Assembly: GCA_034423215.1 (NCBI GenBank)
Contig: DAOUIY010000060.1
Span: forward strand, 11,305 to 75,304
Direction: 5' to 3'
Length of the DNA stretch: 64,000 nucleotides
Origin: Dehalococcoidia bacterium
GTDB lineage: Bacteria > Chloroflexota > Dehalococcoidia > Lucifugimonadales > UBA3495
Both the position numbers and the translations under genes were made by a program. Below the pieces are notes generated by a model, which was given only the letters and a program-made list of their open reading frames with translations, did not search any database and was not told the DNA's origin. Below are positions 1-64,000 of the stretch, piece after piece (positions within the stretch are counted from its first letter, which is position 1; the number at the start of each line of letters is the position of its first letter).

Positions 1-20
1 GACGGGTCGGACTCGAGAGG

Positions 21-413
21 CTACTTTACCTCGGCTACCGCTCCGGCCTCTTCCAGCTTGGCCTTGATGCCTTCTGCCTCGTCCTTGGCCACCGCTTCCT
101 TGACCCGGGCCGGGGCCGACTCCACCAGTTCCTTGGCTTCCCGCAGGCCCAGGGAGGTAATCTCGCGCACGGCCTTAATGACGTTTATCTTGTTGGGGCC
201 TATCTCGGCCAGGTTAACGTCAAACTCGGTCTGTTCGTCGTCGGCAGCGGCAGCGGCGGCAGCGGCTCCGTCACCGGCGGCAGGCGCGGCGGCAACGGCC
301 ACCGGCGCGGCGGCGGTAATCCCGAACTCGTCCTCCAGCGCCTTGACCAGGTCGGCCAGCTCCAGCACGCTCATGCCCTTGATAGTTTCCAGCAGTTCCT
401 CTTTAGTAGCCAT
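21..413 (-). CDS. rplL: 50S ribosomal protein L7/L12
   Basis: [31 protein letters not shown]...[14 protein letters not shown] is canonical L7/L12. Started at the internal ATG 413 (AAGGAGG just upstream), not at ORF-track Met 461. Lies downstream of rplJ. Confidence 0.95.
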
Positions 414-470
414 GGGGCCTCCTTTGCTCTTTTTGGTTTTCTGATTCAGGTAAGGAGCCAAACCGCTCCT

Positions 471-500
471 CGTCTGGGTCGTCTGGGTCGTCTGGGTCGT
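471..500. repeat. 9-bp tandem repeat (cgtctgggt x3.3) in the rplJ-rplL spacer
   Basis: Read directly: cgtctgggtcgtctgggtcgtctgggtcgt. Confidence 0.85.
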
Positions 501-553
501 TGAGGTTGTGGCCGTCCCTGTTATGGGCCGCGGCCTCGTGGCGATGCGCTAGA

Positions 554-1093
554 CTACGCAGCCTCGCCGCCCTCTTCCAGTTGGCGGATGCGGGCCTGCA
601 GTAGTCCGTCCAGGTTCTGCAGGGGCCCGTTGAGGACGCCCAGCAACCTGGAGATAGGCGACTGCATCTGGCCCAGCAGATTGGCCACCAGTTGAGGCTT
701 CGACGGCAGGGTTGCCAGTCTCTCCACCTCGTTGGGCGGCAACACGGGCCCCGGACCCATGATAGCGCCATGGATCGCCAGCGGGGACCTGGTAGTCCGT
801 ATGTAATCATTGACGGCGCGGGCGGTATCCACCGGATCGTCGTAACCGAAGGCTATGGCCGTGGGCCCCTCCAGAATCTCGCTGAACTGGGGCACCTGCG
901 CCTCTTCGGCCGCCAGGTTCGCCAGGGTATTCTTTACGACGACGAACTCCACGCCAGCGTCGCGCATCCGGCGGCGCAGTTCCGTCATGTCGTTAACGGG
1001 AATGCCGGAATAGCCTGCGGTCAACGCTATGGAACACCGCTCCAGCTTCTCCTTTATTTCCGCCACGCGCTCTATTTTGGCCTGTGTTGGCAA
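554..1093 (-). CDS. rplJ: 50S ribosomal protein L10
   Basis: MPTQAKIERVAEIKEKLERCSIALTAGYSGIPVNDMTELRRRMRDAGVEFVVVKNTLA matches the L10 family. Shows rplJ-rplL synteny. Confidence 0.93.
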   Translation of the reverse strand: MPTQAKIERVAEIKEKLERCSIALTAGYSGIPVNDMTELRRRMRDAGVEFVVVKNTLANLAAEEAQVPQFSEILEGPTAIAFGYDDPVDTARAVNDYIRTTRSPLAIHGAIMGPGPVLPPNEVERLATLPSKPQLVANLLGQMQSPISRLLGVLNGPLQNLDGLLQARIRQLEEGGEAA

Positions 1094-1171
1094 ATGCTTA
1101 CCTCCTCATTTCATAACTGTTGCACTGCAGAATTCGTGGATTATACCTGCAATTTCTACCTGAGCATTCAG

Positions 1172-1504
1172 CTATTCCAGGTAATCTTGGCTTTCGCCAT
1201 TTGCGGGACTTTCAGATTCTTCGACATCGTCATTCCACGCCAGGCGGTCTATCAATTCCGCCAGCAGGAAAATTACCACCCCCATGGTTCCCAGATATAA
1301 TACTGAACGCCATACATTTGTGAGTCCTTGCAGTAAATATCGGTCCGCCGTCTCCTCTGGAATGAACTCGTTTGTCCTTGCATCGGCTACAATCCAGAGA
1401 AGGTCGTAAGCTCCGACGACCAGCGCAGACACCACGACAACAATTCCAATCCATCGGCCAACCGCCGGAATGTTCCAGCCTCGCTCCTTGCTGTATGGAA
1501 CCAC
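1172..1504 (-). CDS. hypothetical small membrane protein (2 predicted TM segments)
   Basis: 110-aa ORF with hydrophobic stretches WIGIVVVVSALVVGAY and VLYLGTMGVVIFLLAEL and an acidic tail. No family recognised. GC is lower than in the flanking r-protein genes. Confidence 0.4.
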   Translation of the reverse strand: MVPYSKERGWNIPAVGRWIGIVVVVSALVVGAYDLLWIVADARTNEFIPEETADRYLLQGLTNVWRSVLYLGTMGVVIFLLAELIDRLAWNDDVEESESPANGESQDYLE

Positions 1505-1523
1505 TAACCCTCTCTGACCTGGC

Positions 1524-1655
1524 AGGTCAACTCATTTAAACCGGCGGGTAAAACATCTCCGCTCACCCTGGGCCTGCCGAAGGGCCGTCCTTTTATGGTT
1601 CGACTGGCTCCCCAGGAACGGACTTCTGGGTTTACCCGTCAATGCAAAGGCGTTG
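1524..1655 (+). repeat. interspersed MITE/REP-like repeat, family A (diverged copy)
   Basis: Core ccgctcaccctgGgcctgCcgaagggccg...ggttcgacTggctc...tttacccgtcaatgcaaag is shared with 30848-30985 and 34196-34348. Confidence 0.7.
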
Positions 1656-1903
1656 GGTTAATAGGCTATAAGAAAAAATCCCTACGTCATGCAGATGAGA
1701 CGCAGGGAAAATCGGCAAACCATGTCGAAAAACCCGTCATTTGCGCCTCGGCAGGCGGCCCGCCACATTCATGCATGGCGCTGGGCCCTTGGCTCCCCTG
1801 AGGGAGACCGGCGGTCTACAGCGTTATTGGGTTGTATTTGTATCGCTTGAATGTACTGTCTCTGTTCCCGCTCCCGGTGGTGCAGCTTAATTGGTGGTTC
1901 AAC

Positions 1904-2030
1904 TCATCGCAACCGACGGATAGTATATCCGCTCACCCTGAGCCTGTTGAAGGGCCGCCCGTTAGCGGTTTAACAAGTCGAGGGTTCGACAAGCTCACCA
2001 CCGGCGGACTCTCAGCCTATCCATCACCTC
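1904..2030 (+). repeat. interspersed repeat, family A
   Basis: gtggttcaactcat...ccgctcaccctgagcctgttgaagggccgcccgtt...gggttcgacaagctcaccac. Confidence 0.75.
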
Positions 2031-2240
2031 TATGACGACGCACCACTAAACCAATACCAGGGTGAAATGTGCGGCGCTCCTTCTCCCCTTTCCTTGAGGG
2101 ACAGGGGCCGGGGGTGAGGGCAGCCCCCTAACCTTGACTAGACCTCACCGAGGCAAAATGCTCATCCCACTTCGACTTTAGTCCAAATGCCCTTTAGGGC
2201 TCGGAACAGACTACCACGAAACTGGGCAAATGGCTAATCG

Positions 2241-2954
2241 CTAATCCGGCCTCAAAGCCTGCAGCGCGTTCAGCTCTAGGGGTATGCTGGGCCCCATGGA
2301 CGAGGTGATGTAAGCAGACCTGAGGAAGGAGCCCTTGACCGCTGCCGGACGGGCCCGCACGATGGAATCGGTCAACACCGACAGGTTGTCCATCAAACGG
2401 TCGGTATCGAAGCTCGCCTTGCCGAATGCGCAATGTATGATGGCCGTGCGGTCGGTGCGGTACTCCACGCGCCCTGCCTTGGACTCTTCAATCACCCGGC
2501 CCAGGTCCCGCGGCTGTACCATGGTCCCCGTCCTGGGGTTGGGCATCAGGCCCCGGCGGCCCAGAATCCGGCCCAGCTTGCCAATCTTGGGCATAATCTC
2601 GGGCGTGGCCAGGCCAACCTCAAAATCCAGCCATCCGCCCTCAATCTGGGCTATCAGGTCGTCGTCGCCCACGTAGTCGGCGCCCGCCTGCCGGGCAATC
2701 TCGGCGCCCTCGCCGCTGGTAAATACCAATACCCGAATCTGCTTTCCCAGGCCATGGGGCAGCACCGTAACCTCCCTCACCATCTGGTCGGCATGGCGCG
2801 GGTCGGCGCTGGTGCGCACGTGAATCTCCATGGTCTCGTCAAACTTGGTATTGGCCAGTTCCTTCAGCAGGTCAATGGCTTCCCTGGGCTGGTACTGCTT
2901 GTCCGGCTCAATCCGCTCGGCTACTGCCGCGTATCTCTTGCTGTGCTTGGGCAT
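2241..2954 (-). CDS. rplA: 50S ribosomal protein L1
   Basis: MPKHSKRYAAVAERIEPDKQYQPREAIDLLKELANTKFDETMEIHVRT... is canonical L1. Lies downstream of rplK. Confidence 0.95.
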   Translation of the reverse strand: MPKHSKRYAAVAERIEPDKQYQPREAIDLLKELANTKFDETMEIHVRTSADPRHADQMVREVTVLPHGLGKQIRVLVFTSGEGAEIARQAGADYVGDDDLIAQIEGGWLDFEVGLATPEIMPKIGKLGRILGRRGLMPNPRTGTMVQPRDLGRVIEESKAGRVEYRTDRTAIIHCAFGKASFDTDRLMDNLSVLTDSIVRARPAAVKGSFLRSAYITSSMGPSIPLELNALQALRPD

Positions 2955-2959
2955 ATCTG

Positions 2960-3388
2960 CTAATCCCCTTCCACGCTGATGCCCATGCTCCGGGCGGTGC
3001 CTTCAATTATGGACATAGCCTGTTCTACCGAATTGGCGTTGAGGTCCTTAAGCTTGGACTCCGCTATTTCCCGCAGGGAGTCGCGGCTGATAACCCCGGC
3101 GTTGCCCTGCCGCGAATCGCCGCTGCCCTTTTCCACGCCGGCGGCCCGCCGCAGCAGGTCGGAGGCCGGGGGAGTGCGGGTTACGAAGGTGAACGATCGG
3201 TCCTCGAAAACCGTCAGGTGTACCGGAACTATGGTTCCCGCCTGCGAGGAAGTCCGCTCGTTATATTCCTTGACGAACCCCATGATATTTACGCCGTGCT
3301 GACCCAGGGCCGGGCCCACCGGCGGGGCGGGGGTTGCCTTGCCCGCCTCCAGTTGCAACTTGATTATTGCTCTGACCTTTTTTGCCAC
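2960..3388 (-). CDS. rplK: 50S ribosomal protein L11
   Basis: [43 protein letters not shown] is canonical L11. Confidence 0.96.
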
Positions 3389-3403
3389 CGGGTCCTCCTA
3401 AGC

Positions 3404-3991
3404 CTATGCGCGTTCAACCTGCAGAAAGTCCAGTTCCACGGGGGTTTCCCGTCCGAAAAATGAGACCAGCACCCGTACCTTGCCCTTGCTCTCGTCCACG
3501 TCTCCCACGGCGCCTACAAAGTCAATGAACGGCCCCTCGGTAATGCGGACCATGTCGCCGGCCTGCAGGCCTATCTTTATCCGTGCCGGGCCCGTTTCCG
3601 ACTGCTTCAGTATGGAGTCCAGCTGGGAGTCTTCCAGCGGCACCGGCTTGGGCCGCGTGTCGTAATCGTCCTCGGTGGAAATGAACCCCGTCACCCCGGG
3701 CGTGTTGCGGACCACGTACCAGCTTTCGTCGTCCATGTTCATTTGCACCAGGATGTAGCCGGGAAACAGCTTCCGCTGCTCCGACTTCCGCTTGCCGTCC
3801 TTGAAGATAACCTCTTCCTCGGTGGGAACAACCACCTGGAAAATCCGGTCCTGCATATCCAGGCTCTGGATACGCATGTCCAGGTTCTTCTTCACCCGGT
3901 CTTCCTGTCCCGAATAGGTATGGACTATATACCAGCGAAGGTCCTGGACCTCTTCTTCTTCTTCGACCCAGCTATTTCTTTCTGTGGTCAT
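3404..3991 (-). CDS. nusG: transcription termination/antitermination factor NusG
   Basis: WYIVHTYSGQEDRVKKNL (NGN domain) and a C-terminal KOW (GDMVRITEGPFIDFVGAVGDVD). Shows secE-nusG-rplK synteny. Confidence 0.93.
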   Translation of the reverse strand: MTTERNSWVEEEEEVQDLRWYIVHTYSGQEDRVKKNLDMRIQSLDMQDRIFQVVVPTEEEVIFKDGKRKSEQRKLFPGYILVQMNMDDESWYVVRNTPGVTGFISTEDDYDTRPKPVPLEDSQLDSILKQSETGPARIKIGLQAGDMVRITEGPFIDFVGAVGDVDESKGKVRVLVSFFGRETPVELDFLQVERA

Positions 3992-4181
3992 GGGTTCTCA
4001 CGCTCAATCGAAACTAGGCACCCGCGAAACCGGGACCCACCGGGGCAGCGACTGCTGCGGAACCGCCCTTGAACTTGCAAGCCCGCCACGGCGGCGGGCT
4101 TGTCCTTTCGTAGCAGGATTGTCCTGAGTCCGAAGGCAATGCAACGGGCACGCCTTCCCTGATTTAGGAATCTACAGGCGC

Positions 4182-4442
4182 CTAAAACACCTGGAAGATG
4201 GCGAAAATGCCCCGGTTGAACAACTCGGCGAACACCCGGTCCAGGCCCCCCAGGAAGAACCCCACGGCCACCGACAGGGCAATAACGATGGCGGTAAGCC
4301 GGGCCGTCTCCTCCTTGCTGGGCCAGACCGACTTCCTCAGTTCCGCCACCACCTCCTGCAGGAACGTGATCGGGCTTACCCGACCCATGCTGCGGGGGCT
4401 GATGGGCGACTGGTTGCGTTGCTGGGCGCTTACCCGGGCCAT
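4182..4442 (-). CDS. secE: preprotein translocase subunit SecE
   Basis: FLQEVVAELRKSVWPSKEETARLTAIVIALSVAVGFFLGGLD is the SecE signature with a single TM. Position lies between rpmG and nusG. Confidence 0.88.
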   Translation of the reverse strand: MARVSAQQRNQSPISPRSMGRVSPITFLQEVVAELRKSVWPSKEETARLTAIVIALSVAVGFFLGGLDRVFAELFNRGIFAIFQVF

Positions 4443-4448
4443 AATTGA

Positions 4449-4619
4449 CTACCGTACTTCCCGGTGAGTCTTGTGCCCGCGGCAGCGGGAGCAGTACTTC
4501 CGCAGTTCCATCCGCTGGGTGTCGTTCCGACGATTCTTGACCGTGGAATAGTTCCGCTCCCGGCAATCGCCGCACTGGAGGGTTATTACCCCACGAATAT
4601 CTGCTGACTTTCGTGCCAT
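4449..4619 (-). CDS. rpmG: 50S ribosomal protein L33
   Basis: Not in the ORF track (56 aa). Hand translation gives [56 protein letters not shown], with two CxxC pairs typical of L33. Confidence 0.9.
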
Positions 4620-4681
4620 CTGCTACCTCTCCCTTTCATCCGTCCGGCCCCGGTCTAGCTACCAGCCCCGGCGTCTGCCCC

Positions 4682-4805
4682 GGTCAAACCCTGATCGCTG
4701 AATACTATCGCCGCTCGTTCTGAGCCTGTCGAAGGGCCGCCCGTTGGCAACTTGATAGTTTCATGGTTCGAAAAGCTCACCACAAACGGATTATCTACTT
4801 GTCCA
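4682..4805 (+). repeat. interspersed repeat, family A
   Basis: gccgctcgttctgagcctgtcgaagggccgcccgttggcaacttgatagtttcatggttcgaaaagctcaccac. Confidence 0.75.
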
Positions 4806-5000
4806 ATGCGATTGCAATATAGACAAATGTCATGCTGAGCGAAGCCAAAGCATCTAGATGCCTACCCGGCAACCTGGTTCCAGTGTCCCGGTCACGGTTT
4901 TCCGCCAGGACTTCAGACACTTCGACAAGCCCGGGCCAACACCCACTTCCAGTCAAACAACCTTGCCCAGGTTACGACAACCTTATAACGCAATTGCCCC
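4803..5000 (+). repeat. interspersed MITE-like repeat, family D (tgtcatgctgagcgaagcc core)
   Basis: Ends ccaatgcgattgcaata ... ataacgcaattgcccc form an inverted pair. Core tgtcatgctgagcgaagccaaagcatcta is shared with 37311-37536 and 59566-59760. Ends 6 nt before the tuf stop codon. Confidence 0.75.
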
Positions 5001-5005
5001 GTCTG

Positions 5006-6190
5006 CTAGTCCAGCAGCTTGGTAATCACGCCCGAGCCCACCGTGCGGCCACCCTCGCGAATGGCGAAGCGCTGCCGCTCTTCCAGGGCGATGGGGGTAA
5101 TCAGGTTCACGGTCATGGTTACGTTGTCGCCGGGCATTACCATTTCCACGCCTTCCGGCAGGGTAATCTCCCCGGTGATGTCGCTGGTCCGGATGTAGAA
5201 CTGGGGCTTGTACCCGGAGAAGAAGGGGGTATGCCGCCCGCCTTCCTCGCGGCTCAACACGTAAACCTCAGCTTCCGCGTACCGGTGGGGCTGCATGGAG
5301 CCCGGCTTCACCACCACCTGCCCGCGCTCCACCTCGTCCCGGTCCACGCCGCGCAGCAGAATGCCCACGGCATCGCCGGCCTCGGTGGAATCCAGCAGCT
5401 TGTGGAACATCTCCAGGCCGGTGGCCACGGTGCGGCGCACGTCGCCCGACCGGATGATTTCAATTTCCTCGCCCTGCTTCAGCATCCCGCGCTCAACGCG
5501 GCCGGTCACCACGGTGCCGCGGCCCTTGATGCCGAATACGTCCTCGATGGGCATCAGGAAGGGACGGTCGGTCAGGCGCTCGGGAACGGGAATGTACTCG
5601 TCCATCGCCTGCACCAGGTTCGCCACGCCCTCCATGGCCTCCGGCTCTCCCTCCATCGCGTTCAGGGCGCTCACCCGCACGATGGGGGTGTCGTCGCCGG
5701 GGAAGTCGTAGGTGGAGAGCAGCTCCCGCACTTCCAGTTCCACCAACTCCAGCAGTTCCTCGTCATCCATCATGTCAACCTTGTTCAGGGCGACCAGGAT
5801 GCGGGGCACTTCCACCTGGCGGGCCAGGAGAATGTGTTCCCGGGTCTGGGGCATGGGGCCGTCCGGGGCGCTCACTACCAGCACTGCTCCGTCCATCTGG
5901 GCGGCGCCGGTAATCATGTTCTTGATGTAGTCTGCGTGGCCGGGGCAGTCCACATGGGCATAGTGGCGGGTATCGCTTTCGTACTCCACGTGGGCGATAG
6001 CGATAGTCACGCCTCGCTCCCGCTCTTCCGGCGCATTGTCAATGCTGCCGAAATCCCGGAAGTTGGCCATTCCCTTCTCGGCCATCACCCTGGTAATGGC
6101 AGCGGTGAGGGTGGTCTTGCCGTGGTCAACGTGACCGATGGTGCCCACATTTACGTGGGGCTTGGTACGATCGAACTGCTGCTTGGCCAT
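5006..6190 (-). CDS. tuf: translation elongation factor Tu
   Basis: [18 protein letters not shown] and NKVD GTPase motifs. Full-length EF-Tu-like 394 aa. Confidence 0.98.
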
Positions 6191-6227
6191 CTCTTGTCTT
6201 ACTCTCCTGCTTTTCCTTTGGGAATGA

Positions 6228-6302
6228 TGGAGCCCAGAGGCGGGATTGAACCGCCGACCCCGTTCTTACCAAGAACGTGCTCTACCGCTGAGCTATCTGG
6301 GC
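6228..6302 (-). tRNA. tRNA-Thr (anticodon GGU), CCA encoded
   Basis: Reverse complement GCCCAGA TA GCTC AGCGGTA GAGC A CGTTC TTGGTAA GAACG GGGTC GGCGG TTCAATC CCGCC TCTGGGC T CCA folds by hand into a cloverleaf. Confidence 0.92.
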
Positions 6303-6347
6303 TCGCGCCCCCGAATGTGGAATTAGATTTGATTTTACCAAATTGGG

Positions 6348-6435
6348 TGGTGGAGGGGGCAGGATTCGAACCTGCGAAGTCCTTCCGGACGCCAGATTTA
6401 CAGTCTGGTGGCTTTAACCACTCACCCACCCCTCC
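6348..6435 (-). tRNA. tRNA-Tyr (anticodon GUA), long variable arm, CCA encoded
   Basis: Reverse complement GGAGGGG..CCAGA CTGTAAA TCTGG CGTCCGGAAGGACTTC GCAGG TTCGAAT CCTGC CCCCTCC A CCA. Confidence 0.9.
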
Positions 6436-6518
6436 CTGCCGGCGCCTGACGCCATCACTGGAGACACGGCTTAAAAAACCCATTCTACCCGGCCCCGCCG
6501 GGTAGGGATAGTAATCTA

Positions 6519-6593
6519 TGGAGCCCCAGAGGGGACTCGAACCCCTAACCTGCCGATTACAAATCGGCTGCGCTACCGTTGCGCCACAGGGGC
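6519..6593 (-). tRNA. tRNA-Thr (anticodon UGU), CCA encoded
   Basis: Reverse complement GCCCCTG TG GCGC AACGGTA GCGC A GCCGA TTTGTAA TCGGC AGGTT AGGGG TTCGAGT CCCCT CTGGGGC T CCA. One T-T mismatch in the acceptor stem. Confidence 0.85.
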
Positions 6594-6715
6594 AGACACT
6601 ATCGTTAGACTAGAAAAAGGCCCCGCAACGTCGGGGCCATTAAACCAGCCAACTTGATACGCAAGAAATTATATAAAGGCCAAGGGCAGGTTGTCAATTG
6701 GCCGTGCTTGCATTT

Positions 6716-6847
6716 CAGGGCAAACGCAATCTAAGTTTGTGGAGACTCCGTCGATCCCGCGCAGGCGGGAACCTCGAGCTTGTTCGACCGAGAATCGGAC
6801 CCTTTAGTAGCGCTAATGACTCGTTCGTGTGTGCCAATGCGTTTGGC
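6716..6847 (+). repeat. interspersed MITE-like repeat, family E (TIR gggcaaacgcattct)
   Basis: cagggcaaacgcaatctaag...tccgtcgatcccgcgcaggcgggaacctcgag...gccaatgcgtttggc. The ends are inverted repeats. Confidence 0.7.
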
Positions 6848-7069
6848 ATGGCTGTCAATTAGCCCGTTGTCAATTGCTATGGTTGGAAGTTTGCCCCGAT
6901 GCCAAATCAAAGCCGAGGTGAAATGGACATTGCCCCTTCTCCCCTCTCCTTGGGGAGGGGGCCGGGGGTGTAGGCTGCCCTCTAAATCTACCTAAATCAC
7001 AGCAAGGCAAAAATGTACATCTCACTCTGGTATTGGTTTAGAATGACTGCGTACATTGCGAGGGGCGTT

Positions 7070-8095
7070 ATGACACTAAGCCGAATCGAATTGGAGAGAT
7101 TTACCGCCTTTGATAGCCTGAACCTGGCGCTTTCTCCCGGCATTAACGTCATGGTGGGACCCAATGGCACGGGCAAGACGCATCTGATGAAGGCGTGCTA
7201 TGCCGCCTGCGACGTTTCCAGGAAGCCGGATGTCTCTTTCGCTGCCAAATTGCTGAACGTCTTTCTGCCCTACCGCCGGGAGCCGGGAAGGTTGGCCCGG
7301 CGCAAGAAGGACGGCTCCCGCGCTTCGGTGACGGTATGGGCAGGCAACCGTTCCATAAGCGCGTCCTTCTCAGGCCGCACCAAGTCTGCGGCGTCCGTTG
7401 ACGTGAAGGGAACGGAGAGTTGGACGAAAAACTCCATCGAAAGCGTCTATATCCCGGCAAAGGAAATGTTGTCTAACGCTCCAGGATTCCGGTCGCTTTA
7501 TTCAACTCGGGAAATACACTTTGACGAGGTTTATGCGGACATTCTCGACCGCGCCTATTTGCCGGCCTTGCGCGGCGCCCTGGATGTGCCCCGCCGCAGT
7601 ATCGTTGACACCTTGCAGGGTGAATTACAGGGCAAGGTAGTTATCAAGAATGAGGAGTTCTTTCTTCAGAATGGCCGGGTAGAGTTGGAGTTTACCTTGC
7701 TGGCGGAAGGACTACGCAAGCTGGCTCTGCTGCTGGTGCTAATCCTGAACGGTAGCCTGCATCCCGGTTCAGTCCTGTTCTGGGACGAACCGGAAACGAA
7801 CTTGAACCCCAGGCTGTTCGGCACAGTAATGAACATACTCTTGGAACTACAACGAAACGGCGTCCAGGTATTCCTGGCAACCCACGACTACGTCATCCTG
7901 GAAGAGCTTGACTTCAGAAAACGGGAGGAGGATGAGGTAGCCTTTCATTCGCTGTACCGAGACGATGAAACCGGTGAAATAGCCTGCAACACGGCGAACA
8001 ATTACCTGGGCATTCATCCCAACGCAATCGCGGAAGCGTTTGACGACCTGTATGACCGTGAAATTGAGCGCAGCTTGGGACACCTAAGGCAATGA
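7070..8095 (+). CDS. ABC/AAA_21-type ATPase (SMC/RecF-like head), candidate defence ATPase
   Basis: Walker A GPNGTGKTH, signature-like LAEGLRKLALL, Walker B VLFWDEPETNLNP, H-loop LATHD. Started at ATG 7070 (MTLSRIELERF) rather than ORF-track 7013. Sampled line 7441-7500 has 29/60 GC. Confidence 0.75.
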   Translation: MTLSRIELERFTAFDSLNLALSPGINVMVGPNGTGKTHLMKACYAACDVSRKPDVSFAAKLLNVFLPYRREPGRLARRKKDGSRASVTVWAGNRSISASFSGRTKSAASVDVKGTESWTKNSIESVYIPAKEMLSNAPGFRSLYSTREIHFDEVYADILDRAYLPALRGALDVPRRSIVDTLQGELQGKVVIKNEEFFLQNGRVELEFTLLAEGLRKLALLLVLILNGSLHPGSVLFWDEPETNLNPRLFGTVMNILLELQRNGVQVFLATHDYVILEELDFRKREEDEVAFHSLYRDDETGEIACNTANNYLGIHPNAIAEAFDDLYDREIERSLGHLRQ

Positions 8096-8595
8096 CGGTG
8101 TTGACCGAAGGTAACTTGCAATTGACGGTCAACGGCGCCGTCGCCGCATGGAAGTTTGACGATTCTGGGCACGGACTGAGCCACTGCATGAAAGCGGTGG
8201 ATTTCATCATTGAACTCGACGACTGCTATTTGTACATTGAGTTCAAAGACCCCCAGTCTGACACTGCGACCCAGCGAGCTACGGAAAATTATCTGGCAAG
8301 TCTTCAGAAAGGTCAGCTTGACGAGGACTTCAAGTATAAATACCGGGATTCTTACCTTTATGAATGGGCAACGGGCCGTGCCGACAAGCCAATTGACTAT
8401 CTGGTCTTGATTGCCCTCGACACCTTGAAAACGCCCTTGTTGCGTCAACGGCGAAGAGAACTGGAAAGGAAGTTGCCCGTGCTAGGGCCAGGTGGACAAC
8501 CTTGGCCCCGGCCGATAGTGCGTAGTTGCTCCGTGTTTAACATGGATACCTGGAACCGCAATTTTCCTGACTATCCGATTACGCGGTTAACGTAG
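8092..8595 (+). CDS. hypothetical protein with PD-(D/E)xK nuclease-like motif
   Basis: ATGA overlap with the ATPase stop. AVDFIIELDDCYLYIEFKD gives D37...E50-x-K52, the classic restriction-endonuclease-fold spacing. No other family recognised. Confidence 0.55.
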   Translation: MTVLTEGNLQLTVNGAVAAWKFDDSGHGLSHCMKAVDFIIELDDCYLYIEFKDPQSDTATQRATENYLASLQKGQLDEDFKYKYRDSYLYEWATGRADKPIDYLVLIALDTLKTPLLRQRRRELERKLPVLGPGGQPWPRPIVRSCSVFNMDTWNRNFPDYPITRLT

Positions 8596-8647
8596 CCAGC
8601 TTGCCAGGACACCTGGATGCCCTCAACGCACCCCAGCCACCCCCCCA

Positions 8648-10513
8648 TCACCTCAATACCCGCTCATCCCCCACCCGCCGTGTTATCCGCTGCTGGTCCA
8701 TGTACTCCAGCAGGGGCAGGCTGTACTTCCGGCTGGTGTCGAACATGGTGCGCACGTCTGCCACCGTTATTGACTCCTTTTCTTGTAGGTGGGCCACTAT
8801 CCGCTCCGTAATTTCCCGGTAGGCTGAGGCCGCGAACACCACCGACTCATTCACCCTTACCACCTTCCCCTCGTCTATCAGAAAGCCCAGCAGTTCCGGT
8901 TCCGGGTGGTTCTCCGTGGGCGGCGAGTAGGGCTCCCGCTCCAGGGATGCCAGGTACAGGCTGGCCCGCCGCTCCAGTTCCTCCGTCAGCGTAACCTGGT
9001 GGTCCGGCAGGCGAACCTGCTGCCCCTCCTCCACCAGGCAGCCCTCTTCCACCAGCCGGGCCAGGGCTCTCAGGTAAACCCCCTGCGAAAGCCCCGTGCG
9101 GCTCCGTATTTCCTGGGTGGGCGCCCCCCGGCGCAGGGGATAGTTGTTGTGGTAAGTTTGCAGTTCCACCCCCACCCGGCTCTGGAAAATATCCCAGCCC
9201 TGGGACGAATAGACCACCGCGTCGTTGTCTGCCCCCAGGTTCCCCAGGACCACCAGGTCGCCGGCCTTGGCCAGTTGCAGGGCCCGTTCCAGGGCTTCCT
9301 CCGAAGAGAGATTGCTGCGTTGCGAAAGAGTCCGCAGGTCGCAGGGGCCCCACTGGTCCGCGACGCTGTAAATTATGTCCTCGCCCGTGCCCTGGTCCAG
9401 CATCATCAACTGCTCGATGGTCTCGGGACTGAAACGCCGGTGACGGCGGCGGGGATTAGGGTCCACCACCTGCCCGCCGCCCAGGGTGTCCTCGGCCGAC
9501 CGCAGCACAAAGTAGTCCCCCTTCACCATGGGGATGGGGTCGTCCAGCAGAATCTGTATCCACCCCTCCTCGCCGGGGGCCAGGCGGTCGGCGTCCAGCA
9601 GCCGCACCCGGGCCGTGGTCTCGCTGGTGAACAGGTGGAAGGTGATGCCGGCGTTGTGCCGCAGGGCATGGGGCGCCCCGGACACCATGCGCAGGCGGGC
9701 GTCCACCCTCCGGGTTGATGTCAGCCATCCCGGAAGCGTGACCACCTCGCCCCGTTCGATATCCGCCCTGGCAACGCCCGACAGGTTCACCGCCAGTCGG
9801 ACGCCGGGGTCGCTGCGGTCCACCCGCTCCTTGTGGCTCTGCAGCCCGCGTATGCGTCCCCGCATCCCCGAAGGGGCCAGCTCAACCTCCTGGCCCACGG
9901 CGAACATCCCGTCAATCAGGGTGCCCGTAACCACCGTTCCAAACCCCGATATGGAGAAGCACCGGTCCACCGGCAGGCGGGGGCGGCCCAAATCCCGCCG
10001 CGCTCCGGTCTGGTCCAGTATGTCGTCAATGGTGGCCTTCAACTCCTCCATCCCGGCCCCGGTGAAGGCCGACACGCCGATCATCTGGCAGCCCTCAAAG
10101 GAGGTACCGGCCACTGCGTCCTCCACCTCGGCTTTGACCAGTTCCACCAGTTCGTCGTCCACCAGGTCCGCCTTGGTCACCACCACCAACCCGCGCTTGA
10201 TTTGCAGAATATCCAGGATGGCCAGGTGTTCCCTGGTCTGCTGCATCACGCTCTCATCGGCGGCCACTATCAGCAGGGCCAGGTCAATGGCCCCCACGCC
10301 GGCCAGCATATTCTTGATCAGCCGCTCGTGCCCCGGCACGTCCACGATGCTCACCTCCCGTCCGCTGGGGAGGGTCATCCAGGCAAAGCCCAGGTCAACC
10401 GTCATCTCCCGCTCCTTCTCTTCGGGAAGGCGGTCCGGGTCAATATCGGTCAGGGCCTTAACCAGGGTTGACTTACCGTGGTCAACATGGCCGGCAGTGC
10501 CAATTACGTACAT
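8648..10513 (-). CDS. selB: selenocysteine-specific translation elongation factor SelB
   Basis: GTAGHVDHGKSTL, DVPGHE and TKADL GTPase motifs, EF-Tu-like domains II/III and a long C-terminal winged-helix extension (621 aa). Confidence 0.85.
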   Translation of the reverse strand: MYVIGTAGHVDHGKSTLVKALTDIDPDRLPEEKEREMTVDLGFAWMTLPSGREVSIVDVPGHERLIKNMLAGVGAIDLALLIVAADESVMQQTREHLAILDILQIKRGLVVVTKADLVDDELVELVKAEVEDAVAGTSFEGCQMIGVSAFTGAGMEELKATIDDILDQTGARRDLGRPRLPVDRCFSISGFGTVVTGTLIDGMFAVGQEVELAPSGMRGRIRGLQSHKERVDRSDPGVRLAVNLSGVARADIERGEVVTLPGWLTSTRRVDARLRMVSGAPHALRHNAGITFHLFTSETTARVRLLDADRLAPGEEGWIQILLDDPIPMVKGDYFVLRSAEDTLGGGQVVDPNPRRRHRRFSPETIEQLMMLDQGTGEDIIYSVADQWGPCDLRTLSQRSNLSSEEALERALQLAKAGDLVVLGNLGADNDAVVYSSQGWDIFQSRVGVELQTYHNNYPLRRGAPTQEIRSRTGLSQGVYLRALARLVEEGCLVEEGQQVRLPDHQVTLTEELERRASLYLASLEREPYSPPTENHPEPELLGFLIDEGKVVRVNESVVFAASAYREITERIVAHLQEKESITVADVRTMFDTSRKYSLPLLEYMDQQRITRRVGDERVLR

Positions 10514-10614
10514 GGGAAATGACCTCTGGGGTTGGCGGTTATGGGTTGGCGGCTGGCGATTAGAGAAATTCTACGCGGTTGCGCATTTCTTCCGGGGATA
10601 ATACCTGGCAGGCC

Positions 10615-10751
10615 AGGGGGTGTCGTCAAATGCACCGTCATTCCTGCGAAGGCAGGAATCTTAACTACTGCCGGTCGAGGTTCCCGCCTTCGCGGGAACG
10701 ACGAAAAGGGACGCTAGAAAGCCCCCACATTCAATTTGACGACACCCCCTA
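10615..10751 (+). repeat. interspersed MITE-like repeat, family B (TIR agggggtgtcgtcaaat; two internal hairpins)
   Basis: agggggtgtcgtcaaatgcaccgtcattcctgcgaaggcaggaatc...ggtcgaggttcccgccttcgcgggaacgacg...atttgacgacaccccct. Near-identical copies at 31007-31143 and 44641-44781. Confidence 0.85.
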
Positions 10752-11025
10752 GCGACACTACATTGATGGCCCCGCTCGGGGGATATTTTCGACTGCGATG
10801 GTAGAAGACTTCAAGGTGTGCAATCCCGGAATCGCTGAGTCGAACGAAATCTGTGTCGCTTGTATAGACGATTCGCCCTAATTGCCCAGCTACGTCGAGG
10901 ATTTCCGGATCAGGCCTGCCCCGAAGGCCCAGGTCCTGTACCGAGACTGCGTTAATGCCTTGAATTCTTAAACCGTCTATAACATCAAACCGGATATGTT
11001 CATCACAAAGCAATGAAAGCGGCAT
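10714..11025 (-). CDS. DUF5615-like PIN-fold putative toxin; 3' end runs into a family-B repeat
   Basis: MPLSLLCDEHIRFDVIDGLRIQGINAVSV...IVYTSDTDF. 1-nt start/stop overlap with the DUF433 gene. The last ~12 codons (GGVVKLNVGAF*) are encoded by repeat sequence. Confidence 0.6.
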   Translation of the reverse strand: MPLSLLCDEHIRFDVIDGLRIQGINAVSVQDLGLRGRPDPEILDVAGQLGRIVYTSDTDFVRLSDSGIAHLEVFYHRSRKYPPSGAINVVSLGGVVKLNVGAF

Positions 11026-11306
11026 CAGCGCTGCTCTACTTCCATCCTCTTGGCAAATTCCTCGTCGTCCTTGATGTCCCCCTCAATCTCCACCGCATGC
11101 TCATAGTAGTGCGACAGGGCGGCGTGGATTTGCGCCCGGTCAAGGTGCGGATGAGACTTGCAAATCTCGTCCACGCTCAGGCCCATGTGAACGTACTCCA
11201 GGGCTATGTGCTGGACCTTCATGCGTGTGCCTTCAATGCGGGGCTTCCCGCCGCAAATTCCTTCATCCTGCACAATGTAGCCTGTAGAGATATGTCTTGA
11301 CGCCAT
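11025..11306 (-). CDS. DUF433-family putative antitoxin
   Basis: ICGGKPRIEGTRMKVQHIALEY matches the DUF433 core (CGGxPxIxGTR). Sits upstream of and coupled to the PIN-like gene. Confidence 0.7.
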   Translation of the reverse strand: MASRHISTGYIVQDEGICGGKPRIEGTRMKVQHIALEYVHMGLSVDEICKSHPHLDRAQIHAALSHYYEHAVEIEGDIKDDEEFAKRMEVEQR

Positions 11307-11678
11307 TTGCTGCTTCCTCTTAGCCCTTGGAGGCTTTCGTAAAATTAAAGGCGAAAGCCTCTTTAGAAACTATCTCAAAAGTCCCTTCCCCCTTGAAGGG
11401 GGAAGGTTAGGATGGGGGTGAAAAGATAGTGTAGCAGCCCCTTTTATTGGCAAATCAACAGTTTTGAGATAGTTACTCACCATCCCCCTTTCGTCATTCC
11501 CGGCCCCACGGAAACGACGGATTAGGCCGGTTCAATCATCATTTCAAATCTGTCAGACTGCTAAACCAATACCAAGCTGAAATGCGCATAGTTCCATCTC
11601 CCCTCGCCCTCTGGGAGAGGGGCTGGGGGTGAGGGCTGTCACCTATAGGTAGGGAGAAGAAGCCAGCCTGAACTTAGA

Positions 11679-12617
11679 CTATTCACTATCAGGGGCAGAC
11701 GAAATATAACCTAGACCTTGGTGGTTCTCAACTATTTTAGCGGCTTCCGTGTGCCCGAAAGTATGCATAGTTGCGTGATATACGGTTAAGACCAGATCCT
11801 GCAATTGCTGATCACTCTCCAGGTCTGACAAGCGAAGTCGGGGGTCGAAGTTCCTTAGCTCTGACCTGAAGACGCCTCGGGAATGAGTCAAATGCGTGGC
11901 ATGATCAGTCAAGTAATTTGCGAGAATTTCCGACTTTTCTTCCCGTTGTTCTTTAGGGAAATCGGCGAACATGTAGCGGGAAAGCCAGCCTCGGACCACA
12001 GATGCGGAAAGAGCGGAAGCATTGTCAACTTCCACCAGCAGGGCAGGGCCACATTGATGCAACATGTCGGCCCAAACAGGATACTCCTCAGGATCTCTTA
12101 GGCAGGCTTCCCTTGCCCGTTCAAATTGCTCGGTTATGGCTTGGCCCGGAACCATTCGAAGACCGAAAGGAGTTTGCAGCAGGAATTGAGGGTCTATGGG
12201 GCCCAGGGTTGAATGGGCCGCCATGACGATTTCATCGGCTACGAACGCCAGTATTGTACCTGCTGACATTGCCATGTGCGGAACGAATACCCGTATGGCA
12301 TCGAATTTTTCCCTCAGGTATTCCCCAATCGCTTCGGTGGCTTCAACCGATCCACCAGGGCTGTGTAGTATCAGGTCTAGGGACGGCCCATTCAAACCGT
12401 GAACGGCTTCCATAAAACCTTGCATGTCTGAATGATCTATGGAAGTCAAAGAGGGGGCCCAGGGCTTTTGTAAATGGCCACTGGCATAAAGGATGACATC
12501 ATTGCCGGTGTAGCGGTGAAGATTTTCGATAGCTTGGCGACGCACCATGTCATGCGCGTCTTCAGGGGAAATAGCCATCCCTTGAATCTGGTCTATTATT
12601 TTGCCCCATGTCGGCAT
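11679..12617 (-). CDS. SDH-family (SppA/ClpP-fold) serine protease
   Basis: DLILHSPGGSVEATEAIGEYLREKFDAIRVFVPHMAMSAGTILAFVADEIVMAAHSTLGPIDPQ matches the serine dehydrogenase proteinase family core as I remember it. Sampled line 11701-11760 has 27/60 GC. Confidence 0.7.
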   Translation of the reverse strand: MPTWGKIIDQIQGMAISPEDAHDMVRRQAIENLHRYTGNDVILYASGHLQKPWAPSLTSIDHSDMQGFMEAVHGLNGPSLDLILHSPGGSVEATEAIGEYLREKFDAIRVFVPHMAMSAGTILAFVADEIVMAAHSTLGPIDPQFLLQTPFGLRMVPGQAITEQFERAREACLRDPEEYPVWADMLHQCGPALLVEVDNASALSASVVRGWLSRYMFADFPKEQREEKSEILANYLTDHATHLTHSRGVFRSELRNFDPRLRLSDLESDQQLQDLVLTVYHATMHTFGHTEAAKIVENHQGLGYISSAPDSE

Positions 12618-12935
12618 TTTAAGTGTCGCGTCTCCACGTTGATTTATTGCCGGCCCTCACTGTGGGCAGCCTGGTGCTTCGATTCTTTTGATTGACCGGT
12701 CGCCCACTGCGAGGCCGAGACATCTTGCTTGAAGGGTTGCCTTTATAGAAATTTCCAATTAGCTTGAAGAATTCCGTGATTTCTCTCTCCTTGTTACTGT
12801 TAATGCCTTGTCGGAAATTGTGCATAATATCTCCACGTAATTGGTAAACTTCTTACCAATTCAAGTGTAGCATACCGATTTCAACTAAAATATCGGGGTA
12901 GCAAGTTTAGCCGAGATGTTCGGAGAGTATAAACC

Positions 12936-13664
12936 ATGAACCTTCAACAAGCCATGCAGCAACTGGAAGAATTGGGCACCGCCCAGAACCGCAAGATTTA
13001 CGCACGCCACGGCGTCGGCGATGCCATGTTTGGCGTCAGCTTTGCCAACCAGAACAAGCTGGCCAAGACCATCAAGCGCAATCACGATTTGGCCCTGGAG
13101 CTTTGGGCCACCGCCAACCACGACGCCCGCATCCTGGCCACCATGGTTGCCGACCCGGGCCAGGCCGACGATGCTCTGCTGGAGGCCTGGGCTAACGACC
13201 TGGACAGCTACGTCATCACCGACGCTTTTTCCGGCTTTGTCGGCAAGACGGCCCTGGCACAGCCCAAGGCCGAGGCATGGACCGGTTCCCATGGGGAATG
13301 GCCGGGCCGCGCCGGCTGGCACCTGGTGGCCCACCTGGCCATGAAGGACCAGGACCTCCCCGACGGCTACTTCACCGCTCACCTGCAAACCATCGAGGGG
13401 GAGATTCACTCCCGCAAGAACCGCGTCCGCGACGCCATGAACAATGCGCTCATATCCATAGGCATCCGCAACGATGCGCTGGAGCAGTTGGCCCTCGCCG
13501 CCGCCGCCCGTATCGGCAAGGTCGAGGTTGACCACGGTCAGACCGGCTGCAAAACTCCCGACGCTGCCGACTACATCCGCCGCACCCTGGCCCGCCGCCA
13601 GCAGAAGGCTCAAAAAGCTGCCGAGAAGGCCGCGGAAAAGGCAGCGGCAGCAGCGAAGAAATAG
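12936..13664 (+). CDS. DNA alkylation repair enzyme (AlkD/YhaZ-like HEAT-repeat protein)
   Basis: MNLQQAMQQLEELGTAQNRKIYARHGVGDAMFGVSFANQNKLAKTIKRNHDLALELWATANHDARILA is the typical N-terminus of this family. Low-complexity KAAEKAAEKAAAAAKK tail. Confidence 0.7.
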   Translation: MNLQQAMQQLEELGTAQNRKIYARHGVGDAMFGVSFANQNKLAKTIKRNHDLALELWATANHDARILATMVADPGQADDALLEAWANDLDSYVITDAFSGFVGKTALAQPKAEAWTGSHGEWPGRAGWHLVAHLAMKDQDLPDGYFTAHLQTIEGEIHSRKNRVRDAMNNALISIGIRNDALEQLALAAAARIGKVEVDHGQTGCKTPDAADYIRRTLARRQQKAQKAAEKAAEKAAAAAKK

Positions 13665-13667
13665 CTC

Positions 13668-14318
13668 CTACTTTTGGAAAAGGTAGGCTTCCGCTTCCAT
13701 CGCCGGCTTGTACCTGGCTCGGCTGGGTGGGCGACCCGTGTCTGCTGCCACCATATCCGCCGTGATGCAGGCGCCGCCCTCCAGCCTGAAGTAATCTGCC
13801 AGTTCCTCTTCAGACCTTGCCAGCCGAAGAGTCTCTTTCTCAAAGGCTCCAATCAGCCGGTAGTCGGGATCGGTAAAGGCTCGGCGCGCATCATAGTGCT
13901 CGTCGTTAGCCAGCAGCAGGCCGCCCGGCCGTAGAAAGCCCTTGGCTGCCAGCGATACAAGCCCGGCATTGAGAGAAATCAGCAAGTCAAAGGACGCGGG
14001 CGGCTCGGCATCGAATCCCTCGTAGTCCTGCTCGTAGCACTGTATCTCGGCCTCTTCCGGGTAGCTCTTCCGGGCGTCAATATAGCCAAGAAGTTCGGCA
14101 TCGGACAGCGCCCGGCCAATGCCCTTCAGGGAATCCACGTAACAGACCGATGGGAATACCAGCGAGGGCGTAATGTGCAGGTAACTGCCGGGATAAAGCG
14201 CCCGCCTGCATCCAAACGCATCCCGAATCTGTTGGAAAACCCGTAGCAGGTTAGGCTGTCGCCCCGACTGCTCCCCGTATCTGGCCAGGTAGGTTTCCAG
14301 CGCCTGGTGGTTTCTCAT
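13668..14318 (-). CDS. hypothetical protein, possibly SAM-dependent methyltransferase fold
   Basis: Started at ATG 14318 (MRNHQALETYL) because ORF-track residues 1-67 are encoded by family E/A repeats. LLISLNAGLVSLAAKGFLRPGGLLLAND is a weak methyltransferase-like motif only. Confidence 0.4.
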   Translation of the reverse strand: MRNHQALETYLARYGEQSGRQPNLLRVFQQIRDAFGCRRALYPGSYLHITPSLVFPSVCYVDSLKGIGRALSDAELLGYIDARKSYPEEAEIQCYEQDYEGFDAEPPASFDLLISLNAGLVSLAAKGFLRPGGLLLANDEHYDARRAFTDPDYRLIGAFEKETLRLARSEEELADYFRLEGGACITADMVAADTGRPPSRARYKPAMEAEAYLFQK

Positions 14319-14346
14319 TGGCCTTCGCTTCCAGGATCCCCGAGGC

Positions 14347-14545
14347 CTGGGCAAACGCATTCTAAATGTGGAATAGTCCGTCGTTCCCGCGAAGGCGGGA
14401 GACCTTGACCGGTTGTAGTCGCGGTTCCCCCTGCGCAGCAATGACGGTTGGCTGACATTCCCGCTCAACCTGGGCTTGTCGAAGGGCCGCCCCCGCTCAT
14501 GGTGAGCTTGTCGAACCATCAGCGGACTTTCAGCTTATCCGTCAT
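14347..14545 (+). repeat. composite of family E (left part) and rearranged family A repeats
   Basis: gggcaaacgcattctaaatgtggaatagtccgtcgttcccgcgaaggcggga... followed by ccgctcaacctgggcttgtcgaagggccgcc..ctcatggtgagcttgtcgaacc. Confidence 0.6.
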
Positions 14546-14671
14546 TCCTATGGCTATGTCCCAATAATCTCTTACCCAAATGGTGATACTGGACCGCGGC
14601 TAATCCCTCGTAAACCGGGCGTCAAAAACCAGTCGTCGAGAACCGGCGCCAGAAACCGGGCGGCTGTTCGC

Positions 14672-16030
14672 CTATCTATAGGGCCTCTTCAAAGCGTCCG
14701 GCGGGTTGGACTGGCCCAGGTAGTTATCGCCCCAGCAGACTACTACGCCGTCCGACCGCAGGGCGCAGGCGTGAAGCCCGCCCGCGCTGATGGCCACAAA
14801 CCCGCTGCGTTCCGGCGGCTCCAGGTCCCGCGCGCTTCCCAGTCCCCAGCAAATGGCGGTGCTGTCGGGCCGAATGCCGCAGCTGAATTCGTTGCCGGCC
14901 GCCACGTCCACCATGCGGACACCCTCGGGCGGCGTGGATTGTCCGGCCAGGTCGCTCCCCCAGCAGTCCACCAGGCCGTCCTCCCGCAGCCCGCAGGTAT
15001 GCCTGTCCCCGCTGTCTATCTTCAGGTAGTTTGCCCCCTCGGGGACATTTTTCTGGCCGTAGTTGTTGCGGCCCCAGCAGACAGCGCTGCCGTCCTCCCT
15101 CAGTCCGCAACTGAATTCATCGCCCGCGGTCACTGCCGCAAAGGTCTCGTCCAGGGGAGCCTCCGTCTGGCCCCGGTCATCGTTGCCCCAGCAGGCCGCC
15201 ACCCCGTCAGGTTTAATTCCGCAGATGTGCTGCTTTCCGGCGGTGATGGACTCCAGCCTCAGGCTGCGGTCCACCTGCCGGGTGCCCAGCCGGTCGCGAC
15301 CCCAGCAGAAGGTAACGCCCTCCTTCCCCGGGTCGGCCTGTATGCCGCAGGAAAAATCGCTGCCGGCGCTCACGTCTGAGAAGGTGACCCCCACGGGCAC
15401 GCTCAGCTGCAAATTGATGTCGCTTCCCCAGCATATCGCCGAACCGTCCGACTTCAGCACGCAGCTGTGCGCCCCGCCGCTGTCTATCCGAACTATGGTC
15501 ACCGGCCCCGGCGTAGGCTCCGGTGGAGTCGTGGGTATCGGCGTAGGTATAGCCGTGGGAATGGCCGTGGGTACTGGCGTGGGTACTGGCGTGGGTACTG
15601 GCGTCGGCGTGGAAATCGCTGTAGCAACCGGGGCCGGCGTAGCCGTAGAGGCCGGTGTGGCGACCGGCGCCGGTATCGCTGTGGGTTGCGCCACCACCAC
15701 CGGTTCCTGGGTAGGTTCCTCAGTGGGTTCTTCTGTGGGTTCCTCCGCCGGTTCTTCCGCCGGCTCTTCAGTAGCCTCCTCGGTTGCCTGCGCCGTCTGG
15801 CTGCTCACCGCCGCCGCCACCGCCGCGTCTATGGTCGCCTGAATGTTGGGCGTAGGTTCCGCCGTCGGCGCCGGCGTGGACGTCGGGGCGGGCGGGTCAG
15901 TCGGAACCGGCTGTCCGGTGTCGCAGGCGGCGAGCAACAGAAGGCCCATCAGGGAAAGGGAAACAACAAGCAGCGCTCTGCCCAGGGATTGTACCCCGGA
16001 GCGGGTGGTGAAGGTCTTGGCGTAGTGCAA
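14672..16030 (-). CDS. secreted lipoprotein with Pro/Thr-rich linker and seven RCC1-like repeats
   Basis: Signal plus lipobox LLLLAAC; long PTPVPTPVPT linker. Repeated xCWGxxxxGQ units: ICWGSD, FCWGRD, ACWGND, VCWGRNNYGQ, DCWGSDLAGQ, ICWG, VCWGDNYLGQ. Confidence 0.75.
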   Translation of the reverse strand: MHYAKTFTTRSGVQSLGRALLVVSLSLMGLLLLAACDTGQPVPTDPPAPTSTPAPTAEPTPNIQATIDAAVAAAVSSQTAQATEEATEEPAEEPAEEPTEEPTEEPTQEPVVVAQPTAIPAPVATPASTATPAPVATAISTPTPVPTPVPTPVPTAIPTAIPTPIPTTPPEPTPGPVTIVRIDSGGAHSCVLKSDGSAICWGSDINLQLSVPVGVTFSDVSAGSDFSCGIQADPGKEGVTFCWGRDRLGTRQVDRSLRLESITAGKQHICGIKPDGVAACWGNDDRGQTEAPLDETFAAVTAGDEFSCGLREDGSAVCWGRNNYGQKNVPEGANYLKIDSGDRHTCGLREDGLVDCWGSDLAGQSTPPEGVRMVDVAAGNEFSCGIRPDSTAICWGLGSARDLEPPERSGFVAISAGGLHACALRSDGVVVCWGDNYLGQSNPPDALKRPYR

Positions 16031-16340
16031 AGTGGGTTACTCTCCAGCGAAAATTCCGGACCAGCAAGTAAAGTCCAGGTAGATAGGCTATAGGTTATGT
16101 AAAGGATTGGCAAGTATGGAGACCTGCAATGCGGAGGAGAAATTAAAGCGACCGGCGCCAGGCGCTGTATTAGGAAGCTATCTCAAAAGTCCCTTCCCCC
16201 TTGACGGGGAAGGCCAGAATAGGGGTGACGGATAATGCAATGCTAACGCCTGTAGCAAATGCGAAGTCCAATAACCGTCTTGAGACAGTCCCTAAGTAGT
16301 CCGGCGGGGCCAGGCGGGACCTGTCTGGTAGCTCCGGCTC

Positions 16341-17648
16341 TCAGTCCAGGAAGCGCGTAAATACCTGGTTGGCTACCAGGTAGGCCGATTCGTGCAGCCG
16401 TATCAACGTATCCCGCCTTACCAGCAGCCCCAGATCCAGCAGTTCGGCAATCTGCGGCTCGTACCGGGCCGCCAGATCGGCCCCCGTCCGTCCTGAAGCC
16501 TCTGCCAGGTCCAGCCCGTCCAGCAGCCTCAGTCCCAGGAACATGGTCTCCGCCATAGCCAGGTCGTCGCCTATCTGCTCGTACCCGCCTACCGGTCCCG
16601 CCGAGTCCAGCCACCGGCCGTCAATAGACGCAATCGGCCCGCTTACCTTGTCGGCCCACGCCTTGGCCGCTTCTATGTATCCCCGGGGAGAGTCCATGTC
16701 CCAGAACCGGTAGCCGCCCAGGGAGGAATGGGACCCCGGCCCGACGCCCAGGTAGGGCAGGTTCCGCCAGTAGGCCAGGTTGTGCTGCGATGCCAGCCCG
16801 ATGGGGGATTCAGGCCCGGGCTTCGACCAGTTGGATATCTCGTAATGGTGGTAGCCCCGCTCTCCCAGCAATGCGCGGGCGTATTGGTACATATCCGCCG
16901 CCAGGTCCGCGTCGGGATGCGGGACTTCCCCCCGTTCCACCCACCGATGCAGCGGAGTGCCCTCCTCTACCGTCAGGGCGTACAGCGAAATGTGGGCCGG
17001 TTCCAGGTCGGCCAGCCTCTGCAGCGTGTCCTGCCACTGCTCCAGCGACTGCCGCGGCAGCCCGTAAATCAGGTCCAGGTTGACGTTGTCGAAACCCGCC
17101 TCTCGCAGCGTGCGGTAGGCGGCCATTGCCCCGTCGGCATCGTGCCGGCGGCCCAGCAGGTTCAGCAGGTCGTTGTCCAGCGACTGCACCCCGACGCTTA
17201 CCCGGTTGATTCCCTGCTTCCGCAGGCCGGCTGCCCTTTCCGGCGTAAGGTCGCCCGGGTTGGCCTCCACCGTAACCTCCGCATCGGCCCGAAGGTCAAA
17301 GGCTTGGCCCACCGCCGCCATTATCCCGCCCAGCGCGCCGTCGGGCAGGTACGAAGGTGTCCCCCCGCCGAAGAACACCGTATTGACCGGCGGAGCGTCC
17401 AGCGCCCGTCCCCACGCCCGCACCTCGGCCTCCAGCGCGGCAACAAAGGGCGACATCAGGCCCTCAATGCCCTGGTAGGTGTTGAAGTCGCAATAGGGGC
17501 ACTTGGTCTGGCAGAAGGGGACGTGGATATAAAGGGATATTCCGCTGTCCTGCAGGGCAGCCACTTCATGTCGGGCAGTGGTAGTCACTTCGCTGTCACC
17601 CTGGGTTTGACCGCTTTGCATTGATGGGTAAACCGGGGGTCCGCTCAT
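16341..17648 (-). CDS. hemW: radical SAM heme chaperone / coproporphyrinogen oxidase-like HemW
   Basis: LYIHVPFCQTKCPYCDF radical-SAM CxxxCxxC and a HemN_C-like tail. Start uncertain: ATG 17648 lies inside a family-A repeat, and an in-frame GTG at 17588 is an alternative. Confidence 0.8.
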   Translation of the reverse strand: MSGPPVYPSMQSGQTQGDSEVTTTARHEVAALQDSGISLYIHVPFCQTKCPYCDFNTYQGIEGLMSPFVAALEAEVRAWGRALDAPPVNTVFFGGGTPSYLPDGALGGIMAAVGQAFDLRADAEVTVEANPGDLTPERAAGLRKQGINRVSVGVQSLDNDLLNLLGRRHDADGAMAAYRTLREAGFDNVNLDLIYGLPRQSLEQWQDTLQRLADLEPAHISLYALTVEEGTPLHRWVERGEVPHPDADLAADMYQYARALLGERGYHHYEISNWSKPGPESPIGLASQHNLAYWRNLPYLGVGPGSHSSLGGYRFWDMDSPRGYIEAAKAWADKVSGPIASIDGRWLDSAGPVGGYEQIGDDLAMAETMFLGLRLLDGLDLAEASGRTGADLAARYEPQIAELLDLGLLVRRDTLIRLHESAYLVANQVFTRFLD

Positions 17649-18064
17649 GGTGAGCCTGTCGAGCCACCACCACCCTGGTCATCATCAATAAACCTGGCCC
17701 TGCCGTCCACCACCTGCGACGGGTCCTTATCCTCGGGCCGGTCCGACGGCGCCGCCCGCCCCAGGTGCTCGTCCACCACGTGCTGCGGCGACAGCTTCAC
17801 CAGGAACAGCACCGCCAGCCCCAAAATAATCACGTCGTCCATCCGCCCGATGATGGGAATATTGTCCTTGATAAGGTCAAAGGGCCAGATTAAATACACC
17901 AGCGCCAGGGGCACCAGCCCGCGAACGACGATGTTAACCCGCTTGTCAAAAGTAAGCCGCCACACCAGCATGAAATACCGGATGATGGTGGGCAAAATCC
18001 GGGGCAGCAGCATCAACAAAACCGGAATAAACAACCGGGACATAACGCCCCCCAAAGCAGCCAA
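17645..18064 (-). CDS. DUF1232 (YkvA-like) membrane protein
   Basis: WPFDLIKDNIPIIGRMDDVIILGLAVLF matches the DUF1232 core (DLIPDxIPxxGxxDD). 4-nt overlap with the hemW ORF start. Confidence 0.6.
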   Translation of the reverse strand: MAALGGVMSRLFIPVLLMLLPRILPTIIRYFMLVWRLTFDKRVNIVVRGLVPLALVYLIWPFDLIKDNIPIIGRMDDVIILGLAVLFLVKLSPQHVVDEHLGRAAPSDRPEDKDPSQVVDGRARFIDDDQGGGGSTGSP

Positions 18065-18584
18065 AACGTAGGTGTAACCTACAGTTGATTATAGCCCGGA
18101 GAGAAGGGGTTGGATAGGGTATAGGCGACAGCCCAATCGCATCAACAGCTTGTCATAACATACGCAAGGTTCTTCCACCGGAAATAAACGTCGCCCTGAG
18201 CTTGCCGAAGGACCCCACGCAGTGGTTCCGCTTTTCCTGTACCGTAGGGGCGCACGGCCGTGCGCCCCTACCCAGGCCCCACCAAATTCGTCCTGAGCGT
18301 CTTGTCCTCAAAGCGGGCATACTATATCCACTGGAACGGAAATGCGTATCCCATTTTTTGGCGCTTACGGCGGAGCGGGTAGCAGCGGCGCGTCATCCCC
18401 ATCCCCATCTTCTCCAACCCCCGGGCCGGATATAGAATAGCCGTAGGGAATATGAAGCCTGAAGCGCGCGCCATGCAGCGCCCCGAAAGGATAGCCTAAT
18501 ATGCTGCCCCGGGTTTTCAGCAACCTAGCCACATTGCTTGCGAATCAATCGGCCGGCCGGACGGGCTGGCAGGAAGCGCGCCGC

Positions 18585-20156
18585 ATGAAAGCAATCACCC
18601 TCGCAGTGTTCGTTATCTTGCTCACGGCGTGCGCCGACTTGCCGCCAACACCCATGCCTGCCCCTGTTCCCACGTCAGCCATCTCCCCAACCGTTGCGCC
18701 GATACCCACGCCCGTACCTGCCCCGACGCCGGCTATCTCCCCAACCGTCGCGCCTACACCCACGCCCGTCCCCGCTGAGACGCCGCCTATCACCCCAACC
18801 ATCGAGCCATCTCCCACGCCTGCCAGGGCGCCGGCGCCGTCTATTACCCCTACCGTCGCGCCGACACCCGCACTTGCCCCGTCACCCGCACCGGCTGTCA
18901 CCCTAACGGCCGCGCCAACTCCCACACCGGCGCCCCCGACGGCAACACCCACGCCCACCCAGGCGCCAAAACCGGCGCCGCCAACCGAGGCCGACGCCTA
19001 TGCCGAGTTGTCGCGCCTGCTGCCCTGGTACCATCACCCGTCCTTCCCCGGGGCCGCTATCCCCATCGTTGAGGTGTGGCTGCGCGATGCTGCTTTCGGG
19101 CGCGACCTGGCCCAGGCCAATTGGATTGCCGACGGCATCAAGCGCCTGGAAAACGACCCCATCTACGGGCTTGGCCTGCTGTACGATTACGATCCCGCTC
19201 TTGCCCGAAAGCTGCTCGCCTACTCCGCAGAAGAGCCCCTGCAGGACCGAAACACCATGTTCCTGGGCGCGCTGTGGTCACTGATGACCTACGACGCCGA
19301 CAAGTTCGAACTGCTGATTGCCCAGCCCTGGTTCGCGGATGGTCTGGATGCGGAGGAGCGCGCCTTCGTCGTCGCCATTGAGAAAATCACCGGCGTTGAC
19401 GTCCTGTACACGGACCTGCTCACTTCGCCCCGCCATGCCAGCGTCCAGGCGATTACCCTGCCCCGGGCCGGGGATGTCACGATATGGGCCTTCTCCAACC
19501 GGCCGCTGGATGGCGAATTCCTGGAGGCAGCCGCCCGGGGCGTGCGCGGCGCAGAGGCGTTGATGGGCGCGCCCTTCCCATCTTCCGACATCATCATCCT
19601 GTCGCTGACCCTTGACGACTGCGCCGGCGGCCTCTGCGGCGGGGCCAATTTCGTGGACTCCCTTGTCCTGGTTGCCCAGGCCGGGCTGCCCTTCGGGGAC
19701 AAAACCCTCTACCACGAAATCGCTCACTTTTACCTGACCGCCGAGTTTGGCCCCTTCTGGCTGTACGAAGGCGGCGCCAGCTTCGCCGCGTCGTACACCG
19801 CCGCACTCCCGGACGTGGAGCTAATGCCGGAACCGCTTGACTTGCAGTATTGCCAGGAGCAGGGCGTCCCCAATCTGCACACGCTCAACGACCTGGCCCA
19901 TCCCGACCCCGTCGCGCAGCAGACCTGCGGGTACATCCTGGGCGAATACTTCCTCACCGTCCTGTACAACATCCTGGGCGAGCAAGCCTTCTCGGCGGCG
20001 CTGCGCGAACTGCACGAACTGTACCTGGCATTTGATTACTACCCGACGGAGGAAAGGGTCTATCAAGCATTCCTGGGGCAGGCCCCGCCCGGGCGCACGG
20101 CAGCCTTCAACGACGCCTGGCGCCGCTACCACGGCGGCCCCTTCGTCCCACCCTGA
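18585..20156 (+). CDS. lipoprotein with Pro/Thr-rich linker and MA-clan zinc metallopeptidase-like domain
   Basis: Started at ATG 18585 ([16 protein letters not shown] lipobox, AGGAAG upstream). HEIAHF (HExxH) followed by WLYEGGASF, resembling the gluzincin third-ligand motif. Confidence 0.65.
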
Positions 20157-20306
20157 GCGCCCCGCGCTCCCGCAACGTCGCCCCTCCCGCGAAAGGCGGC
20201 GGTCATTTGGTCCGCCCTTCAGTCATTTGGTCCGCCCTTATCGAGGCCCTTGTAAAAGCCCTCGTCAAAAATGTGGGTTCTTTCCAATCCCGTCTTGAGG
20301 ATCCCT

Positions 20307-20370
20307 GCTGGATGGTAGCCGCTGGACGGTAGCCGCTGGACGGTAGCCGCTGGATGGTAGCTGCTGGAGC
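20307..20370. repeat. 14-bp tandem repeat (gctggayggtagcc x ~4.5)
   Basis: Read directly: gctggatggtagcc gctggacggtagcc gctggacggtagcc gctggatggtagct gctgga. Confidence 0.85.
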
Positions 20371-20426
20371 CGGAGCTTCATTCAACAACCCTGCCCACCT
20401 CGGGAAAGTCTCGAATCACCAATCCC

Positions 20427-20558
20427 CAGGGCAATCGCATTCTAAATTTGGAGAGTCCGTCGTTTCCGCGGAGGCGGGAACCTCGAATCTGGCAGGTAAT
20501 GTACCAGGCCCCCCCTTAACCTTCGGGAATCCGGCCAGGTGGGAGAACGCTATTGCCC
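20427..20558 (+). repeat. interspersed repeat, family E
   Basis: cagggcaatcgcattctaaatttggagagtccgtcgtttccgcggaggcgggaacctcgaa...cccttaaccttcgggaatccggccaggtgggagaacgctattgccc. Colinear with 29954-30096. Confidence 0.8.
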
Positions 20559-20762
20559 ACACGCCCTGGGTGTCGTGGTGGAATACTAAAGTGAAGCTAT
20601 TGTATATTGTTGCATTGGATGACGAGACAATTCCCGCAAAGTGAAAAAGGCCAAGAGGAAATTGACTCTGAACTTAAGGTAATTCCGGCAGCCGTCGGTC
20701 TTGCCCTGATTATTCATCGAGCCATTGGAGACTTACGTCTAGATTAAGATTCAGTCGTCGAA

Positions 20763-21584
20763 GTGGCAACGGGAGGAATGATGCCCACATTTGAAGAAGG
20801 ATTTTCGGCTGCCGAGAGCGCTGCCGACTCGGTGCTGAATGCGCTAACCGAGGCAACACGGATAGCCCGTCAACTCCGTAAGGCCAGCCAGGACGGAAAC
20901 ATAGCAGCGATTAAGCGCCTGAACGAAAGGCTGGAAACGTCAGCCAACGTCATTGGACAGGCGGTTTCCAACACCTCTCGCGCCTGGCCTTTCAGTGACG
21001 AGGAAGAGCGGCCATACCTGGAGCAGGAATACAGCGCCGAACTGAGGAGCGAGGCCGAAACACGGGGCGTCCAAATGTTCGAGCGCGACGGCCGGTTAAT
21101 CGCCCATCCCCTCGTAGTGAGAGTGCTGCCCGGAGAGCGGGCGGTACGCATTGACCGGAAACGGACCGCCTCCATACGGCCTTCAAAGGTAGTTGCCGAC
21201 CTGGAAAAGCTGCAGAAGAGCCCGGCCCGCACCAACCTGCAGCAGTTTCTTGAGAGACTGTATGTAGTTTACCTGGAACTGGCTGAGCGAGATACTGCAG
21301 ACCGGCTGAAGTTAGGCGATACCGGCCAGGTCGTTCGCCTGGAACGTATTTACAACTTGTCCACCTTGCTGCTTGGAAGCGGGCGGGATTACACCCGCCT
21401 GGACTTTGCCAAGGACCTCTACGCTTTGCAGGAAAGCGGCATCCGGGAGGTTCGGGACGGCCCTCGGGTGTCTTTCCCTGCTTCCACGGGAACCAGGAAC
21501 CCGCGAGGGGTAATTTCCTTCGTTGACCCTGATGGGGAGACCGTTCTGTTCTACGGCATCCAGTTCACGGGAGTTAGGCGATGA
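20763..21584 (+). CDS. hypothetical protein, gene 1 of five-gene SNF2/ATPase operon
   Basis: 273-aa ORF (GTG 20763; in-frame ATGs at 20778/20781 after GGGAGG). ATGA overlap with the next gene. No motif recognised. Confidence 0.6.
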   Translation: MATGGMMPTFEEGFSAAESAADSVLNALTEATRIARQLRKASQDGNIAAIKRLNERLETSANVIGQAVSNTSRAWPFSDEEERPYLEQEYSAELRSEAETRGVQMFERDGRLIAHPLVVRVLPGERAVRIDRKRTASIRPSKVVADLEKLQKSPARTNLQQFLERLYVVYLELAERDTADRLKLGDTGQVVRLERIYNLSTLLLGSGRDYTRLDFAKDLYALQESGIREVRDGPRVSFPASTGTRNPRGVISFVDPDGETVLFYGIQFTGVRR

Positions 21585-22555
21585 ACAATATCCTTTCCGT
21601 TCAAGAGTGGCTGAATATTGTCAGGTCAGAGTACTTGGACGGGTTTATCAGCGAGGGAGGCGCGTCGGTAAAGTTCGCCGTACCTCAAGAGCCTGGGCTG
21701 GCGCCTTCGCTAAGAGCCCGATTCGCGGAGGTTGCCACCAGTCTGGGCTACCTGGTCGTGGATGTTGACGCCGGCCAGACCCGAGTTCACATGTTCCAGG
21801 ACTTTTTCTTCCGAATTGCCGAACAGGTTGACTGGCGGTTATCGGCCAGGCAAGTGGTCCTCAGCCAGGCCGGTGAACTGGGATATCGGACGGACGCCGT
21901 GGATTCCCAAGCCGAGACACCTGTGTTGAAGACTCTCAGCGAGGTCAGTAACCTGAGCGAGAGTTTTATAGTCCAGGACCTGCGTCCTCTCATAGAGGAA
22001 GCTGTCTATCGCAACTCAAGCATGTCGCGAGATTTTCGCGCCGCCATGACGCATCTCTGCCTGGCTGAAATGGGGGCGGGCGGGCAGAATCGTGATGAAA
22101 CACCGCTCCTGGAATGGCTGACCGGCGCCAACCGTCGAGTCGGCAACGTCCGACGCTATGGAATTTACAACAGCATTGTCCGCACCAATGCCAGGCACTT
22201 CCTCGAATCCTTGCTTTACTGGGTAAGGTTCGTGGGCTATGCAGGAACCTGTGTATTGCTGGACAACAGTCGCGTAGCGCTGCGGGCCAATCCGCGGGAT
22301 GGCGGGCGTTTTTACTCCAGGGCCGCGGCAATGGACCACTACGAGGTTCTGAGGGAACTGATTGACGGAGCAGATCGCTTGGACGGAATGTTGATGGTAG
22401 TGTTGTGTGATGAAAACTCACTCAGTGAGGACCGAAAAGGCATTCCCATTTATCAGGCCCTTTGGACCAGAATTGCCGATGAAGTCCGTTCCCGAACCCA
22501 GGCCAACCCTATGGCTACCCTGGTCCGTCTATCCGACGGAACCTTGATGGAGTAA
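21581..22555 (+). CDS. hypothetical protein, apparently degenerate P-loop ATPase paralogue (gene 2)
   Basis: 324 aa. Walker-A-equivalent reads FISEGGASVKF and Walker-B-equivalent CVLLDNSR (no GK[ST], no acidic residue). Overall layout parallels gene 3. Confidence 0.55.
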   Translation: MNNILSVQEWLNIVRSEYLDGFISEGGASVKFAVPQEPGLAPSLRARFAEVATSLGYLVVDVDAGQTRVHMFQDFFFRIAEQVDWRLSARQVVLSQAGELGYRTDAVDSQAETPVLKTLSEVSNLSESFIVQDLRPLIEEAVYRNSSMSRDFRAAMTHLCLAEMGAGGQNRDETPLLEWLTGANRRVGNVRRYGIYNSIVRTNARHFLESLLYWVRFVGYAGTCVLLDNSRVALRANPRDGGRFYSRAAAMDHYEVLRELIDGADRLDGMLMVVLCDENSLSEDRKGIPIYQALWTRIADEVRSRTQANPMATLVRLSDGTLME

Positions 22556-22560
22556 ACCGA

Positions 22561-23844
22561 ATGGTGGAACCCTCAACCAGAACAATGCTTAACAACCGGC
22601 GAGCGCTGGAGGCCCTGCGAAATGGCGTACCTAACGGCGACGCGGTAACCTTCCTCGGTTGCAATCAACCTGCCGTGGAGCAGACCTTCAGCGCCATGCT
22701 TGACCGGCTTGCCAACGACGGGAACCAACCCGACGGCAGCCAGGGAATGCTGGTGGCCGGCGACTTCGGCAGCGGCAAGTCTCACCTGCTGGGTTACCTG
22801 GAAAAACAAGCCCTTTCCAGGAACTTCGTTTGCAGTCGGGTAGTAATCAGCAAGGAAACCCCCCTGTTCGACATGGACAAGGTCTTCCGGGCGGTGGTGG
22901 AGAACGGCAAGGCGCCGGGCGTTACCGGCCAGCTTGTAGAGGAAATTACCCAGAAGCTGGACTACAACTCGCCGAGTTACGCTGAGTTCTTCCAGTGGGC
23001 CAACCGGGAGGACAACGGTCTGCACCGGATCTTGCCGGCCACCCTGCTGGTGCACGAAAGGGACAATGACCCGGACCTGCTGAACCGGATTAACTGGTTC
23101 TGGTCGGGCGAGCGCATTGACCTGAAACCGGTCCGCGACGGGCTGCGGCATCTGGGCCTACTCCAGGCCTACCCCTTTCGCGCCCCTGTATCCCGCGATA
23201 TGCCTCCGCAAAAGCTCCGGTTCATTCTCGAACTCGTCAAGGCCGCCGGCTATAGCGGCTGGGTAGTCCTGCTGGACGAAATCGAACTGGTAGCCAACTA
23301 CAGTGTGCTGCAACGAGCCCGCTCTTACGCCGAACTGGCCCGCTGGATGGGCCAAACCCCGGAGGAGAAGTATCCGGGGTTGGTGGTAGCAGGCACCATG
23401 GCCGTGGATTTACCGGAGGACGTCTTGGACAGCAAAGAGGACCGGGACAAGGCTGTGCCGCGCTTGCGGGCCAGGGGACGGGAGCCGGACCTGCTGACCG
23501 CAGCCCGGGCCGAGGCCGGTATGCGCCTTTTGGAGCGGGGCGTGCAAAACCTGGCGGAGCCTGATGAGGAAATGCTATTGAACCTCTACCAACAGCTTAA
23601 GGCCATCCATTCCGAGGCTTACGGTTGGGACGCCCCCGAAATAAACCACGGCATTGGCCGCGGCATACCGGCCAGAATCCGCCGCTACGTCCGCCGGTGG
23701 ATTAACGAGTGGGACCTGCGGCGGCTGTACCCCGACACTGAACCCGACATAGAGGAGACCGAGTTGACCTTCAGCTACGAGGAGGACCCGACGTTGGAAC
23801 AGGCCCACTCGGAAGATAACGGCTCCAGCGCTGCCAGGGAGTAA
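22561..23844 (+). CDS. P-loop ATPase, BrxD/DUF2791-like (gene 3)
   Basis: N-terminal RRALEALRNGVPNGDAV, Walker A GDFGSGKSH, Walker B GWVVLLDEIELV. Family assignment is from memory of DUF2791/BrxD consensus and is unverified. Confidence 0.65.
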   Translation: MVEPSTRTMLNNRRALEALRNGVPNGDAVTFLGCNQPAVEQTFSAMLDRLANDGNQPDGSQGMLVAGDFGSGKSHLLGYLEKQALSRNFVCSRVVISKETPLFDMDKVFRAVVENGKAPGVTGQLVEEITQKLDYNSPSYAEFFQWANREDNGLHRILPATLLVHERDNDPDLLNRINWFWSGERIDLKPVRDGLRHLGLLQAYPFRAPVSRDMPPQKLRFILELVKAAGYSGWVVLLDEIELVANYSVLQRARSYAELARWMGQTPEEKYPGLVVAGTMAVDLPEDVLDSKEDRDKAVPRLRARGREPDLLTAARAEAGMRLLERGVQNLAEPDEEMLLNLYQQLKAIHSEAYGWDAPEINHGIGRGIPARIRRYVRRWINEWDLRRLYPDTEPDIEETELTFSYEEDPTLEQAHSEDNGSSAARE

Positions 23845-23852
23845 TCGCTGCT

Positions 23853-24350
23853 TTGCTCCTGCAATTTCAGAACCCTGCCGAAGAGCAGCCTGCTGCGTCC
23901 CTCGCCTACATCCGCTTTTTCGCGGAGGAAGAAGGGAATGGTGTCCGGGCTGCCATGTTCGTCGTCAACGGCCACGGGGAGCCGTTGGAGTTCTGCTTTA
24001 CGCGGGTGGACTTGCCCTCCGGCCCACTGTGGGGAACCGAAGCGGCGTACCGCCGGGCTGCCGCCAACCTCGCTCGCGCCCTGTTTGATGCGGTCGAACA
24101 CTGCCCGGACATGGCCTTGGTCCTGGCAGAAGAGGCGCCACCCGACTTGCTCGCTGAAAACCTGGCATCTCAATTTCCCGTTGGTCTGGTTGGCAGCGCA
24201 GACGACCGGCCGGTTCGTTGGCTTGGGGCAACCCCGGATGAAGATTCTCCTCTGGCCGGCCTGTTGCAGCTATTGGCGTCCCGCCGTCGCCTGCTGGAAC
24301 CCTTTGACCGTGCAGCCCTGGGGCTGAAGGAGGCCTACGCCCACCGATGA
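23853..24350 (+). CDS. hypothetical protein (gene 4)
   Basis: 165-aa ORF with TTG start, 8 nt after the gene 3 stop. ATGA overlap with the SNF2 gene. No motif recognised. Confidence 0.5.
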   Translation: MLLQFQNPAEEQPAASLAYIRFFAEEEGNGVRAAMFVVNGHGEPLEFCFTRVDLPSGPLWGTEAAYRRAAANLARALFDAVEHCPDMALVLAEEAPPDLLAENLASQFPVGLVGSADDRPVRWLGATPDEDSPLAGLLQLLASRRRLLEPFDRAALGLKEAYAHR

Positions 24351-26110
24351 TGCTGCGGGACTTGCTGCATAGGCTGAAAGTTCTACCCTTGGGTCGTTAC
24401 CGCCGCCAGGAAGGTTACGACAGCACGGCGATACGAGAATCGCCTGCTCCGTACACCACCGACGCCCCGGTTCATCAACCCATTGACGTTCAACCCGAAC
24501 CCGTAGCGTGGCGTCCGGTTGACCCCATGGGAGAACCGGAAACGGTAAGGACGTTCATATTCGATGGCCCCGTTCCGGCGGACGGCAACGCCGCAACCCG
24601 GCAGCGCGCGTCGTCACCCTCCGCACGGCCCCGCCAGACCACGGGGCCATCCCCGGAAAGCCTGTTGTTACGATTGCGACGGGCTTTGGCGTCGCCCCAC
24701 TTACCCCTGCTGCCCTCGCCCGTTCCAGGCGACGATGGCCCTGGAAAATTGATGCCCTTTCAAATGGAGGGTGTAAAGGCTCTTCTGGAGAGCCGGCAGA
24801 TTCTGCTGGCCGACGATATGGGCCTGGGCAAGACCTTGCAGGTAATTGTGGCCCTGCGGATCCTCTTCCTGAGGAGCGAAATAGAGTCGGCCCTGGTGGT
24901 GGCCCCGGCCAGCGTCCTGGACCAGTGGCGGCGCGAGTTGCTCAAGTGGGCTCCAGACCTTAGGGCCATGGTAATCCGCGGCTCCGTGGCCGACCGGGGC
25001 TGGCAGTGGACTACCCCGGTCCACGTGGCCCTGGTGAGTTACGAAACCCTGCGGTCCGACGTTGGCGATAACCCTGTATCTCCGGCAGGAAGCAAGACCT
25101 GGGACGTAGTGGTCGCCGACGAAGCCCAGCGCATCAAGAACCGCAATTCCACCAGCGATTCTGTGAAAGCTCTGAAGCGGGTTCGGTCCTGGGCGCTGAC
25201 CGGTACGCCGGTCGAGAATGACGAAGAGGAACTCGCCTCCATCATGGAGTTTGTGGACCATGAGGAGGGCGAAGGGCAAAAGAGGTACTCCGCTGGCCTG
25301 GCGTTGAGACAGCGCCACAGGGAGGTGCAGCTGCGTCGGAAAAAGGGGGACGTGCTGGAGGATCTGCCCCCCAAGATAGTTTCCAGGATTCCCGTGGAAC
25401 TGGGACCGGCGCAACGGCGGAGCTACGACCGGGCTGAACGGGAGGGCATCGTCCACCTTCGGGAACTGGGGCAGGAGGTCCGGGTGCAGCATGTCCTGGA
25501 GCTTATTACCCGCCTGAAGCAGATATGCAACGCCGAGCCCGAAACCGGGGAGTCCGTCAAGTTTGATGAAATCCGCGCCAGAATGGAAACCCTGGCGGCA
25601 GAAGGTAACCGGGCCCTGGTATTTTCCCAGTACCGGAGGCAGGGCTTCGGCGTGGAAGCGGTGGCCCATGCTCTTAGGGAGTTTCGACCTCTTACCTTCA
25701 CCGGCGCCCAGTCGCCTGAGGAGCGTCGGGACATCATCAACCGCTTCAGGCGGGACGAGGATCATAAGGTGCTGGTGGTATCCCTCCGCGCTGGCGGGGT
25801 AGGCCTCAACCTGCAGGAAGCCTCGTATGTCTTCCACCTCGACCGGTGGTGGAATCCCGCCGTGGAGAGGCAGGCCGAGGACCGCAGCCACCGGTACGGC
25901 CAGACCGTGCCGGTCCACGTCTTCAAGTATTCCTGCATCAATACCATCGAAGAACGGATTGACCGTATCCTCGAACGCAAGCAGGAACTCTTCGACGAAC
26001 TGGTGGACGATGTTTCCATTGACCTTCATTCGGCTCTTACTACGAGGGAACTGTTCGGCCTCTTTGGGTTGGAGTCCCTCGCTGGCGCGGCCGGCGGCTC
26101 CTCCGGCTGA
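24347..26110 (+). CDS. SNF2-family DNA-dependent ATPase/helicase (gene 5)
   Basis: Motif I DDMGLGKT, II DEAQRIKN, III LTGTPVEN, V SLRAGGVGLNLQ, VI WWNPAVERQAEDRSHRYGQ. The first ~140 aa form a Pro/Arg/Ser-rich N-terminus. Confidence 0.9.
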   Translation: MMLRDLLHRLKVLPLGRYRRQEGYDSTAIRESPAPYTTDAPVHQPIDVQPEPVAWRPVDPMGEPETVRTFIFDGPVPADGNAATRQRASSPSARPRQTTGPSPESLLLRLRRALASPHLPLLPSPVPGDDGPGKLMPFQMEGVKALLESRQILLADDMGLGKTLQVIVALRILFLRSEIESALVVAPASVLDQWRRELLKWAPDLRAMVIRGSVADRGWQWTTPVHVALVSYETLRSDVGDNPVSPAGSKTWDVVVADEAQRIKNRNSTSDSVKALKRVRSWALTGTPVENDEEELASIMEFVDHEEGEGQKRYSAGLALRQRHREVQLRRKKGDVLEDLPPKIVSRIPVELGPAQRRSYDRAEREGIVHLRELGQEVRVQHVLELITRLKQICNAEPETGESVKFDEIRARMETLAAEGNRALVFSQYRRQGFGVEAVAHALREFRPLTFTGAQSPEERRDIINRFRRDEDHKVLVVSLRAGGVGLNLQEASYVFHLDRWWNPAVERQAEDRSHRYGQTVPVHVFKYSCINTIEERIDRILERKQELFDELVDDVSIDLHSALTTRELFGLFGLESLAGAAGGSSG

Positions 26111-26169
26111 CCTGGGTTCCAGTGAAATTGGTGAAGATACCCGCCGTGGCAGGATGAAAGGAGAATGCT

Positions 26170-26325
26170 AGTAGTTTGACCACTTTGCATTGATGGGTAA
26201 ACCGGGAGTCCGCTCATGGTGAGCCTGTCGAACCATCAAACTGTCAAACTGCGAATGGGCGGCCCTTCGGCAGGCTCAGGGTGAGCGGAAATACTATCCA
26301 TCATTTCAAATAAGTTGAACCACAA
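26170..26325 (-). repeat. interspersed repeat, family A (full length)
   Basis: agtagtttgaccactttgcattgatgggtaaaccgggagtccgctcatggtgagcctgtcgaaccatc...ggcggcccttcggcaggctcagggtgagcgg. Confidence 0.85.
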
Positions 26326-26508
26326 GTAGTCCGACCATTTTGAAATGATGGGTGAAATTGCTTTTCTCCGTCGTTCCGGCGAAGACCGGAACCCAGGAGT
26401 CCTGAAGGTAAGGAACCATGTCCGGCGCCAACCTTCCTGGATTCTGGCCTGCGCCAGAATGACGAGTTTCGATAGTTACCCGTCATTCCAAAGTGGTTGA
26501 ACCACAAG
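26326..26508 (+). repeat. interspersed ~185-bp repeat, family C
   Basis: gtagtccgaccattttgaaatgatgg...ccgtcgttccggcgaagaccggaacccag...ggcctgcgccagaatgacg...ccaaagtggttgaacc. Copies at 34349, 41595 and 41788. Confidence 0.8.
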
Positions 26509-26730
26509 CCGTTTCAAAATCAGCAAACAGGGTATAAGCTACTGACCGAAGGGACAGTATGGGGCCGCATGATGGAGCAGGAATTGAGCGATGCCCAATG
26601 GGAACTGATACGGCCCCGGTTGCACAACTTTAGGCGGCTGGTTGTCCGGTATGGAAGAAAAGCCCATGTCTGTTTCGGCTTCGTCCTGCTGGCCTTCGCA
26701 ATCTTGCTCACCAACCGAGTCTTGAATTAG
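26497..26730 (+). pseudogene. IS5-family transposase remnant (N-terminal ~25 aa fused to C-terminal ~30 aa)
   Basis: MMEQELSDAQWELIRPRL is a typical IS5/IS4-type N-terminus. RRLVVRYGRKAHVCFGFVLLAFAILL is a typical C-terminal R-x-x-x-RYE-K...L motif. The catalytic DDE core is absent. Confidence 0.55.
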
Positions 26731-27113
26731 CTTCTGGCCCCATTCCCGGGCAATCGCTTCTTAACCTACGCTGTAAACCTGAGCCGAAAGTCATGCCGCC
26801 CTCAGTCCTTCGGCTTGGCTCAAGATAAACTTTGCCGAAGGGCTTGAAATCCTGCCCCATAGCCCGGTTACGCGCCCGAAAGTCGGTTAGTGGGATGGTG
26901 TTCAGGTTCTGCACTCCGTTCAGTACGACAGTTATGGCCGTTCAAGACGACATTTCATTAAGACGCGATGGCCCTGGACCGATTCCCGGGACGGCATCTA
27001 TCTGGCCCCTACCTGTGCTAGAATTGGGGACAAGCACACAAGGCGATAGTGTCGCGATTCGCACTGGTCGCTTTAATCGCCAAAAGCTCTGACTTTCAGC
27101 AGGAGAGACACTC

Positions 27114-27668
27114 ATGCCAAGACTGACGCCTATAACCAAGCGAGAGCAGGTGAGCGGAGACGCTTTAACAGCCTTCGACGCCATCATAGAGTCCAGGAAC
27201 GCTATCAACGGGCCTCATTCGATGATGATGTATGCGCCGGAAGTTGCCCGTTGTTCCACGGCCCTCAGCGACTCCCTGCGCTTCGGTGGCAACCTGTCCG
27301 ACCATGACACTGAACTGGCGATAATTACCGCCGCCCGCCACTGGGACTGCGAATATGTATGGGCCTCCCATTCCGCTGAGGCGTTGCGGGCGGGGGCCCG
27401 GCCCGAGGCGGTGGAGATAATCGCCACGGGGGGCAGCCTGGACGGTCTCACCAGGGAAGAGGCGATAATCGTGCGCTACGGACGGGAGTTGATGGACGAC
27501 CACCAGGTCTCCCAGGAGACTTTTGATGCGGCCCTGGCGCACTTTGGCGAGGCCAATACCATCGTCCTGGGAGCGCTGATGGGCTACTACTCGTTCATCA
27601 GTTGCACCCTACTGGGAGTCGACATGCGGCCGCCCGAAGGCTCCCCCGTCTTGCCGAAACGGGCATAG
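27114..27668 (+). CDS. carboxymuconolactone decarboxylase (AhpD-like) family protein
   Basis: DHDTELAIITAARHWDCEYVWASHSAEALRAG matches the CMD-family core. 184 aa. Confidence 0.7.
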   Translation: MPRLTPITKREQVSGDALTAFDAIIESRNAINGPHSMMMYAPEVARCSTALSDSLRFGGNLSDHDTELAIITAARHWDCEYVWASHSAEALRAGARPEAVEIIATGGSLDGLTREEAIIVRYGRELMDDHQVSQETFDAALAHFGEANTIVLGALMGYYSFISCTLLGVDMRPPEGSPVLPKRA

Positions 27669-27899
27669 CGGGTATAAATCGAATTGGCAGGCTGTCATTC
27701 TCCAGGGGCAGGCCTGTTGAAAAAGTCCCCTGCCTGTGGTGATTTTCATCGGAAAGCTGGCTCGTAGTCTGAACCACAGCTTGTGAATGGGAAGAAATGC
27801 GAGCCTTGGTGCGTGCAACGGGCCACAGCGCCGCTCCCTATAGGCTCGGAACTTAGGGCGGCAGCCATGGCTGGCGACGCTGGGCATGGTGGCCCTACC

Positions 27900-28138
27900 C
27901 CCTTGGCGAGTCCGCGTACCAGCTTGAGTACGTTGCGGGCAAAGGCGGCCATGTATCCTTCGCAGTCCACCCCCCGACTGCTCGGGGGCAGGCTCTTCCA
28001 CAAACTGCGGAGCCTGGAACGGGCCCAACTCAGCCGGTCCATTGAGGCGAAGATCCCTTCTGCCACGGCCATGCGCCGCCGCCGTTCCCGCCGGCAGGCC
28101 GGAGTGCGGTTTCTTTCCCCGGCTCTCAGATAAACGGG
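27900..28138 (-). pseudogene. DDE transposase C-terminal fragment (IS1182/IS5-like)
   Basis: Hand translation RRERRRRMAVAEGIFASMDRLSWARSRLRSLWK..VDCEGYMAAFARNVLKLVR follows the R-x-VE-x-F...RxRxRGLxKV...A-x-NLxRL transposase tail pattern. No N-terminal part is present. Confidence 0.45.
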
Positions 28139-28170
28139 ATGGAGTACATGGTGAAGCTGACAGACCGTAG

Positions 28171-28368
28171 TTTCTGTTTGGGCGGCAGGCGGCCGTCCTT
28201 AATGGGGCAAGCTTGGCAGTCCTTCTGGCGCGCCACGTATTGGACGTGAAGCGGATATTCGGCTATGCGAAACTACGCTATCGGGGCCTGGCCAAGAACA
28301 CGGAGCGACTGGCCCTGCTGCTGGGGTTTTCCAACCTGAAACGGGCCCAGACCCTTACCGACAGTTGA
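28171..28368 (+). pseudogene. IS5-family transposase C-terminal fragment
   Basis: ARHVLDVKRIFGYAKLRYRGLAKNTERLALLLGFSNLKRAQ* matches the IS5 tail (VEHxF...FGxxKxRYRGLxKN). Preceded by an in-frame stop at 28168. Confidence 0.6.
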
Positions 28369-28530
28369 CCGCGGGAGCAGTGCGTCTTTTATCCACCGGC
28401 CCCAGGAAACCAGGGGCTGGAAGGGGCCCAGAATCCCCCCGAAGAGGACAAGTTCGGAGAGCCGCTGTTCTCCCTGCAATCCCGCACTAATCAAAACAAG
28501 CCCGGTTCATAATTTTTCAGGGGTTCCCTA

Positions 28531-29730
28531 ATGCCCTCTGCCGTTGACCAGGAGATTAGAGAGCTGATCCGGAAGAACGGGCGAATCACCTTCGCCCAGT
28601 TCATGCAGGTCTGTCTCTACTCCCCCCGCGGCGGCTTCTACTCCTCCCGCGGCAGCGGCATCAACTCCCACTTCGGCACATCGCCAGCCGCTCATCCGGC
28701 CTTTGGCGCCCTCGTCGCGCGACAGTTGGAACAGATGTGGCATCTTCTCGGCAACCCGTCCATTTTTTCCTTGATTGAAGTGGGCGCCGGCGATGGCCTC
28801 CTGGCCCGGTCCATCGTGGATTCCTGCCAGCGAACGGCGCCCCGGCTTGCCCGTGCCCTCAACTACGTCGCCGCCGACTACCAGCCCGGCCGGTTCCCGT
28901 CGCCGGGCACCCCCTTTGACCGGCCCGGCGGTTCGGAAGATGCCATGCCCCCCGGCCCGCGCCACGCAGCTCCAGGCGTTCAGCGGGTCAAGGCCGCCGG
29001 ACTCGGGGCCTTCCGCAATGTTGAAGGCTGCATCCTGTGCAACGAGTTGATAGACAACTTCCCCGTCCACCGCTTCGCCATGCAGGACGGACGAGTCAGG
29101 GAAGTCTTCGTCACCCTGGACGGGGAAAACCTGGTGGAAGTCCTCGACGAGCCGTCCTCCCCGCGCATCGAGGAGCGGCTTGCCGGCCTGGCCCTGCCCT
29201 TGCCCGACGGTTACTGCGGCGAGGTAAACTTGGCCGTCCCGTTGCCCGACGGTTACCGCGGCGAGGTAAACTTGGCAATGGAAGACTGGACCTGCCAGCT
29301 TTCTACGGCACTGCAGCGGGGCTTTGTCCTCACCATTGACTACGGAGCCCTGGCCTCCGACCTCTACTCCCCCGCCAACTCCGGCGGCGCCATGGTGTGC
29401 TACCGGCAGCATCGCGTCAGCGACGACCCTTACCGTCATCCGGGGCAGCAGGACATCACCTGCCTGGTGGACTTCACATCCCTGATGCGGCTGGGAGAGC
29501 GGCACGGCCTTCAGACCGTGGGGTTTGCGCCGCAAAGCCGGTTCCTGCAGAACCTGGGCTTCTCAGCCTTCCTTGCCGACCTCCCGCACCAGGGCTTGTC
29601 CGCCGCCCGCGCCGAGTTGGAACGCATGGCGTTGATGGCCCTGGTGGACACCGACCAGTACGGCGATTTCCAGGTGCTGGCCCAGGCTAAGGGAGTTGAC
29701 CTGGACCAACCGCTCGTGGGCTTTCAGTAA
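28531..29730 (+). CDS. SAM-dependent methyltransferase, DUF185/MidA/NDUFAF7-like
   Basis: ITFAQFMQVCLYSPRGGFYS...FGTSP...LIEVGAGDG...ILCNELIDNFPVH is the family signature. Contains an in-frame 42-bp duplication. Confidence 0.72.
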   Translation: MPSAVDQEIRELIRKNGRITFAQFMQVCLYSPRGGFYSSRGSGINSHFGTSPAAHPAFGALVARQLEQMWHLLGNPSIFSLIEVGAGDGLLARSIVDSCQRTAPRLARALNYVAADYQPGRFPSPGTPFDRPGGSEDAMPPGPRHAAPGVQRVKAAGLGAFRNVEGCILCNELIDNFPVHRFAMQDGRVREVFVTLDGENLVEVLDEPSSPRIEERLAGLALPLPDGYCGEVNLAVPLPDGYRGEVNLAMEDWTCQLSTALQRGFVLTIDYGALASDLYSPANSGGAMVCYRQHRVSDDPYRHPGQQDITCLVDFTSLMRLGERHGLQTVGFAPQSRFLQNLGFSAFLADLPHQGLSAARAELERMALMALVDTDQYGDFQVLAQAKGVDLDQPLVGFQ

Positions 29731-29953
29731 CGGTCGAGGGGCCCGGCCGGGCCCAATACCGGGATTCCCCCTGGCGCCACCCCTCGTAATGGCACGTCAA
29801 GCAGGACAACTGCGAAATCACGGGCAATAATGCCGTCCCGCCAATCCTGACCTCAATGAAAGATGTACACCCCGGTGGCCTGTTGTCCGACAAGCTAACC
29901 AGGAACGGTTTATCGTGTGCCTTGAGCGGTTTTAGGCCGTTTCGCTATAACCT

Positions 29954-30096
29954 TGTATGCCCCCAGGTCAAACGCATTCTGAATTTTGGGAGAGTCCGTC
30001 GTTCCCTCGCAGGCGGGAACCTCGAACCTGGCAAGTAATGTATCAGGTCCCCCTTAACCTTCGGGAATCCGGCTAGGTGGGAGAATGCGTTTGCCC
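29954..30096 (+). repeat. interspersed repeat, family E
   Basis: caggtcaaacgcattctgaattttgggagagtccgtcgttccctcgcaggcgggaacctcgaacc...ggtgggagaatgcgtttgccc. Confidence 0.8.
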
Positions 30097-30160
30097 TTTG
30101 TTTGCCCCCCACTAATCTTGACACATTTGAGCTAAGCTCATACCATGGCAAGTATATACC

Positions 30161-30610
30161 ATGCTCTGGACGCAGATAGGGAGCGAGAGAATTCTAGGTT
30201 GGTTTGCCAATGTCGCCACGTCTATAAGCGACTCCATCCGTGAAAATGTCAGGACCATAGGCGGCGCATTCTGTGGGCTGTTTGTATCCTCGTTGGTGGT
30301 CTGCTTCCTGGTTGCTTTCCTTTACGTGGACGAATGGGATACACAGTGGCCGATTGGCGTAGTCGCCGATGTATCTGGCGCATCGTTTGCAGCCGCCATA
30401 GTTATACTTAGCTTTGGGAGAACGGCCATGTCATTAAATCGAATCTTCAAGAGAAAAGAGCGCGAGCAAGGACGCCAGGAAGGACGCCAGGAAGGGCGTA
30501 CAGAAACGGCGAATGAATATATCCGGGCCTATGCCAATCTCAGGCCGGGCGAATCCTTGCAAGAGGCAGTGGAGCGACTGAGAAAGGAAAAGGGAGACTC
30601 GCTAGAGTAG
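30161..30610 (+). CDS. hypothetical membrane protein with charged C-terminal tail
   Basis: 149 aa with two hydrophobic segments (AFCGLFVSSLVVCFLVAFLY; ASFAAAIVILSFG), then FKRKEREQGRQEGRQEGR...EAVERLRKEKG. Confidence 0.5.
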   Translation: MLWTQIGSERILGWFANVATSISDSIRENVRTIGGAFCGLFVSSLVVCFLVAFLYVDEWDTQWPIGVVADVSGASFAAAIVILSFGRTAMSLNRIFKRKEREQGRQEGRQEGRTETANEYIRAYANLRPGESLQEAVERLRKEKGDSLE

Positions 30611-30612
30611 CC

Positions 30613-30804
30613 ATGCTTATGGGTCGAATCTTCAAGAGAAAAGAGCGCGAGCAAGGACGCCAGGAAGGACGCCAGGAAGGACGCCAGGAAGGGCGTACAG
30701 AAGCGGCGAATGAATATATCCGGGCCTATGCCAATCTCAGACCGGGCGAGTCCTTGCAAGAGGCAGTCGAGCGACTGAGGAAGGAAAATGCTAAGGACGG
30801 CTAA
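30613..30804 (+). CDS. stand-alone duplicate of the preceding gene's C-terminal tail
   Basis: 63-aa ORF MLMGRIFKRKEREQGRQEGRQEGRQEGRTEAANEYIRAYANLRPGESLQEAVERLRKEN. The DNA is a near-exact copy of 30439-30591 plus one extra 12-bp unit. Confidence 0.4.
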   Translation: MLMGRIFKRKEREQGRQEGRQEGRQEGRTEAANEYIRAYANLRPGESLQEAVERLRKENAKDG

Positions 30805-30847
30805 CCTTGTCCATATACTCCTTGCCTCCCAGCGGTTCAACCTTTTT

Positions 30848-30985
30848 GAAAAGACGGACAGTATTTCCGCTCACCCTGAGCCTGTCGAAGGGCCGCCCAT
30901 TGGCAGATTGACAATTTGATGGTTCGACAGGCTCACCACGAGCGGACCTCCGGTTTACCCATCAATGCAAAGTGGTCAAACTATT
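30848..30985 (+). repeat. interspersed repeat, family A (full length)
   Basis: ccgctcaccctgagcctgtcgaagggccgcccattggcagattgacaatttgatggttcgacaggctcaccacgagcgg...caatgcaaagtggtcaaact. Confidence 0.85.
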
Positions 30986-31006
30986 AGATTGCAAACCCCA
31001 TCCTTT

Positions 31007-31143
31007 AGGGCGTGTCGTCAAATGCACCGTCATTCCTGCGAAGGCAGGAATCTTAACTACTGCCGGTCGAGGGTCCCGCCTTCGCGGGAACGACGAAAGG
31101 GGAGGCTAGGAAGCCCCCACATTCAATTTGACGACACCCCCTA
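31007..31143 (+). repeat. interspersed repeat, family B
   Basis: Near-identical to 10615-10751. Confidence 0.85.
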
Positions 31144-31248
31144 GTGAGGATGGGGTTTAGTCTATCCAAGTCCTGCTGGCCAAAACGAGCCAGACGAGCC
31201 TTGCGGGAAGTCGGGTTAATTTGAAACAGCTTCCTTGTCCAACAGCGC

Positions 31249-32544
31249 CTAGCTCGGGTGCTTGCTCAGCATCAGGAACCCGCAACTGTCCGGCGTATTG
31301 CAGCCCGCCAGGGCAGTCTCCGCCCGGCCCGTTACCTGCCTCGGGCCGGCCGTCCCCCTTATCTGCTGCAGGCTGTCGGAAAACAGGACCGCCCGGTTCC
31401 GGCCCGTTCCGTTGTTTCCCCCGCTGGACAGGAAGGGATGCGGCCCCTCCACCCGTATGTCGTCGGCGTAGAAGTCGTGGGCTTCTCCCCAGGTGACGCC
31501 GTGCCACTGGAAGCCCTCCAGGAACTGCTGGGTAAAGGTCAGGTAGCCGTCGTAGGGGTTGAATATGTCCACGTCCTGCGGCCCCAGGCCGGAACCCTCC
31601 CACATCTTCCTGGCCAGGCTGGCCACCGCCTCCTGGTGTTCCTCCAGCGTTGCCATCGTGCTGCGGCCCCGGCCATTGTTCTGAGCATGGTTCAGCACGT
31701 ACACCGGCTTCTGCCTCAGGTCCCTGGCCCGCTCCGCCGTGGTGAAGATGAAGGCCGCGCAGGTGTTTACCGGCCGGTCGCAATCGTAAATCACCAGCGG
31801 CTCCTCAATCACCCGCCCGTTCAGGTAGTCCTCCCGCGTTAGCTGGTAGGGCTCATACAGGGAGTAATACCCCCAGTCGGTCATAAGCCCGTTCCGGCGC
31901 AGGTTCAGGCACAGCGGCGCCAGCCCGTCGTGCGACTTGCCGTATTTCTTGCAATACTGCTGGAATATCACCAGGTTATTGAACATGGCCCCGTTCTGGT
32001 AGCCCCAGGGCAGCGTAAAGGCCGCGTTGCCGGGCGCCTCCTGGCTGTTGTTCTGCGGGTTGTTGTGCCCGTACCGGCCCGACAGGTTCACCATCGGATA
32101 CCACACCAGCGCGGTCTCGCACCGCCCGTCGCCCACCGCCTGCGCCGCTTGGCCCATCATCGGCCCGATGTAGGGCGCGTCGGATTCCAGGTACTTCACG
32201 TTCTTCAACCCCAGTTCACGCCGTATCCAGTCGGCGGAGGTATAGGTCAGGCCGTCCTCCGTGTCGTAGGGCGGGTCAAAGTAGGGACGCGGCGCCCACG
32301 TCTGCTCGGCCCGGGTCTCCTTGCTGGTAATAAGCCCGTCTATGTCGTCCAGCGACAGCCCGGCGTCGGCTATGGCCTTCAGGCACGCCTCCCGGGTCAG
32401 GCCCCCGCAGCTTCTGTCCATGGTCACCCCGTCCCAGCGCCGGTCCATGTGGGACTGACCCCAGCCGACCAACGCAACCTTGCCCCGGTGCTCCCAGATG
32501 CCCATGCCTTCCCGGTTTCTCATCCAGCTAGTGTCGCTTGCCAT
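31249..32544 (-). CDS. thiolase-like (SCP-x/lipid-transfer type) protein
   Basis: 431 aa. Pairing with a DUF35 OB-fold gene immediately upstream is the classic two-gene arrangement. GWGQS...AGL..DDIDGL thiolase-like N-terminus. Confidence 0.65.
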   Translation of the reverse strand: MASDTSWMRNREGMGIWEHRGKVALVGWGQSHMDRRWDGVTMDRSCGGLTREACLKAIADAGLSLDDIDGLITSKETRAEQTWAPRPYFDPPYDTEDGLTYTSADWIRRELGLKNVKYLESDAPYIGPMMGQAAQAVGDGRCETALVWYPMVNLSGRYGHNNPQNNSQEAPGNAAFTLPWGYQNGAMFNNLVIFQQYCKKYGKSHDGLAPLCLNLRRNGLMTDWGYYSLYEPYQLTREDYLNGRVIEEPLVIYDCDRPVNTCAAFIFTTAERARDLRQKPVYVLNHAQNNGRGRSTMATLEEHQEAVASLARKMWEGSGLGPQDVDIFNPYDGYLTFTQQFLEGFQWHGVTWGEAHDFYADDIRVEGPHPFLSSGGNNGTGRNRAVLFSDSLQQIRGTAGPRQVTGRAETALAGCNTPDSCGFLMLSKHPS

Positions 32545-32599
32545 TTCAGTTCTCCCTTGCCTTGTGCGCTATGTACGGTATTGGCGGTTTTCCGGGCAG

Positions 32600-33028
32600 C
32601 TAACCCGTCACCTGCCATTCGTGGACCAGTTGGCCGTTGCTGGTTTCCTCGAAGATCAGCTCCACCGGCGCGCCAACCGGGACCTCCCCCGGGGGCGTGC
32701 CCGGCAGGTTCGACAGAAAATTGATTCCCGGGTCCTCGTCCAGGGTTATCAGGGCGAAGTTTATGGGCTGCGCCGACCGGAACCCCCGGATGCGGGAATC
32801 GCGTATTACCATGTACACGTCAATGTGGCCCTTGCCCTCAACCTCTTTCCACTCGAAGCTGTCCCCCGACCCGCACTTGTTGCACCGCGGCGTGGGCGGA
32901 TAATGCAGCCGCTGGCAGGCGGTGCAGTTCTGCAAGACCAGCCGTCGCTCGTTGCACGCATCCCAGAAGGGTTGGGTCAGTTCATTGGGAACCGGGGCCG
33001 GTCTCTCCAGGCCTGGAATAGTTGACAT
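32600..33028 (-). CDS. DUF35 Zn-ribbon/OB-fold acyl-CoA-associated protein
   Basis: FWDACNERRLVLQNCTACQRLHYPPTPRCNKCGS has the rubredoxin-like 4-Cys Zn ribbon and OB-fold tail typical of DUF35. Confidence 0.75.
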   Translation of the reverse strand: MSTIPGLERPAPVPNELTQPFWDACNERRLVLQNCTACQRLHYPPTPRCNKCGSGDSFEWKEVEGKGHIDVYMVIRDSRIRGFRSAQPINFALITLDEDPGINFLSNLPGTPPGEVPVGAPVELIFEETSNGQLVHEWQVTG

Positions 33029-33180
33029 GGCTATCGCCTCCCGCCGGATTAGAGTCTATCTCAGAAGTCCCTTCCCCACTGAGCGGAGAAGGTTAGGATG
33101 GGGCGCCGGTCCCTGCCCCGCGTCTTGCTACAGATAATATCCACAGTAGCCGGGATTTTTCAATCAAAAGCGGAGCCTGC

Positions 33181-33325
33181 CAGGGCAATTGCATTATAAG
33201 CTCGCCGTAACCTGCGCCAGGTTCTTCAACCGGAAGTCATGTCGCCCTGAGCTTGCCGAAGGACCTAAAATCCTCCCAGGAAACCATGACCCGGGAACCG
33301 AAACCAGGCTGCCGGGATGGATTAA
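33181..33325 (-). repeat. interspersed repeat, family D (truncated)
   Basis: cagggcaattgcattataag...gtcgccctgagcttgccgaagga is the reverse complement of the right half of 37311-37536. Confidence 0.7.
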
Positions 33326-33353
33326 CCGTCACGCCAACACTGTTGAACCCCTG

Positions 33354-33490
33354 CAGGCTCAACCCATTTGAACTGATGGATGATATTCCCGCTCGCCCTG
33401 GGCCTGTCGAAGGGCCGCCCGTTCGCAGATTGATAATTTGATGGTTCGACAGGCTCACCATGAGGGGAATCTCAGCTGATCAATCATTCC
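33354..33490 (+). repeat. interspersed repeat, family A
   Basis: cccgctcgccctgggcctgtcgaagggccgcccgttcgcagattgataatttgatggttcgacaggctcaccatgag. Confidence 0.8.
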
Positions 33491-33505
33491 CGTGGCGACG
33501 GACCA

Positions 33506-33865
33506 CTACCCCTGGCCCACGCCCCCGTTGAGCCACGGCTCGGCGGCGCCCTCATCCATCCACACGAACCAAAACCCCGCCTCCAGGGCAAACTGCCTGT
33601 CCAGCTCCGTATCGCCGATATGGTAATGCTCCGTCGCGGCGAAGCGGGCCTTTACCTCCGGCAGCCCCTGTTTCGACGAGACAAAGCTGACTTCAATGCC
33701 GTACCGGTCCCAGATGGCCTGCTGCACCGGCAGGGGACGGTCCGACGCGCTGCCAACTATGCAACCTTGCGCCTGCGCCTTTCTCACCGCGCTCATGGCG
33801 ATGGGCCCCGGCGGGTCTCCCGCTTCCAGCGTCCCATCAATGTCGAAACTGACCAATACCGTCAA
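33506..33865 (-). CDS. HAD-superfamily hydrolase-like small protein
   Basis: VSFDIDGTL (DxDxT motif I), GSASDR (motif II-like), IGDTELD (motif IV-like). Confidence 0.6.
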   Translation of the reverse strand: MTVLVSFDIDGTLEAGDPPGPIAMSAVRKAQAQGCIVGSASDRPLPVQQAIWDRYGIEVSFVSSKQGLPEVKARFAATEHYHIGDTELDRQFALEAGFWFVWMDEGAAEPWLNGGVGQG

Positions 33866-34195
33866 GGTTTGCGCTCCATATTTCAGCTAACCCCTGCCAT
33901 TAGAACATGGTCGTCCAGCATAAGCCTGGCGCTTCATTCAAGAATACTCCCCCTGGATTTGGGGGCCAGCCTGGCGCGTCGCTGCCTCTCCGTCGGCGGC
34001 AGGACAATCCTGTCTCCATATAAGCAGAGCAACTAAACCAAAGCCAGGGTGGAATATTCATTTGGTACAGTGGCGCCGGTCCTGCTCTTCCAGCGTAGGG
34101 GCGATTCGCGAATCGCCCCTACGCTGGAAGAATGGGCAGCCAACAGTTGCCGGGTTCAAGCAATAATGCACTTCTCACCTTGGCTTTGGTTTAGT

Positions 34196-34348
34196 GGTTC
34201 AACTCATTTGAAATGCTGGATAGTATTACCGCTCACCCTGAGCCTGTCGAAGGGCCGCCCGTTCGCAGATTGATAATTTGATGGTTCGACAGGCTCACCA
34301 CGAGCGGACTCCGGGGTTTACCCATCAATCCAAAGTGGTCAAACTGCT
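34196..34348 (+). repeat. interspersed repeat, family A (full length)
   Basis: gtggttcaactcatttgaaatgctggatagtattaccgctcaccctgagcctgtcgaagggccgcccgttcgcagattgataatttgatggttcgacaggctcaccacgagcgg. Confidence 0.85.
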
Positions 34349-34542
34349 GGTAGTCCGACAACTGTGAAATGATAGTTGAAACTGCTTTTCTCCGTCGTTC
34401 CGGCGAAGGCCGGAACCCAGAAGTCCTGAAGGTAAGGAACCATGTCCAAGGCCAACCTTATTGGATTCTGATTGGATTCTGGCCTCCGCCGGAATGACGA
34501 GTTTCGATAGTTGCCCGTCATTCCAAAGTGGTCAAACTATTG
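34349..34542 (+). repeat. interspersed repeat, family C
   Basis: ggtagtccgacaactgtgaaatgatagttgaaactgc...ccaaagtggtcaaactattg. Directly abuts families A and B. Confidence 0.8.
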
Positions 34543-34682
34543 GGGCCTGTCGCCAAATTGAAAGCGGAAGCCTCCCGGCAGCTCCCTTTTCGTCGTGCCC
34601 GCGAAGGCGGGGAACCTCGACCGGCAGTCGTTAAGTTCCCTCCCTTCCCAGGAATGACGGTGAATTTGCCGACACCCCCTAA
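34542..34682 (-). repeat. interspersed repeat, family B (inverted orientation)
   Basis: ggggcctgtcgccaaattg...cgtcgtgcccgcgaaggcggggaacctcgaccgg...ggaatgacggtgaatttgccgacaccccctaa. Contains the stop codon of the CoA-transferase gene. Confidence 0.75.
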
Positions 34683-37150
34683 GGCTCCCCGCCCACCGAC
34701 GGGTCCGCCCACTGCACTATCCCCCTGCTGCCCAGGGCATCAATTTCCTCATCCTCGTACCCTATCTCCCTCAGCAGCGGCCTCGTGTGCTGGCCTACCT
34801 GGATGGAGGTCCGGTAAAGGCCCGGGGTCAGCGAAAACTCCACCAGCCCGCCGTACCGGAGGTACTTTCCGATGAACGGGTGTTCCACTTCAACGCTGAG
34901 GGCCATTTCCCTGGCGTGGGGGTGGTCTGCGTAAAAGTCTCCCTCCAGGGCCTCGTCCGCCTGCACACAGCCCACGTCCGCCGCCGTGAGCATCGCTTCC
35001 CACTCCGCGGCGTAGCCCTGGGCGAATACTGCCCCTATCTCGCCAATCAGGGCCTCGTCATTGGCCAGCCGCGCCTCCCGCGTGGCGAAGCGGGCATCGG
35101 CCATCAGTTCTTCCTGTCCCACCGTCCGGCAGAAGGCCTCCCATTCCTCCTGGAACAGGCAGCCCAGAAACACCCACCCCTGGCGGCAGCGGTAGAGCCG
35201 GTACAGGGCATGGAGGCCGTGAATCTCTTCGTCGGGCCGGGCGATGGCGGGGCGGCCTTCGTAATCGTAGTATTCATCGGCGTTGGTCCAGGCGTTGGCA
35301 TTCAGCATGGTAACGTGGACGGGCTGACCCTTGCCCGTCTGGTCCCGCGCCCGCAGGCCCAGCATGATGGCCGTCGCCACCGCCGGCGACGTGTTCTGAT
35401 CCGGCCCCCAGTTGGCCTTCATCATCCAGCGGGTGGCCTCCACCGTTTCCTCCATATCCATAGCCTGTTCCGGCGGCGGCGGCATGGCTCGTCCCATCTG
35501 CCGCATGGCCCCGCCCATTATGGCCCCCGGAATGGGGTGGGCGCCCGGCCGGCGGGCGTGCTCCCCCACTTCCCCGTAGGTGCCCATCCAAACGTGCACC
35601 AGGCCCGGGTTAATCTTCCGGCAGGTCTCCCAGTCTATCTGGAGCCGTTCCGGAACGCCCAGCCGGAAGTTGTGCGACAGCACGTCGGCCCTGGCTATGA
35701 GCCTGTGGATGACCTCCTTTCCCTCCGGGGTCTGGAGGTCAATTTGAATGCCCTCTTTGCCGGCGTAGGTGCGCGGTTCCGCCACCGATTGCGCCGTGGA
35801 CCGCCGTCCCTCATCCAGCCGCCGGTCCGTCGCGTCAACCTTGATAACCCGCGCCCCCAGGTCTGCCAGCAGGGCGGCGGCGTAGGGCCCGGCCTGGATG
35901 GTGGAAAGGTCAAGAATGGTCACCCCCGCCAGGGGATGCGCCGGAAGCGTTTGCGCCGGAAGCGTTTGCGACAAAGCGGACTGCGGCGTAGGGGCCTGCT
36001 CGGAAAGATTCCCCGTTTCGGTGTCGTGCTCTCCCACGTACGGAGCCGGTCCGCTCGGCTCTCCCGGCGTCTGCTTCAAGTCCACCAGCGGAGCCAGGGT
36101 GCGCATGGGGCCCACCCTCGGGTCATCTACCGTAACCACCGTCCCGTTGGCCACCACCGCAGGATGGTCCATGGCCTCGACGCAGGTGCGGTAAGGTTCG
36201 GCGGCAATATCGCCGTCCTGCAGGTAAATCTCCATCCATTCCCCGGCCGTCTTCTCCAGTTGCCTTTGCAGAATCTCCCTCCGCAGCAACTCCCTGTTTT
36301 CCGCGCTGACGGCGGGCGCTCTCTCGAACCGTTCGTCCTCCAGCAGGTCGCCCAGCCCGATGGCCCTGAGATGCCCCTGGATGTGCGGCACCCGCTGGTT
36401 GGCGTGCTGCAGCCACCCGCCATCCCTGGTGCGGACGGGAATATAGCCGATGGTGGAGAGGCCCCGGCTGGGCGGCCGCACCGGAAACCGGTCCGGGTCT
36501 TTCCGCGCCAGTTGCAGGTTAACCAGCCCGCCGGCTCCGGCATTGTTGTCGTGGGGCGAAGCCAGGGCCTGAACGATGCTGGTCTGCACCCATTGCCCGC
36601 GCCCGCACTGGTCGCGCACCCGCAGCGCGGCGATAATCCCCCGCAGCGCGGCCTGGCTGGCGTGCCAGCTTCCCGTTGGCACCGCCGAATACACCGGGCC
36701 GTCCCGGTTGGGCTGTCCCTGCAAGTTCAGCATCCGGCCCGCCTTGGCCGCAACTACGCCCTCGTAGCCCTTCACCCGCCGCAGCGGTCCCTCCTGTCCA
36801 AATCCCGTTATGGAGCAATAGACCAGCCGGGCGTAAAGCTGCGCCAGGTCCTTGTACGACAGTCCCCAAGCCTCCATGTCCCCCGGGCGAAAGGACTCCA
36901 CCAGCACGTCGGCCTCGCCGATAAGCCGGATGGCCCGCTCGCGGCCCTCCCCGGTAGTCAGGTCCAGCACAACGCCCTTCTTGCCCCGGTTCCACGAAAT
37001 CCACCCCGGCTCAAAGCGGTAGGGGTCTCCCCCCGGCGGTTCTACCTTGATAACCTCCGCTCCGTAGTCGGCCATCACCAGGGCGCAGAGGGCCCCAGGC
37101 ATTCCCCAGGAGAAATCCAGTACGGTCAGGCCGGTGCATGGTCCTGCCAC
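34679..37150 (-). CDS. tandem-fused family III (CaiB/BaiF) CoA-transferase, two complete domains
   Basis: Domain 1 LTVLDFSWGMPGALCALVMADYGAEVIKVEPPGGDP. Domain 2 (from ~aa 405) VTILDLSTIQAGPYAAALLADLGARVIKVD. 823 aa, roughly double the 409-aa paralogue at 39401. Confidence 0.8.
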   Translation of the reverse strand: MAGPCTGLTVLDFSWGMPGALCALVMADYGAEVIKVEPPGGDPYRFEPGWISWNRGKKGVVLDLTTGEGRERAIRLIGEADVLVESFRPGDMEAWGLSYKDLAQLYARLVYCSITGFGQEGPLRRVKGYEGVVAAKAGRMLNLQGQPNRDGPVYSAVPTGSWHASQAALRGIIAALRVRDQCGRGQWVQTSIVQALASPHDNNAGAGGLVNLQLARKDPDRFPVRPPSRGLSTIGYIPVRTRDGGWLQHANQRVPHIQGHLRAIGLGDLLEDERFERAPAVSAENRELLRREILQRQLEKTAGEWMEIYLQDGDIAAEPYRTCVEAMDHPAVVANGTVVTVDDPRVGPMRTLAPLVDLKQTPGEPSGPAPYVGEHDTETGNLSEQAPTPQSALSQTLPAQTLPAHPLAGVTILDLSTIQAGPYAAALLADLGARVIKVDATDRRLDEGRRSTAQSVAEPRTYAGKEGIQIDLQTPEGKEVIHRLIARADVLSHNFRLGVPERLQIDWETCRKINPGLVHVWMGTYGEVGEHARRPGAHPIPGAIMGGAMRQMGRAMPPPPEQAMDMEETVEATRWMMKANWGPDQNTSPAVATAIMLGLRARDQTGKGQPVHVTMLNANAWTNADEYYDYEGRPAIARPDEEIHGLHALYRLYRCRQGWVFLGCLFQEEWEAFCRTVGQEELMADARFATREARLANDEALIGEIGAVFAQGYAAEWEAMLTAADVGCVQADEALEGDFYADHPHAREMALSVEVEHPFIGKYLRYGGLVEFSLTPGLYRTSIQVGQHTRPLLREIGYEDEEIDALGSRGIVQWADPSVGGEP

Positions 37151-37310
37151 GATTCACCTCTCCCCGTCAAAACGGTCCGTCCCCGGCACCCTGCTCAAGA
37201 CTCAATTGGAAGCTCAACTCAACACCCAAGCCGACATTTAAGCCAGGGCGCAAAAGTGAGTATGCCGCCCACCCATCAAACCCGTCAACCTCGCCCAACT
37301 TGCATCCCCT

Positions 37311-37536
37311 CAGGACAATCGCATTACAGAAAAATGTCATGCTGAGCGAAGCCGAAGCATCTAAGCTCCTGCCCAGTGGCCTGGTTACGGTTTCCGGGCC
37401 ATGGTTTCCGGGCCATGGTGCCCGGGTTGTGGTTTCCGGCGAGGATTTTGGACCCTTCGGCAAGCTCAGGGTGACATTCATTTCCAGGGGGAAGATCATC
37501 CGCAAGTTACGACAAGCCAATAATGCAATTGCCCTG
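37311..37536 (+). repeat. interspersed repeat, family D (full length)
   Basis: caggacaatcgcattacag..tgtcatgctgagcgaagccgaagcatctaag...cggcaagctcagggtgacattc...taatgcaattgccctg. The termini are inverted repeats. Confidence 0.8.
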
Positions 37537-37590
37537 CACCGGCGGACTCCCGGGTTCATCCATCAATGCAACGCGATCGCGCCGCATCCC

Positions 37591-37728
37591 TGGGGCGTGT
37601 CGTCAAGAAGAAGGTGGAAGTTGCCGAACCCCCACTTCGTCGTTCCCGCGAAGGCGGGAACCTCGACCGGCTGGAGTCGAGGTTCCTGCCTTCGCAGGAA
37701 TGACGGTGCAATTGGCGCCACCCCCTAA
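37591..37728 (-). repeat. interspersed repeat, family B (inverted orientation)
   Basis: tggggcgtgtcgtcaag...tcgttcccgcgaaggcgggaacctcgaccgg...ggttcctgccttcgcaggaatgacggtgcaattggcgccaccccctaa. Contains the MFS gene stop codon. Confidence 0.75.
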
Positions 37729-38972
37729 TTCAACCGCCGTATGTTCGGCATTGCCAGCATGGTTACCACGCTGACCACGCTCAGTATCGCCCCGTTAATC
37801 AGCAAAGCCCTCGGGGCTCCCACTATTCCCGCCAGCGCGCCCACCCCCACGTGCCCCACCGGGGCAAACCCGATGCTCAGCACCCACGAACCCATGGCCC
37901 GCCCCCGCTCCTCGTCGGACACCAGTTCCTGCATCAGGGTCTTGTAGAGCGTATCCACCGCCATGGCGCAGGCGTTTACGAACAGCAGCACCCCCAGGAA
38001 GGCGTAGATGTTGCCCGACAGGGAAAAGGCCATCAACCCTCCGCCAAAGCCCAGCGCCGTCACAAACATCATCAGGCCCTTCTTCCGGTAGGCCCCCAGC
38101 CCGGCCAGCACCCACAGGCCCAGTAGGCCGCCCATCTGCCGCGCCGCCGTCATCACCCCCAGCCCCGTCGGCCCCACCTGCAGCACATCCTTGGCAAACA
38201 CCGGCAGCAGCGTCATGTGGGTAAAGCCCAGCACCTCCGTCACCGCGGTCAGGCACATCAGCGCCAGCAGAAAGCGACGGCTGCGTACCAGCCTGGCGTA
38301 GCCCGCCAGGTTTTGCAGCACCGACGTGGCCGCCGACCGCGCCGACCGCCCCGGGTTGCTCAGCGCCAGCGTGGCCAGGGCGGCGCAAAAGTAGCAGGCG
38401 GCCGCCGCCACGAACTGCCAGCCCGCTCCCACCGCCTCAATCAGGGCCCCCGACGCCAGGGAGCCGAGGATGCCGCCTCCCTGCATTGCCATCGCCCCCA
38501 GGGCCAGCCCGTTCAACGACAGGCCCGAGCCCACGATGTCGAAGGTATAGGTCTGCCGCACCGTCAGCGTGAAGGCGAACATGCAGCCCAGCGCGCCCAC
38601 CAGTCCCACCACCACCCACACGTTGACCAGGCCTCCCATCAAAAGCAGCAACAGGGCCATCACCAGCGCGACTGCGGCGGCCCCCAGGTTCCCTATCCTC
38701 AACAGCAACCGCCGGTCCCACCGGTCGGTGATGGCCCCCGACAGGATTCCGAACAGGAAGAAGGGCAGCATCCGGGCCGCCGCTCCCACGCCCACCATCA
38801 ACTCCGAGCCGGTCAGCTCGAAAATAAGCCACCCCACCGACACCTGTTCCATCCCGTTGGCCAGGGAGTACAGCAGCGTAGATGCCCACAGCAGGCGGAA
38901 GTCCCTGATACGCAGGGACGCCGCCCAGTTTCCCATGCCCGTAATTCGACGCGCCATTGGCCGATGATACAC
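37725..38972 (-). CDS. MFS transporter (EntS/MFS_3-like)
   Basis: RDFRLLWASTLLYSLANGMEQVSVGWLIFELTGS and about 12 hydrophobic segments. DRWDRRLLL loop motif. Confidence 0.8.
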   Translation of the reverse strand: MYHRPMARRITGMGNWAASLRIRDFRLLWASTLLYSLANGMEQVSVGWLIFELTGSELMVGVGAAARMLPFFLFGILSGAITDRWDRRLLLRIGNLGAAAVALVMALLLLLMGGLVNVWVVVGLVGALGCMFAFTLTVRQTYTFDIVGSGLSLNGLALGAMAMQGGGILGSLASGALIEAVGAGWQFVAAAACYFCAALATLALSNPGRSARSAATSVLQNLAGYARLVRSRRFLLALMCLTAVTEVLGFTHMTLLPVFAKDVLQVGPTGLGVMTAARQMGGLLGLWVLAGLGAYRKKGLMMFVTALGFGGGLMAFSLSGNIYAFLGVLLFVNACAMAVDTLYKTLMQELVSDEERGRAMGSWVLSIGFAPVGHVGVGALAGIVGAPRALLINGAILSVVSVVTMLAMPNIRRLN

Positions 38973-38974
38973 CC

Positions 38975-39345
38975 CAGGGCAAACGCATTCTAATGCGCAA
39001 GAGTCGTCGTTCCCGCGAAACCGGGAACCTCGAACCTCGAAGCCCAGCCCGAGGACTTCTACATCGTCGTTCCCGCGAAACCGGAAACCTCGAACCTCGA
39101 AGCCCAGTCCGAGGACTGCTACATCGTCGTTCCCGCGCAGGCGGGAACCTCGAACCTCGAAGCCCAGTCCGAGGACTTCTACGTCGTCGTTCCCGCGAAA
39201 CCGGAAACCTCGAACCTTGAAGCCCAGTCCGAGGACTGCTACATCGTCGTTCCCGCGCAGGCGGGAACCTCGATCCCGGCAAATAATATCCCAGGGCCCG
39301 TCTATCCCTGGGGATTCCGGTCAGGGAGAGAATCCGTTTGCCCTG
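38975..39345 (+). repeat. family E repeat expanded by an internal 60-bp tandem array
   Basis: Termini cagggcaaacgcattcta ... agaatccgtttgccctg are inverted repeats. Fills the whole divergent MFS / CoA-transferase intergenic region. Confidence 0.8.
39003..39273. repeat. 60-bp tandem repeat, ~4.5 copies
   Basis: Unit tcgtcgttcccgcgaaaccgggaacctcgaacctcgaagcccagcccgaggacttctaca recurs with exact 60-bp phase and a few substitutions. There is no unique spacer sequence. Confidence 0.9.
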
Positions 39346-39400
39346 GCGGGTTATACTGGTTGCGAAAGTTACCAAGTCACGAGAAAGCGTGGTATTTGCA

Positions 39401-40630
39401 ATGCAGCCACTGAGCGATATCCGGGTCCTTGCCGTCACCGTATTCCTGGCCGGCCCCTACCTCAGCATGAACCTGGCCCGCATGGGCGCCGAGGTTATCA
39501 AGGTGGAAATACCGGGGCGGGGCGACCCCGTCCGCGGCAACGGCCCCTTTGCCGGGCCCCGGGGCGTCCACAACACCCCGCAGACCGATCAGGACATCGC
39601 CACCCGGTTCCTCAAGCGCACCCAGGGCGTCAAGAGCGTCACCCTGAACCTTAGAGACCCCAGGGGACGGGAGATGTTCCTGGACATGGCCCGCCAGGCC
39701 GACATTGTCCTGGAGAACCTGGCCCCCGGGTCCATGCGCCGGCTGGGGCTGGGCTATGACGACGTGTCCGCGGTCAATCCGGGCATCATCTACTGCTCCA
39801 TCGCCGGTTACGGCCAGACCGGCCCCTACGCCGACCGTCCGGCCCACGACCCGCAAATCCAGGGCATGAGCGGCTTGATGGACATTAACGGCGATGCCGA
39901 CGGCCCTCCCACCAAGGTGGGTTTCTACATCGGCGACCTGGTGGCTCCCCTGTTCGCCGCCTACTCCATCATGGGCGCCCTGCGGGATAAGGAGCGCACC
40001 GGACAGGGCCAGCATCTGGACGTTTCCATGATGGACACCCTCGCCGCCCTGATGTTCATGGAAAACCTGGAGGAGGACGTGCAGCAGGGCAATCCCCTGC
40101 GTACCGGCAACACCAGCCGGGGCGGCCCCACCGGCCTGTACCATGCCTCCGACGCCGACCTGATCATCACCGCCGCCAGCGACGACCAGTGGCGCCGCTT
40201 GTGCCAGGCCCTCTCCGCCCCGGAACTGCTGGAAGACCCGCGCTTCACCGACTACGCCTCCCGGGTCACCAACGTCGGCGACGCCCGGGCCGAAGTCCAG
40301 CAGCGCGTCGGCCAAATGACCCAGGCCCAAATCCTGGCCCGGCTGGAGGAGTACGACGTGCCCTGCGGCCCGGTCCGCACCGTTCCAGACATCATTGCCG
40401 ACCCCCACTTCTACCAGAGGGGAACCCTCCAGCCCATGCGCCACGGCGCCATGGATGCCCCCGTCCCCGGCGGCATAGCGTCCGCCTTCCCGGTCGTATT
40501 CTCCGGCCAGCCCCTGCCAACCCTGCCCGGCGCCCCAACCCTGGGCATGCACAACGCCGAGATTTACGGCAAGCTGCTGGGGCTGGAGGCGGCGGATTTG
40601 GAGGGGTTGCGGTCGGGCGGGGTGATATAG
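39401..40630 (+). CDS. family III (CaiB/BaiF) CoA-transferase
   Basis: Started at ATG 39401 (MQPLSDIRVLAVTVFLAGPYLSMNLARMGAEVIKVE). DRPAHDPQIQGMSGLM contains the conserved catalytic-Asp region. Confidence 0.85.
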   Translation: MQPLSDIRVLAVTVFLAGPYLSMNLARMGAEVIKVEIPGRGDPVRGNGPFAGPRGVHNTPQTDQDIATRFLKRTQGVKSVTLNLRDPRGREMFLDMARQADIVLENLAPGSMRRLGLGYDDVSAVNPGIIYCSIAGYGQTGPYADRPAHDPQIQGMSGLMDINGDADGPPTKVGFYIGDLVAPLFAAYSIMGALRDKERTGQGQHLDVSMMDTLAALMFMENLEEDVQQGNPLRTGNTSRGGPTGLYHASDADLIITAASDDQWRRLCQALSAPELLEDPRFTDYASRVTNVGDARAEVQQRVGQMTQAQILARLEEYDVPCGPVRTVPDIIADPHFYQRGTLQPMRHGAMDAPVPGGIASAFPVVFSGQPLPTLPGAPTLGMHNAEIYGKLLGLEAADLEGLRSGGVI

Positions 40631-40695
40631 AGTAGGGGCGGGTTTTATGCCCGCCCGCACACCTCCTGTCCAAACAAAGTATCTGCGAGGCTCAC

Positions 40696-41598
40696 ATGAG
40701 GTTCAAAGCCAAACCCCTGCGGTCGGTCATGTACGTCCCTGGCAACCGCGAAGACTGGATGCGCAAGGCCCACCAGTACGGTCCCGACGCCCTGATTCTG
40801 GACCTGGAAGACTCAGTGCCCGAGGCCGAAAAGGACAAGGCCCGCGGGCTGGTAGCCGCCATGGTGGAAGAGTTGGGTTCAGCCGGACAGACCCTTTTCG
40901 TCCGCGTCAACCGCCTGGAAACCGAGCTAACCGGCTTCGACCTGGAAGCAGTCACCGGCCCCCACCTCTACGGCATCCTGCTGCCCAAGGTGGAGCGGCC
41001 CGAGGACGTGGTCGAGGTGGATACCCTGCTCAGGTTCTTCGAGCGCAAGGCGGGCATGGCCGTCGGGTCCATCTGCATTGACCCGGCCCTGGAAACGGCC
41101 GACGGCATCCGGCAGGCCTACGACATCGCCATGGCCTCGGACCGGGTGGCCCACATGGGCGGCAGCGGCGGCAAGGGCGGCGACACCGCCCGCTCCATCG
41201 GCTTCCAGTGGACGCCCGAAGGCATGGAAACCCTGTTCATCAAGTCCAAGGTGCTGGTGGATGCCCGTTCCGCCGGAATCGAGTTCCCCATCAGCGGCGG
41301 CTGGTTCGATATCCACGACCTGGACGGCCTGCGCGACCTGGCCAACCAGTTGAGGCAACTGGGCTATACCGGGATGCACCTCATCCACCCGTCCCACGTT
41401 CCCGTGGTCAACGAAGTATTCACCCCCAGCCCCGAGCAGATTGCTCACTGGCAGGGTCTGCTGAAGGCCATGGAGGAACAGCGACAATCCGGCAGCGCAG
41501 TGGTAACCTACGCCGGCGACATGGTGGATATCGCCCACGAACAAACCGCCCGCACCATGCTGGAAATGGTCCGCCAGTGGGGCATTGACACCGAGTAG
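40696..41598 (+). CDS. HpcH/HpaI aldolase / CitE-like acyl-CoA lyase
   Basis: RSVMYVPGNREDWMRKAHQYGPDALILDLEDSVPEAEKDKAR is the CitE/malyl-CoA lyase N-terminal signature. 300 aa. Confidence 0.8.
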   Translation: MRFKAKPLRSVMYVPGNREDWMRKAHQYGPDALILDLEDSVPEAEKDKARGLVAAMVEELGSAGQTLFVRVNRLETELTGFDLEAVTGPHLYGILLPKVERPEDVVEVDTLLRFFERKAGMAVGSICIDPALETADGIRQAYDIAMASDRVAHMGGSGGKGGDTARSIGFQWTPEGMETLFIKSKVLVDARSAGIEFPISGGWFDIHDLDGLRDLANQLRQLGYTGMHLIHPSHVPVVNEVFTPSPEQIAHWQGLLKAMEEQRQSGSAVVTYAGDMVDIAHEQTARTMLEMVRQWGIDTE

Positions 41599-41787
41599 TC
41601 CGACAACTTTGAAATGATGGTTGAAACCGCTCTTCTCCGTCGTTTCGGCGAAGGCCGGAACCCAGAAGTCCTGAAGGTAAGGAACCATGTCCAACGCCAA
41701 CCTTATTGGATTCTGATTGGCTTCTGGCCTGCGCCAGAATGACGGACTTCTATAGTTGCCCATCAATCCAAAGTGGTCAAACTACTG
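41595..41787 (+). repeat. interspersed repeat, family C (copy 1 of a head-to-tail pair)
   Basis: Begins gtagtccgacaactttgaaatgatgg (includes the citE-like TAG stop) and ends ccaaagtggtcaaactactg. 193 bp. Confidence 0.85.
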
Positions 41788-41980
41788 GTAGTCCGACAAC
41801 TTTGAAATGATGGTTGAACCCGCTCTTCTCCGTCGTTCCGGCGAAGGCCGGAACCCAGAAGTCCTGAAGGTAAGGAACCATGTCCAACGCCAACCTTATT
41901 GGATTCTGATTGGCTTCTGGCCTCCGCCGGAATGACGGACTTCTATAGTTACCCATCAATCCAAAGTGGTCAAACTACTG
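41788..41980 (+). repeat. interspersed repeat, family C (copy 2 of a head-to-tail pair)
   Basis: 193-bp unit nearly identical to 41595-41787 and immediately adjacent. Confidence 0.85.
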
Positions 41981-42108
41981 GATTGAAGTGACGGCTAATA
42001 CCCTAACCCGTCATTCCTGCGAAGGCAGGAATCTTAACTCCACCCCGCCAACTTCCGCCCTGAGCCGAAGCGACGGGCTGGCTCCAAAGCTGAATTGCAA
42101 TACCCCCG

Positions 42109-42996
42109 CTACCCCCCCTCCCTCGGGTGCTTCGCCAGAAAATCGTCGGCAATTTCCTCCATAGTTACGAAGCGCACGCCTTCGTGGGAGCGGATGTATT
42201 CCGCGATGCGCTCCAGCATCAGCAGCACCTGCGGCCGGCCGCTCACGTCCGGGTGGATGGTTATGGGGAACACCGCTTCGTCGTACTCCCGGTACACCCA
42301 ATCAAACTGGTCCCGCCAAATCTGCTCAATGTCTCTGGGATTCACGAAGCCGTGGCTGTTGGGCGACGCCTTAATGAACATCATCGGAGGCAGGTCGTCC
42401 AGGTACCAGTTGGCCGGTATCTCCACCAGGTCGGTCTCCACGCCGCGTTCCAGGGCGTGCATCCAGTGGTCCGCCGGCATACCGTAGTCAATCTTCGTCC
42501 AGCGGTCGCCCACGCGGACGTAGTAGCACTCAAAGTCCCGGTGCATCAGGCTGTGGTCGTACTTGATGCCGTGCTTCAGCAGCAGTTCGTTGGTAACGTG
42601 GCTGAACTCCCACCACGGCGCCACGTAGCCCCGCGGCCGTTTCCCCGAAACCTCGGTAATCAGGTCAATGCACCGCAGCAGCACCGTCTCCTCCTGCTCC
42701 GGCGACATGGAGATGGGATTCTCGTGGGAGTAGCCGTGCATTCCCACCTCGTGCCCCTGCTCCACTATCATCCGGCATTCGTCGGGAAAGGTCTCGATGG
42801 AATGGCCGGGGATGAACCAACTGGTCTTGATGCCCAGCCGTTCAAAGAGCTTCAGCAGCCGGGGCGTTCCCACTTCCCCGGCGAACAGGCCGCGGGAAAT
42901 ATCGTCGGGCGAGTCCTCCCCGCCGTAGGAACCCAGCCAACCGCCCACGGCGTCCAGGTCAACCCCAAAGGCGCACAATATCTGCTTGTCGGCCAT
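42109..42996 (-). CDS. polysaccharide deacetylase family protein (PuuE-like)
   Basis: [11 protein letters not shown]...[15 protein letters not shown]...[14 protein letters not shown] matches NodB-homology motifs. Confidence 0.72.
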
Positions 42997-43200
42997 CTCT
43001 TGTCTCCTCGCGGCAGTCCCCTGCCAAAGTTCGCCCCATCATACACCCGCCCCTTTCCCCGCCACAATTGCGCCGCCTCCCCAGCAAACGCTCAGAGCCA
43101 AGGCACACAGGCTACCCCGGGAGTCATCATTCCGGCGTTGAACCTAAAGACGGTATTTGCCTGGGGTTGCCGTCAAGGGGTTTTCAGGTTTATGAGGGAA

Positions 43201-43229
43201 TTGCTGTACTTCGGCTGTGTTTGTATAAT
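43201..43229 (+). promoter_or_regulatory. putative sigma70-type promoter (TTGCTG-17-TATAAT, TG-extended)
   Basis: ttgctg at 43201-43206, 17-nt spacer, tgtataat with tataat at 43224-43229. Lies 68 nt upstream of ATG 43297. Confidence 0.4.
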
Positions 43230-43296
43230 GGCTAAGATTTGTCCCGCTTCAGTGGCAGGATGCTACCCCGTCCATGTCTCGGAAAAGGAATTTGCA

Positions 43297-43563
43297 ATGA
43301 TTGAGATAGTGCCGGTCAGCGTGCGGAGTAGCGAAGACGGTGGCCGTTGGTATGCCAAAGGACTAACCTACAGCGCCTTGGGTCAGGGCGGCACTCCCAA
43401 TGAGGCGCTGACCCGACTGAAGGAAGCGGTCGTGGCAATGTTCCCGAACTCTATCGTTGAGCTGCGAATCAGGTCGGTAAGTGTAACTTTTCCCTCATCT
43501 CTTTCTGAGGACGATTTCCTGGATTTGGATTGGGTAAAAGACAAGGCTGAAAGGGTGGGCTAA
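43297..43563 (+). CDS. small HicB/UPF0150-fold-like protein (possible antitoxin-type)
   Basis: 88 aa with RBS ggaaaaggaa upstream. EDGGRWYAKGLTYSALGQGGTPNEALTRLKEAV resembles the HicB N-terminal pattern (dGgw.A....l.G..gqG.T.eEAl..lkeA). No HicA partner was seen. Confidence 0.35.
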   Translation: MIEIVPVSVRSSEDGGRWYAKGLTYSALGQGGTPNEALTRLKEAVVAMFPNSIVELRIRSVSVTFPSSLSEDDFLDLDWVKDKAERVG

Positions 43564-44005
43564 ATGGATTCCGATTCACACGAGGGCCGTATTGAATGGC
43601 TGGAATTGGAAGTGGAGACACTCAAGAACACCGTGGCAACCCTGGAAGCCACCATTGGCAACCCTGCTACAGGACGCCAACTGGAAAGGCCAGGTCGGAC
43701 ATCCAATCAGAACTGATATGGAAGTTCGGTACGTGGAATATCCTGGTTGTGTTTGGCGTCATCGGCATCATCGGGGTCGTGGTCGCGGTATTGGCCTGCC
43801 TGGACTAGCGGCCAACGCTTCCGGCAACATAGCTTGCACAGGTAACCATGCCCCGCCAACTTGGGCGGGGCATGGTCATGCCGGCTTTGTTTACGCTATT
43901 GACCGGTAACGGCGCCCTGTTGCGGGTGCCTTGGCCGCTGTAGTAGGCCACAGCCGGGAACACCGTCGCCGGCGCCCCTGCTGAACCTCCTTCCAGCAAT
44001 GCCCC

Positions 44006-44596
44006 TTAATCCGCGCTGATTCCCAGTTCCGACTGCAGGTCGCGGATGGTCTGCGACCGGTTGCGGGTGGGGACGCGTACCCGCATCCCTATCGGCTCGT
44101 TCTCCACCTCCGGCACCACCTTTATGGAAACGAACACCGGACCCGTATCCTGCATTATCTGCCCAATGTTGGTGGCAAACTCTTCCAGGTCGTCAAAGCT
44201 GTACGCGGACGAATACCCGGCCTCCTTGGCGACTCCCGCGTAGTTGATTTCCTGGGCGTTGGGCACCGGCTGCCCGCCCGTGGTGGCGTAGCACTCATTG
44301 TCCAGCAGGATATGGCAGAAGTTGTCCGGCTTCTTCCCGGCAATGGTAGCCAGGATTCCCAGGTTCATCAGCAGCGACCCCTCGGAATCGAACAGCACTA
44401 CCTTCTCTTCGGGCAGGCCCAGGGCCAGTCCCAGGGCCGCCGATGTCGTGTGCCCCATGGCGCCGCCCAGGTTCAGGTCCCGGTTCTCGTTGGTGGTGAA
44501 CTCCCGCCAGTGCCGCCCCGACGTGCCCGTAGGAATTACGATGGCGTCGCCCCGGTGCTCCTGGAAAACTCGAAATACGTCTGATGACTGGATCAT
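44006..44596 (-). CDS. thiamine-diphosphate enzyme, beta (PP-binding) subunit, sulfopyruvate/phosphonopyruvate decarboxylase-like
   Basis: LGGAMGHTTSAALGLALGLPEEKVVLFDSEGSLLMNLGILATIA...ILLDNECYATTGGQ is the TPP-binding GDG-like/N motif region. 196 aa. Confidence 0.6.
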   Translation of the reverse strand: MIQSSDVFRVFQEHRGDAIVIPTGTSGRHWREFTTNENRDLNLGGAMGHTTSAALGLALGLPEEKVVLFDSEGSLLMNLGILATIAGKKPDNFCHILLDNECYATTGGQPVPNAQEINYAGVAKEAGYSSAYSFDDLEEFATNIGQIMQDTGPVFVSIKVVPEVENEPIGMRVRVPTRNRSQTIRDLQSELGISAD

Positions 44597-44640
44597 TCAT
44601 TGCCTCCGTCACGCAATTCTTGGCTAAAGTGGTCGGGCTT

Positions 44641-44781
44641 CTAGGGGGTGTCGTCAAATCCACCGTCATTCCTGCGAAGGCAGGAATCTTAACTACTGCC
44701 GGTCGAGGTTCCCGCCTTCGCGGGAACGACGAAAAGGAGCAGTTCGGAAGCTACCACTTTCAATTTGACGACACCCCCCAG
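44641..44781 (+). repeat. interspersed repeat, family B
   Basis: ctagggggtgtcgtcaaatccaccgtcattcctgcgaaggcaggaatc...ggtcgaggttcccgccttcgcgggaacgacg...caatttgacgacacccccc. Confidence 0.85.
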
Positions 44782-44933
44782 GGTGAGCGGAAGCTCTGCC
44801 CATTATTTCAAATATGCCGCACCATCAGACAGGCCGGAGTTCAGATTCCTGCCTTCGCAGGAATGACGAGTCAGTGCATTGCCGTCATTTCAAAGAAGGT
44901 TACTTCCTCGCCGCTTCAAGCCGCCGGCTGCCG

Positions 44934-45710
44934 TCAATCCGCCGGGGCGGCGGCGCGGACGGGGTCGGAGCCCCTGCCCTCAGGTCCTCCGTAGCCAGAC
45001 CCTCCGTAGCCAGACCCGCCGTGTAGAGAAGCCGCAGCCGTGCCGGCCTGCTCCGACGGGTCCTGTTCGCCCTGGGTTATGGGGCGGCTTCGGAAGGCAA
45101 TGGCCCCTTTCACGTATCCCATTACGACACGCAGGGCAAACTCCAGGATGACCAGGAAGGCGAAGTAATAGAATATTAGCTCCCGGTGATTGTTGGCGTC
45201 TCTCAGAACCGCCAGGGAGTCCTGCGGGTTGAAGTAGGAAGCATCTATGATGAAGATGCCCAGGACGGCGAAGGGCAGTATCTTGGACAGGTCCCTGGCC
45301 AGGTCCTCATGGTAATACGCCGCCACCCGGATGGCGCTGACCGTGGCCAGGGCCACCAGCAGCACCTGCGAAAAGGCACGGTCCTTGGAAAGGAGGGTAA
45401 GAATAAGCGTGAGGACCGCAAACCAGAAGAAGGCGAAGACGGGGAAGACCACAACATACTTGACCACGTACATGGCGACGTGGACCAGTCCCCTGAGGGC
45501 CCGGTGCGGGGACTCCTCGTGCCCGGACAGGTCAAACTTGAACATATCCCGGGAAGACAGGAAGCGGTAGAAGTGGAATATGAAAGCCGCATAAAGGGCG
45601 ATGCCGACGATATAGATACCTACGTTAAGGATGTGCTCGATGGCATCGGAAAGGCTCAGCCCGTTGGGAAAGACCAGGCTAATGTAAGTTTCAATGTTCA
45701 TGGAATCCAC
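44934..45710 (-). CDS. hypothetical polytopic membrane protein
   Basis: 258 aa with about 6 hydrophobic segments and a Gly/Ser-rich C-terminal tail (GGSGYGGSGYGGPEG). No family recognised. Confidence 0.55.
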   Translation of the reverse strand: MDSMNIETYISLVFPNGLSLSDAIEHILNVGIYIVGIALYAAFIFHFYRFLSSRDMFKFDLSGHEESPHRALRGLVHVAMYVVKYVVVFPVFAFFWFAVLTLILTLLSKDRAFSQVLLVALATVSAIRVAAYYHEDLARDLSKILPFAVLGIFIIDASYFNPQDSLAVLRDANNHRELIFYYFAFLVILEFALRVVMGYVKGAIAFRSRPITQGEQDPSEQAGTAAASLHGGSGYGGSGYGGPEGRGSDPVRAAAPAD

Positions 45711-45887
45711 CCCACCCTCAAGTATGCCGCTGTTCTTGCCCTTGCCCGAGTGTAAAACGCGCTAATGCCATGTTATGTTTACCGGCGCCGGGCGGTCAAT
45801 AGGTGAACGGCGGCGGGATGGGGTAATCCGGGGCTGGACAGACAAAAGCTCCTCCATTTGCACGGGAGGGGCTGAGGAAGCAACCCT

Positions 45888-46026
45888 GGCTTGCATCAAC
45901 GAAACCACCCGGAAGCCCGCTCATGGTGAGCTTGTCGAACCATCACATATCAATATGGGAACGGGCGGCCCTTCGACAGGCTCAGGGTGAGCCGAAACTC
46001 TTTCCATCGGTTCAAACAGGTTGAAC
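45888..46026 (-). repeat. interspersed repeat, family A
   Basis: cccgctcatggtgagcttgtcgaaccatc...ggcggcccttcgacaggctcagggtgagccg. Ends 1 nt before the histidine kinase stop codon. Confidence 0.8.
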
Positions 46027-46027
46027 G

Positions 46028-48415
46028 CTAGCCTTCCACCGCGGCCTGTTCTTCCTGTTCCAGTTCTTCCTGCTCCGCCTGGTCCTCCGGTTGCTGGTCG
46101 TGGTCCTCCTCTATGCTTGCCGTGGGCCGGACCAGGGGCAACTCAATCTGCATATTGGTAAACTCCCCCGGCTCGGAGGTTACGTCAATCGTGCCGCCGT
46201 GTTCGCGCACTATGTCATTGGAAATTGCCAGACCCAATCCGGTGCCCTGGTCGGAGGGCTTGGTGGTGAAGAAGGGATTGAAAATCTTCTCGATAACGTC
46301 GGGGGGCATACCGTTGCCATTGTCCCGTATGTTGATCTCAATGGTCTCATCGTGGCGGTGGGTGGTGAGCAGAAGGACGGGCATGAAACTCACGCCCTTC
46401 TCCAACAACTGCATTCGCTTTTCGTTGGTGGCATAGCAGGCGTTGCTCACCATGTTCAGGAAGACGCGGCCCAGGTCCTGGGGAATAACCTCCAGCTCTC
46501 CCACTGCCGGGTCCAGGTCATATTGCAGGTCCAGCTGGAACTCGGTGTCGGTGGCGCGGGCGCTGTGGTACGCCAGCCTGGAATGTTCGTCCACCAGGCG
46601 GTTGATGTCGGTAAGCTGAAACTCGCCGGACCCCCGGCTCATCATGAGCATATCGTGGACAATGCGGTTGGCCCGGTCGCCGTGGTTGCGGATGCGCTCC
46701 ATGTTGTCGTTCAGGTCGTCGGAAATCTCCTGGATCAGGCCGCGCTGGTCTTCGGACAGGGAATCCCCGGCATCTTCCAGCACTTCCTGGAGTTCAACCA
46801 GCAACTCCACCGATGACTCCGAGAAGTTCTTGACGAAATTGAGGGGATTACGGATTTCGTGGGCCACGCCGGCCGTCAGTTCGCCCAGGCTCGCCAGCTT
46901 TTGCTGGGTTACAATCTGGTCCTGGGCCCGGCGCAGTTCCTCGAAGGCGGCCTGCAGTTCATCATTTTTCTCCTGCAGGTCCTCGGCCAGCAACTCGACC
47001 AGGTTGAGGCGCTGGACTTCCAGGGCGTGGAGGCGGAACACTTCCACCGCCGCCGCCATATCGGCGACCTCATCGTGGCCGCCCACCTCTACCTCGGCCT
47101 CCAGGTCACCGGCGGCCATGCGGCGCATCCAGGCCGACAACATTCCCAACCGCCGCAGGAGGATGCGTCCCACCAGCAGCCAGGCTACCACCGCGGCCAC
47201 GACTATGCTGATTAAGCTGATTACCAGGAGCAGGGTTCTACCGGCAAGTATGGCCTGGGTGGAGGCTTCGGTGGCCTGCTGGGCGCTGGCTCGGGCCGCT
47301 CCCACCAACTCGTCCACGCTGGACACCATGGACCCCGCCACCACCCGATTGCTGTCCAGCAACTCGCTCTGGCGCTCAATCAGGCGGAGTTCATCGTAGA
47401 GCACGTTGAAGCCGTTGCCTTCGGCGGTGCCCAGTTCGGCCAGGGTTTCGAAGATAGGGGCGATGTCGGCGTGGACGGGGGAACCCTGCAGCAGGGCCAG
47501 GTTGAGATTTATCCGGTTTATCGCCGCCTCGAACCGCTCCTTCAGGGGTTCCAGCGCGGCAGCCTCGGAAACGGTAAAGGCATTGCCCAACAACTCCGTG
47601 GCTATGTTGGCGTCGGCCTGCAACTCGGACAATAGCCGGTAGGAATCCAGCTCCTCGGACGAGAAATGGACCGCGGGCGGGTCCGGGGGGCTGTCAATTT
47701 CACGGTAGCCGGTCATGGTATAGAAAAGCTGGTCATCAAGGGCGGTTACCAGGGTAACGTCCAGGTCCCGGCGTACTGCCGCCAGCCTTTCGCGGAGCAC
47801 CTCGCGCTTTTCGCCCTGGAAAAGCAGTTCGGTGCGCTGATTGCGAATGGTCTTGATGTTGGTGGTCAGCAGGTGAGCGTCGTCGCGAACATTCTGAAAG
47901 TTAGCCGACTCCGCCTCCAGTTCGTCCGAGCCCAGCAGCAGGGCTTCCAGGGAGAGAAGCTCCCTCTCCAGGGAATCGCTGTCCTCAGAAATGCTGCTGT
48001 AAACCTGGTCCAGTTCCGATATGTCCTGGGCGGCCACAATCCGGGGGGCGCCGGAAACCAGGCTGCCGCTGTATTGGGCCACGCCAAAGGCGGTGACCAT
48101 TTCGGGGATGCTCTCTTCGTTAACGTGCCTCTGGGCCGTGCCCACCCGGTCGAAGGAAAACCAGCCCACGATGCTGGCGCTCACGGTAAGGGCTACGATG
48201 AGGGCAAAAGCAAGGTAAAGCTGGGTGGAAATCTTTCGGCGGCTCTGGAGCAGCCTGGGCCAGAGTTGTCGAAGGTTGGCCCGCGCCGCCAGAAACTCGC
48301 TTTCGGTCATGGGTTGCTTGAGGCGTCTTCCCGCTCCCGCGAAGGCTCGTCGCAGGAAACCGGGGCGCGGAGATTCACCTTCGGAGCGGAACGACTCTTC
48401 TGATCCATTCGTCAT
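46028..48415 (-). CDS. membrane sensor histidine kinase (large extracytoplasmic domain, HAMP, HisKA, HATPase_c)
   Basis: H-box AGVAHEIRNPLNF, N-box VFLNMVSNACYA, G1 DNGNGM, G2 GTGLGLAIS, HAMP MAAGDLEAEVEVGGHDEVADMAAAVEVF. Two TM segments flank a ~330-aa domain. Confidence 0.9.
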   Translation of the reverse strand: MTNGSEESFRSEGESPRPGFLRRAFAGAGRRLKQPMTESEFLAARANLRQLWPRLLQSRRKISTQLYLAFALIVALTVSASIVGWFSFDRVGTAQRHVNEESIPEMVTAFGVAQYSGSLVSGAPRIVAAQDISELDQVYSSISEDSDSLERELLSLEALLLGSDELEAESANFQNVRDDAHLLTTNIKTIRNQRTELLFQGEKREVLRERLAAVRRDLDVTLVTALDDQLFYTMTGYREIDSPPDPPAVHFSSEELDSYRLLSELQADANIATELLGNAFTVSEAAALEPLKERFEAAINRINLNLALLQGSPVHADIAPIFETLAELGTAEGNGFNVLYDELRLIERQSELLDSNRVVAGSMVSSVDELVGAARASAQQATEASTQAILAGRTLLLVISLISIVVAAVVAWLLVGRILLRRLGMLSAWMRRMAAGDLEAEVEVGGHDEVADMAAAVEVFRLHALEVQRLNLVELLAEDLQEKNDELQAAFEELRRAQDQIVTQQKLASLGELTAGVAHEIRNPLNFVKNFSESSVELLVELQEVLEDAGDSLSEDQRGLIQEISDDLNDNMERIRNHGDRANRIVHDMLMMSRGSGEFQLTDINRLVDEHSRLAYHSARATDTEFQLDLQYDLDPAVGELEVIPQDLGRVFLNMVSNACYATNEKRMQLLEKGVSFMPVLLLTTHRHDETIEINIRDNGNGMPPDVIEKIFNPFFTTKPSDQGTGLGLAISNDIVREHGGTIDVTSEPGEFTNMQIELPLVRPTASIEEDHDQQPEDQAEQEELEQEEQAAVEG

Positions 48416-49677
48416 GGAAACACATCCCGCAAATCTTCTATTGCCCGGTACTTGCCGTCGGCCCCGATTGCGGTGAGGAAGACCGCATCGGAACCCTGGT
48501 TATCGGCAAACCCGAACTTGAGCATGAAACCGTCTATGTCAATGGCATCGGAGTCTTTCAGGGTCTCGACGAAACAGTCCCTGCTAACGTCCCGGCCGCA
48601 AGCCTCCAGGCCAAAAATGGTCATTCGCCCGGCGATATACCCTTCGAGAGACCCCCAGCCGGGTTCCGCCTGCGCGTCGAACTCCCGCAGGGCGGCATGG
48701 TAGGATTCTACAACGGGAATGGACTTGTCGGAAGGGAAGGGCACCACCTGGGTTACCAGGACATTATCACCGTCCGGCCCCAGGAACTCGGCCAGGGCGT
48801 TGCTGCCCACAAAGGAAATAGTAATGAAGACCGCATCCAGGCCGATGCGCTTGGCCCACTTGATGAGGGTCGCTACCTGCTGGTAGGCGCCCACCATGAT
48901 TACGGCTTCGGGATTTCCCCTTTGCAGGTCCAGCAGGGCGGTTTTCACCGCCAGGGTATTGCGCGGGTAAAAGCCCACGGATACCGGTTCCATGTCCCGC
49001 CGGTCCAGGGCCATGGTGGCGCCCACCAGGCCGGCGCGGCCAAAGGAGTCGTCCTGGTACAGCACGGCAATCCGCTCGATGCCCAGGTCGTCGGTCAGCC
49101 TGGCGACCATTTCCTCCGTTTCCTGGTTGTAGGAGGCGCGAAAATTGATGACGTTGTTCCACTTGGATTCCCGCAGGAAGGCGGCGCCGGTGAAGGGAGC
49201 GACGTAGGGAACGCCGGCGTCATGGGCTACGGGCACTGCAGAGCGGGACGTGGGCGTTCCCACGGCGCCAATCAGGGCGAATACCGCCTCTTCTTCAATC
49301 AACTCGAAAGTGTTGACTATGGCCGCCTCGGGTTCGTAGGCATCATCCAGCGAAACCAGTTGCAGTTCACGACCGTGAACGCCGCCTTCCTGGTTGGCCT
49401 CGTTGAAAGCCGCCCGGATTCCCAGTTCCATGTTGGTGCCCAGTTCCCAGGCGGGGCCGCTGAAGGCAGCGGACTGGCCAAACAGGATTGCGCCGTCCGA
49501 AACGCCCTGGCGCTGATTCAGGTCCTGGGGGCTAATGGTGGGGGCTGCCGTGGGTTCCGGCGTTTCCTCTTCTATGCCGGGGCCGAGGTCGCAAGCCGCT
49601 GCGGCCAGCCCAAAGAGGAGGGCAATTGCGACAATGGCCAATACCGTCGGAAGCGTTGGGGCCTTCATAGGTAACAT
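48412..49677 (-). CDS. periplasmic solute-binding lipoprotein (LivK/Peripla_BP_6-like)
   Basis: Lipobox GLAAAAC. ILFGQSAAFSGPAWELGTNMELGIRAAFNEANQEGGVHGRELQLVSLDDAYEP is typical of branched-chain amino-acid/amide-type binding proteins. 4-nt overlap with the kinase gene. Confidence 0.8.
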   Translation of the reverse strand: MLPMKAPTLPTVLAIVAIALLFGLAAAACDLGPGIEEETPEPTAAPTISPQDLNQRQGVSDGAILFGQSAAFSGPAWELGTNMELGIRAAFNEANQEGGVHGRELQLVSLDDAYEPEAAIVNTFELIEEEAVFALIGAVGTPTSRSAVPVAHDAGVPYVAPFTGAAFLRESKWNNVINFRASYNQETEEMVARLTDDLGIERIAVLYQDDSFGRAGLVGATMALDRRDMEPVSVGFYPRNTLAVKTALLDLQRGNPEAVIMVGAYQQVATLIKWAKRIGLDAVFITISFVGSNALAEFLGPDGDNVLVTQVVPFPSDKSIPVVESYHAALREFDAQAEPGWGSLEGYIAGRMTIFGLEACGRDVSRDCFVETLKDSDAIDIDGFMLKFGFADNQGSDAVFLTAIGADGKYRAIEDLRDVFP

Positions 49678-49691
49678 GCGGAAATGCCGAA

Positions 49692-50111
49692 TTACTCGGA
49701 TTTGCGGATCACCATGGTGGAATAATTCCTGGAATCCTCTCGACGATACTGGAAATCCTCGGTCATTTCCATCACGAAGTAGATTCCCAGGCCACCAATG
49801 GGACGTTCATCAACAGCCCCTTCGGTGACGGGAGCCTTGACATCCTCAAGAGGATTGAATGGACGGCCGTCGTCAATGAACTCAATGATGATTTTATCGG
49901 GGCCGGAGACAAGAGAAAGGTCAAAGGAGTGAACACCCTCGTCGTAGCCGTAGTTCATAATGTTGAGACCAAATTCCTCGAGGACCAGGTTGGCCTTGAA
50001 GACCAGGGCCGGGGGCCAGTCTTCCACTTCGGCCAGCTTTTCCACCTCTGCAAAAATGCGCTGTAATTCCTCGGGCTTGGTCTCAACCCGTAGATCTATT
50101 CTGGAGGTCAT
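49692..50111 (-). CDS. RsbW/SpoIIAB-like anti-sigma-type serine kinase (HATPase_c_2)
   Basis: LVLEEFGLNIMNYG (N-box), DDGRPFNP (G1), GGLGIYFV (G2). 139 aa. Confidence 0.75.
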   Translation of the reverse strand: MTSRIDLRVETKPEELQRIFAEVEKLAEVEDWPPALVFKANLVLEEFGLNIMNYGYDEGVHSFDLSLVSGPDKIIIEFIDDGRPFNPLEDVKAPVTEGAVDERPIGGLGIYFVMEMTEDFQYRREDSRNYSTMVIRKSE

Positions 50112-51283
50112 TAAGCCTTCTCACTTCGACAGAGGGTGAGGCAGGTAATGTCGTCGGACTGCGGAGTTTCACCGGCAAAAGAACGGACGCCGCGGAAGAT
50201 TGCGTTGTTGATATCCTCCGGGTTGTTTGAAGGGTTTTCGGCCAGGACCTGGGCCATGCGCCCAACGCCGTATTCCTCTCCATGCTCGTTCATTGCTTCC
50301 GAAACCCCGTCGGAGTAGAAGAAGACCGTATCGCCGGGAGCGACGCTGTAGGTCTCCTGGCTGTATTCCAGGTCGTCAATTACGCCCATGGCGACGCCGC
50401 CGGTATATGGCAGGGCGATGACGCTTCCGTCGCTGTGCCGGACGTATGGCGCGGTATGCCCGCCGTTGGCGTAGGTCAGGGTGCCGGTGGCGGTATCATA
50501 AACGGCATACAGCAGGGTAACGAACATCATCGCGTCGTTGCCCTCGCACAGCAGGTCGTTGACCTCTTTCAGCACATCGCCGGGCTCGTAATTGCCGATG
50601 GCCGAGCCCTTGAGCAGGGTCCGGCTGGACATCATAAAGAGGGCCGCCGGCACTCCCTTGTCGGACACGTCGGCAATCGCCAGGCCAATTCGGCCCCGGC
50701 CCAGGTTAATCACGTCGTAGAAGTCGCCGCCCACTTCCTTGGCCGGCTCCATGCTGGCGAAGACGCCGAAGTCGGGCCCGGCGGGGAACTGGGTGGGAAG
50801 GATGGACTGCTGAATTTTGCTGGCTACGTTCAGCTCGTTTTCGAGGCTGACCAGGCGGTCCCTTGAAGACAGGGCGTCCCGCCATTCCACCAGGTGCGCC
50901 AGCGTCCGGTCAATGGTTATCTGAAGGTCGTCGAAGTCCAGGGGCTTGGTGACGAAATCGAAGGCCCCCCGGTTCATGGCGGTGCGAATGTTCTTCATAT
51001 CTCCGTAGGCGGAGATAATGATTGACCGCACGTTGGGATCTATCTTGGGGATCTGTTCCAGCAGGGTGAGCCCATCCATCTGGGGCATATTGATGTCCGA
51101 GATGACCATGTCTATGTTTTCTTCTTCACGGAGACGTTCCAGGGCTTCCACGCCGTTATGGGCGAATACAAAACTGTATTGACCGGAACGTATGCGCCGG
51201 CGCATACGCTGCAAGACTAGCGGTTCAAGGTCCGGCTCGTCATCCACCACCAGGATTTTGAATCCATCTGACATTACTCCCAT
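50111..51283 (-). CDS. response regulator receiver fused to PP2C/SpoIIE phosphatase (RsbU-like)
   Basis: ILVVDDEPDLE...MVISDINMPQMDG (REC), then GGDFYDV...DVSDKGVPAALFM...SDGVSEA...DDITCL (PP2C motifs). Confidence 0.88.
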   Translation of the reverse strand: MGVMSDGFKILVVDDEPDLEPLVLQRMRRRIRSGQYSFVFAHNGVEALERLREEENIDMVISDINMPQMDGLTLLEQIPKIDPNVRSIIISAYGDMKNIRTAMNRGAFDFVTKPLDFDDLQITIDRTLAHLVEWRDALSSRDRLVSLENELNVASKIQQSILPTQFPAGPDFGVFASMEPAKEVGGDFYDVINLGRGRIGLAIADVSDKGVPAALFMMSSRTLLKGSAIGNYEPGDVLKEVNDLLCEGNDAMMFVTLLYAVYDTATGTLTYANGGHTAPYVRHSDGSVIALPYTGGVAMGVIDDLEYSQETYSVAPGDTVFFYSDGVSEAMNEHGEEYGVGRMAQVLAENPSNNPEDINNAIFRGVRSFAGETPQSDDITCLTLCRSEKA

Positions 51284-51418
51284 TCTCTCCCATTTCGGAT
51301 TCTATCTTTCGCTATTCTGTAGCAGTCAGCGCGAAATTGGGCCTGCATTCACCGGGGAGCCGCCCTTTCGGAAGCGGCCCGTTCCGCCCGGGAAGGGGTC
51401 CAACAGCTCAGCGAAAAA

Positions 51419-51754
51419 CTAGCCGATGGAGCCGATGGCCGCGTCCTGCGAATCGTGAATGGGAATAATCTTGTCGAAGCCGCTGATTACGAAGACTTCC
51501 TTGACGGGCTCAGACAAGGCACAGGCCGCCATTTTGGCCCCCTGGCGCTGCAGGTCCTTGGCAATCAGCAAGACCACTCGCAGGCCCGCGCTGCTGATGT
51601 AGGTAAGGTTTTCCAAATCGAGAATGACGGCCCGGTCGGAATCAACTATTTCCGATTTCATGGCGTCCTGGAATTCCGTGGCGTTGGTGCCGTCCACACG
51701 CCCATCGGCCTTCAAAACCAGGTTTGTACCTTCACGACGCGACTCCACGTTCAT
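51419..51754 (-). CDS. STAS-domain anti-sigma-factor antagonist (RsbV/SpoIIAA-like)
   Basis: VILDLENLTYISSAGLRVVLL contains the conserved phosphorylatable Ser context (DLxxxxxISSxGL). Confidence 0.85.
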   Translation of the reverse strand: MNVESRREGTNLVLKADGRVDGTNATEFQDAMKSEIVDSDRAVILDLENLTYISSAGLRVVLLIAKDLQRQGAKMAACALSEPVKEVFVISGFDKIIPIHDSQDAAIGSIG

Positions 51755-52629
51755 ATACGTTGCCTCCTAATCGATTCCTCGATGAAGTTTTACTATTCAA
51801 TCCTCAGGCGCAATCGTTCACGCTGCCGAATTCAAAGACTATAGCCAGTCCATTCAACATAATAACCCATATATTGCGTTACAACAAACCTCAAACCTCG
51901 GCACAAGACAATCCACGGGTCAAGCCGGCGGCGGCCGCTTTCAAAGCGCCAAACTCAATCGAGCTTCACCTGCCGGGCCCAATGGTTGAAGATGGGGCGC
52001 TTTGCGGGTGCCGGCGCATCCGTCCGGGTCAATTTCTACGACAATCGCTGCCCTGCGCCCACAACCGGCGGAGACCTGTACCCCACCCACCTATAACGCC
52101 AAACGGGCCGTGAAAGACCGGTAATCTGACCCAGCGTGGGCAAGGGGCCTTGCTGCGCCCCTGGCATCCTCGCAATTCTATGGCTCAAAAGTAGGGCTGA
52201 GTTCCGCCCCATGGGCCGAAACGGGCCAAAAGCGAACCCTTTGACTCGGCAGTTAATTATGCCACCATTTCACAAACATGGTAAGACCCCGTATGGTAAG
52301 TTCCTGTCATAACCTCGCCCAAACCGGCAGAACCGGTTCGGCGCGGCCAGAACCGCGACTGCGCAGGACAGTTTGCCCTGGCCGCAACTACGGCCACCCG
52401 TACTGCCGCAGCCTTGCCGGCAAAGCCGTATCGCAGCACGACGAAAGGGACGGAAGGCGGCAACCTGGGACGGAAGTGAGTTAGGGACCGGCTGCGCTGT
52501 CCGCCGGTGAGACCGAAAGCAGGCGAGTTGCCGGCCCAGAGAGGCCCAGAGAATGGGAGCGGGATTAGCCCCCATCCTTGTGACCAATCTTGCGCCGCCA
52601 CATCCACGGGGCTTGTTGACGGGGCCCGT

Positions 52630-52775
52630 TGACCGAAACCGTCAATGGGCAGGAACGGTAGTCCGCTCATGGCGAGCCTGTCGAACCATCAAACTGTCAA
52701 TCTGCGAGCGGGCGGCCCTTCGACAGGCTCAGGGTGAGCGGAATGACCACCCATCGCTTCAAAGATGTGCGCCAC
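52630..52775 (-). repeat. interspersed repeat, family A
   Basis: gtagtccgctcatggcgagcctgtcgaaccatcaaactgtcaatctgcgagcgggcggcccttcgacaggctcagggtgagcgg. Confidence 0.8.
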
Positions 52776-52996
52776 TAAACCAAAGCCAGGGTGAACACCA
52801 CATCGGGGGCACCTGGCTTGGTGATGGCAGTGGTCAAAATTTTCGTCAAACGTAGGGGCGCATGACCGTGCGCCCCTACCCGAGCGCGCCACCAAATTCG
52901 GCTAATACGTCATGCCTTCAAAGCGAGCATACCGTAGTCGCCGGAACGGTAATGTACATCCCGCTTTGGCATTAGTTCACCAACCAGGTTTGCCGG

Positions 52997-53398
52997 CTAG
53001 GTGCCAATCCAGCCTGAACCGGAAACGTCAATAACTTGTTCGTCGGGGCCACGGTACTTTTCCTCGTAGTAGCCGCGGCCGTCGCCGGCGTGGCCACCGA
53101 CGTTGATGCGCACATTCATGGGGCGGGCGCCTTCGGCTTCCAGCTTTGCCTGAATCTCGTCCATGTCCTCGACCATGAAGCCGAGATGGTCAATTCCCGC
53201 ATAGCCGGCAACGTCGCGAACGCTCTCCTCGTTGCCCTCTTCAATGGACCTCAGGATGGCCAGGTTTATGTAACCGTCGGACAGGTAAAGGCCGGACCCG
53301 GCCTTGCCCACCTCTTCCAGGCCGAAGACGTTGATGTAAAACTGGGCGGTCTTTTCCGGATCGGGGGTGCGAATGGCGATATGCTTAATCCTGGGCAT
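52997..53398 (-). CDS. VOC/glyoxalase-family protein
   Basis: Started at ATG 53398 (AAGGAGGAGA upstream): MPRIKHIAIRTPDPEKTAQFYINVFGLEEV...GIDHLGFMVEDMDE is typical of the VOC fold. Confidence 0.72.
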   Translation of the reverse strand: MPRIKHIAIRTPDPEKTAQFYINVFGLEEVGKAGSGLYLSDGYINLAILRSIEEGNEESVRDVAGYAGIDHLGFMVEDMDEIQAKLEAEGARPMNVRINVGGHAGDGRGYYEEKYRGPDEQVIDVSGSGWIGT

Positions 53399-53527
53399 AT
53401 TCTCCTCCTTGTCCCGGTCTCTCTCCGGTGTTGTTATCCCCGTAGTTTTGTCCCCGAGGCCCAGGTAACGGGCCAGGTACGGGGTTGCTGGGATTATAGT
53501 TTTGGGAAACCTCTTTTTCAACTTGGC

Positions 53528-54055
53528 TCAGCGGTGCCAGCCCATGCCCTGGAACAGGCCGCGCAGGTAGGCTATCTGGCCGCCGTGGGCCACGTTGTCC
53601 CACACCAGTTGGCCCAGAGCGGTGTTCAGGGTATGGTCGCGGGTCTCGGCCGGCGGCGGAAAGGTAACCGCCCGCTCCATGTCCTCGTAGGACAGGGCGC
53701 CGATGTAGTCCCTGGCCGCCTGGCGCGCCGCCTCCTGGTAAGCCAGCAGCAGTTCAACGTCCGGGGCGGCCCAGGCGGCCAGGTCCTCAGGGGACCAGCC
53801 CATGCCCCGGACGTCTTCGGCCATGCCGAATCTTTCGCTCCAGCCCTGGGTTATCCAGAAGGGCTCCAGTCCCTGGAGGCGCTGGTTGATAAAGGTATCT
53901 ATCACCCGGTTCATGTGCCACAGAATCCAGGCAATGGAATTGCACTCCGGCGCCGGCTGGCGGGCCAGGGTTTCGGCATCCAGGTCCTCTATCGCTGCAT
54001 CCACCATGTTCCAGTTGCGGCCCAGGGCCCAGAGTACGGCATCGCCAGCAGCCAT
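53528..54055 (-). CDS. DinB-family (four-helix bundle) protein
   Basis: NSIAWILWHMNRV...WDNVAHGGQIAYLRG shows the DinB_2-like His-triad pattern. Confidence 0.6.
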   Translation of the reverse strand: MAAGDAVLWALGRNWNMVDAAIEDLDAETLARQPAPECNSIAWILWHMNRVIDTFINQRLQGLEPFWITQGWSERFGMAEDVRGMGWSPEDLAAWAAPDVELLLAYQEAARQAARDYIGALSYEDMERAVTFPPPAETRDHTLNTALGQLVWDNVAHGGQIAYLRGLFQGMGWHR

Positions 54056-54225
54056 GATGCGCCTCCTGAGAATGTCATTAGAACGTCAATTTGCGGGAGT
54101 AATTTTGCGGAACAGTATAAGCCAACCCGGTGTAGCCGATAAACCGGGGGCTGTGCGACAATACCCGGGGGCGGCGCCCCGGGCGTTGAAGCCGAAGCCG
54201 CCAATTTAAGAAGGAGGTGGGCAGG

Positions 54226-54588
54226 ATGGACCTGGTCGAGGAACAGTTGCGCAACAGCAAGACCATCGCAGTGGTCGGCATCTCCGATAACCCGGAACGA
54301 CCCAGCTACGGCGTTTCCCGTTATATGCAGGCCCAGGGTTACCGCATCATCCCGGTCAACCCCATGATCGAGGAGGTTCTGGGCGAGAAGAGCTACCCGG
54401 ACCTGAAGTCGGTGCCCGAACCCATAGACATGGTGGACATCTTCCGCCGTTCCGAGTTGGTGGCCCCGGTGGTGGACGAAGCCATTGAGGTGGGCGCCAA
54501 GTACATATGGATGCAGGACGGCGTAATAAACGAGGAGGCCGCCGCCAAAGCCGAAGCCGCCGGCATTCCCGTGATTATGAATGATTGA
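54226..54588 (+). CDS. CoA-binding domain protein (YccU/YneT-like)
   Basis: KTIAVVGISDNPERPSYGVSRYMQAQGYRIIPVNP is the CoA_binding_2 signature. Started at ATG 54226, 8 nt after AAGGAGG (ORF-track GTG is at 54217). Confidence 0.8.
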   Translation: MDLVEEQLRNSKTIAVVGISDNPERPSYGVSRYMQAQGYRIIPVNPMIEEVLGEKSYPDLKSVPEPIDMVDIFRRSELVAPVVDEAIEVGAKYIWMQDGVINEEAAAKAEAAGIPVIMND

Positions 54589-54626
54589 ACCCTCCGGCAA
54601 CATCGCCGCCGGTTCGGCGGCAGCTA
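54577..54626 (+). repeat. 50-bp direct repeat, copy 1 (includes the stop codon of the CoA-binding gene and a GC hairpin)
   Basis: atgaatgattgaaccctccggcaacatcgccgccggttcggcggcagcta is identical to 55116-55165. Contains the hairpin gccgccg-gtt-cggcggc. Confidence 0.9.
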
Positions 54627-54810
54627 GAGGCTCCTTTGGCGAATCACCGAAAAAGGACCAGAAAAACAGAATCCCACTGGCAGTTCGGGCCGCCGGAGAG
54701 TAGATAACTCCGGCGGCCGTGGTTGTTTTTCCTGGTGGCAGATTATCGGACTCCGAGGTATATCGGACAAGTCCGGGCGAGTGTAAAATTGCGGGGCAAT
54801 ATTCCAGGAA

Positions 54811-55080
54811 ATGAGGGTAAATGGCCCAATGATGGAAGACCGTATGAGACGGATGGAAGAATTCTCCCTGCTATCCCTGGACCTCCACCGGGGCATGGAG
54901 GCCACCCAGCGGCAGATGGCTGAGAGCCAGCGGCAGATGGAGGAGAACCAGCGGCAGATGGCAGAGAGGCAGCGGCAGATGGAGGAGAACCAGCAGCATA
55001 TTCAGGAACTTCTGGCGCGCATGACCCAGCTTGTTGCGTTGATTCAGGCGGACATTGTTCGCCTTGATGAATCCCGATAG
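54811..55080 (+). CDS. small coiled-coil protein with QRQMxE heptad-like repeats
   Basis: 89-aa ORF ...MEATQRQMAESQRQMEENQRQMAERQRQMEENQQHIQELLARMTQLVALIQ. Lies inside the segment bounded by the 50-bp direct repeats. Confidence 0.4.
   Translation: MRVNGPMMEDRMRRMEEFSLLSLDLHRGMEATQRQMAESQRQMEENQRQMAERQRQMEENQQHIQELLARMTQLVALIQADIVRLDESR
54907..54990. repeat. 21-bp tandem repeat x4 (cagcggcagatggnngagarc)
   Basis: Read directly. In frame with the ORF at 54811-55080. Confidence 0.85.
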
Positions 55081-55115
55081 CGGCGCTTTGACTTCCCTCC
55101 GGACTCCCCGTAATC

Positions 55116-55165
55116 ATGAATGATTGAACCCTCCGGCAACATCGCCGCCGGTTCGGCGGCAGCTA
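55116..55165 (+). repeat. 50-bp direct repeat, copy 2
   Basis: Identical to 54577-54626, 539 bp downstream. Confidence 0.9.
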
Positions 55166-55411
55166 ATTCTCGGAGTCGGTAGTCAGAATAACGAAACATA
55201 GAACCAGGCAAACTTGACCAGAGCGCCTTTCAGGCCGCCGGGATTGCGAAAAGTCCCGGCGGCTTATCTTGTCCTGTCTCCCTGTCCTTCCGTGGGTGGT
55301 CAAGTCAAAAGCAGAATGCGCAGCAATTATTCAAACTGATACACCTTCTTTCCCTAAATATTTCAACGTTTCGTAAAGAAAAGCTTGTATCTGTTTAGTT
55401 TTCGTAGTTTC

Positions 55412-55440
55412 TTGACACCAAATTATTACTTGCATAATAT
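55412..55440 (+). promoter_or_regulatory. putative strong sigma70-type promoter (TTGACA-17-TAATAT)
   Basis: ttgaca 55412-55417, 17-nt spacer, taatat 55435-55440, in an AT-rich stretch. Lies ~95 nt upstream of ATG 55538, which has an AAGGAGG RBS. Confidence 0.5.
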
Positions 55441-55537
55441 TGAGCTACTCTTATAGGGTCGGAAATCGTTATCCTGAAAGGAATTTGGTCTGACCACTGG
55501 AAATTGAGCAATCAGAAACCAAGAAGGAGGTTCGAGG

Positions 55538-56944
55538 ATGGCAAGTAATGACATAGCGTTAATGGCTCACCTGATGCGGCGGGCCGGTTTTGGCGCTTCC
55601 TACGAAGAACTGGAACGGCGGGCAGCGGCCGGATACGAGGCTACCGTTGAGGAACTGCTGCATCCGGAAAACCAGCCCAGCCTGGAAATGGACGTGCTGG
55701 AACGCCGGTTCGTGGACTGGCGGGAAATGAACGCCCTGGAAGTGAACCAGGCCTACTGGACCTACGCCATGATTAACACTCAGCGCCCCCTGGAGGAGAA
55801 GATAGCACTGTTCTGGCACGGCATTTTCTGCACCGGCAACTCCAAGTGTGAGCATGGCCGCCAGATTAAGTTGCAGATTGACATGTTCCGGGAGCGCGGT
55901 CTGGGCAGCTTCCGCGACCTGCTGATGGACCTGTCCAGCGATCCGTCCATGATTTTCTACCTGGACAACTGCATGAGCCACAAGGACGCCATCAACGAGA
56001 ACTGGGGCCGGGAACTGCTGGAACTGTTCTCCATGGGCGTGGGCATGGACGGCGAGGCCAACTACAGCGAGGACGACGTTAAGGAATGCGCCCGGGCCTT
56101 CACCGGCTGGACCATTACCAACGCCATCCCGCGTTATCCCTACGGCCGCTACGAGGCCGGCTTCATCTACAACCCGGCCGACCACGACGAGGAGAACAAG
56201 ACCTTCCTGGGCGAGACGGGCAACTTCAACGGCGACGACATCGTTAACATCATCGCCAGGCAGCCTTCCACCGCCCGGTTCATCTCCCGCCACCTGTACA
56301 ACTTCTTTGTGGCCGACGACGTGCAGGTGCCCGCCTGGCAGAACACCCCACCGCGGGACCTGGATACCATCAAGATGCTGGAGGACGAATACTTCAGCTC
56401 CGGCTACAACATCGGCTCCATGCTGCGGGTGCTGTTCAACTCTGATGCCTTCAAGAATGCCCGCTTCGCCAAGGTTAAGAGCCCCGCCGAGGCCGTTATC
56501 GGCACCATGCGGGTGGTCAAGGACTTCACCTCGCCCAAGCCGGGCATTCACGGCGTGGCCAACACCATCCGCTACATGGGCCAGGACCTGATGAATCCCC
56601 CCACGGTGGAGGGCTGGCACACCGGCGGCGAGTGGATTGACAGCGGCACCCTGGTGGAACGCATCAACTTTGCCGCCGACCAGGTGGGCAACCTGGACCT
56701 GCCCGGCGTGCAGGACATGGTGGCCCGGGTCGGCTCCGACGGCAACGCCATTTCCGCCGAGCAGGTGGTTGACCACTGCCTGGAACTGCTGGGTTCCTAC
56801 GAACTGGCCGACGAAACCCGCGGTCAACTGATTGACCACGTTTCCCGGGGCGGCGACCTCGTCCCCGGCACGCCCGAGTTTTCCCAGCGGGTGGGGCAGA
56901 CCCTGCAGTTGGTTGTTTCCACGCAGGAATACCAGTTCGCTTAG
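55538..56944 (+). CDS. DUF1800-family protein
   Basis: AHLMRRAGFGASYEELE...YWTYAMINTQRPLEEKIALFWHGIFCT...NENWGRELLELFSMG is the DUF1800 signature. Paired with DUF1501. Confidence 0.8.
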   Translation: MASNDIALMAHLMRRAGFGASYEELERRAAAGYEATVEELLHPENQPSLEMDVLERRFVDWREMNALEVNQAYWTYAMINTQRPLEEKIALFWHGIFCTGNSKCEHGRQIKLQIDMFRERGLGSFRDLLMDLSSDPSMIFYLDNCMSHKDAINENWGRELLELFSMGVGMDGEANYSEDDVKECARAFTGWTITNAIPRYPYGRYEAGFIYNPADHDEENKTFLGETGNFNGDDIVNIIARQPSTARFISRHLYNFFVADDVQVPAWQNTPPRDLDTIKMLEDEYFSSGYNIGSMLRVLFNSDAFKNARFAKVKSPAEAVIGTMRVVKDFTSPKPGIHGVANTIRYMGQDLMNPPTVEGWHTGGEWIDSGTLVERINFAADQVGNLDLPGVQDMVARVGSDGNAISAEQVVDHCLELLGSYELADETRGQLIDHVSRGGDLVPGTPEFSQRVGQTLQLVVSTQEYQFA

Positions 56945-57090
56945 CCCATCCCAAGGGGATGGGGCAACGGATCGTAGGGGCAACCCTTGTGGTTGCCCTG
57001 CCGGATGAACGGCCCAGCTAATCGCAGGGAAGGCGCCCACCAGGGGCGCCCCTACGTAAGGGCTTATAGCCAGGCAAAGGAGAAGAGGAA

Positions 57091-58224
57091 ATGACTTCGA
57101 CAAAGAAAGACCCGGTGCTGGTTGTTCTGCAGCTGTCCGGGGGCAACGACGCCCTGAACACGGTGGTGCCTTACGGCGACCCCCTGTACTCCGACAACCG
57201 GCCCTCCGTGCGGGTGCCCGATGAACAGGTGCTGAAAATTAACGACTACGTGGGCCTTAACCCCAACATGGGGCCCATGAAGCAGCTATTCGACGAGGGC
57301 AAGATGGCCATCATCCAGGGAGTGGGCTATCCCAACCCCAACCGTTCCCACTTCCGGTCCATGGACATCTGGCACACCTGCGAGCCCGACAAGGTGGGCA
57401 CCGAGGGCTGGCTGGGCCGGGCCATCAAGGAAATTGACCCCAGCGCCGAGAACGTGCTCACCGGCGTCAACTTCGGCCGCGGCCTGCCCAGGGCGCTGGC
57501 AATGCCCGGCGTGCCGGTGGCCTCGGTGGGCAACCTGGCCTCCTACGGCGTGCTGACCGGCATTGAGGAAGAAGACCAGCGGGCCGACGCCCTGGACGTC
57601 TTCTCCCGCATCTACTCCCCGGCCATGGGCCGCGGCGGCGTGGTGGACTACCTGTCCCGCACCGGCATGGACGCCCTCAAGGGGGCCGACATCCTGAGCA
57701 CCGCCCCCGAAATGTACTCGTCATCCATCGAGTACGGCAACGACGTGGTGGGCCAGTACATGCGCAACATCGCCCAGACCCACCTGGCCGGCTTCGGCAC
57801 CCGGGTGCTGTACACCACCGCTCCCTACAACAGCTTCGACACCCACGCCGGCGAACTGCAAGCCCACGCCAAGCTGTGGAGCGAGACCTCCCAGGCCGTG
57901 GGCGACTTTATGGACGACCTGCGCGAGCACGACGCCGCCGACAACGTGACCCTGCTGGTCTTCACCGAGTTCGGGCGGCGCGTACACGACAATGGCTCGG
58001 GCACGGACCACGGTTCGGGCGGAATGGCCTTTGTCATCGGCGAGAACGTCAAGGGCGGCCTGTACGGTGAGTATCCCTCCCTGGAGGCGGACAAGCTGCT
58101 GGAAGGCGACCTGCACTTCAACAATGACTTCCGCAGCATCTACACCAGCCTGCTGGAGAACTGGATGGGCCTGGACGCCCAGCCCCTGGTCAACGGCAGC
58201 TTCGAAAAGTTCGACTTCATCTAA
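57091..58224 (+). CDS. DUF1501-family (sulfatase/alkaline-phosphatase-fold) protein
   Basis: LVVLQLSGGNDALNTVVPYGDP...YPNPNRSHFRSMDIWHT...SFDTHA...FTEFGRRVHDNGSGTDHG is the DUF1501 signature. Confidence 0.82.
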   Translation: MTSTKKDPVLVVLQLSGGNDALNTVVPYGDPLYSDNRPSVRVPDEQVLKINDYVGLNPNMGPMKQLFDEGKMAIIQGVGYPNPNRSHFRSMDIWHTCEPDKVGTEGWLGRAIKEIDPSAENVLTGVNFGRGLPRALAMPGVPVASVGNLASYGVLTGIEEEDQRADALDVFSRIYSPAMGRGGVVDYLSRTGMDALKGADILSTAPEMYSSSIEYGNDVVGQYMRNIAQTHLAGFGTRVLYTTAPYNSFDTHAGELQAHAKLWSETSQAVGDFMDDLREHDAADNVTLLVFTEFGRRVHDNGSGTDHGSGGMAFVIGENVKGGLYGEYPSLEADKLLEGDLHFNNDFRSIYTSLLENWMGLDAQPLVNGSFEKFDFI

Positions 58225-58307
58225 ATCGGTCCGATAGAAATGAATGTCGGTAGGGGCAGACGCGGGCGTCTGCCCAGGCCCACACAACGCCTGACAGGGA
58301 GGGCAAT

Positions 58308-59336
58308 ATGACCACCACACGATTCGCTGGAATTACGCTTCAGCCCAGCCACACCATCGGCCGGGCCGAGTTCTCCGGCCCCGGCTTCCGGAATCCCGTG
58401 GCCATGGTCCGGGGCGAGGAAGATACCATGTACGTCGTCAGCCGGTCTTACGACTACCGGCCCGACGGCAAGCGGATAACCATCTGCACCCTTGACGAGG
58501 AATACATCGGGGAGTTCGCCCGGGGCGTCACCACCGCCGGCGAGGGCGACCCCTCCGACGCCGACGGCTCCCTCATCTGGCCCACGGCCATTGCCCTGGA
58601 CAGCGCGGGCAACGTCTATGTGGCCGACGAGTGGCTGAACCGCATATCTGTCTATACGGGCGACGGCGCCTTCACCAGCAAGTGGGGCACGCCCGGCTCC
58701 GGCGACGGGGAAATCGGCAGCCCTTCGGGCCTGGCCATAGACCAGGACGACAACCTGCTGCTGGTTGACTGCGACAACCACCGGGTCCAGAAGTTCACCA
58801 GGGACGGCCGCTACATTTCCCAGTTTGGCGGCAAGGGCGACGGCGACGGGGAGTTCAACATGCCCTGGGGCATCACTATTGACCGCGCGGGCGATATCTA
58901 CATCGCCGACTGGCGCAACGACCGCATCCAGAAGTTTGACCGCAACGGCAATTTCCTGATGAAGTTCGGGACCTCAGGTTCCGGCGACGGCCAGTTGGAC
59001 CGTCCCACCGGCGTGGCGGTGGATAAGGACGGCAACATCTACGTGACGGACTGGGGCAACGACCGCCTGCAGGTGTTCAGCGCCGATGGCGAGTACCTCA
59101 CCCAGACCACGGGGGATGGTTCCCTGTCCAAGTGGGGCAAGGAAAAGCTGGATGCCAACTCGGAGATGTGGCAGGAACGGGACATTGCCCAGGGCCTGGA
59201 ACGGGAAAGGCTGTTCTGGGGCCCCATCGCGGTCACCGTGGACGACGACGACAACGTCTTCGTGGTTGAGTCGGCCCGCTCCCGCATCCAGATCTACCGC
59301 CGCCAGGTTCCCGTGTTCTTCGGGGGGCGACTGTAG
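58308..59336 (+). CDS. NHL-repeat beta-propeller protein
   Basis: Repeated units such as GNVYVADEWLNRISVY, NLLLVDCDNHRVQKF, GDIYIADWRNDRIQKF and GNIYVTDWGNDRLQVF. Six blades. Confidence 0.85.
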   Translation: MTTTRFAGITLQPSHTIGRAEFSGPGFRNPVAMVRGEEDTMYVVSRSYDYRPDGKRITICTLDEEYIGEFARGVTTAGEGDPSDADGSLIWPTAIALDSAGNVYVADEWLNRISVYTGDGAFTSKWGTPGSGDGEIGSPSGLAIDQDDNLLLVDCDNHRVQKFTRDGRYISQFGGKGDGDGEFNMPWGITIDRAGDIYIADWRNDRIQKFDRNGNFLMKFGTSGSGDGQLDRPTGVAVDKDGNIYVTDWGNDRLQVFSADGEYLTQTTGDGSLSKWGKEKLDANSEMWQERDIAQGLERERLFWGPIAVTVDDDDNVFVVESARSRIQIYRRQVPVFFGGRL

Positions 59337-59390
59337 GCAAGCGCCCGGGTCAATCGCAAATCCGGGCAAGCGTGGGCTGGAAAAGCAAGG

Positions 59391-59425
59391 GGCCGGACTG
59401 AATAGTCCGGTCCCGCTCCTTATTC
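59391..59425 (+). terminator. possible intrinsic terminator after the NHL gene
   Basis: Hairpin ggccggact-gaat-agtccggtc (about 9 bp including one G-U) followed by ccgctccttatt. The U-tract is weak. Confidence 0.35.
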
Positions 59426-59565
59426 ACGCCGCTGACTTCTCAATCGCTTTGACCGGCGCCGGCTTGGTGGCCGGGTGGCAAACCTACGGGCTGGTAGCGC
59501 CCCTGAACGGGTATTCCATACTGGCAATACTTGGCGAACAGGGCGGGGCTGCTTCCCTTTGCATT

Positions 59566-59760
59566 CAGGGCAATTGAGTTGAAAAAATATGTCATGCTGA
59601 GCGAAGCCGAAGCATCTAAACTCCAACCCAGCAGCCTGGTTTCGGATTCCGGGGCGTTGTTACCTGCCAGGAGTTTAGACCCATCGGCAAGCTCAGGGTG
59701 ACATTGGCTTCCAGTTGAAGAACCTGCGCAAGTTACCGCAAGCCTGCTATGCAATTGTTC
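59566..59760 (+). repeat. interspersed repeat, family D
   Basis: cagggcaattgag...tgtcatgctgagcgaagccgaagcatctaaa...cggcaagctcagggtgacattg...ctatgcaattg. Confidence 0.8.
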
Positions 59761-59805
59761 TACTCACATTGCATTAGCTCCGGCGCGGTTGCCCGTCGTG
59801 TTATA

Positions 59806-60315
59806 ATGGCGGCGGTCTGCACGGAAAAGCTGCCAGGCCAACCGCTTTACAGACTGTCCCACCGAACCGGAGCAAACGAATTGACTACACAGGAAGAACT
59901 GGTTGCCAGGCTCAGGCCCCTGGGTTTGCGGTTAACTCCGCAGCGCCTCGCTATTGCCGAGGTCGTGGTCAATTCTGCCGACCACCCGTCGGTGCGCGAC
60001 ATTTACGAGCGGGTGCGGGCTTTCTTTCCCTACGTTACCATCGCTACGGTGTATTCCACCCTGGACGTGCTGGAAGAGGCGGGGATAGTACGCGAGCTTC
60101 CCTTTCAGAAGCTTTCCCGCTACGACGCCAACCTTTCGCCCCACGCCAACCTGGTGTGCATCGGCTGCGGCATGGTGGTGGATGCCGACGTAGGGCAGGA
60201 TATGGTATCCGAATTGACCGACATCATCAGCGCCGGCGCCGACTTCGAGATTTCCTCGCAGCGGGTGGACTTTTACGGCTGGTGCCCCGGCTGCCGTCCC
60301 GCCTCCGTCAACTGA
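59806..60315 (+). CDS. Fur-family transcriptional regulator (PerR/Zur/Fur type)
   Basis: LRLTPQRLAIAEVVVNSADHPSVRDIYERV...ATVYSTLDVLEEAGIV...HANLVCIGCG...GWCPGCR (winged helix and two CxxC pairs). Start uncertain (ATG 59806 or TTG 59881). Confidence 0.8.
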   Translation: MAAVCTEKLPGQPLYRLSHRTGANELTTQEELVARLRPLGLRLTPQRLAIAEVVVNSADHPSVRDIYERVRAFFPYVTIATVYSTLDVLEEAGIVRELPFQKLSRYDANLSPHANLVCIGCGMVVDADVGQDMVSELTDIISAGADFEISSQRVDFYGWCPGCRPASVN

Positions 60316-60474
60316 CCCCTTCCAATTCCCTTCTCTCGGGTCCCGTTGGTACGGGCAGCCCTTATCTGCCCGGCGTGTGCCCCAAGCCCCCGTGGTTCCA
60401 GAATCCCCCGCTCAATGCCACCCCGTCTCTACTGCTAAAATGGTGGTAACTCGCCGCTTAACCGCTCGGCGGAG

Positions 60475-61704
60475 GTGACGGAGAAGTTGGCCCGCCTGTC
60501 CCGCCTGTTACTGACAAACTTCCGCAACTTCATGGACCTGGACCTGGAACTTCCAGCCGGGGTCGTGGCGCTGTATGGGGCCAACGCCCAGGGCAAGACC
60601 ACGCTGCTGGAGGCCGCCTACCTTCTGGCCATCGCCCGCTCGTTCCGGGCCGAAAACGAGCGGGAGGTGGTCAATTTTGAGGCGGCCAGGAAGGGAGAGC
60701 AGGCGCTGGTGGGCGGCGCGCTGGAGAAGAACGGCGAGCGCATCTCCGTTTACGTTGGCTACTCCTGCGCCCCCGCCCCGGGTACGGCCCCTGCGGACAC
60801 CGGGGCCGGGTTGCCGGCCTACTCGGTACGCAAGCACATCCGGGTCAACCGGGTGCGCCGCACCGCCGCCGACCTGGTGGGCACGGTGGGCGCCGTCCTG
60901 TTCAACGCCGAGGACATTGACCTGGTACAGGGTCCACCGGCGGGCCGGCGGCGCTACCTGGACATTCTGATTTCCCAGGCCAACCCCCTGTACCTGAAGG
61001 CCCTGCAGCGTTACATGCAGGTGGTCCGGCAGCGCAACCGTCTGCTGAGGCTCATCCGCGAGGGGCGCGCCGGGGACGCCGAGCTGGAGTTTTGGGACGA
61101 CCGGCTGGTCCATGAAGGCTCGTGGTTGAATGGCCAGCGGGCCGGGGCCATGACGCTGCTGGCGCGACTGGGCGCCGACCACCACCGCGACCTGGGCCAC
61201 CCGGGGGCGCGCCTGGCCCTGGAGTACCTGCCCAGCGTGCCCGGTCTGCCCAATGCACCCGGCGGGACCGAGGGGGCAACGCCGGAGGAGGCCCAGACCC
61301 TTTACCAGACCCTTTACCGGGAAGCCCTGGCCTCCCGGCGGCGACGGGAGCTGGCCACGGCCAGCACCACGGTGGGCCCGCACCGGGACGACTTCAAGCT
61401 GCTGGTTGACGGGGTGGACATGGGCGCCTTTGCCTCCCGGGGGCAGGCGCGCACCCTGGCCCTGACCCTGCGGCTGGCCGAGGCATCCTACCTGTTGCAG
61501 GCGCGGCAGGACGAGCCCATCGTCCTGCTGGACGACGTGCTGTCGGAGATGGACGCCGAGGGGCGCGCCCGGGTGCTGGAGAAGATTGGGGACTACGGGC
61601 AATCGCTGATTACCACCACCGACCTGGACCTGGTACGGAGCTTTTTCGGGGACCGGGCCACCTACCTCCAGGTTAGCGAGGGGGCGGTGAGGCCGATGGC
61701 CTGA
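60475..61704 (+). CDS. recF: DNA replication and repair protein RecF
   Basis: LLLTNFRNF...ALYGANAQGKTTLLEAAYLLAIARSFRA (Walker A), FASRGQARTLALTLRLAE (signature), IVLLDDVLSEMD (Walker B). Start is GTG 60475 or TTG 60487. Confidence 0.88.
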   Translation: MTEKLARLSRLLLTNFRNFMDLDLELPAGVVALYGANAQGKTTLLEAAYLLAIARSFRAENEREVVNFEAARKGEQALVGGALEKNGERISVYVGYSCAPAPGTAPADTGAGLPAYSVRKHIRVNRVRRTAADLVGTVGAVLFNAEDIDLVQGPPAGRRRYLDILISQANPLYLKALQRYMQVVRQRNRLLRLIREGRAGDAELEFWDDRLVHEGSWLNGQRAGAMTLLARLGADHHRDLGHPGARLALEYLPSVPGLPNAPGGTEGATPEEAQTLYQTLYREALASRRRRELATASTTVGPHRDDFKLLVDGVDMGAFASRGQARTLALTLRLAEASYLLQARQDEPIVLLDDVLSEMDAEGRARVLEKIGDYGQSLITTTDLDLVRSFFGDRATYLQVSEGAVRPMA

Positions 61705-61776
61705 CAAGGTTGAAGGGATGATGGGGCCGGACCAACCCGCTGTTGCCGCCGCGGCGGGGAGGTGGACAGGCGGGAG

Positions 61777-62033
61777 CTAGGGCGTGTCGTAAATTGCACC
61801 GTCATTTTTGCCAAGGAAGGGAGCTTTACTGCTGCTGGTCGAGGTTCCCGCCTTCGCGGGAGCGACAAAACTATTGCCGGTCGAGGTTCCCGCCTTCGCG
61901 GGAACGACGAAACTATTGCCGGTCGAGCTTGCCGCCGGTGCGGGAACGACGAAACTATTGCCGGTCGAGGTTCCCGCCTTCGCGGGAACGACGAAACTAT
62001 TGCCGGTCGAGGTTCCCGCCTTCGCGGGAACTA
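61777..62033 (+). repeat. family B repeat (left end) expanded by a 42-bp tandem array
   Basis: ctagggcgtgtcgtaaattgcaccgtcatt..., then unit ggtcgaggttcccgccttcgcgggaacgacgaaactattgcc x ~4.7 from 61837. The third unit has a mutated hairpin. Confidence 0.85.
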
Positions 62034-62254
62034 CGGGTCAGTGGATTAGCCATCATTTCAAAAGGGTTCACCCGCCAGAGGGTCGGCAGAGGGCCCGAAG
62101 CCGCCTGGCGCCGGAAGGGGCTATACCCGCCCCGGTGATATAATTTTCCGGGGAGCCGGATGTGGGGGACGGTCCGGTCGGTCGGGCCGGGGCAAGCCGG
62201 GGCAAGCCGGGACAAGTCGGGGCAAGGGACGGGATCTAGGGAGATGAAGGCCAC

Positions 62255-63493
62255 ATGAATCTGCTGGAATCCTGGCTGGGGCAACTGGGGTTGGAAGGAC
62301 TTTTGGATATCCCGGAAGCCTGGCTGCCCCTGTCCTCACTGTCCATCTTCATCCTGTCGGTGGTGGTGGCGCTGGCATTCAACAAGCTGGCCTACCCCAT
62401 CGTGCTGAAGTTCACCAACTTTACGCCCACGGACCTGGACGTGCGGATGGTGGGGGCCTTCCGGCGGCCGCTGACGCTGGGGATAATGCTGGCCGGCCTG
62501 TACTTCTCGGTGGTCCTGTCCTTCGAAATGTCGCCGACGGCCAGGCACGTCTTTGACCACGGGTCGGGCATCCTGGGACTGACACTGGGGGTATTTGCGC
62601 TGACCGGGGCGGTATCCAACCTCTTCCAATGGTACACGGAGGAGATATCGCCGCATACGGCCTCGACGCTGGACGACCGGCTGATGCCCATGGCCCGGCG
62701 CATCGTCATGGCCCTGATTTATGCCCTGGGCGCCCTGCTGGTGCTGGACCTGCTGAACGTGAACATCAGCCCCCTGATTGCCGGGCTGGGGCTGGGGGGG
62801 CTGGCAGTGGCCCTGGCCTTGCAGCCCACCCTGTCCAACCTGTTTGCGGGGACATACGTAATGACGGAGGGGGTGGTAACCCAGGGCGACTACATTGAGC
62901 TGGAGAACGGGGTGGCGGGGTACGTGATAGACGTGGGGTGGCGGAGCACGCGGCTGCGGACGTGGACGAACAACCTGGTGGTGGTGCCGAACTCGCGGTT
63001 TGCGGAGACCATCATCACCAACTACCAGGGCCCCATTCCGGCGGTGAACATCTACCTGACCTGCGGGGTGAGCTACGACAGCGACCTGGCCCTGGTGGAG
63101 CGGGTTTGCCACGAGGAGATGGCCAGGCTGCTGGAGCGGGACGCCCGGGCGGTAAGGGAATACGGCGCCTACTTCGCCTACGAGTCCTTTGACGACTCCA
63201 ACATCACCTTTTACCTGTTCCTCCAGGCCAGGGACCGGATAGCGAGCTTCGAGGTGCAGTCGGAGCTGATACGGATGGTCCACGAGCGGTTCCGGGAAGA
63301 GGGCATAGTCATCAACTACCCCATGCGAACGATAAATTTTGTTGAGGGGGCGGGCAGTGAAACGGAGACCAAGGCAGATACCGGCGAAAGACCGAGAATA
63401 ATCCGGCAAAGGCGGGAAGCCCCGGCCTCCAATTTAGGGGATGGGGGAGACGGGCCGGACGGACCGGATGGAGCCGGCCCGGACATCGGGTAG
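62255..63493 (+). CDS. small-conductance mechanosensitive channel (MscS family)
   Basis: LIAGLGLGGLAVALALQPTLSNLFAGTYVMTEGVVTQGDYIELENGVAGYVIDVGWRSTRLRTWTNNLVVVPNS is the MscS pore helix and beta-domain signature. Confidence 0.88.
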   Translation: MNLLESWLGQLGLEGLLDIPEAWLPLSSLSIFILSVVVALAFNKLAYPIVLKFTNFTPTDLDVRMVGAFRRPLTLGIMLAGLYFSVVLSFEMSPTARHVFDHGSGILGLTLGVFALTGAVSNLFQWYTEEISPHTASTLDDRLMPMARRIVMALIYALGALLVLDLLNVNISPLIAGLGLGGLAVALALQPTLSNLFAGTYVMTEGVVTQGDYIELENGVAGYVIDVGWRSTRLRTWTNNLVVVPNSRFAETIITNYQGPIPAVNIYLTCGVSYDSDLALVERVCHEEMARLLERDARAVREYGAYFAYESFDDSNITFYLFLQARDRIASFEVQSELIRMVHERFREEGIVINYPMRTINFVEGAGSETETKADTGERPRIIRQRREAPASNLGDGGDGPDGPDGAGPDIG

Positions 63494-63804
63494 TCCAGAC
63501 CGGGTAGTCCAGTATGCGGGGCGGACGTCATTCCACGCCCTCTCCTTTCACATTTTACATCGCCTCCACTTACATCGCCTCTACCGTCATCCAGGCCCCC
63601 CCTCTTCCCACCGCCGGGCGGCCAGTGTCCGCTTCACGAAGCCCCGGACCGGCGGCCGCCGGGTGTGGGGATATTGCTCTTGAGGGGGTTAGAAGACACC
63701 GGGCAAGGCATGTACCGTTTCACTACCTTGATGGTTCAAACCTGCACGATTTCGTAACCTACCGCCATACAAGCAATCTCTCTTTCCCTCGATGGTCTTA
63801 ATAG

Positions 63805-63833
63805 TTGACAATTGGAATGAGAAGGTTTATCTT
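63805..63833 (+). promoter_or_regulatory. putative sigma70-type promoter (TTGACA-17-TATCTT)
   Basis: ttgaca 63805-63810, 17-nt spacer, tatctt 63828-63833. Lies 55 nt upstream of ATG 63889. Confidence 0.4.
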
Positions 63834-63888
63834 TCGTGAACCAATGCCAATTTGTGAGCTTACAGCAAAAACTTAAAGGAGGAGGAGC

Positions 63889-64000
63889 ATGCTTAAGATT
63901 GGGCACGAGGTAGTTCGTCCGGGTCGGAACCTGGGCGAATCCGAAGTCACTATTCCCGTCCCCGAGGAGTTGGAAACCGTACCCGGTATTCCAATGACCC
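63889..64000 (+). CDS. 5' end of an unidentified gene (runs off the window)
   Basis: AAAGGAGGAGGA RBS, then ATG; MLKIGHEVVRPGRNLGESEVTIPVPEELETVPGIPMT... stays open to the window edge. Confidence 0.5.
   Translation, partial: MLKIGHEVVRPGRNLGESEVTIPVPEELETVPGIPMT

Follow-up and report, generated by a model that had tools for sequence, protein, structure and literature searches.

Gene Layout and Surroundings of the Pair

The window, i.e., the whole stretch of 64,000 nucleotides that was analysed, comes from an uncultured Dehalococcoidia-like bacterium. Two genes, assigned below to a HEC-02 pair, are located in it on the plus strand. The first one (7070–8095) encodes an ABC-type ATPase of 341 amino acids, and the second one (8092–8595) encodes a small partner of 167 amino acids, a putative PD-(D/E)xK (NERD-like) nuclease effector. 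The pair occupies the 2-kb gap between the tRNA-Thr(UGU) gene (TGT in the DNA, 6519–6593) and selB (8648–10513), and one copy of a dispersed REP-like palindromic repeat (6716–6777) is found in the intergenic region upstream. The original prediction had described this setting, including the repeat, in the same way.

The open reading frame holding the ATPase extends at its longest over positions 7013–8095 (plus strand), and the gene start is placed at the ATG at 7070. Alignments with the HEC-02A profile and with 78 homologues start from this codon, and a length of 341 amino acids is also given by gene callers for the same public contig. The start at 7070 is favoured over that of the longest frame, at 7013, because of a Shine–Dalgarno-like GAGGGG (7060–7065, plus strand), which is read in the sequence 4 nt upstream of the start codon.

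The stop codon of the ATPase gene and the start codon of the small gene share an ATGA (8092–8095, plus strand), which had been reported before and is read directly in the sequence. Such an overlap suggests translational coupling of the two genes. The 4-bp overlap is the commonest junction between the ATPase gene and the small gene, found at 52 of the 78 homologous loci; no junction lies outside the range of −17 to +10 nt.

The upstream intergenic region (6594–7059) is presumed to hold the promoter of the pair. No sigma-70-like site was found on the plus strand upstream of the ATPase gene. A perfect sigma-70 consensus promoter (6697→6668) lies on the strand opposite to the pair and faces the tRNA/tuf genes. 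In the search for RNA elements over positions 6000–9000, only three tRNAs passed; the matches to GcvB and permuted tmRNA were far below the threshold.

The GC content of the pair is 53.7% versus 60.5% for the whole window, which corresponds to the 3.4th percentile of same-size windows, and the neighbouring tuf and selB reach 64.0% and 64.9%. The GC3 of the pair is 0.61–0.67 versus 0.83–0.85 for the neighbours. The low GC content had been noticed earlier; the direction of this claim was right, but its size was overstated, the sampled lines having given values near 48% and 70%.

A tRNA-linked island was considered and rejected, since the pair is situated 5′ of the tRNAs and neither an integrase nor att-like direct repeats are present. 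The proximity of the pair to the tRNA genes is probably incidental. A defence-island setting is likewise without support: none of the six neighbouring proteins has a match in PADLOC.

ATPase

The ATPase carries, in canonical order, the Walker A motif (G30-P-N-G-T-G-K36-T37, numbered from the ATG at 7070), the ABC signature (L211-A-E-G-L-R-K-L218), the Walker B motif with the catalytic Glu (F237-W-D239-E240-P-E242), the D-loop (N244-L-N-P247) and the H-loop (T271-H272-D273). Walker A, an ABC-signature-like motif, Walker B and the H-loop had already been recognised by the first reading of the sequence. All of them are found, and the segments GPNGTGKTH, LAEGLRKLALL, VLFWDEPETNLNP and LATHD, like the D-loop, are conserved at a level of at least 97% among 79 ATPase homologues. 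In a broader alignment that includes the Dickeya protein discussed below, the motifs either do not vary or are shared by at least 90% of the sequences.

Pfam families AAA_21 (E 3e-22) and AAA_15 (E 2e-10) are matched by the ATPase, and a profile search of the PDB returned Rad50, PtuA, FtsE, AriA and OLD chains. The matches to Rad50 and RecF do not extend past the Walker A region (the first ~45 residues) and stay far under the family cut-offs. By its motifs, the 341-aa protein is classed as an ABC-type ATPase of the SMC/Rad50/ABC-transporter clade of P-loop NTPases.

Small Partner Protein

D37, E50 and K52 are the candidate catalytic residues of the 167-aa protein. The pattern D37...E50-x-K52 formed part of the original prediction, and the alignments agree with it: all three residues are invariant in 34 close homologues, and among 51 diverse homologues (the Dickeya protein included) D37 and E50 never vary and K52 is retained in at least 90%. 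E6, F22, D23, K83 and D86 also reach a conservation of at least 90% among the diverse homologues; R85 is invariant among the close homologues, and W154 is invariant as well. Just ahead of D37, a conserved loop H27-G-L-S-H31-C32-M33 is located.

This HGLSHCM loop is the sole low-confidence segment of the otherwise confident AF2 model of the small protein (pLDDT 86, pTM 0.85). In the model, D37 stands immediately before strand 38–41, and E50 and K52 lie within strand 46–52, so that the motif is placed on a β-hairpin, which is followed by helices 61–95 and then by strand 101–107. The predicted topology fits the PD-(D/E)xK order, i.e., acidic residue, (D/E)xK strand, helix and fourth strand.

A comparison with PD-(D/E)xK folds had been proposed as a check, and its outcome is divided: the motif falls on the hairpin, but Foldseek gave no match at E ≤ 0.001 against PDB and BFVD, the best TM-score being ~0.36. 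The best match is the small subunit of R.BspD6I (PDB: 2p14; E 0.038, probability 0.84, TM 0.36), and the upper matches, all with E > 0.001, are enriched in EcoO109I, BstEII, Hjc, RecB nuclease and N.BspD6I. The Foldseek matches are taken as weak, directional evidence only.

PDB sequence searches with the single small protein or with the profile of its close homologues returned nothing meaningful. The best PDB match of the diverse profile is a DUF1887 nuclease of the Card1/Can2 type (E 0.087), which is subthreshold and is aligned exactly on D...ExK. No match for the small protein itself was obtained in Pfam and NCBIfam, and among its relatives weak Pfam matches to NERD, DpnII, SduA_C, PDDEXK_9, DUF2726 and SfsA occur. 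NERD (Pfam: PF08378) is the family matched most often, yet by only 3 of 51 relatives, with E ≥ 0.0086, which is below the threshold. Membership in NERD is rejected at curated thresholds, since the small protein has no match even at E ≤ 10; a separate, NERD-like PD-(D/E)xK family is the more fitting description. The protein may be regarded as a putative PD-(D/E)xK nuclease, for which the model-based structural support is weak and not statistically secure.

Assignment to HEC-02

HEC-02 (Hma-embedded candidate 02) is represented by an ABC ATPase and a NERD-like PD-(D/E)xK protein (Payne et al. 2024, bioRxiv 10.1101/2024.01.29.577857), HEC-02B being reported there as structurally similar to a predicted NERD model. 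The pair assayed in that work is derived from Dickeya dianthicola NCPPB 3534 (WP_024108366 and WP_024108365). It protects E. coli against several phages, as judged by reduced plaquing, and neither gene is dispensable for this effect (10.1101/2024.01.29.577857, Figs 2B, S3A).

In PADLOC-DB v2, the ATPase matches the HEC-02A model PDLC04213 (E 4e-124, profile positions 1–335 of 337), as well as the HEC-02 models PDLC04146 (5e-63) and PDLC04214 (5e-54). The small protein matches the HEC-02B model PDLC04229 (E 4e-59, profile positions 1–168 of 171) and nine further HEC-02B sub-models, and it has no matches among PADLOC models outside HEC-02 partners.

Direct comparison with the Dickeya pair gave 33% identity for the ATPases (E 9e-54). 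The identity of the small proteins is ~22%, and the BLASTP similarity is confined to residues 1–59. Their alignment by hhalign has a probability of 93% (E 2.6e-7), with D37/E50/K52 aligned with D43/E56/K58. The Dickeya pair, in its turn, cross-matches the sub-models of the Dehalococcoidia pair (PDLC04213, 2e-83; PDLC04229, 7e-7).

The original prediction had placed the locus in the class of ATPase-plus-nuclease anti-phage systems, as an ABC-type (AAA_15/AAA_21) ATPase with a small PD-(D/E)xK-motif protein, and this is retained. It had also suggested a variant or new pairing, in which a defence ATPase would be combined with a previously unlinked nuclease. Such a reading draws on the small protein being without Pfam, NCBIfam or PDB sequence matches and outside HNH, TOPRIM and DUF4435; indeed, none of these three was found in it by Pfam. 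It is scarcely credible, since both partners match existing HEC-02 models over their full length and the pair thereby maps to a described system, in which the same pairing has been published and phage-assayed. The NERD-type partner was overlooked because only HNH, TOPRIM and DUF4435 effectors had been compared. As judged from the profile matches, the pair is a new, divergent but ordinary member of HEC-02 and not a new pairing.

Embedding in Hma is not seen at this locus: the flanks are composed of the tRNA/tuf genes and selB, and the six flanking proteins are those without a PADLOC match. Although HEC-02 came to light through Hma embedding, membership does not depend on it. HEC cassettes are widespread irrespective of Hma (10.1101/2024.01.29.577857, Fig S1 legend).

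Distribution of the Pair among Genomes

Homologues of both open reading frames number in the hundreds. The survey of co-occurrence proposed earlier bore out the pairing: at all 80 independent genome loci, the small gene is directly preceded by the ATPase gene in the same orientation. The gene pairing is more than chance. No conserved third gene was revealed by clustering of the flanking open reading frames at 78 loci; the largest cluster, seen at 25 of the 78 loci and on both sides, consists of generic paralogues. The correlation of mirror distances between the ATPase and the small protein is modest (Pearson 0.43, Spearman 0.30) and was left out of the evidence for co-evolution.

The HEC-02 subfamily of the PDLC04213/04229 type is matched in at least 319 species genomes. 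It is common in MAGs of uncultured Dehalococcoidia, Caldilineaceae, Binatia, Latescibacterota, Vicinamibacterales and Spirochaetia. The distribution is patchy, and the identity to homologues is ~60%, whether they belong to the same class or to other phyla. The genomic context of the pair differs in all but two related species, and in three related genomes the pair keeps its place beside tuf and selB. In a relative with a 90% identical SelB, no such pair stands beside selB. Two plasmids and a single viral contig carry relatives (viral scan with close alignment). Taken together, the atypical GC3, the ~60% identity across phyla, the varied context and the plasmid and viral relatives point to a pair that is accessory and mobile in character.

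The fixed place of the pair, beside tuf and selB, in the three related genomes would also suit a non-mobile function that is stably maintained. The pair could then be a housekeeping or DNA-repair module, composed of a small Rad50/RecF-like ATPase and a nuclease and having no role in immunity. Its position among core genes (tuf, tRNAs, selB) and outside any defence island would agree with this function, as would the matches of the ATPase N-terminus to the Rad50 and RecF profiles. However, these matches stop at the ~45 residues mentioned above, far below the cut-offs, and the ATPase has no coiled-coil insert. The patchy distribution, the level of identity across phyla, the atypical GC3 and the absence of the pair in the relative with the 90% identical SelB also speak against a repair function, and both proteins strongly match defence models, with anti-phage activity known for a homologous pair. 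A repair module is therefore very improbable. The pair is, in all probability, a complete, apparently intact and horizontally acquired anti-phage module of the HEC-02 type, residing among the core genes of a Dehalococcoidia-like genome.

Proposed Mechanism

On the model of PARIS, Septu and Gabija, the ATPase and the small protein would be produced in a coupled manner and would then assemble as a complex. The ABC ATPase could serve as an infection sensor or gatekeeper. A phage cue, acting via ATP binding or hydrolysis, would release or activate the PD-(D/E)xK partner, which would then cut nucleic acid. DNA is the most likely substrate because of the restriction-endonuclease fold predicted for the partner. 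Cutting could result either in the destruction of the phage genome or in the abortion of the infected cell.

Alternatively, a HEC-02-like sequence could be combined with a PARIS-style action, the small protein being an RNase (e.g., a tRNA-cleaving one) or a toxin restrained by the ATPase, with purely abortive defence as the outcome. RNA is cut by some PD-(D/E)xK enzymes. The next-best PADLOC match of the ATPase after HEC-02 is AriA (E 1e-23, C-terminal half), which is also present among the PDB profile matches, and the mechanism of HEC-02 was explicitly left open by Payne et al. (10.1101/2024.01.29.577857). However, the similarity to AriA is confined to generic ABC motifs, and the effector has no TOPRIM. 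The top structural neighbours of the small protein are DNA enzymes (restriction endonucleases, Hjc, RecB nuclease), and toxicity is without evidence. Such a mode of action is quite unlikely, and a phage-triggered nuclease acting on DNA is preferred.

The HGLSHCM loop could function as a metal- or ATPase-gated switch or as a different substrate-recognition element. That the PDLC04213/04229 subfamily forms a functionally distinct variant of HEC-02, with a different trigger or target provided by this loop, is unlikely.

Implications

The locus at 7070–8595 should be annotated as HEC-02 and not as a candidate new system. The module behaves strictly as a unit of two genes and spreads between phyla, and lineages with almost no experimental phage biology are among its carriers, i.e., those in which this HEC-02 subfamily is found. 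It can stand alone among core genes, outside defence islands; HEC candidates in such positions were likewise noted by Payne et al. (10.1101/2024.01.29.577857). The D...ExK triad and the ABC motifs, conserved throughout the family, offer ready mutation targets for studies of the HEC-02 mechanism.

Comparison with Known Systems

The closest counterpart considered is the Dickeya HEC-02 pair, in which an ABC ATPase of ~340 aa is likewise followed by a partner of ~170 aa in the same order and on the same strand. The ATPase motifs are the same, and the D...ExK of the partner is shared (D37/E50/K52 versus D43/E56/K58 in Dickeya). The two pairs differ in their PADLOC sub-models, which are sisters (PDLC04213/04229 here versus PDLC04146/04145 for Dickeya), and in the HGLSHCM loop, which is conserved in the Dehalococcoidia-type subfamily and absent from the Dickeya protein. 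In addition, the host here is an uncultured Dehalococcoidia-like bacterium instead of an enterobacterium, and its pair is not Hma-embedded. With NERD (PF08378), the small protein has in common the D...(D/E)xK placed on a β-hairpin.

Septu and Gabija are also ABC ATPase-based defence systems, and the Walker A region of the ATPase matches the PtuA and GajA models. These matches, however, are weak (E 1e-9 to 1e-11) and cover only part of the protein, namely the N-terminal 45 residues, and the ATPases of both systems are larger (450–650 aa). The effector of Septu, PtuB, is an HNH protein, whereas Gabija comprises GajA, an OLD-type ATPase-TOPRIM protein, and GajB, a UvrD helicase. According to PADLOC and Pfam, the small protein contains no TOPRIM, HNH or UvrD-helicase effector of the PARIS, Septu, Gabija or OLD kind.

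PARIS differs in the fold of its effector (TOPRIM/DUF4435 in AriB versus PD-(D/E)xK here) and in its ATPase, since AriA is ~460 aa long with other inserts and the similarity does not go beyond the ABC core motifs. At the same time, PARIS is a two-gene defence module of an ABC ATPase and a nuclease; among ATPase models outside HEC, AriA comes closest (E 1e-23), and PDB entries 8ux9 and 8v45 are matched by the ATPase profile. PARIS, in which the ATPase scaffold frees the nuclease on sensing a phage protein, could provide a plausible mechanistic template for the pair.

Identity of the Pair

The ATPase is encoded on the forward strand, where its longest open reading frame (ORF) spans 7013..8095. 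The true start is the ATG at 7070 (341 aa, 7070–8095), since profiles and 78 homologues align from precisely this codon onwards, the same start was chosen by gene callers in an identical public contig, and GAGGGG lies 4 nt 5' of this codon. The small partner gene (167 aa) occupies 8092..8595 on the same strand, and the stop of the first gene overlaps the start of the second as ATGA (8092–8095, forward strand). In the ATPase, Walker A reads GPNGTGKTH, the signature LAEGLRKL, Walker B FWDEPE, the D-loop NLNP and the H-loop THD, all at least 97% conserved in the homologue alignment. D37 and E50-F-K52 are present in the small protein. Both ORFs, the ATPase motifs, the overlap and the D37/E50/K52 residues can be read in the sequence as originally predicted.

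HEC-02 ('Hma-embedded candidate 02') was described by Payne et al. (bioRxiv 10.1101/2024.01.29.577857) and comprises an ABC ATPase and a NERD-like PD-(D/E)xK protein. The tested pair, from Dickeya dianthicola NCPPB 3534, lowered phage plaquing in E. coli, both genes being needed; its sequences (Table S2 of the same preprint) were used for direct comparison. In PADLOC-DB v2 the window ATPase matches HEC-02A model PDLC04213 (E 4e-124, profile positions 1–335 of 337), and the small protein matches HEC-02B model PDLC04229 (E 4e-59, positions 1–168 of 171) as well as nine other HEC-02B sub-models. At the sequence level these matches are decisive for the identity of the pair as HEC-02, and an ordinary PADLOC run would report the locus as such. 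Every sequence-level feature of HEC-02 that could be tested was found in the window locus. The original prediction was right about the class, a defence ATPase with a nuclease-like partner. The novelty that it considered (a variant or new pairing) did not hold, given the full-length matches of both proteins and the published tested pair: the pair belongs to a known system, the outcome named beforehand as speaking against novelty.

Model labels in PADLOC-DB v2 are inconsistent. PDLC04146 is named HEC-02B, yet it is an ATPase model (Dickeya ATPase 8e-183, window ATPase 5e-63); PDLC04145 is named HEC-02A, yet it is a small-partner model. The later sub-models 04213–04229 follow the opposite convention.

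Pfam assigns the ATPase to AAA_21 (3e-22) and AAA_15; NCBIfam RecF and Rad50 matches are far under the cut-off. A PDB profile search with 34 ATPases, including the Dickeya protein, matched ABC-class chains only: Rad50, PtuA (Septu, retron Ec78), FtsE and other transporter NBDs, AriA (PARIS) and OLD nucleases. Individual matches are confined to one part of the protein, the Walker A end or the signature/Walker B region. An enzyme of Rad50, SbcC or RecN type is excluded by the length of 341 aa and the absence of a coiled-coil insert. Pfam gave no match to the small protein, and NCBIfam nothing specific for the pair.

Family and Pairing

A word search returned 749 relatives of the small protein, and a full HMMER scan 836 clusters (50% identity, E <= 0.001), nearly all of them standalone proteins of 160–185 aa. 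Relatives occur in at least 319 species (pattern scan, one genome per species); the best 80 listed belong mostly to Dehalococcoidia, Caldilineaceae, Binatia, Latescibacterota, Vicinamibacterales and Spirochaetia MAGs. The co-occurrence survey proposed at the outset found an ATPase homologue directly upstream on the same strand in 80/80 retrieved loci, two of them with a partial ATPase match (one at a contig end, one from residue 188 only). In 52 of 78 loci the two genes overlap by 4 bp, and the junction always lies within -17 to +10 nt. No family among the flanking genes is common to more than a quarter of the loci; therefore, the unit is strictly two genes.

Conservation of the D/E/K residues, whose lack had been named at the outset as a refuting outcome, was confirmed. 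D37, E50 and K52 are invariant in 34 close homologues. Among 51 diverse relatives (down to ~22% identity, the Dickeya protein included) D37, E50 and W154 are invariant, with conservation of at least 90% at K52, D53, K83 and D86.

The Small Protein as a Putative Nuclease

The 34-sequence alignment yielded a confident AlphaFold2 model of the small protein (pLDDT 86, pTM 0.85). D37 starts strand 38–41 and E50/K52 lie within strand 46–52; helices 61–95, strand 101–107, a helix and strand 143–149 follow. The predicted order of elements matches that of the PD-(D/E)xK core. Foldseek against PDB and BFVD gave no statistically significant match. The top of the PDB list consists mostly of PD-(D/E)xK enzymes, none significant, among them the R.BspD6I small subunit (E 0.038, probability 0.84, TM 0.36, likewise not significant), with EcoO109I, BstEII, Hjc, RecB nuclease and N.BspD6I in other upper rows. 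The best PDB match of the diverse profile is a DUF1887 (Card1/Can2-type) nuclease (E 0.087), aligned exactly on D...ExK.

NERD is the Pfam family most often matched by the 51 relatives, but in only 3/51 (best E 0.0086); DpnII, SduA_C, PDDEXK_9, DUF2726 and SfsA are weak single matches. Membership of Pfam NERD was rejected, and the small protein is described as 'NERD-like'. The predicted PD-(D/E)xK assignment stands as regards the conserved D...ExK and the strand order, while the Foldseek searches did not add a significant match. The small protein is read here as a probable member of the PD-(D/E)xK superfamily and most likely an active enzyme.

Genomic Setting

The pair is flanked by tRNA-Thr(TGT) (6519–6593, reverse strand) and selB (8648–10513, reverse strand), as stated in the original prediction, with tuf and two more tRNAs further upstream. 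Its GC content is 53.7% vs 60.5% for the window (3.4th percentile of equal-sized windows), and its GC3 is 0.61–0.67 vs 0.83–0.85 for tuf and selB. The low GC content noticed earlier is thus real in direction and smaller in size than a hand count had implied.

The same place, from the tRNA/tuf block to selB, is occupied in an identical 84.8-kb metagenome contig and in two related Dehalococcoidia genomes. In the latter, Tuf is 94% and SelB 89–91% identical to the window, whereas the pair is more diverged (ATPase 72–73%, partner 78–80%). In all other loci the surroundings differ. In one metagenome contig (L086), whose SelB is 90% identical, both the pair and tuf are missing downstream of selB; 3' of selB lies a different small gene in convergent orientation, then glyA, rpsF and ssb. 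The gene in the place of HEC-02 (L086 7960–8652, reverse strand) encodes a 230-aa protein whose N-terminal CxxC pairs resemble a Zn ribbon. The region 3' of selB is therefore a junction that varies or has been rearranged.

Homologues of the same class and of other phyla alike are ~60% identical to the window pair, and relatives are found on two plasmids (one conjugative, one mobilizable) and on a single viral contig. Taken with the GC3 deficit, these findings indicate that the pair was acquired horizontally and then inherited vertically within a small clade. Neither an integrase nor an att-like repeat was found around the pair, which is located 5' of the tRNA genes; the tRNA proximity is therefore probably incidental. 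PADLOC gave no match for six neighbouring proteins.

A dispersed REP-like palindromic repeat (core GTCGTCGTTCCCGCGCAGGCGGGAACCTCGA, hairpin TTCCCGC/GCGGGAA) occurs at 6716–6777 (upstream of the HEC-02 ATPase), 10675–10703, 20427–20486, 29964–30025, 37638–37666, 39005–39273 (five tandem 60-nt units), 44703–44731 and 61839–62029. It is probably the 'family-E repeat' of the original prediction. A perfect sigma-70 consensus promoter, TTGACA-18-TATAAT (12/12), lies at 6697–6668 (reverse strand); downstream of it, a 7-bp all-GC hairpin with a T-run (6638–6619, reverse strand) stands immediately upstream of tRNA-Thr(TGT), an odd position for a terminator-like hairpin.

A second low-GC block (10714–12617, reverse strand, GC3 ~0.51–0.70) contains a DUF5615/DUF433 toxin-antitoxin-like pair (10714–11025 and 11025–11306, reverse strand) and a 312-aa SDH_protease/NfeD1b_N protein (11679–12617, reverse strand). 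PADLOC gave no match for its three proteins. The block is missing from a syntenic relative (L084), where a DNA_alkylation gene directly follows selB.

Proposed Mechanism and Comparison with Known Systems

Two intact genes, obligate pairing and conserved ATP-binding and D...ExK sites are read here. The ATPase and its partner are predicted to be translationally coupled. On the model of PARIS, Septu and Gabija, the two proteins could assemble into a complex in which the ATPase would sense an infection cue; ATP binding or hydrolysis would then let it license the nuclease, which would cut nucleic acid, most likely DNA. Phage DNA might be restricted directly, or the infection might be abortive. Assignment of the pair itself to PARIS, Septu, Gabija or OLD was rejected because the effector fold of the small protein differs. 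No later paper renaming HEC-02 or explaining its mechanism was found in the literature searches.

Residues 22–36 (F22-D23...H27-G-L-S-H31-C32-M33-K-A-V36) form the best-conserved stretch of the window subfamily and the sole low-confidence part of the model (pLDDT <50 at 28–32); binding to the ATPase or a ligand may be needed to order them. The H27-G-L-S-H31-C32-M33 loop within them, just N-terminal to the catalytic Asp, is absent from the Dickeya small protein. This loop is the single feature of the locus in which novelty might lie; it is unlikely that it marks a functionally distinct HEC-02 variant.

The window and Dickeya ATPases share 33% identity (E 9e-54). The small proteins are distantly related, with 29% identity in BLASTP over residues 1–59 (E 5e-4) and ~22% in the multiple alignment. 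The profile of 34 close homologues aligns with the Dickeya small protein in hhalign (probability 93%, E 2.6e-7), pairing D37/E50/K52 with Dickeya D43/E56/K58. In PADLOC the Dickeya proteins match their own sub-models (PDLC04146/04145) and cross-match those of the window (PDLC04213 2e-83, PDLC04229 7e-7), which places the window pair in the same system type, as a sister subfamily to the tested one. On these sequence comparisons, the pair is to be regarded as a further member of an experimentally validated system type.

Follow-up and report, generated by a model that had tools for sequence, protein, structure and literature searches.

In BREX type 2 (Pgl), the ATPase BrxD, which is classed as an ORC/Cdc6 AAA+ protein, is tightly linked to the Ski2/Lhr-like helicase BrxHI in a dyad, and a role of BrxD as helicase loader or activator has been proposed (PMC12839542). 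The SNF2 helicase BrxHII belongs to BREX type 3, and helicase-REase fusions occur among the BREX-related 'BR' helicases (PMC12839542). Shango, whose anti-phage activity was established by experiment, consists of the TerB protein SngA, the ATPase SngB and the DEAD/DEAH helicase SngC (10.1101/2022.11.11.516204). As precedents for a BrxD-family ATPase combined with an SF2 helicase, BREX type 2 (PMC12839542) and Shango (10.1101/2022.11.11.516204) count in favour of defence. The pairs BrxD-BrxHI and SngB-SngC are the nearest analogues of the five-gene cassette (g1 to g5) described here, which was found in a 64-kb window, i.e. the whole stretch of DNA under analysis (64,000 nucleotides).

The cassette is interpreted here as a nucleic-acid conflict system that is built of two modules and shuffled horizontally, and that most likely serves as anti-phage or anti-mobile-element defence, with a probability of roughly 0.5. 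It matches no named system: none of the models searched (PADLOC 2.0, NCBIfam 2026, Pfam 2025 and PHROGs) covers the five-gene set, and by this comparison it is most likely undescribed, as had been proposed in the original prediction. The statement that no BREX, DISARM or Zorya locus is recognisable likewise agreed with the window, in which no PglZ, BrxC/PglY, PglX, PglW, ZorA/B or Drm core genes were found; Shango core genes were also absent. The coordinates of all features are listed in Table 1.

Table 1. Features of the cassette and of its immediate surroundings (positions in the window)
Feature	Position	Strand	Description
14-nt tandem repeat CTGGAYGGTAGCCG, about 5 copies	20294-20368		in 600-bp intergenic region upstream
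Dispersed MITE/REP-like repeat, upstream of operon	20424-20558		88%-identical copy at 29961-30096
g1	20781-21584	+	267 aa; stop overlaps g2 start (ATGA)
g2	21581-22555	+	324 aa; PF10923 (BrxC/BrxD) paralogue
g3	22561-23844	+	427 aa; PF10923 BrxD-family ATPase
g4	23853-24350	+	165 aa; TTG start; RNase H-like fold (predicted model)
g5 N-terminal region, aa 1-135	24347-24751	+	Pro/Arg/Leu-rich, length variable
g5 SNF2 motor core, aa 136-587	24752-26110	+	SNF2-rel_dom + Helicase_C
Two overlapping dispersed repeat families, about 155 bp + about 210 bp	26168-26505		immediately downstream

All five reading frames were recovered on the same strand and can be read as one coupled unit, as predicted. The ATGA overlaps of g1/g2 (21581-21584) and g4/g5 (24347-24350) and the gaps of 5 nt between g2 and g3 (ACCGA, 22556-22560) and of 8 nt between g3 and g4 (TCGCTGCT, 23845-23852) were checked base by base, and calling genes independently on the source scaffold yielded identical products of 267, 324, 427, 165 and 587 aa. 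The GTG start of g1 proposed at position 20763 (273 aa) was replaced by the ATG at 20781 (267 aa), because GGGAGG is located 4 nt upstream of the latter, the homologues are 267 aa long with the N-terminus M-P/S-T-F-E, and the exact 267-aa sequence was found in the protein collection. Since the same order is present in more than 50 independent loci, the gene arrangement is far beyond chance.

Both g2 and g3 score above the Pfam gathering score of PF10923 (BrxC/BrxD). In g3, an intact Walker A was confirmed at aa 67-75 (GDFGSGKSH) and an intact Walker B at aa 235-242 (VVLLDEIE, with DExE at aa 239-242), and G-x-F-G-x-G-K-S-H and D-E-x-E are invariant in 65 of 65 orthologues; g3 is the predicted active subunit, an ORC/Cdc6-type AAA+ ATPase. 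Its paralogue g2 had been regarded as catalytically dead. It does lack a functional Walker A and, with D-[N/D]-S-R at the Walker B site, the catalytic Glu, but the assignment of EGGASVKF as the Walker A equivalent was slightly off: the P-loop position is unconserved in g2, and because a profile-profile alignment places K73-S-H-L-L of g3 opposite g2 residues ~41-45, EGGASVKF is probably strand beta-1. The degeneracy of g2 is conserved family-wide, and g2 is therefore a predicted pseudo-ATPase partner of g3. The two proteins may assemble into a hetero-oligomer, in which g1 would serve as adaptor or sensor.

The defence-family matches of both ATPases are confined to PADLOC BrxD and SngB. PF10923 membership, BrxD as the top PADLOC and NCBIfam match, and the tightly linked BrxD-BrxHI dyad of BREX type 2 (PMC12839542) would suit an orphaned BREX accessory, i.e. 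a BrxD plus BrxH module serving a BREX core located in another part of the genome, and PF10923 matches in sponge metagenomes were earlier counted as Pgl genes (PMC5099237). What the cassette shares with the dyad is a standalone PF10923 ORC/Cdc6-type ATPase tightly linked to an SF2 helicase. However, g3 and g2 reach only 69 and 42 bits, respectively, far under the NCBIfam BrxD equivalog cutoff of 350, and there are two ATPase paralogues, one of them dead. Moreover, PglW, PglX, PglY (BrxC) and PglZ are missing from the cassette and the window, and the genes around related loci, as far as annotated or scanned, included no PglZ, BrxC, PglX or PglW; the helicase is SNF2 (or XPB-like), whereas BrxHI is Ski2/Lhr-like (PMC12839542); and BREX has no equivalent of g1 or g4. 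With low BrxD scores, no BREX core nearby and the wrong helicase family, this reading is largely refuted and its probability is minimal. The background of the original prediction, in which BrxD and SNF2-type BrxHII were named as BREX accessories, holds in outline, but BrxD is a type 2 and BrxHII a type 3 component (PMC12839542).

For g1, in which no nameable motif had been seen, no match was obtained in Pfam, PADLOC, NCBIfam or PHROG, nor by Foldseek of the predicted structure at E<=1e-3. In the model (pLDDT 81.7), a long helical hairpin at the N-terminus (aa 4-68) precedes a region of mixed alpha/beta structure, and the family comprises 757 clusters at 50% identity, all of them unannotated. 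A novel protein made up of a coiled coil and an alpha/beta part, g1 is the system's signature component. A divergent Shango working by the Shango mechanism, with g1 in place of SngA, g2/g3 as a duplicated SngB and the SNF2/XPB-like helicase in place of SngC, is improbable. The combination of a small accessory protein, an ATPase and an SF2 helicase is shared, as is the gene-order logic, and g3 and the orthologues of locus L076 match PADLOC SngB (E 5e-9, 1e-6, 3.5e-5). These matches are, however, weaker than the BrxD matches and mostly confined to the P-loop region, g1 has no TerB match in Pfam or PADLOC, and g5 belongs to the SNF2 family, with no SngC among its best 25 of 43 PADLOC matches. In addition, Shango has a single ATPase instead of an active/inactive pair, and it has no RNase H-like component.

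A complete SNF2 motor is encoded by g5, in which motifs I (GLGKT), Ia, II (DEAQ), III (TGTP), V (GGVGLN) and VI (QAEDRSHRYGQ) were all found; the closest solved structure to its core is the Sulfolobus Rad54-like SNF2 core (1z63). Among the best 25 of 43 PADLOC matches the core scored highest with ZorD (255 bits) and DpdE (205 bits), and in NCBIfam it reached 152 bits for ZorD (cutoff 1500) and 81 bits for DrmD (cutoff 950). With ZorD (Zorya type I), DpdE, DrmD and the BR helicases g5 shares the generic helicase core alone, and the partner genes of these systems are all absent from the cassette. The N-terminal region, described as about 140 aa rich in Pro, Arg and Ser, is rich in Pro, Leu and Arg (135 aa, P 16%). 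It is more than pure low complexity because it contains three conserved short motifs, namely a basic helix-like segment at the N-terminus, 'V-T/R-x-h-h-h-D' and 'L..RLR.VLA.P...LLPGP.S.L.WPGELMPFQ', which are candidate docking peptides.

The protein g4 had been called unrecognisable, which is true of family models (no match in Pfam, PADLOC, NCBIfam or PHROG) and of a profile search against the PDB (nothing at E<=10, i.e. without sequence-level similarity), but not of its predicted structure. The model (pLDDT 79.3) adopts an RNase H-like fold whose nearest Foldseek matches are Endonuclease V, the C-terminal half of UvrC and PIWI, with E of 1e-5 to 1e-3 and a probability of about 1.0 over 110-180 aligned columns. 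Due to this fold, the earlier statement that no nuclease is present is unsafe. Compared with these proteins g4 is much smaller, and its candidate carboxylates are Glu residues (E25, E94, E149) that are near-conserved but absent in a few orthologues; strictly invariant are P44, F47, W123 and R153. Because the orthologue alignment contains no strictly invariant acidic triad and no strictly conserved D-E-D-D/H set, nuclease activity is unproven, and g4 is put forward as a candidate nuclease with non-canonical catalytic residues. It is the fastest-evolving gene of the cassette, occurs only where the SNF2 gene is present, and in two loci (L064 and L073) forms a fusion with it; it behaves like an accessory domain of SNF2. 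A motor paired with a nuclease-fold domain is also found in ZorD, described in its PADLOC model as a SWI2/SNF2 helicase with Mrr-like nuclease, and in the BR helicase-REase fusions, but the domains of such helicase-nuclease effectors are Mrr/PD-(D/E)xK and not RNase H/EndoV-like.

The synteny of g1, g2 and g4 homologues with the ATPase and SNF2 genes was borne out in more than 50 loci, and the identical five-gene order is present in about 52, among them a freshwater Chloroflexi contig (L078). The prediction of a single five-gene unit nevertheless needs refinement, as the trio g1-g2-g3 is constant, being present in each related locus for which enough sequence was available (72 loci in the initial comparison), while g4-g5 is optional and swappable. 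In L073 the trio is accompanied by the SNF2 protein with g4 fused on, in L076 by an XPB/PbeA-like helicase whose gene overlaps g3, and in about a fifth of the loci by no linked helicase. The evolutionary unit is a universal trio plus an optional, exchangeable g4-g5 module. For two contigs binned in one MAG (L020 and L045), nucleotide identity was 95-98% in the flanks and 98-100% in g4-g5, but only 61-78% in g1-g3; the drop coincides exactly with g1-g3 and represents localised trio hyper-divergence between near-identical haplotypes. Module discordance in both directions was found for other locus pairs, and the modules exchange independently of each other. Localised trio divergence, module exchange and variable, transposase-rich flanks count for defence, and the conservation of g1-g3 across the class (median 58-68% identity), unusual for fast-evolving immune sensors, counts against it, as does the origin of the L020/L045 comparison from a single MAG.

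The accessory context claimed for the cassette derives from the comparison across genomes, whereas in the window itself its neighbours are ordinary metabolic genes without a defence island. Around related loci, 149 neighbouring genes fell into 105 Pfam families, with at least 18 encoding a transposase, resolvase or integrase and scattered methylase, AbiEii-like, Uma2, SspH, ParE/Phd, SocA and restriction-like genes. Many other loci are set among housekeeping genes, which together with the metabolic neighbours in the window speaks against defence; a conserved housekeeping context around the homologues in other genomes was not found. MITE-like dispersed repeats were confirmed on both sides. Core pieces (29-60 nt) of the upstream repeat recur at at least 10 other window sites, and the downstream families have several to more than 10 window copies each (e.g. 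30834-30987, 34194-34532, 41594-41978). The upstream tandem repeat is possibly regulatory or a piece of a repeat element, and the ORF at 26497-26730, earlier taken for an IS5 scar, had no Pfam match. The MITE-like repeats on both sides, and the enrichment of DDE transposases, IS66, IS21 IstB, resolvases and integrases in the flanks, would suit a cassette that is mobile-element machinery rather than cargo, with a TniB/IstB-like target-selection or regulatory AAA+ pair and a helicase. This is very unlikely: none of the transposase or integrase families recurs as a constant neighbour, the cassette is not bounded by terminal inverted repeats, in many loci mobile-element genes are missing within 10 kb, and the repeats are abundant window-wide.

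The family is spread over 8+ phyla of uncultured bacteria, many of them apparently sponge- or coral-associated, and its distribution is patchy, with 65 loci among 185,579 species representatives in a pattern-limited scan. The cassette is chromosomal and usually single-copy, and no copy was found on the plasmids, phages and viral contigs searched, which also counts against defence. A role in genome maintenance or DNA repair, in which the ORC/Cdc6-like pair and the adaptor g1 recruit to lesions, stalled forks or R-loops an SNF2 translocase that carries an EndoV/UvrC-like nuclease domain, would accord with this chromosomal setting, often amid housekeeping or metabolic genes, and with the well-conserved trio. 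Furthermore, EndoV and the UvrC C-terminal half are repair nucleases, and non-defence bacterial SNF2 proteins such as RapA exist, to which g5 has a weak NCBIfam match. Nevertheless, we consider repair rather unlikely. The patchy spread, the unconserved neighbourhood with transposase-rich flanks, and the allelic replacement of the trio in a near-identical locus with module shuffling fit a housekeeping factor poorly, and among family-level relatives of the ATPases, known roles are confined to defence proteins.

For the conflict system favoured here, module 1 would be the universal core of g1, the BrxD-family pseudo-ATPase g2 and the active BrxD-family AAA+ ATPase g3, and module 2 would combine the RNase H/EndoV-like g4 and the SNF2 dsDNA translocase g5 in one physical unit. 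After recognition of a cue from foreign DNA or protein, ATP-bound g3 could load or activate the SF2 motor on DNA, a step proposed by analogy to the BrxD-BrxHI loader proposal and to ORC/Cdc6 loaders generally. The motor would then translocate, and g4 may cut the target nucleic acid or keep hold of it. Because about a fifth of the trio loci have no helicase, loading of a helicase cannot account for everything; in such loci the trio may act alone or with an unlinked partner. A defence function of the cassette is plausible, and it would represent a further variation on the ATPase-plus-helicase defence theme.

The five genes of the cassette (g1 to g5) were recovered as five open reading frames of the plus strand, and the same set was obtained when genes were called independently on the metagenome scaffold of 209,914 bp from which the window derives. 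Gene positions, product lengths and junctions are compiled in the table, together with the surrounding features and the related loci from other genomes. The cassette had been read in the original prediction as one operon, and all four junctions proposed for it were exact, which confirmed this reading. The start of g1, placed there at GTG 20763, was moved to ATG 20781, since GGGAGG lies 4 nt upstream of this codon, the homologues are 267 aa long with the N-terminus M-P/S-T-F-E, and an identical 267-aa sequence is present in the protein collection. No Rfam family was found between positions 19800 and 27300, promoter and terminator consensus scans of 20100-26600 gave signals not above those of shuffled sequence, and inverted repeats bounding the cassette were not found.

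Positions of the cassette genes, of features in the surrounding window and of related loci in other genomes
Feature	Position	Strand	Description
g1	20781-21584	+	267 aa, novel protein
g2	21581-22555	+	324 aa, degenerate PF10923 ATPase
g3	22561-23844	+	427 aa, active PF10923 ATPase
g4	23853-24350	+	165 aa, predicted RNase H fold
g5	24347-26110	+	587 aa, SNF2 motor
Junction g1/g2	21581-21584	+	ATGA overlap
Junction g2/g3	22556-22560	+	gap of 5 nt
Junction g3/g4	23845-23852	+	gap of 8 nt
Junction g4/g5	24347-24350	+	ATGA overlap
RCC1-repeat protein	14672-16030	-	452 aa, five RCC1 repeats and PT-repeat linker
551-aa ORF	18501-20156	+	N-terminal half long and Pro/Thr/Ala-rich; H-E-I-A-H (HExxH) in C-terminal half
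18-nt direct repeat	20202-20239		exact
14-nt tandem repeat	20294-20368		CTGGAYGGTAGCCG, ~5 copies
Upstream MITE-like repeat	20424-20558		multi-copy elsewhere in the window
Downstream MITE-like repeats	26168-26505		multi-copy elsewhere in the window; at least two families (~155 and ~210 bp)
Copies of the downstream repeats	30834-30987, 34194-34532, 41594-41978, 52656-52763, 45909-46026, 1894-2026, others		
ORF previously labelled IS5 scar	26497-26730		
Methyltransf_28 gene	28531-29730		sole methyltransferase near the cassette
Compared trio regions	L020:10000-13000, L045:10000-13000		
L046, Dehalococcoidia	L046:14012-17143	-	trio-only; 1043-aa SNF2-like gene
L064	L064:13112-15259		g4 and SNF2 helicase in a single ORF (715 aa)
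L073	L073:11103-13277		trio, then SNF2 protein with N-terminally fused g4, a single ORF (724 aa)
L075, L079			trio alone
L076	L076:3353-14117		trio overlapped by XPB/PbeA-like helicase; three additional coupled upstream genes
L077	L077:11300-16804		trio without adjacent helicase; beside PLD/NgoFVII-like gene, NurA and SMC-like ATPase
L078, freshwater Chloroflexi			trio, separate g4, SNF2

Dispersed MITE-like repeats were present on both sides of the operon, as had been predicted. Those on the downstream side occur in several to more than 10 copies per family across the 64-kb window, and elements of the MITE/REP type are abundant in the genome. The tandem repeat and the adjacent direct repeat both precede g1 within a long intergenic stretch. 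For the ORF labelled as an IS5 scar, no support for this label was obtained from Pfam, and the neighbours of the cassette in the window are ordinary genes (HemN, RCC1-repeat protein, CMD, Methyltransf_28, thiolase, CoA-transferase, histidine kinase, SelB), so that the description of the local context as accessory has to be revised. The 551-aa ORF upstream of the cassette is without Pfam match; it may encode a zinc metallopeptidase, either secreted or a lipoprotein, from a family not yet described. Proteins with RCC1, a repeat of eukaryote-like type, have frequently been described from sponge symbionts.

Both g2 and g3 belong to PF10923 (BrxC_BrxD, DUF2791), with 44.6 and 78.6 bits at a gathering threshold of 22.2 bits, and this annotation holds for their orthologues in all looked-up loci. 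BrxD was the top match of both proteins in PADLOC and in NCBIfam; the scores for the BREX type 2 BrxD equivalog NF033438 (g3 68.7 and g2 41.9 bits) were far below its cutoff of 350 bits. A phmmer search of g3 against the PDB gave no match. In 65 orthologues the Walker A motif G-[DE]-F-G-x-G-K-S-H and the Walker B motif D-E-x-E of g3 are invariant, and the pattern of g2, x-G-G-[SA]-[SA]-[IV]-K-F and h-h-h-h-D-[ND]-S-R, is degenerate yet conserved and lacks the catalytic Glu. The pairing of an active with a degenerate ATPase is thereby corroborated, and the degeneracy of g2 is, as read from the aligned sequences, a fixed feature of the family. The interpretation of g2 as a dead paralogue likewise stands, with the exception of the site that had been taken as its P-loop equivalent. 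A profile-profile alignment of g2 with g3 (E 2.6e-4, 202 columns) brings K73-S-H-L-L of g3 opposite residues ~41-45 of g2, so that GGASVKF in g2 probably corresponds to strand beta-1 and the true P-loop position of g2 is unconserved.

The third constant component, g1, had no match in Pfam, PADLOC, NCBIfam or PHROGs, and a profile search against PDB sequences gave nothing significant. In its structural model (pLDDT 81.7), a long helical hairpin at the N-terminus precedes an alpha/beta region. With the whole model, Foldseek found nothing at E<=1e-3 in PDB and BFVD; SMC heads and coiled coils, the weak top matches, were discarded because they are owed only to the helical hairpin. By word-indexed search 327 close relatives were collected, and an exhaustive profile search extended the family to 757 clusters at 50% identity (527 at E<=1e-10), whose members are nearly all standalone proteins of ~260 aa, every named one being a 'hypothetical protein'. 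No match to g1 was obtained by tblastn in PLSDB plasmids and INPHARED phages, nor any relative by a scan of IMG/VR with the g1 profile. Thus, g1 represents an unannotated protein family without fold relative.

The helicase module consists of g5 and g4. As predicted, g5 is a complete SNF2 enzyme (PF00176 SNF2-rel_dom, 147 bits; PF00271 Helicase_C, 68 bits), with motifs I, Ia, II (DEAQ), III, V and VI at aa 159, 187, 258, 285, 483 and 509 and the Sulfolobus Rad54-like core 1z63 as closest PDB match (E 7e-55). Its N-terminal 135 aa are Pro/Arg/Leu-rich and contain three conserved short motifs. For g4, neither Pfam, PADLOC, NCBIfam and PHROGs nor a profile search against PDB sequences (nothing significant) gave a match. 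Its model (pLDDT 79.3, built from a 12-sequence alignment) was related by Foldseek to Endonuclease V, the C-terminal half of UvrC, PIWI domains and RNase H at E-values of 1e-5 to 1e-3, and all of the 28 PDB matches at E<=1e-3 were RNase H-fold proteins except one of unknown function, so that the modelled fold of g4 is RNase H-like (beta-beta-beta-alpha-beta-alpha-beta). The catalytic set typical of this fold was sought in 55 orthologues (Asp on beta-1, Asp/Glu after beta-4, Asp/His in the C-terminal helix). E25 (E/D in 50/55), E94 (54/55) and E149 (53/55) are candidate carboxylates, which lie roughly at the topological positions expected of the acidic residues and are not invariant; strictly invariant are P44, F47, W123 and R153. 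A nuclease activity of g4 is possible, and the earlier statement that the cassette lacks a nuclease has to be qualified. With a median identity of 39% to the window copy, compared with 58-68% for the others, g4 is the fastest-evolving of the five genes, and it was found only in loci with SNF2. The Rosetta-stone fusions of g4 to the SNF2 helicase in two separate loci (L064 and L073) indicate a physical association. Thus, g4 is a cryptic RNase H-fold accessory of SNF2 and a further unannotated family.

A pattern-based scan of species-representative genomes, the locus counts of which are lower bounds, yielded at least 65 loci, most of them in Dehalococcoidia/SAR202 MAGs. Other carriers belong to Nitrospirales, Terriglobia, Tectimicrobiota, Binatia, Spirochaetia, Caldilineaceae and Armatimonadota or are represented by the gammaproteobacterium Ca. 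Spongiihabitans, and the MAG names suggest that many carriers originate from sponge or coral holobionts. When the first 72 fetched loci were searched by tblastn with the five proteins, g1-g2-g3 were present wherever a locus offered enough sequence, and g4 and g5 in about 52 loci, so that the fixed five-gene unit of the original prediction resolves into a constant trio and an add-on module. In the 12 trio-only loci, no extra partner gene was conserved within 10 kb beyond synteny within the Nitrospirales, and the trio is followed by unrelated genes of housekeeping type (RND pump, Fur, ClpB, MFS transporter, glycogen synthase).

Several of the related loci show further gene arrangements. At L076 the genes upstream of and coupled to the trio encode an 810-aa protein with SEC-C motif and two unknowns of 215 and 523 aa, and the overlapping helicase on the other side is accompanied by a DUF2786/DUF7168 protein; this variant operon may be a larger related system. 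The SNF2-like gene of L046, whose product shares 35% identity with g5, is located just downstream of g3 in convergent orientation and may encode an alternative partner of the trio. The genes beside the trio at L077, coding for a 687-aa PLD/NgoFVII-like protein with P-loop, a NurA nuclease and an SMC/AAA_23-type ATPase, may constitute a defence or repair cluster next to it.

The two modules differ in their history. L020 and L045, two loci from the same MAG bin compared as MAG contigs, are collinear over 20 kb, with 95-98% nucleotide identity in the flanks and 98-100% in g4-g5; only g1-g2-g3 diverge, to 61-78% nucleotide and 65-75% protein identity. Such a pattern resembles a replacement of the trio by another allele, or its strong diversification, at a single locus. 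That L020 and L045 are paralogous cassettes of one genome was rejected due to the collinearity, so that they represent either haplotypes of the same locus or the outcome of a large duplication of very recent date. Between the loci L012 and L033 the trio reached 0.72 and g4-g5 0.89, and between L033 and L065 the values were 0.87 and 0.61; trio and g4-g5 are hence decoupled in both directions. The analyses together establish that the active/dead BrxD-family ATPase pair is fixed and has g1 as a dedicated novel partner, and that the SF2 helicase module is optional, interchangeable and separately inherited. A genome-maintenance module, the main rival explanation, would agree with the resemblance of g4 to repair proteins in its modelled fold, with the frequent location among housekeeping genes and with the good conservation of the cassette genes, but leaves allelic replacement and module shuffling unexplained and is considered unlikely. 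The neighbourhoods vary by genome, with 105 Pfam families among the 149 nearest neighbours of 38 non-redundant five-gene loci. DDE transposases, IS66, IstB, resolvases and integrases are the commonest classes (at least 18 proteins in total), DNA methylases and AbiEii-like, Uma2 and SspH genes are scattered among the neighbours, and ParE/Phd and SocA-type genes adjoin distant members. A mobile-element function of the cassette is regarded as less likely than genome maintenance.

Membership in named defence systems was assessed by their defining components, using the 2023 release of PADLOC-DB. For BREX, no Pfam match to PglZ was found among the window ORFs scanned (the five cassette proteins and 19 others including the largest), nor was one seen in the flanks of related loci as far as these were annotated or scanned. 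The BrxC/PglY ATPase and the PglX/BrxX methyltransferase are each ~1200 aa long; the largest ORF of the window has 852 aa, the largest ones coding for CoA-transferase, histidine kinase and SelB. For Shango, the match of g3 to the ATPase SngB in PADLOC was weak (33.7 bits) with the best-scoring stretch limited to the P-loop region, neither g1 (Pfam or PADLOC) nor the distant g1 of L076 matched the TerB_N/TerB_C domains of SngA, and the helicase SngC was absent among the best 25 of 43 PADLOC matches of g5, which is an SNF2 protein. A BREX remnant and a direct Shango variant likewise rank below genome maintenance in likelihood. For Zorya type I, no Zor model was matched by g1-g4 and ZorA, ZorB and ZorC were not found among the flanks; against full-length ZorD, g5 scored 152 bits at an NCBIfam cutoff of 1500, and its PADLOC match covers model positions 443-885 of 908, i.e. 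the helicase core only, of a model whose description includes an Mrr-like nuclease. For DISARM, g5 reached 81 and 70 bits for DrmD at cutoffs of 950 and 610, and PADLOC gave no other Drm matches (DrmA, DrmB, DrmC). The matches of g5 to ZorD, DpdE and DrmD all span the helicase core alone and are far under the curated cutoffs. Membership in BREX, Zorya and DISARM thus fails on the defining components, in agreement with the original prediction, as does membership in Shango on the TerB domains of SngA, and the memberships that hold are at superfamily level only (PF10923, SNF2, RNase H-like fold). A literature search, including DUF2791+SNF2 and BrxD-like terms, found no description of this gene set; the DUF499-centred BR systems of a 2026 paper on BREX diversity are a different gene set (PMC12839542). 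In sponge metagenomes, PF10923 matches were counted as Pgl (BREX type 2) genes, which were absent from seawater (Horn et al. 2016, PMC5099237). Some of these matches may belong to the present cassette and not to Pgl/BREX, and the counts may be overestimates, because each copy of the cassette contains two PF10923 genes and its MAG lineages have sponge- or coral-sounding names.

The best fit to these results, to which a probability of about one half is assigned, would be a modular conflict system, as it combines a fixed ATPase pair and g1, a swappable SF2 module, an RNase H fold wedded to SNF2, hyper-divergence of the trio and no conserved context. In BREX type 2, a loader role was proposed for BrxD with BrxHI (PMC12839542), and the ATPase-helicase pairing of Shango is experimentally anti-phage (10.1101/2022.11.11.516204). 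By analogy to both, g1-g2-g3 would act as a sensor/loader complex and g4-g5 as effector motor, with or without nuclease activity. More speculatively, and rather doubtful at present, the trio could be a widespread and wholly unannotated immune sensor-loader (~750 clusters at 50% identity, eight or more phyla) that recognises invaders via a specificity surface under rapid exchange and recruits SF2 motors of interchangeable type, be it SNF2 with the RNase H-fold domain, XPB/PbeA-like or unlinked ones. If true, the trio would by itself constitute a new defence system and the first tractable model for the role of the BrxD family in BREX type 2 and in Shango, which would then be an asymmetric, ORC/Cdc6-like helicase loading onto foreign DNA. 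Should a defence role fail, the alternative of a bacterial genome-maintenance factor, in which an ORC-like ATPase loads an SNF2-nuclease, would still be of interest.

New here are two unannotated protein families, g1 and g4, and a cassette that is kin to defence-type modules of BrxD-family ATPase and SF2 helicase. To our knowledge, the BrxD-family ATPases conserved in BREX type 2 and in Shango, both validated as defence systems, have no established role in either. The cassette presents such an ATPase in a minimal, self-contained setting, with a fixed active/inactive pair, the partner g1 and a helicase module swapped in evolution; with such an architecture, the helicase-loader hypothesis becomes open to direct test.
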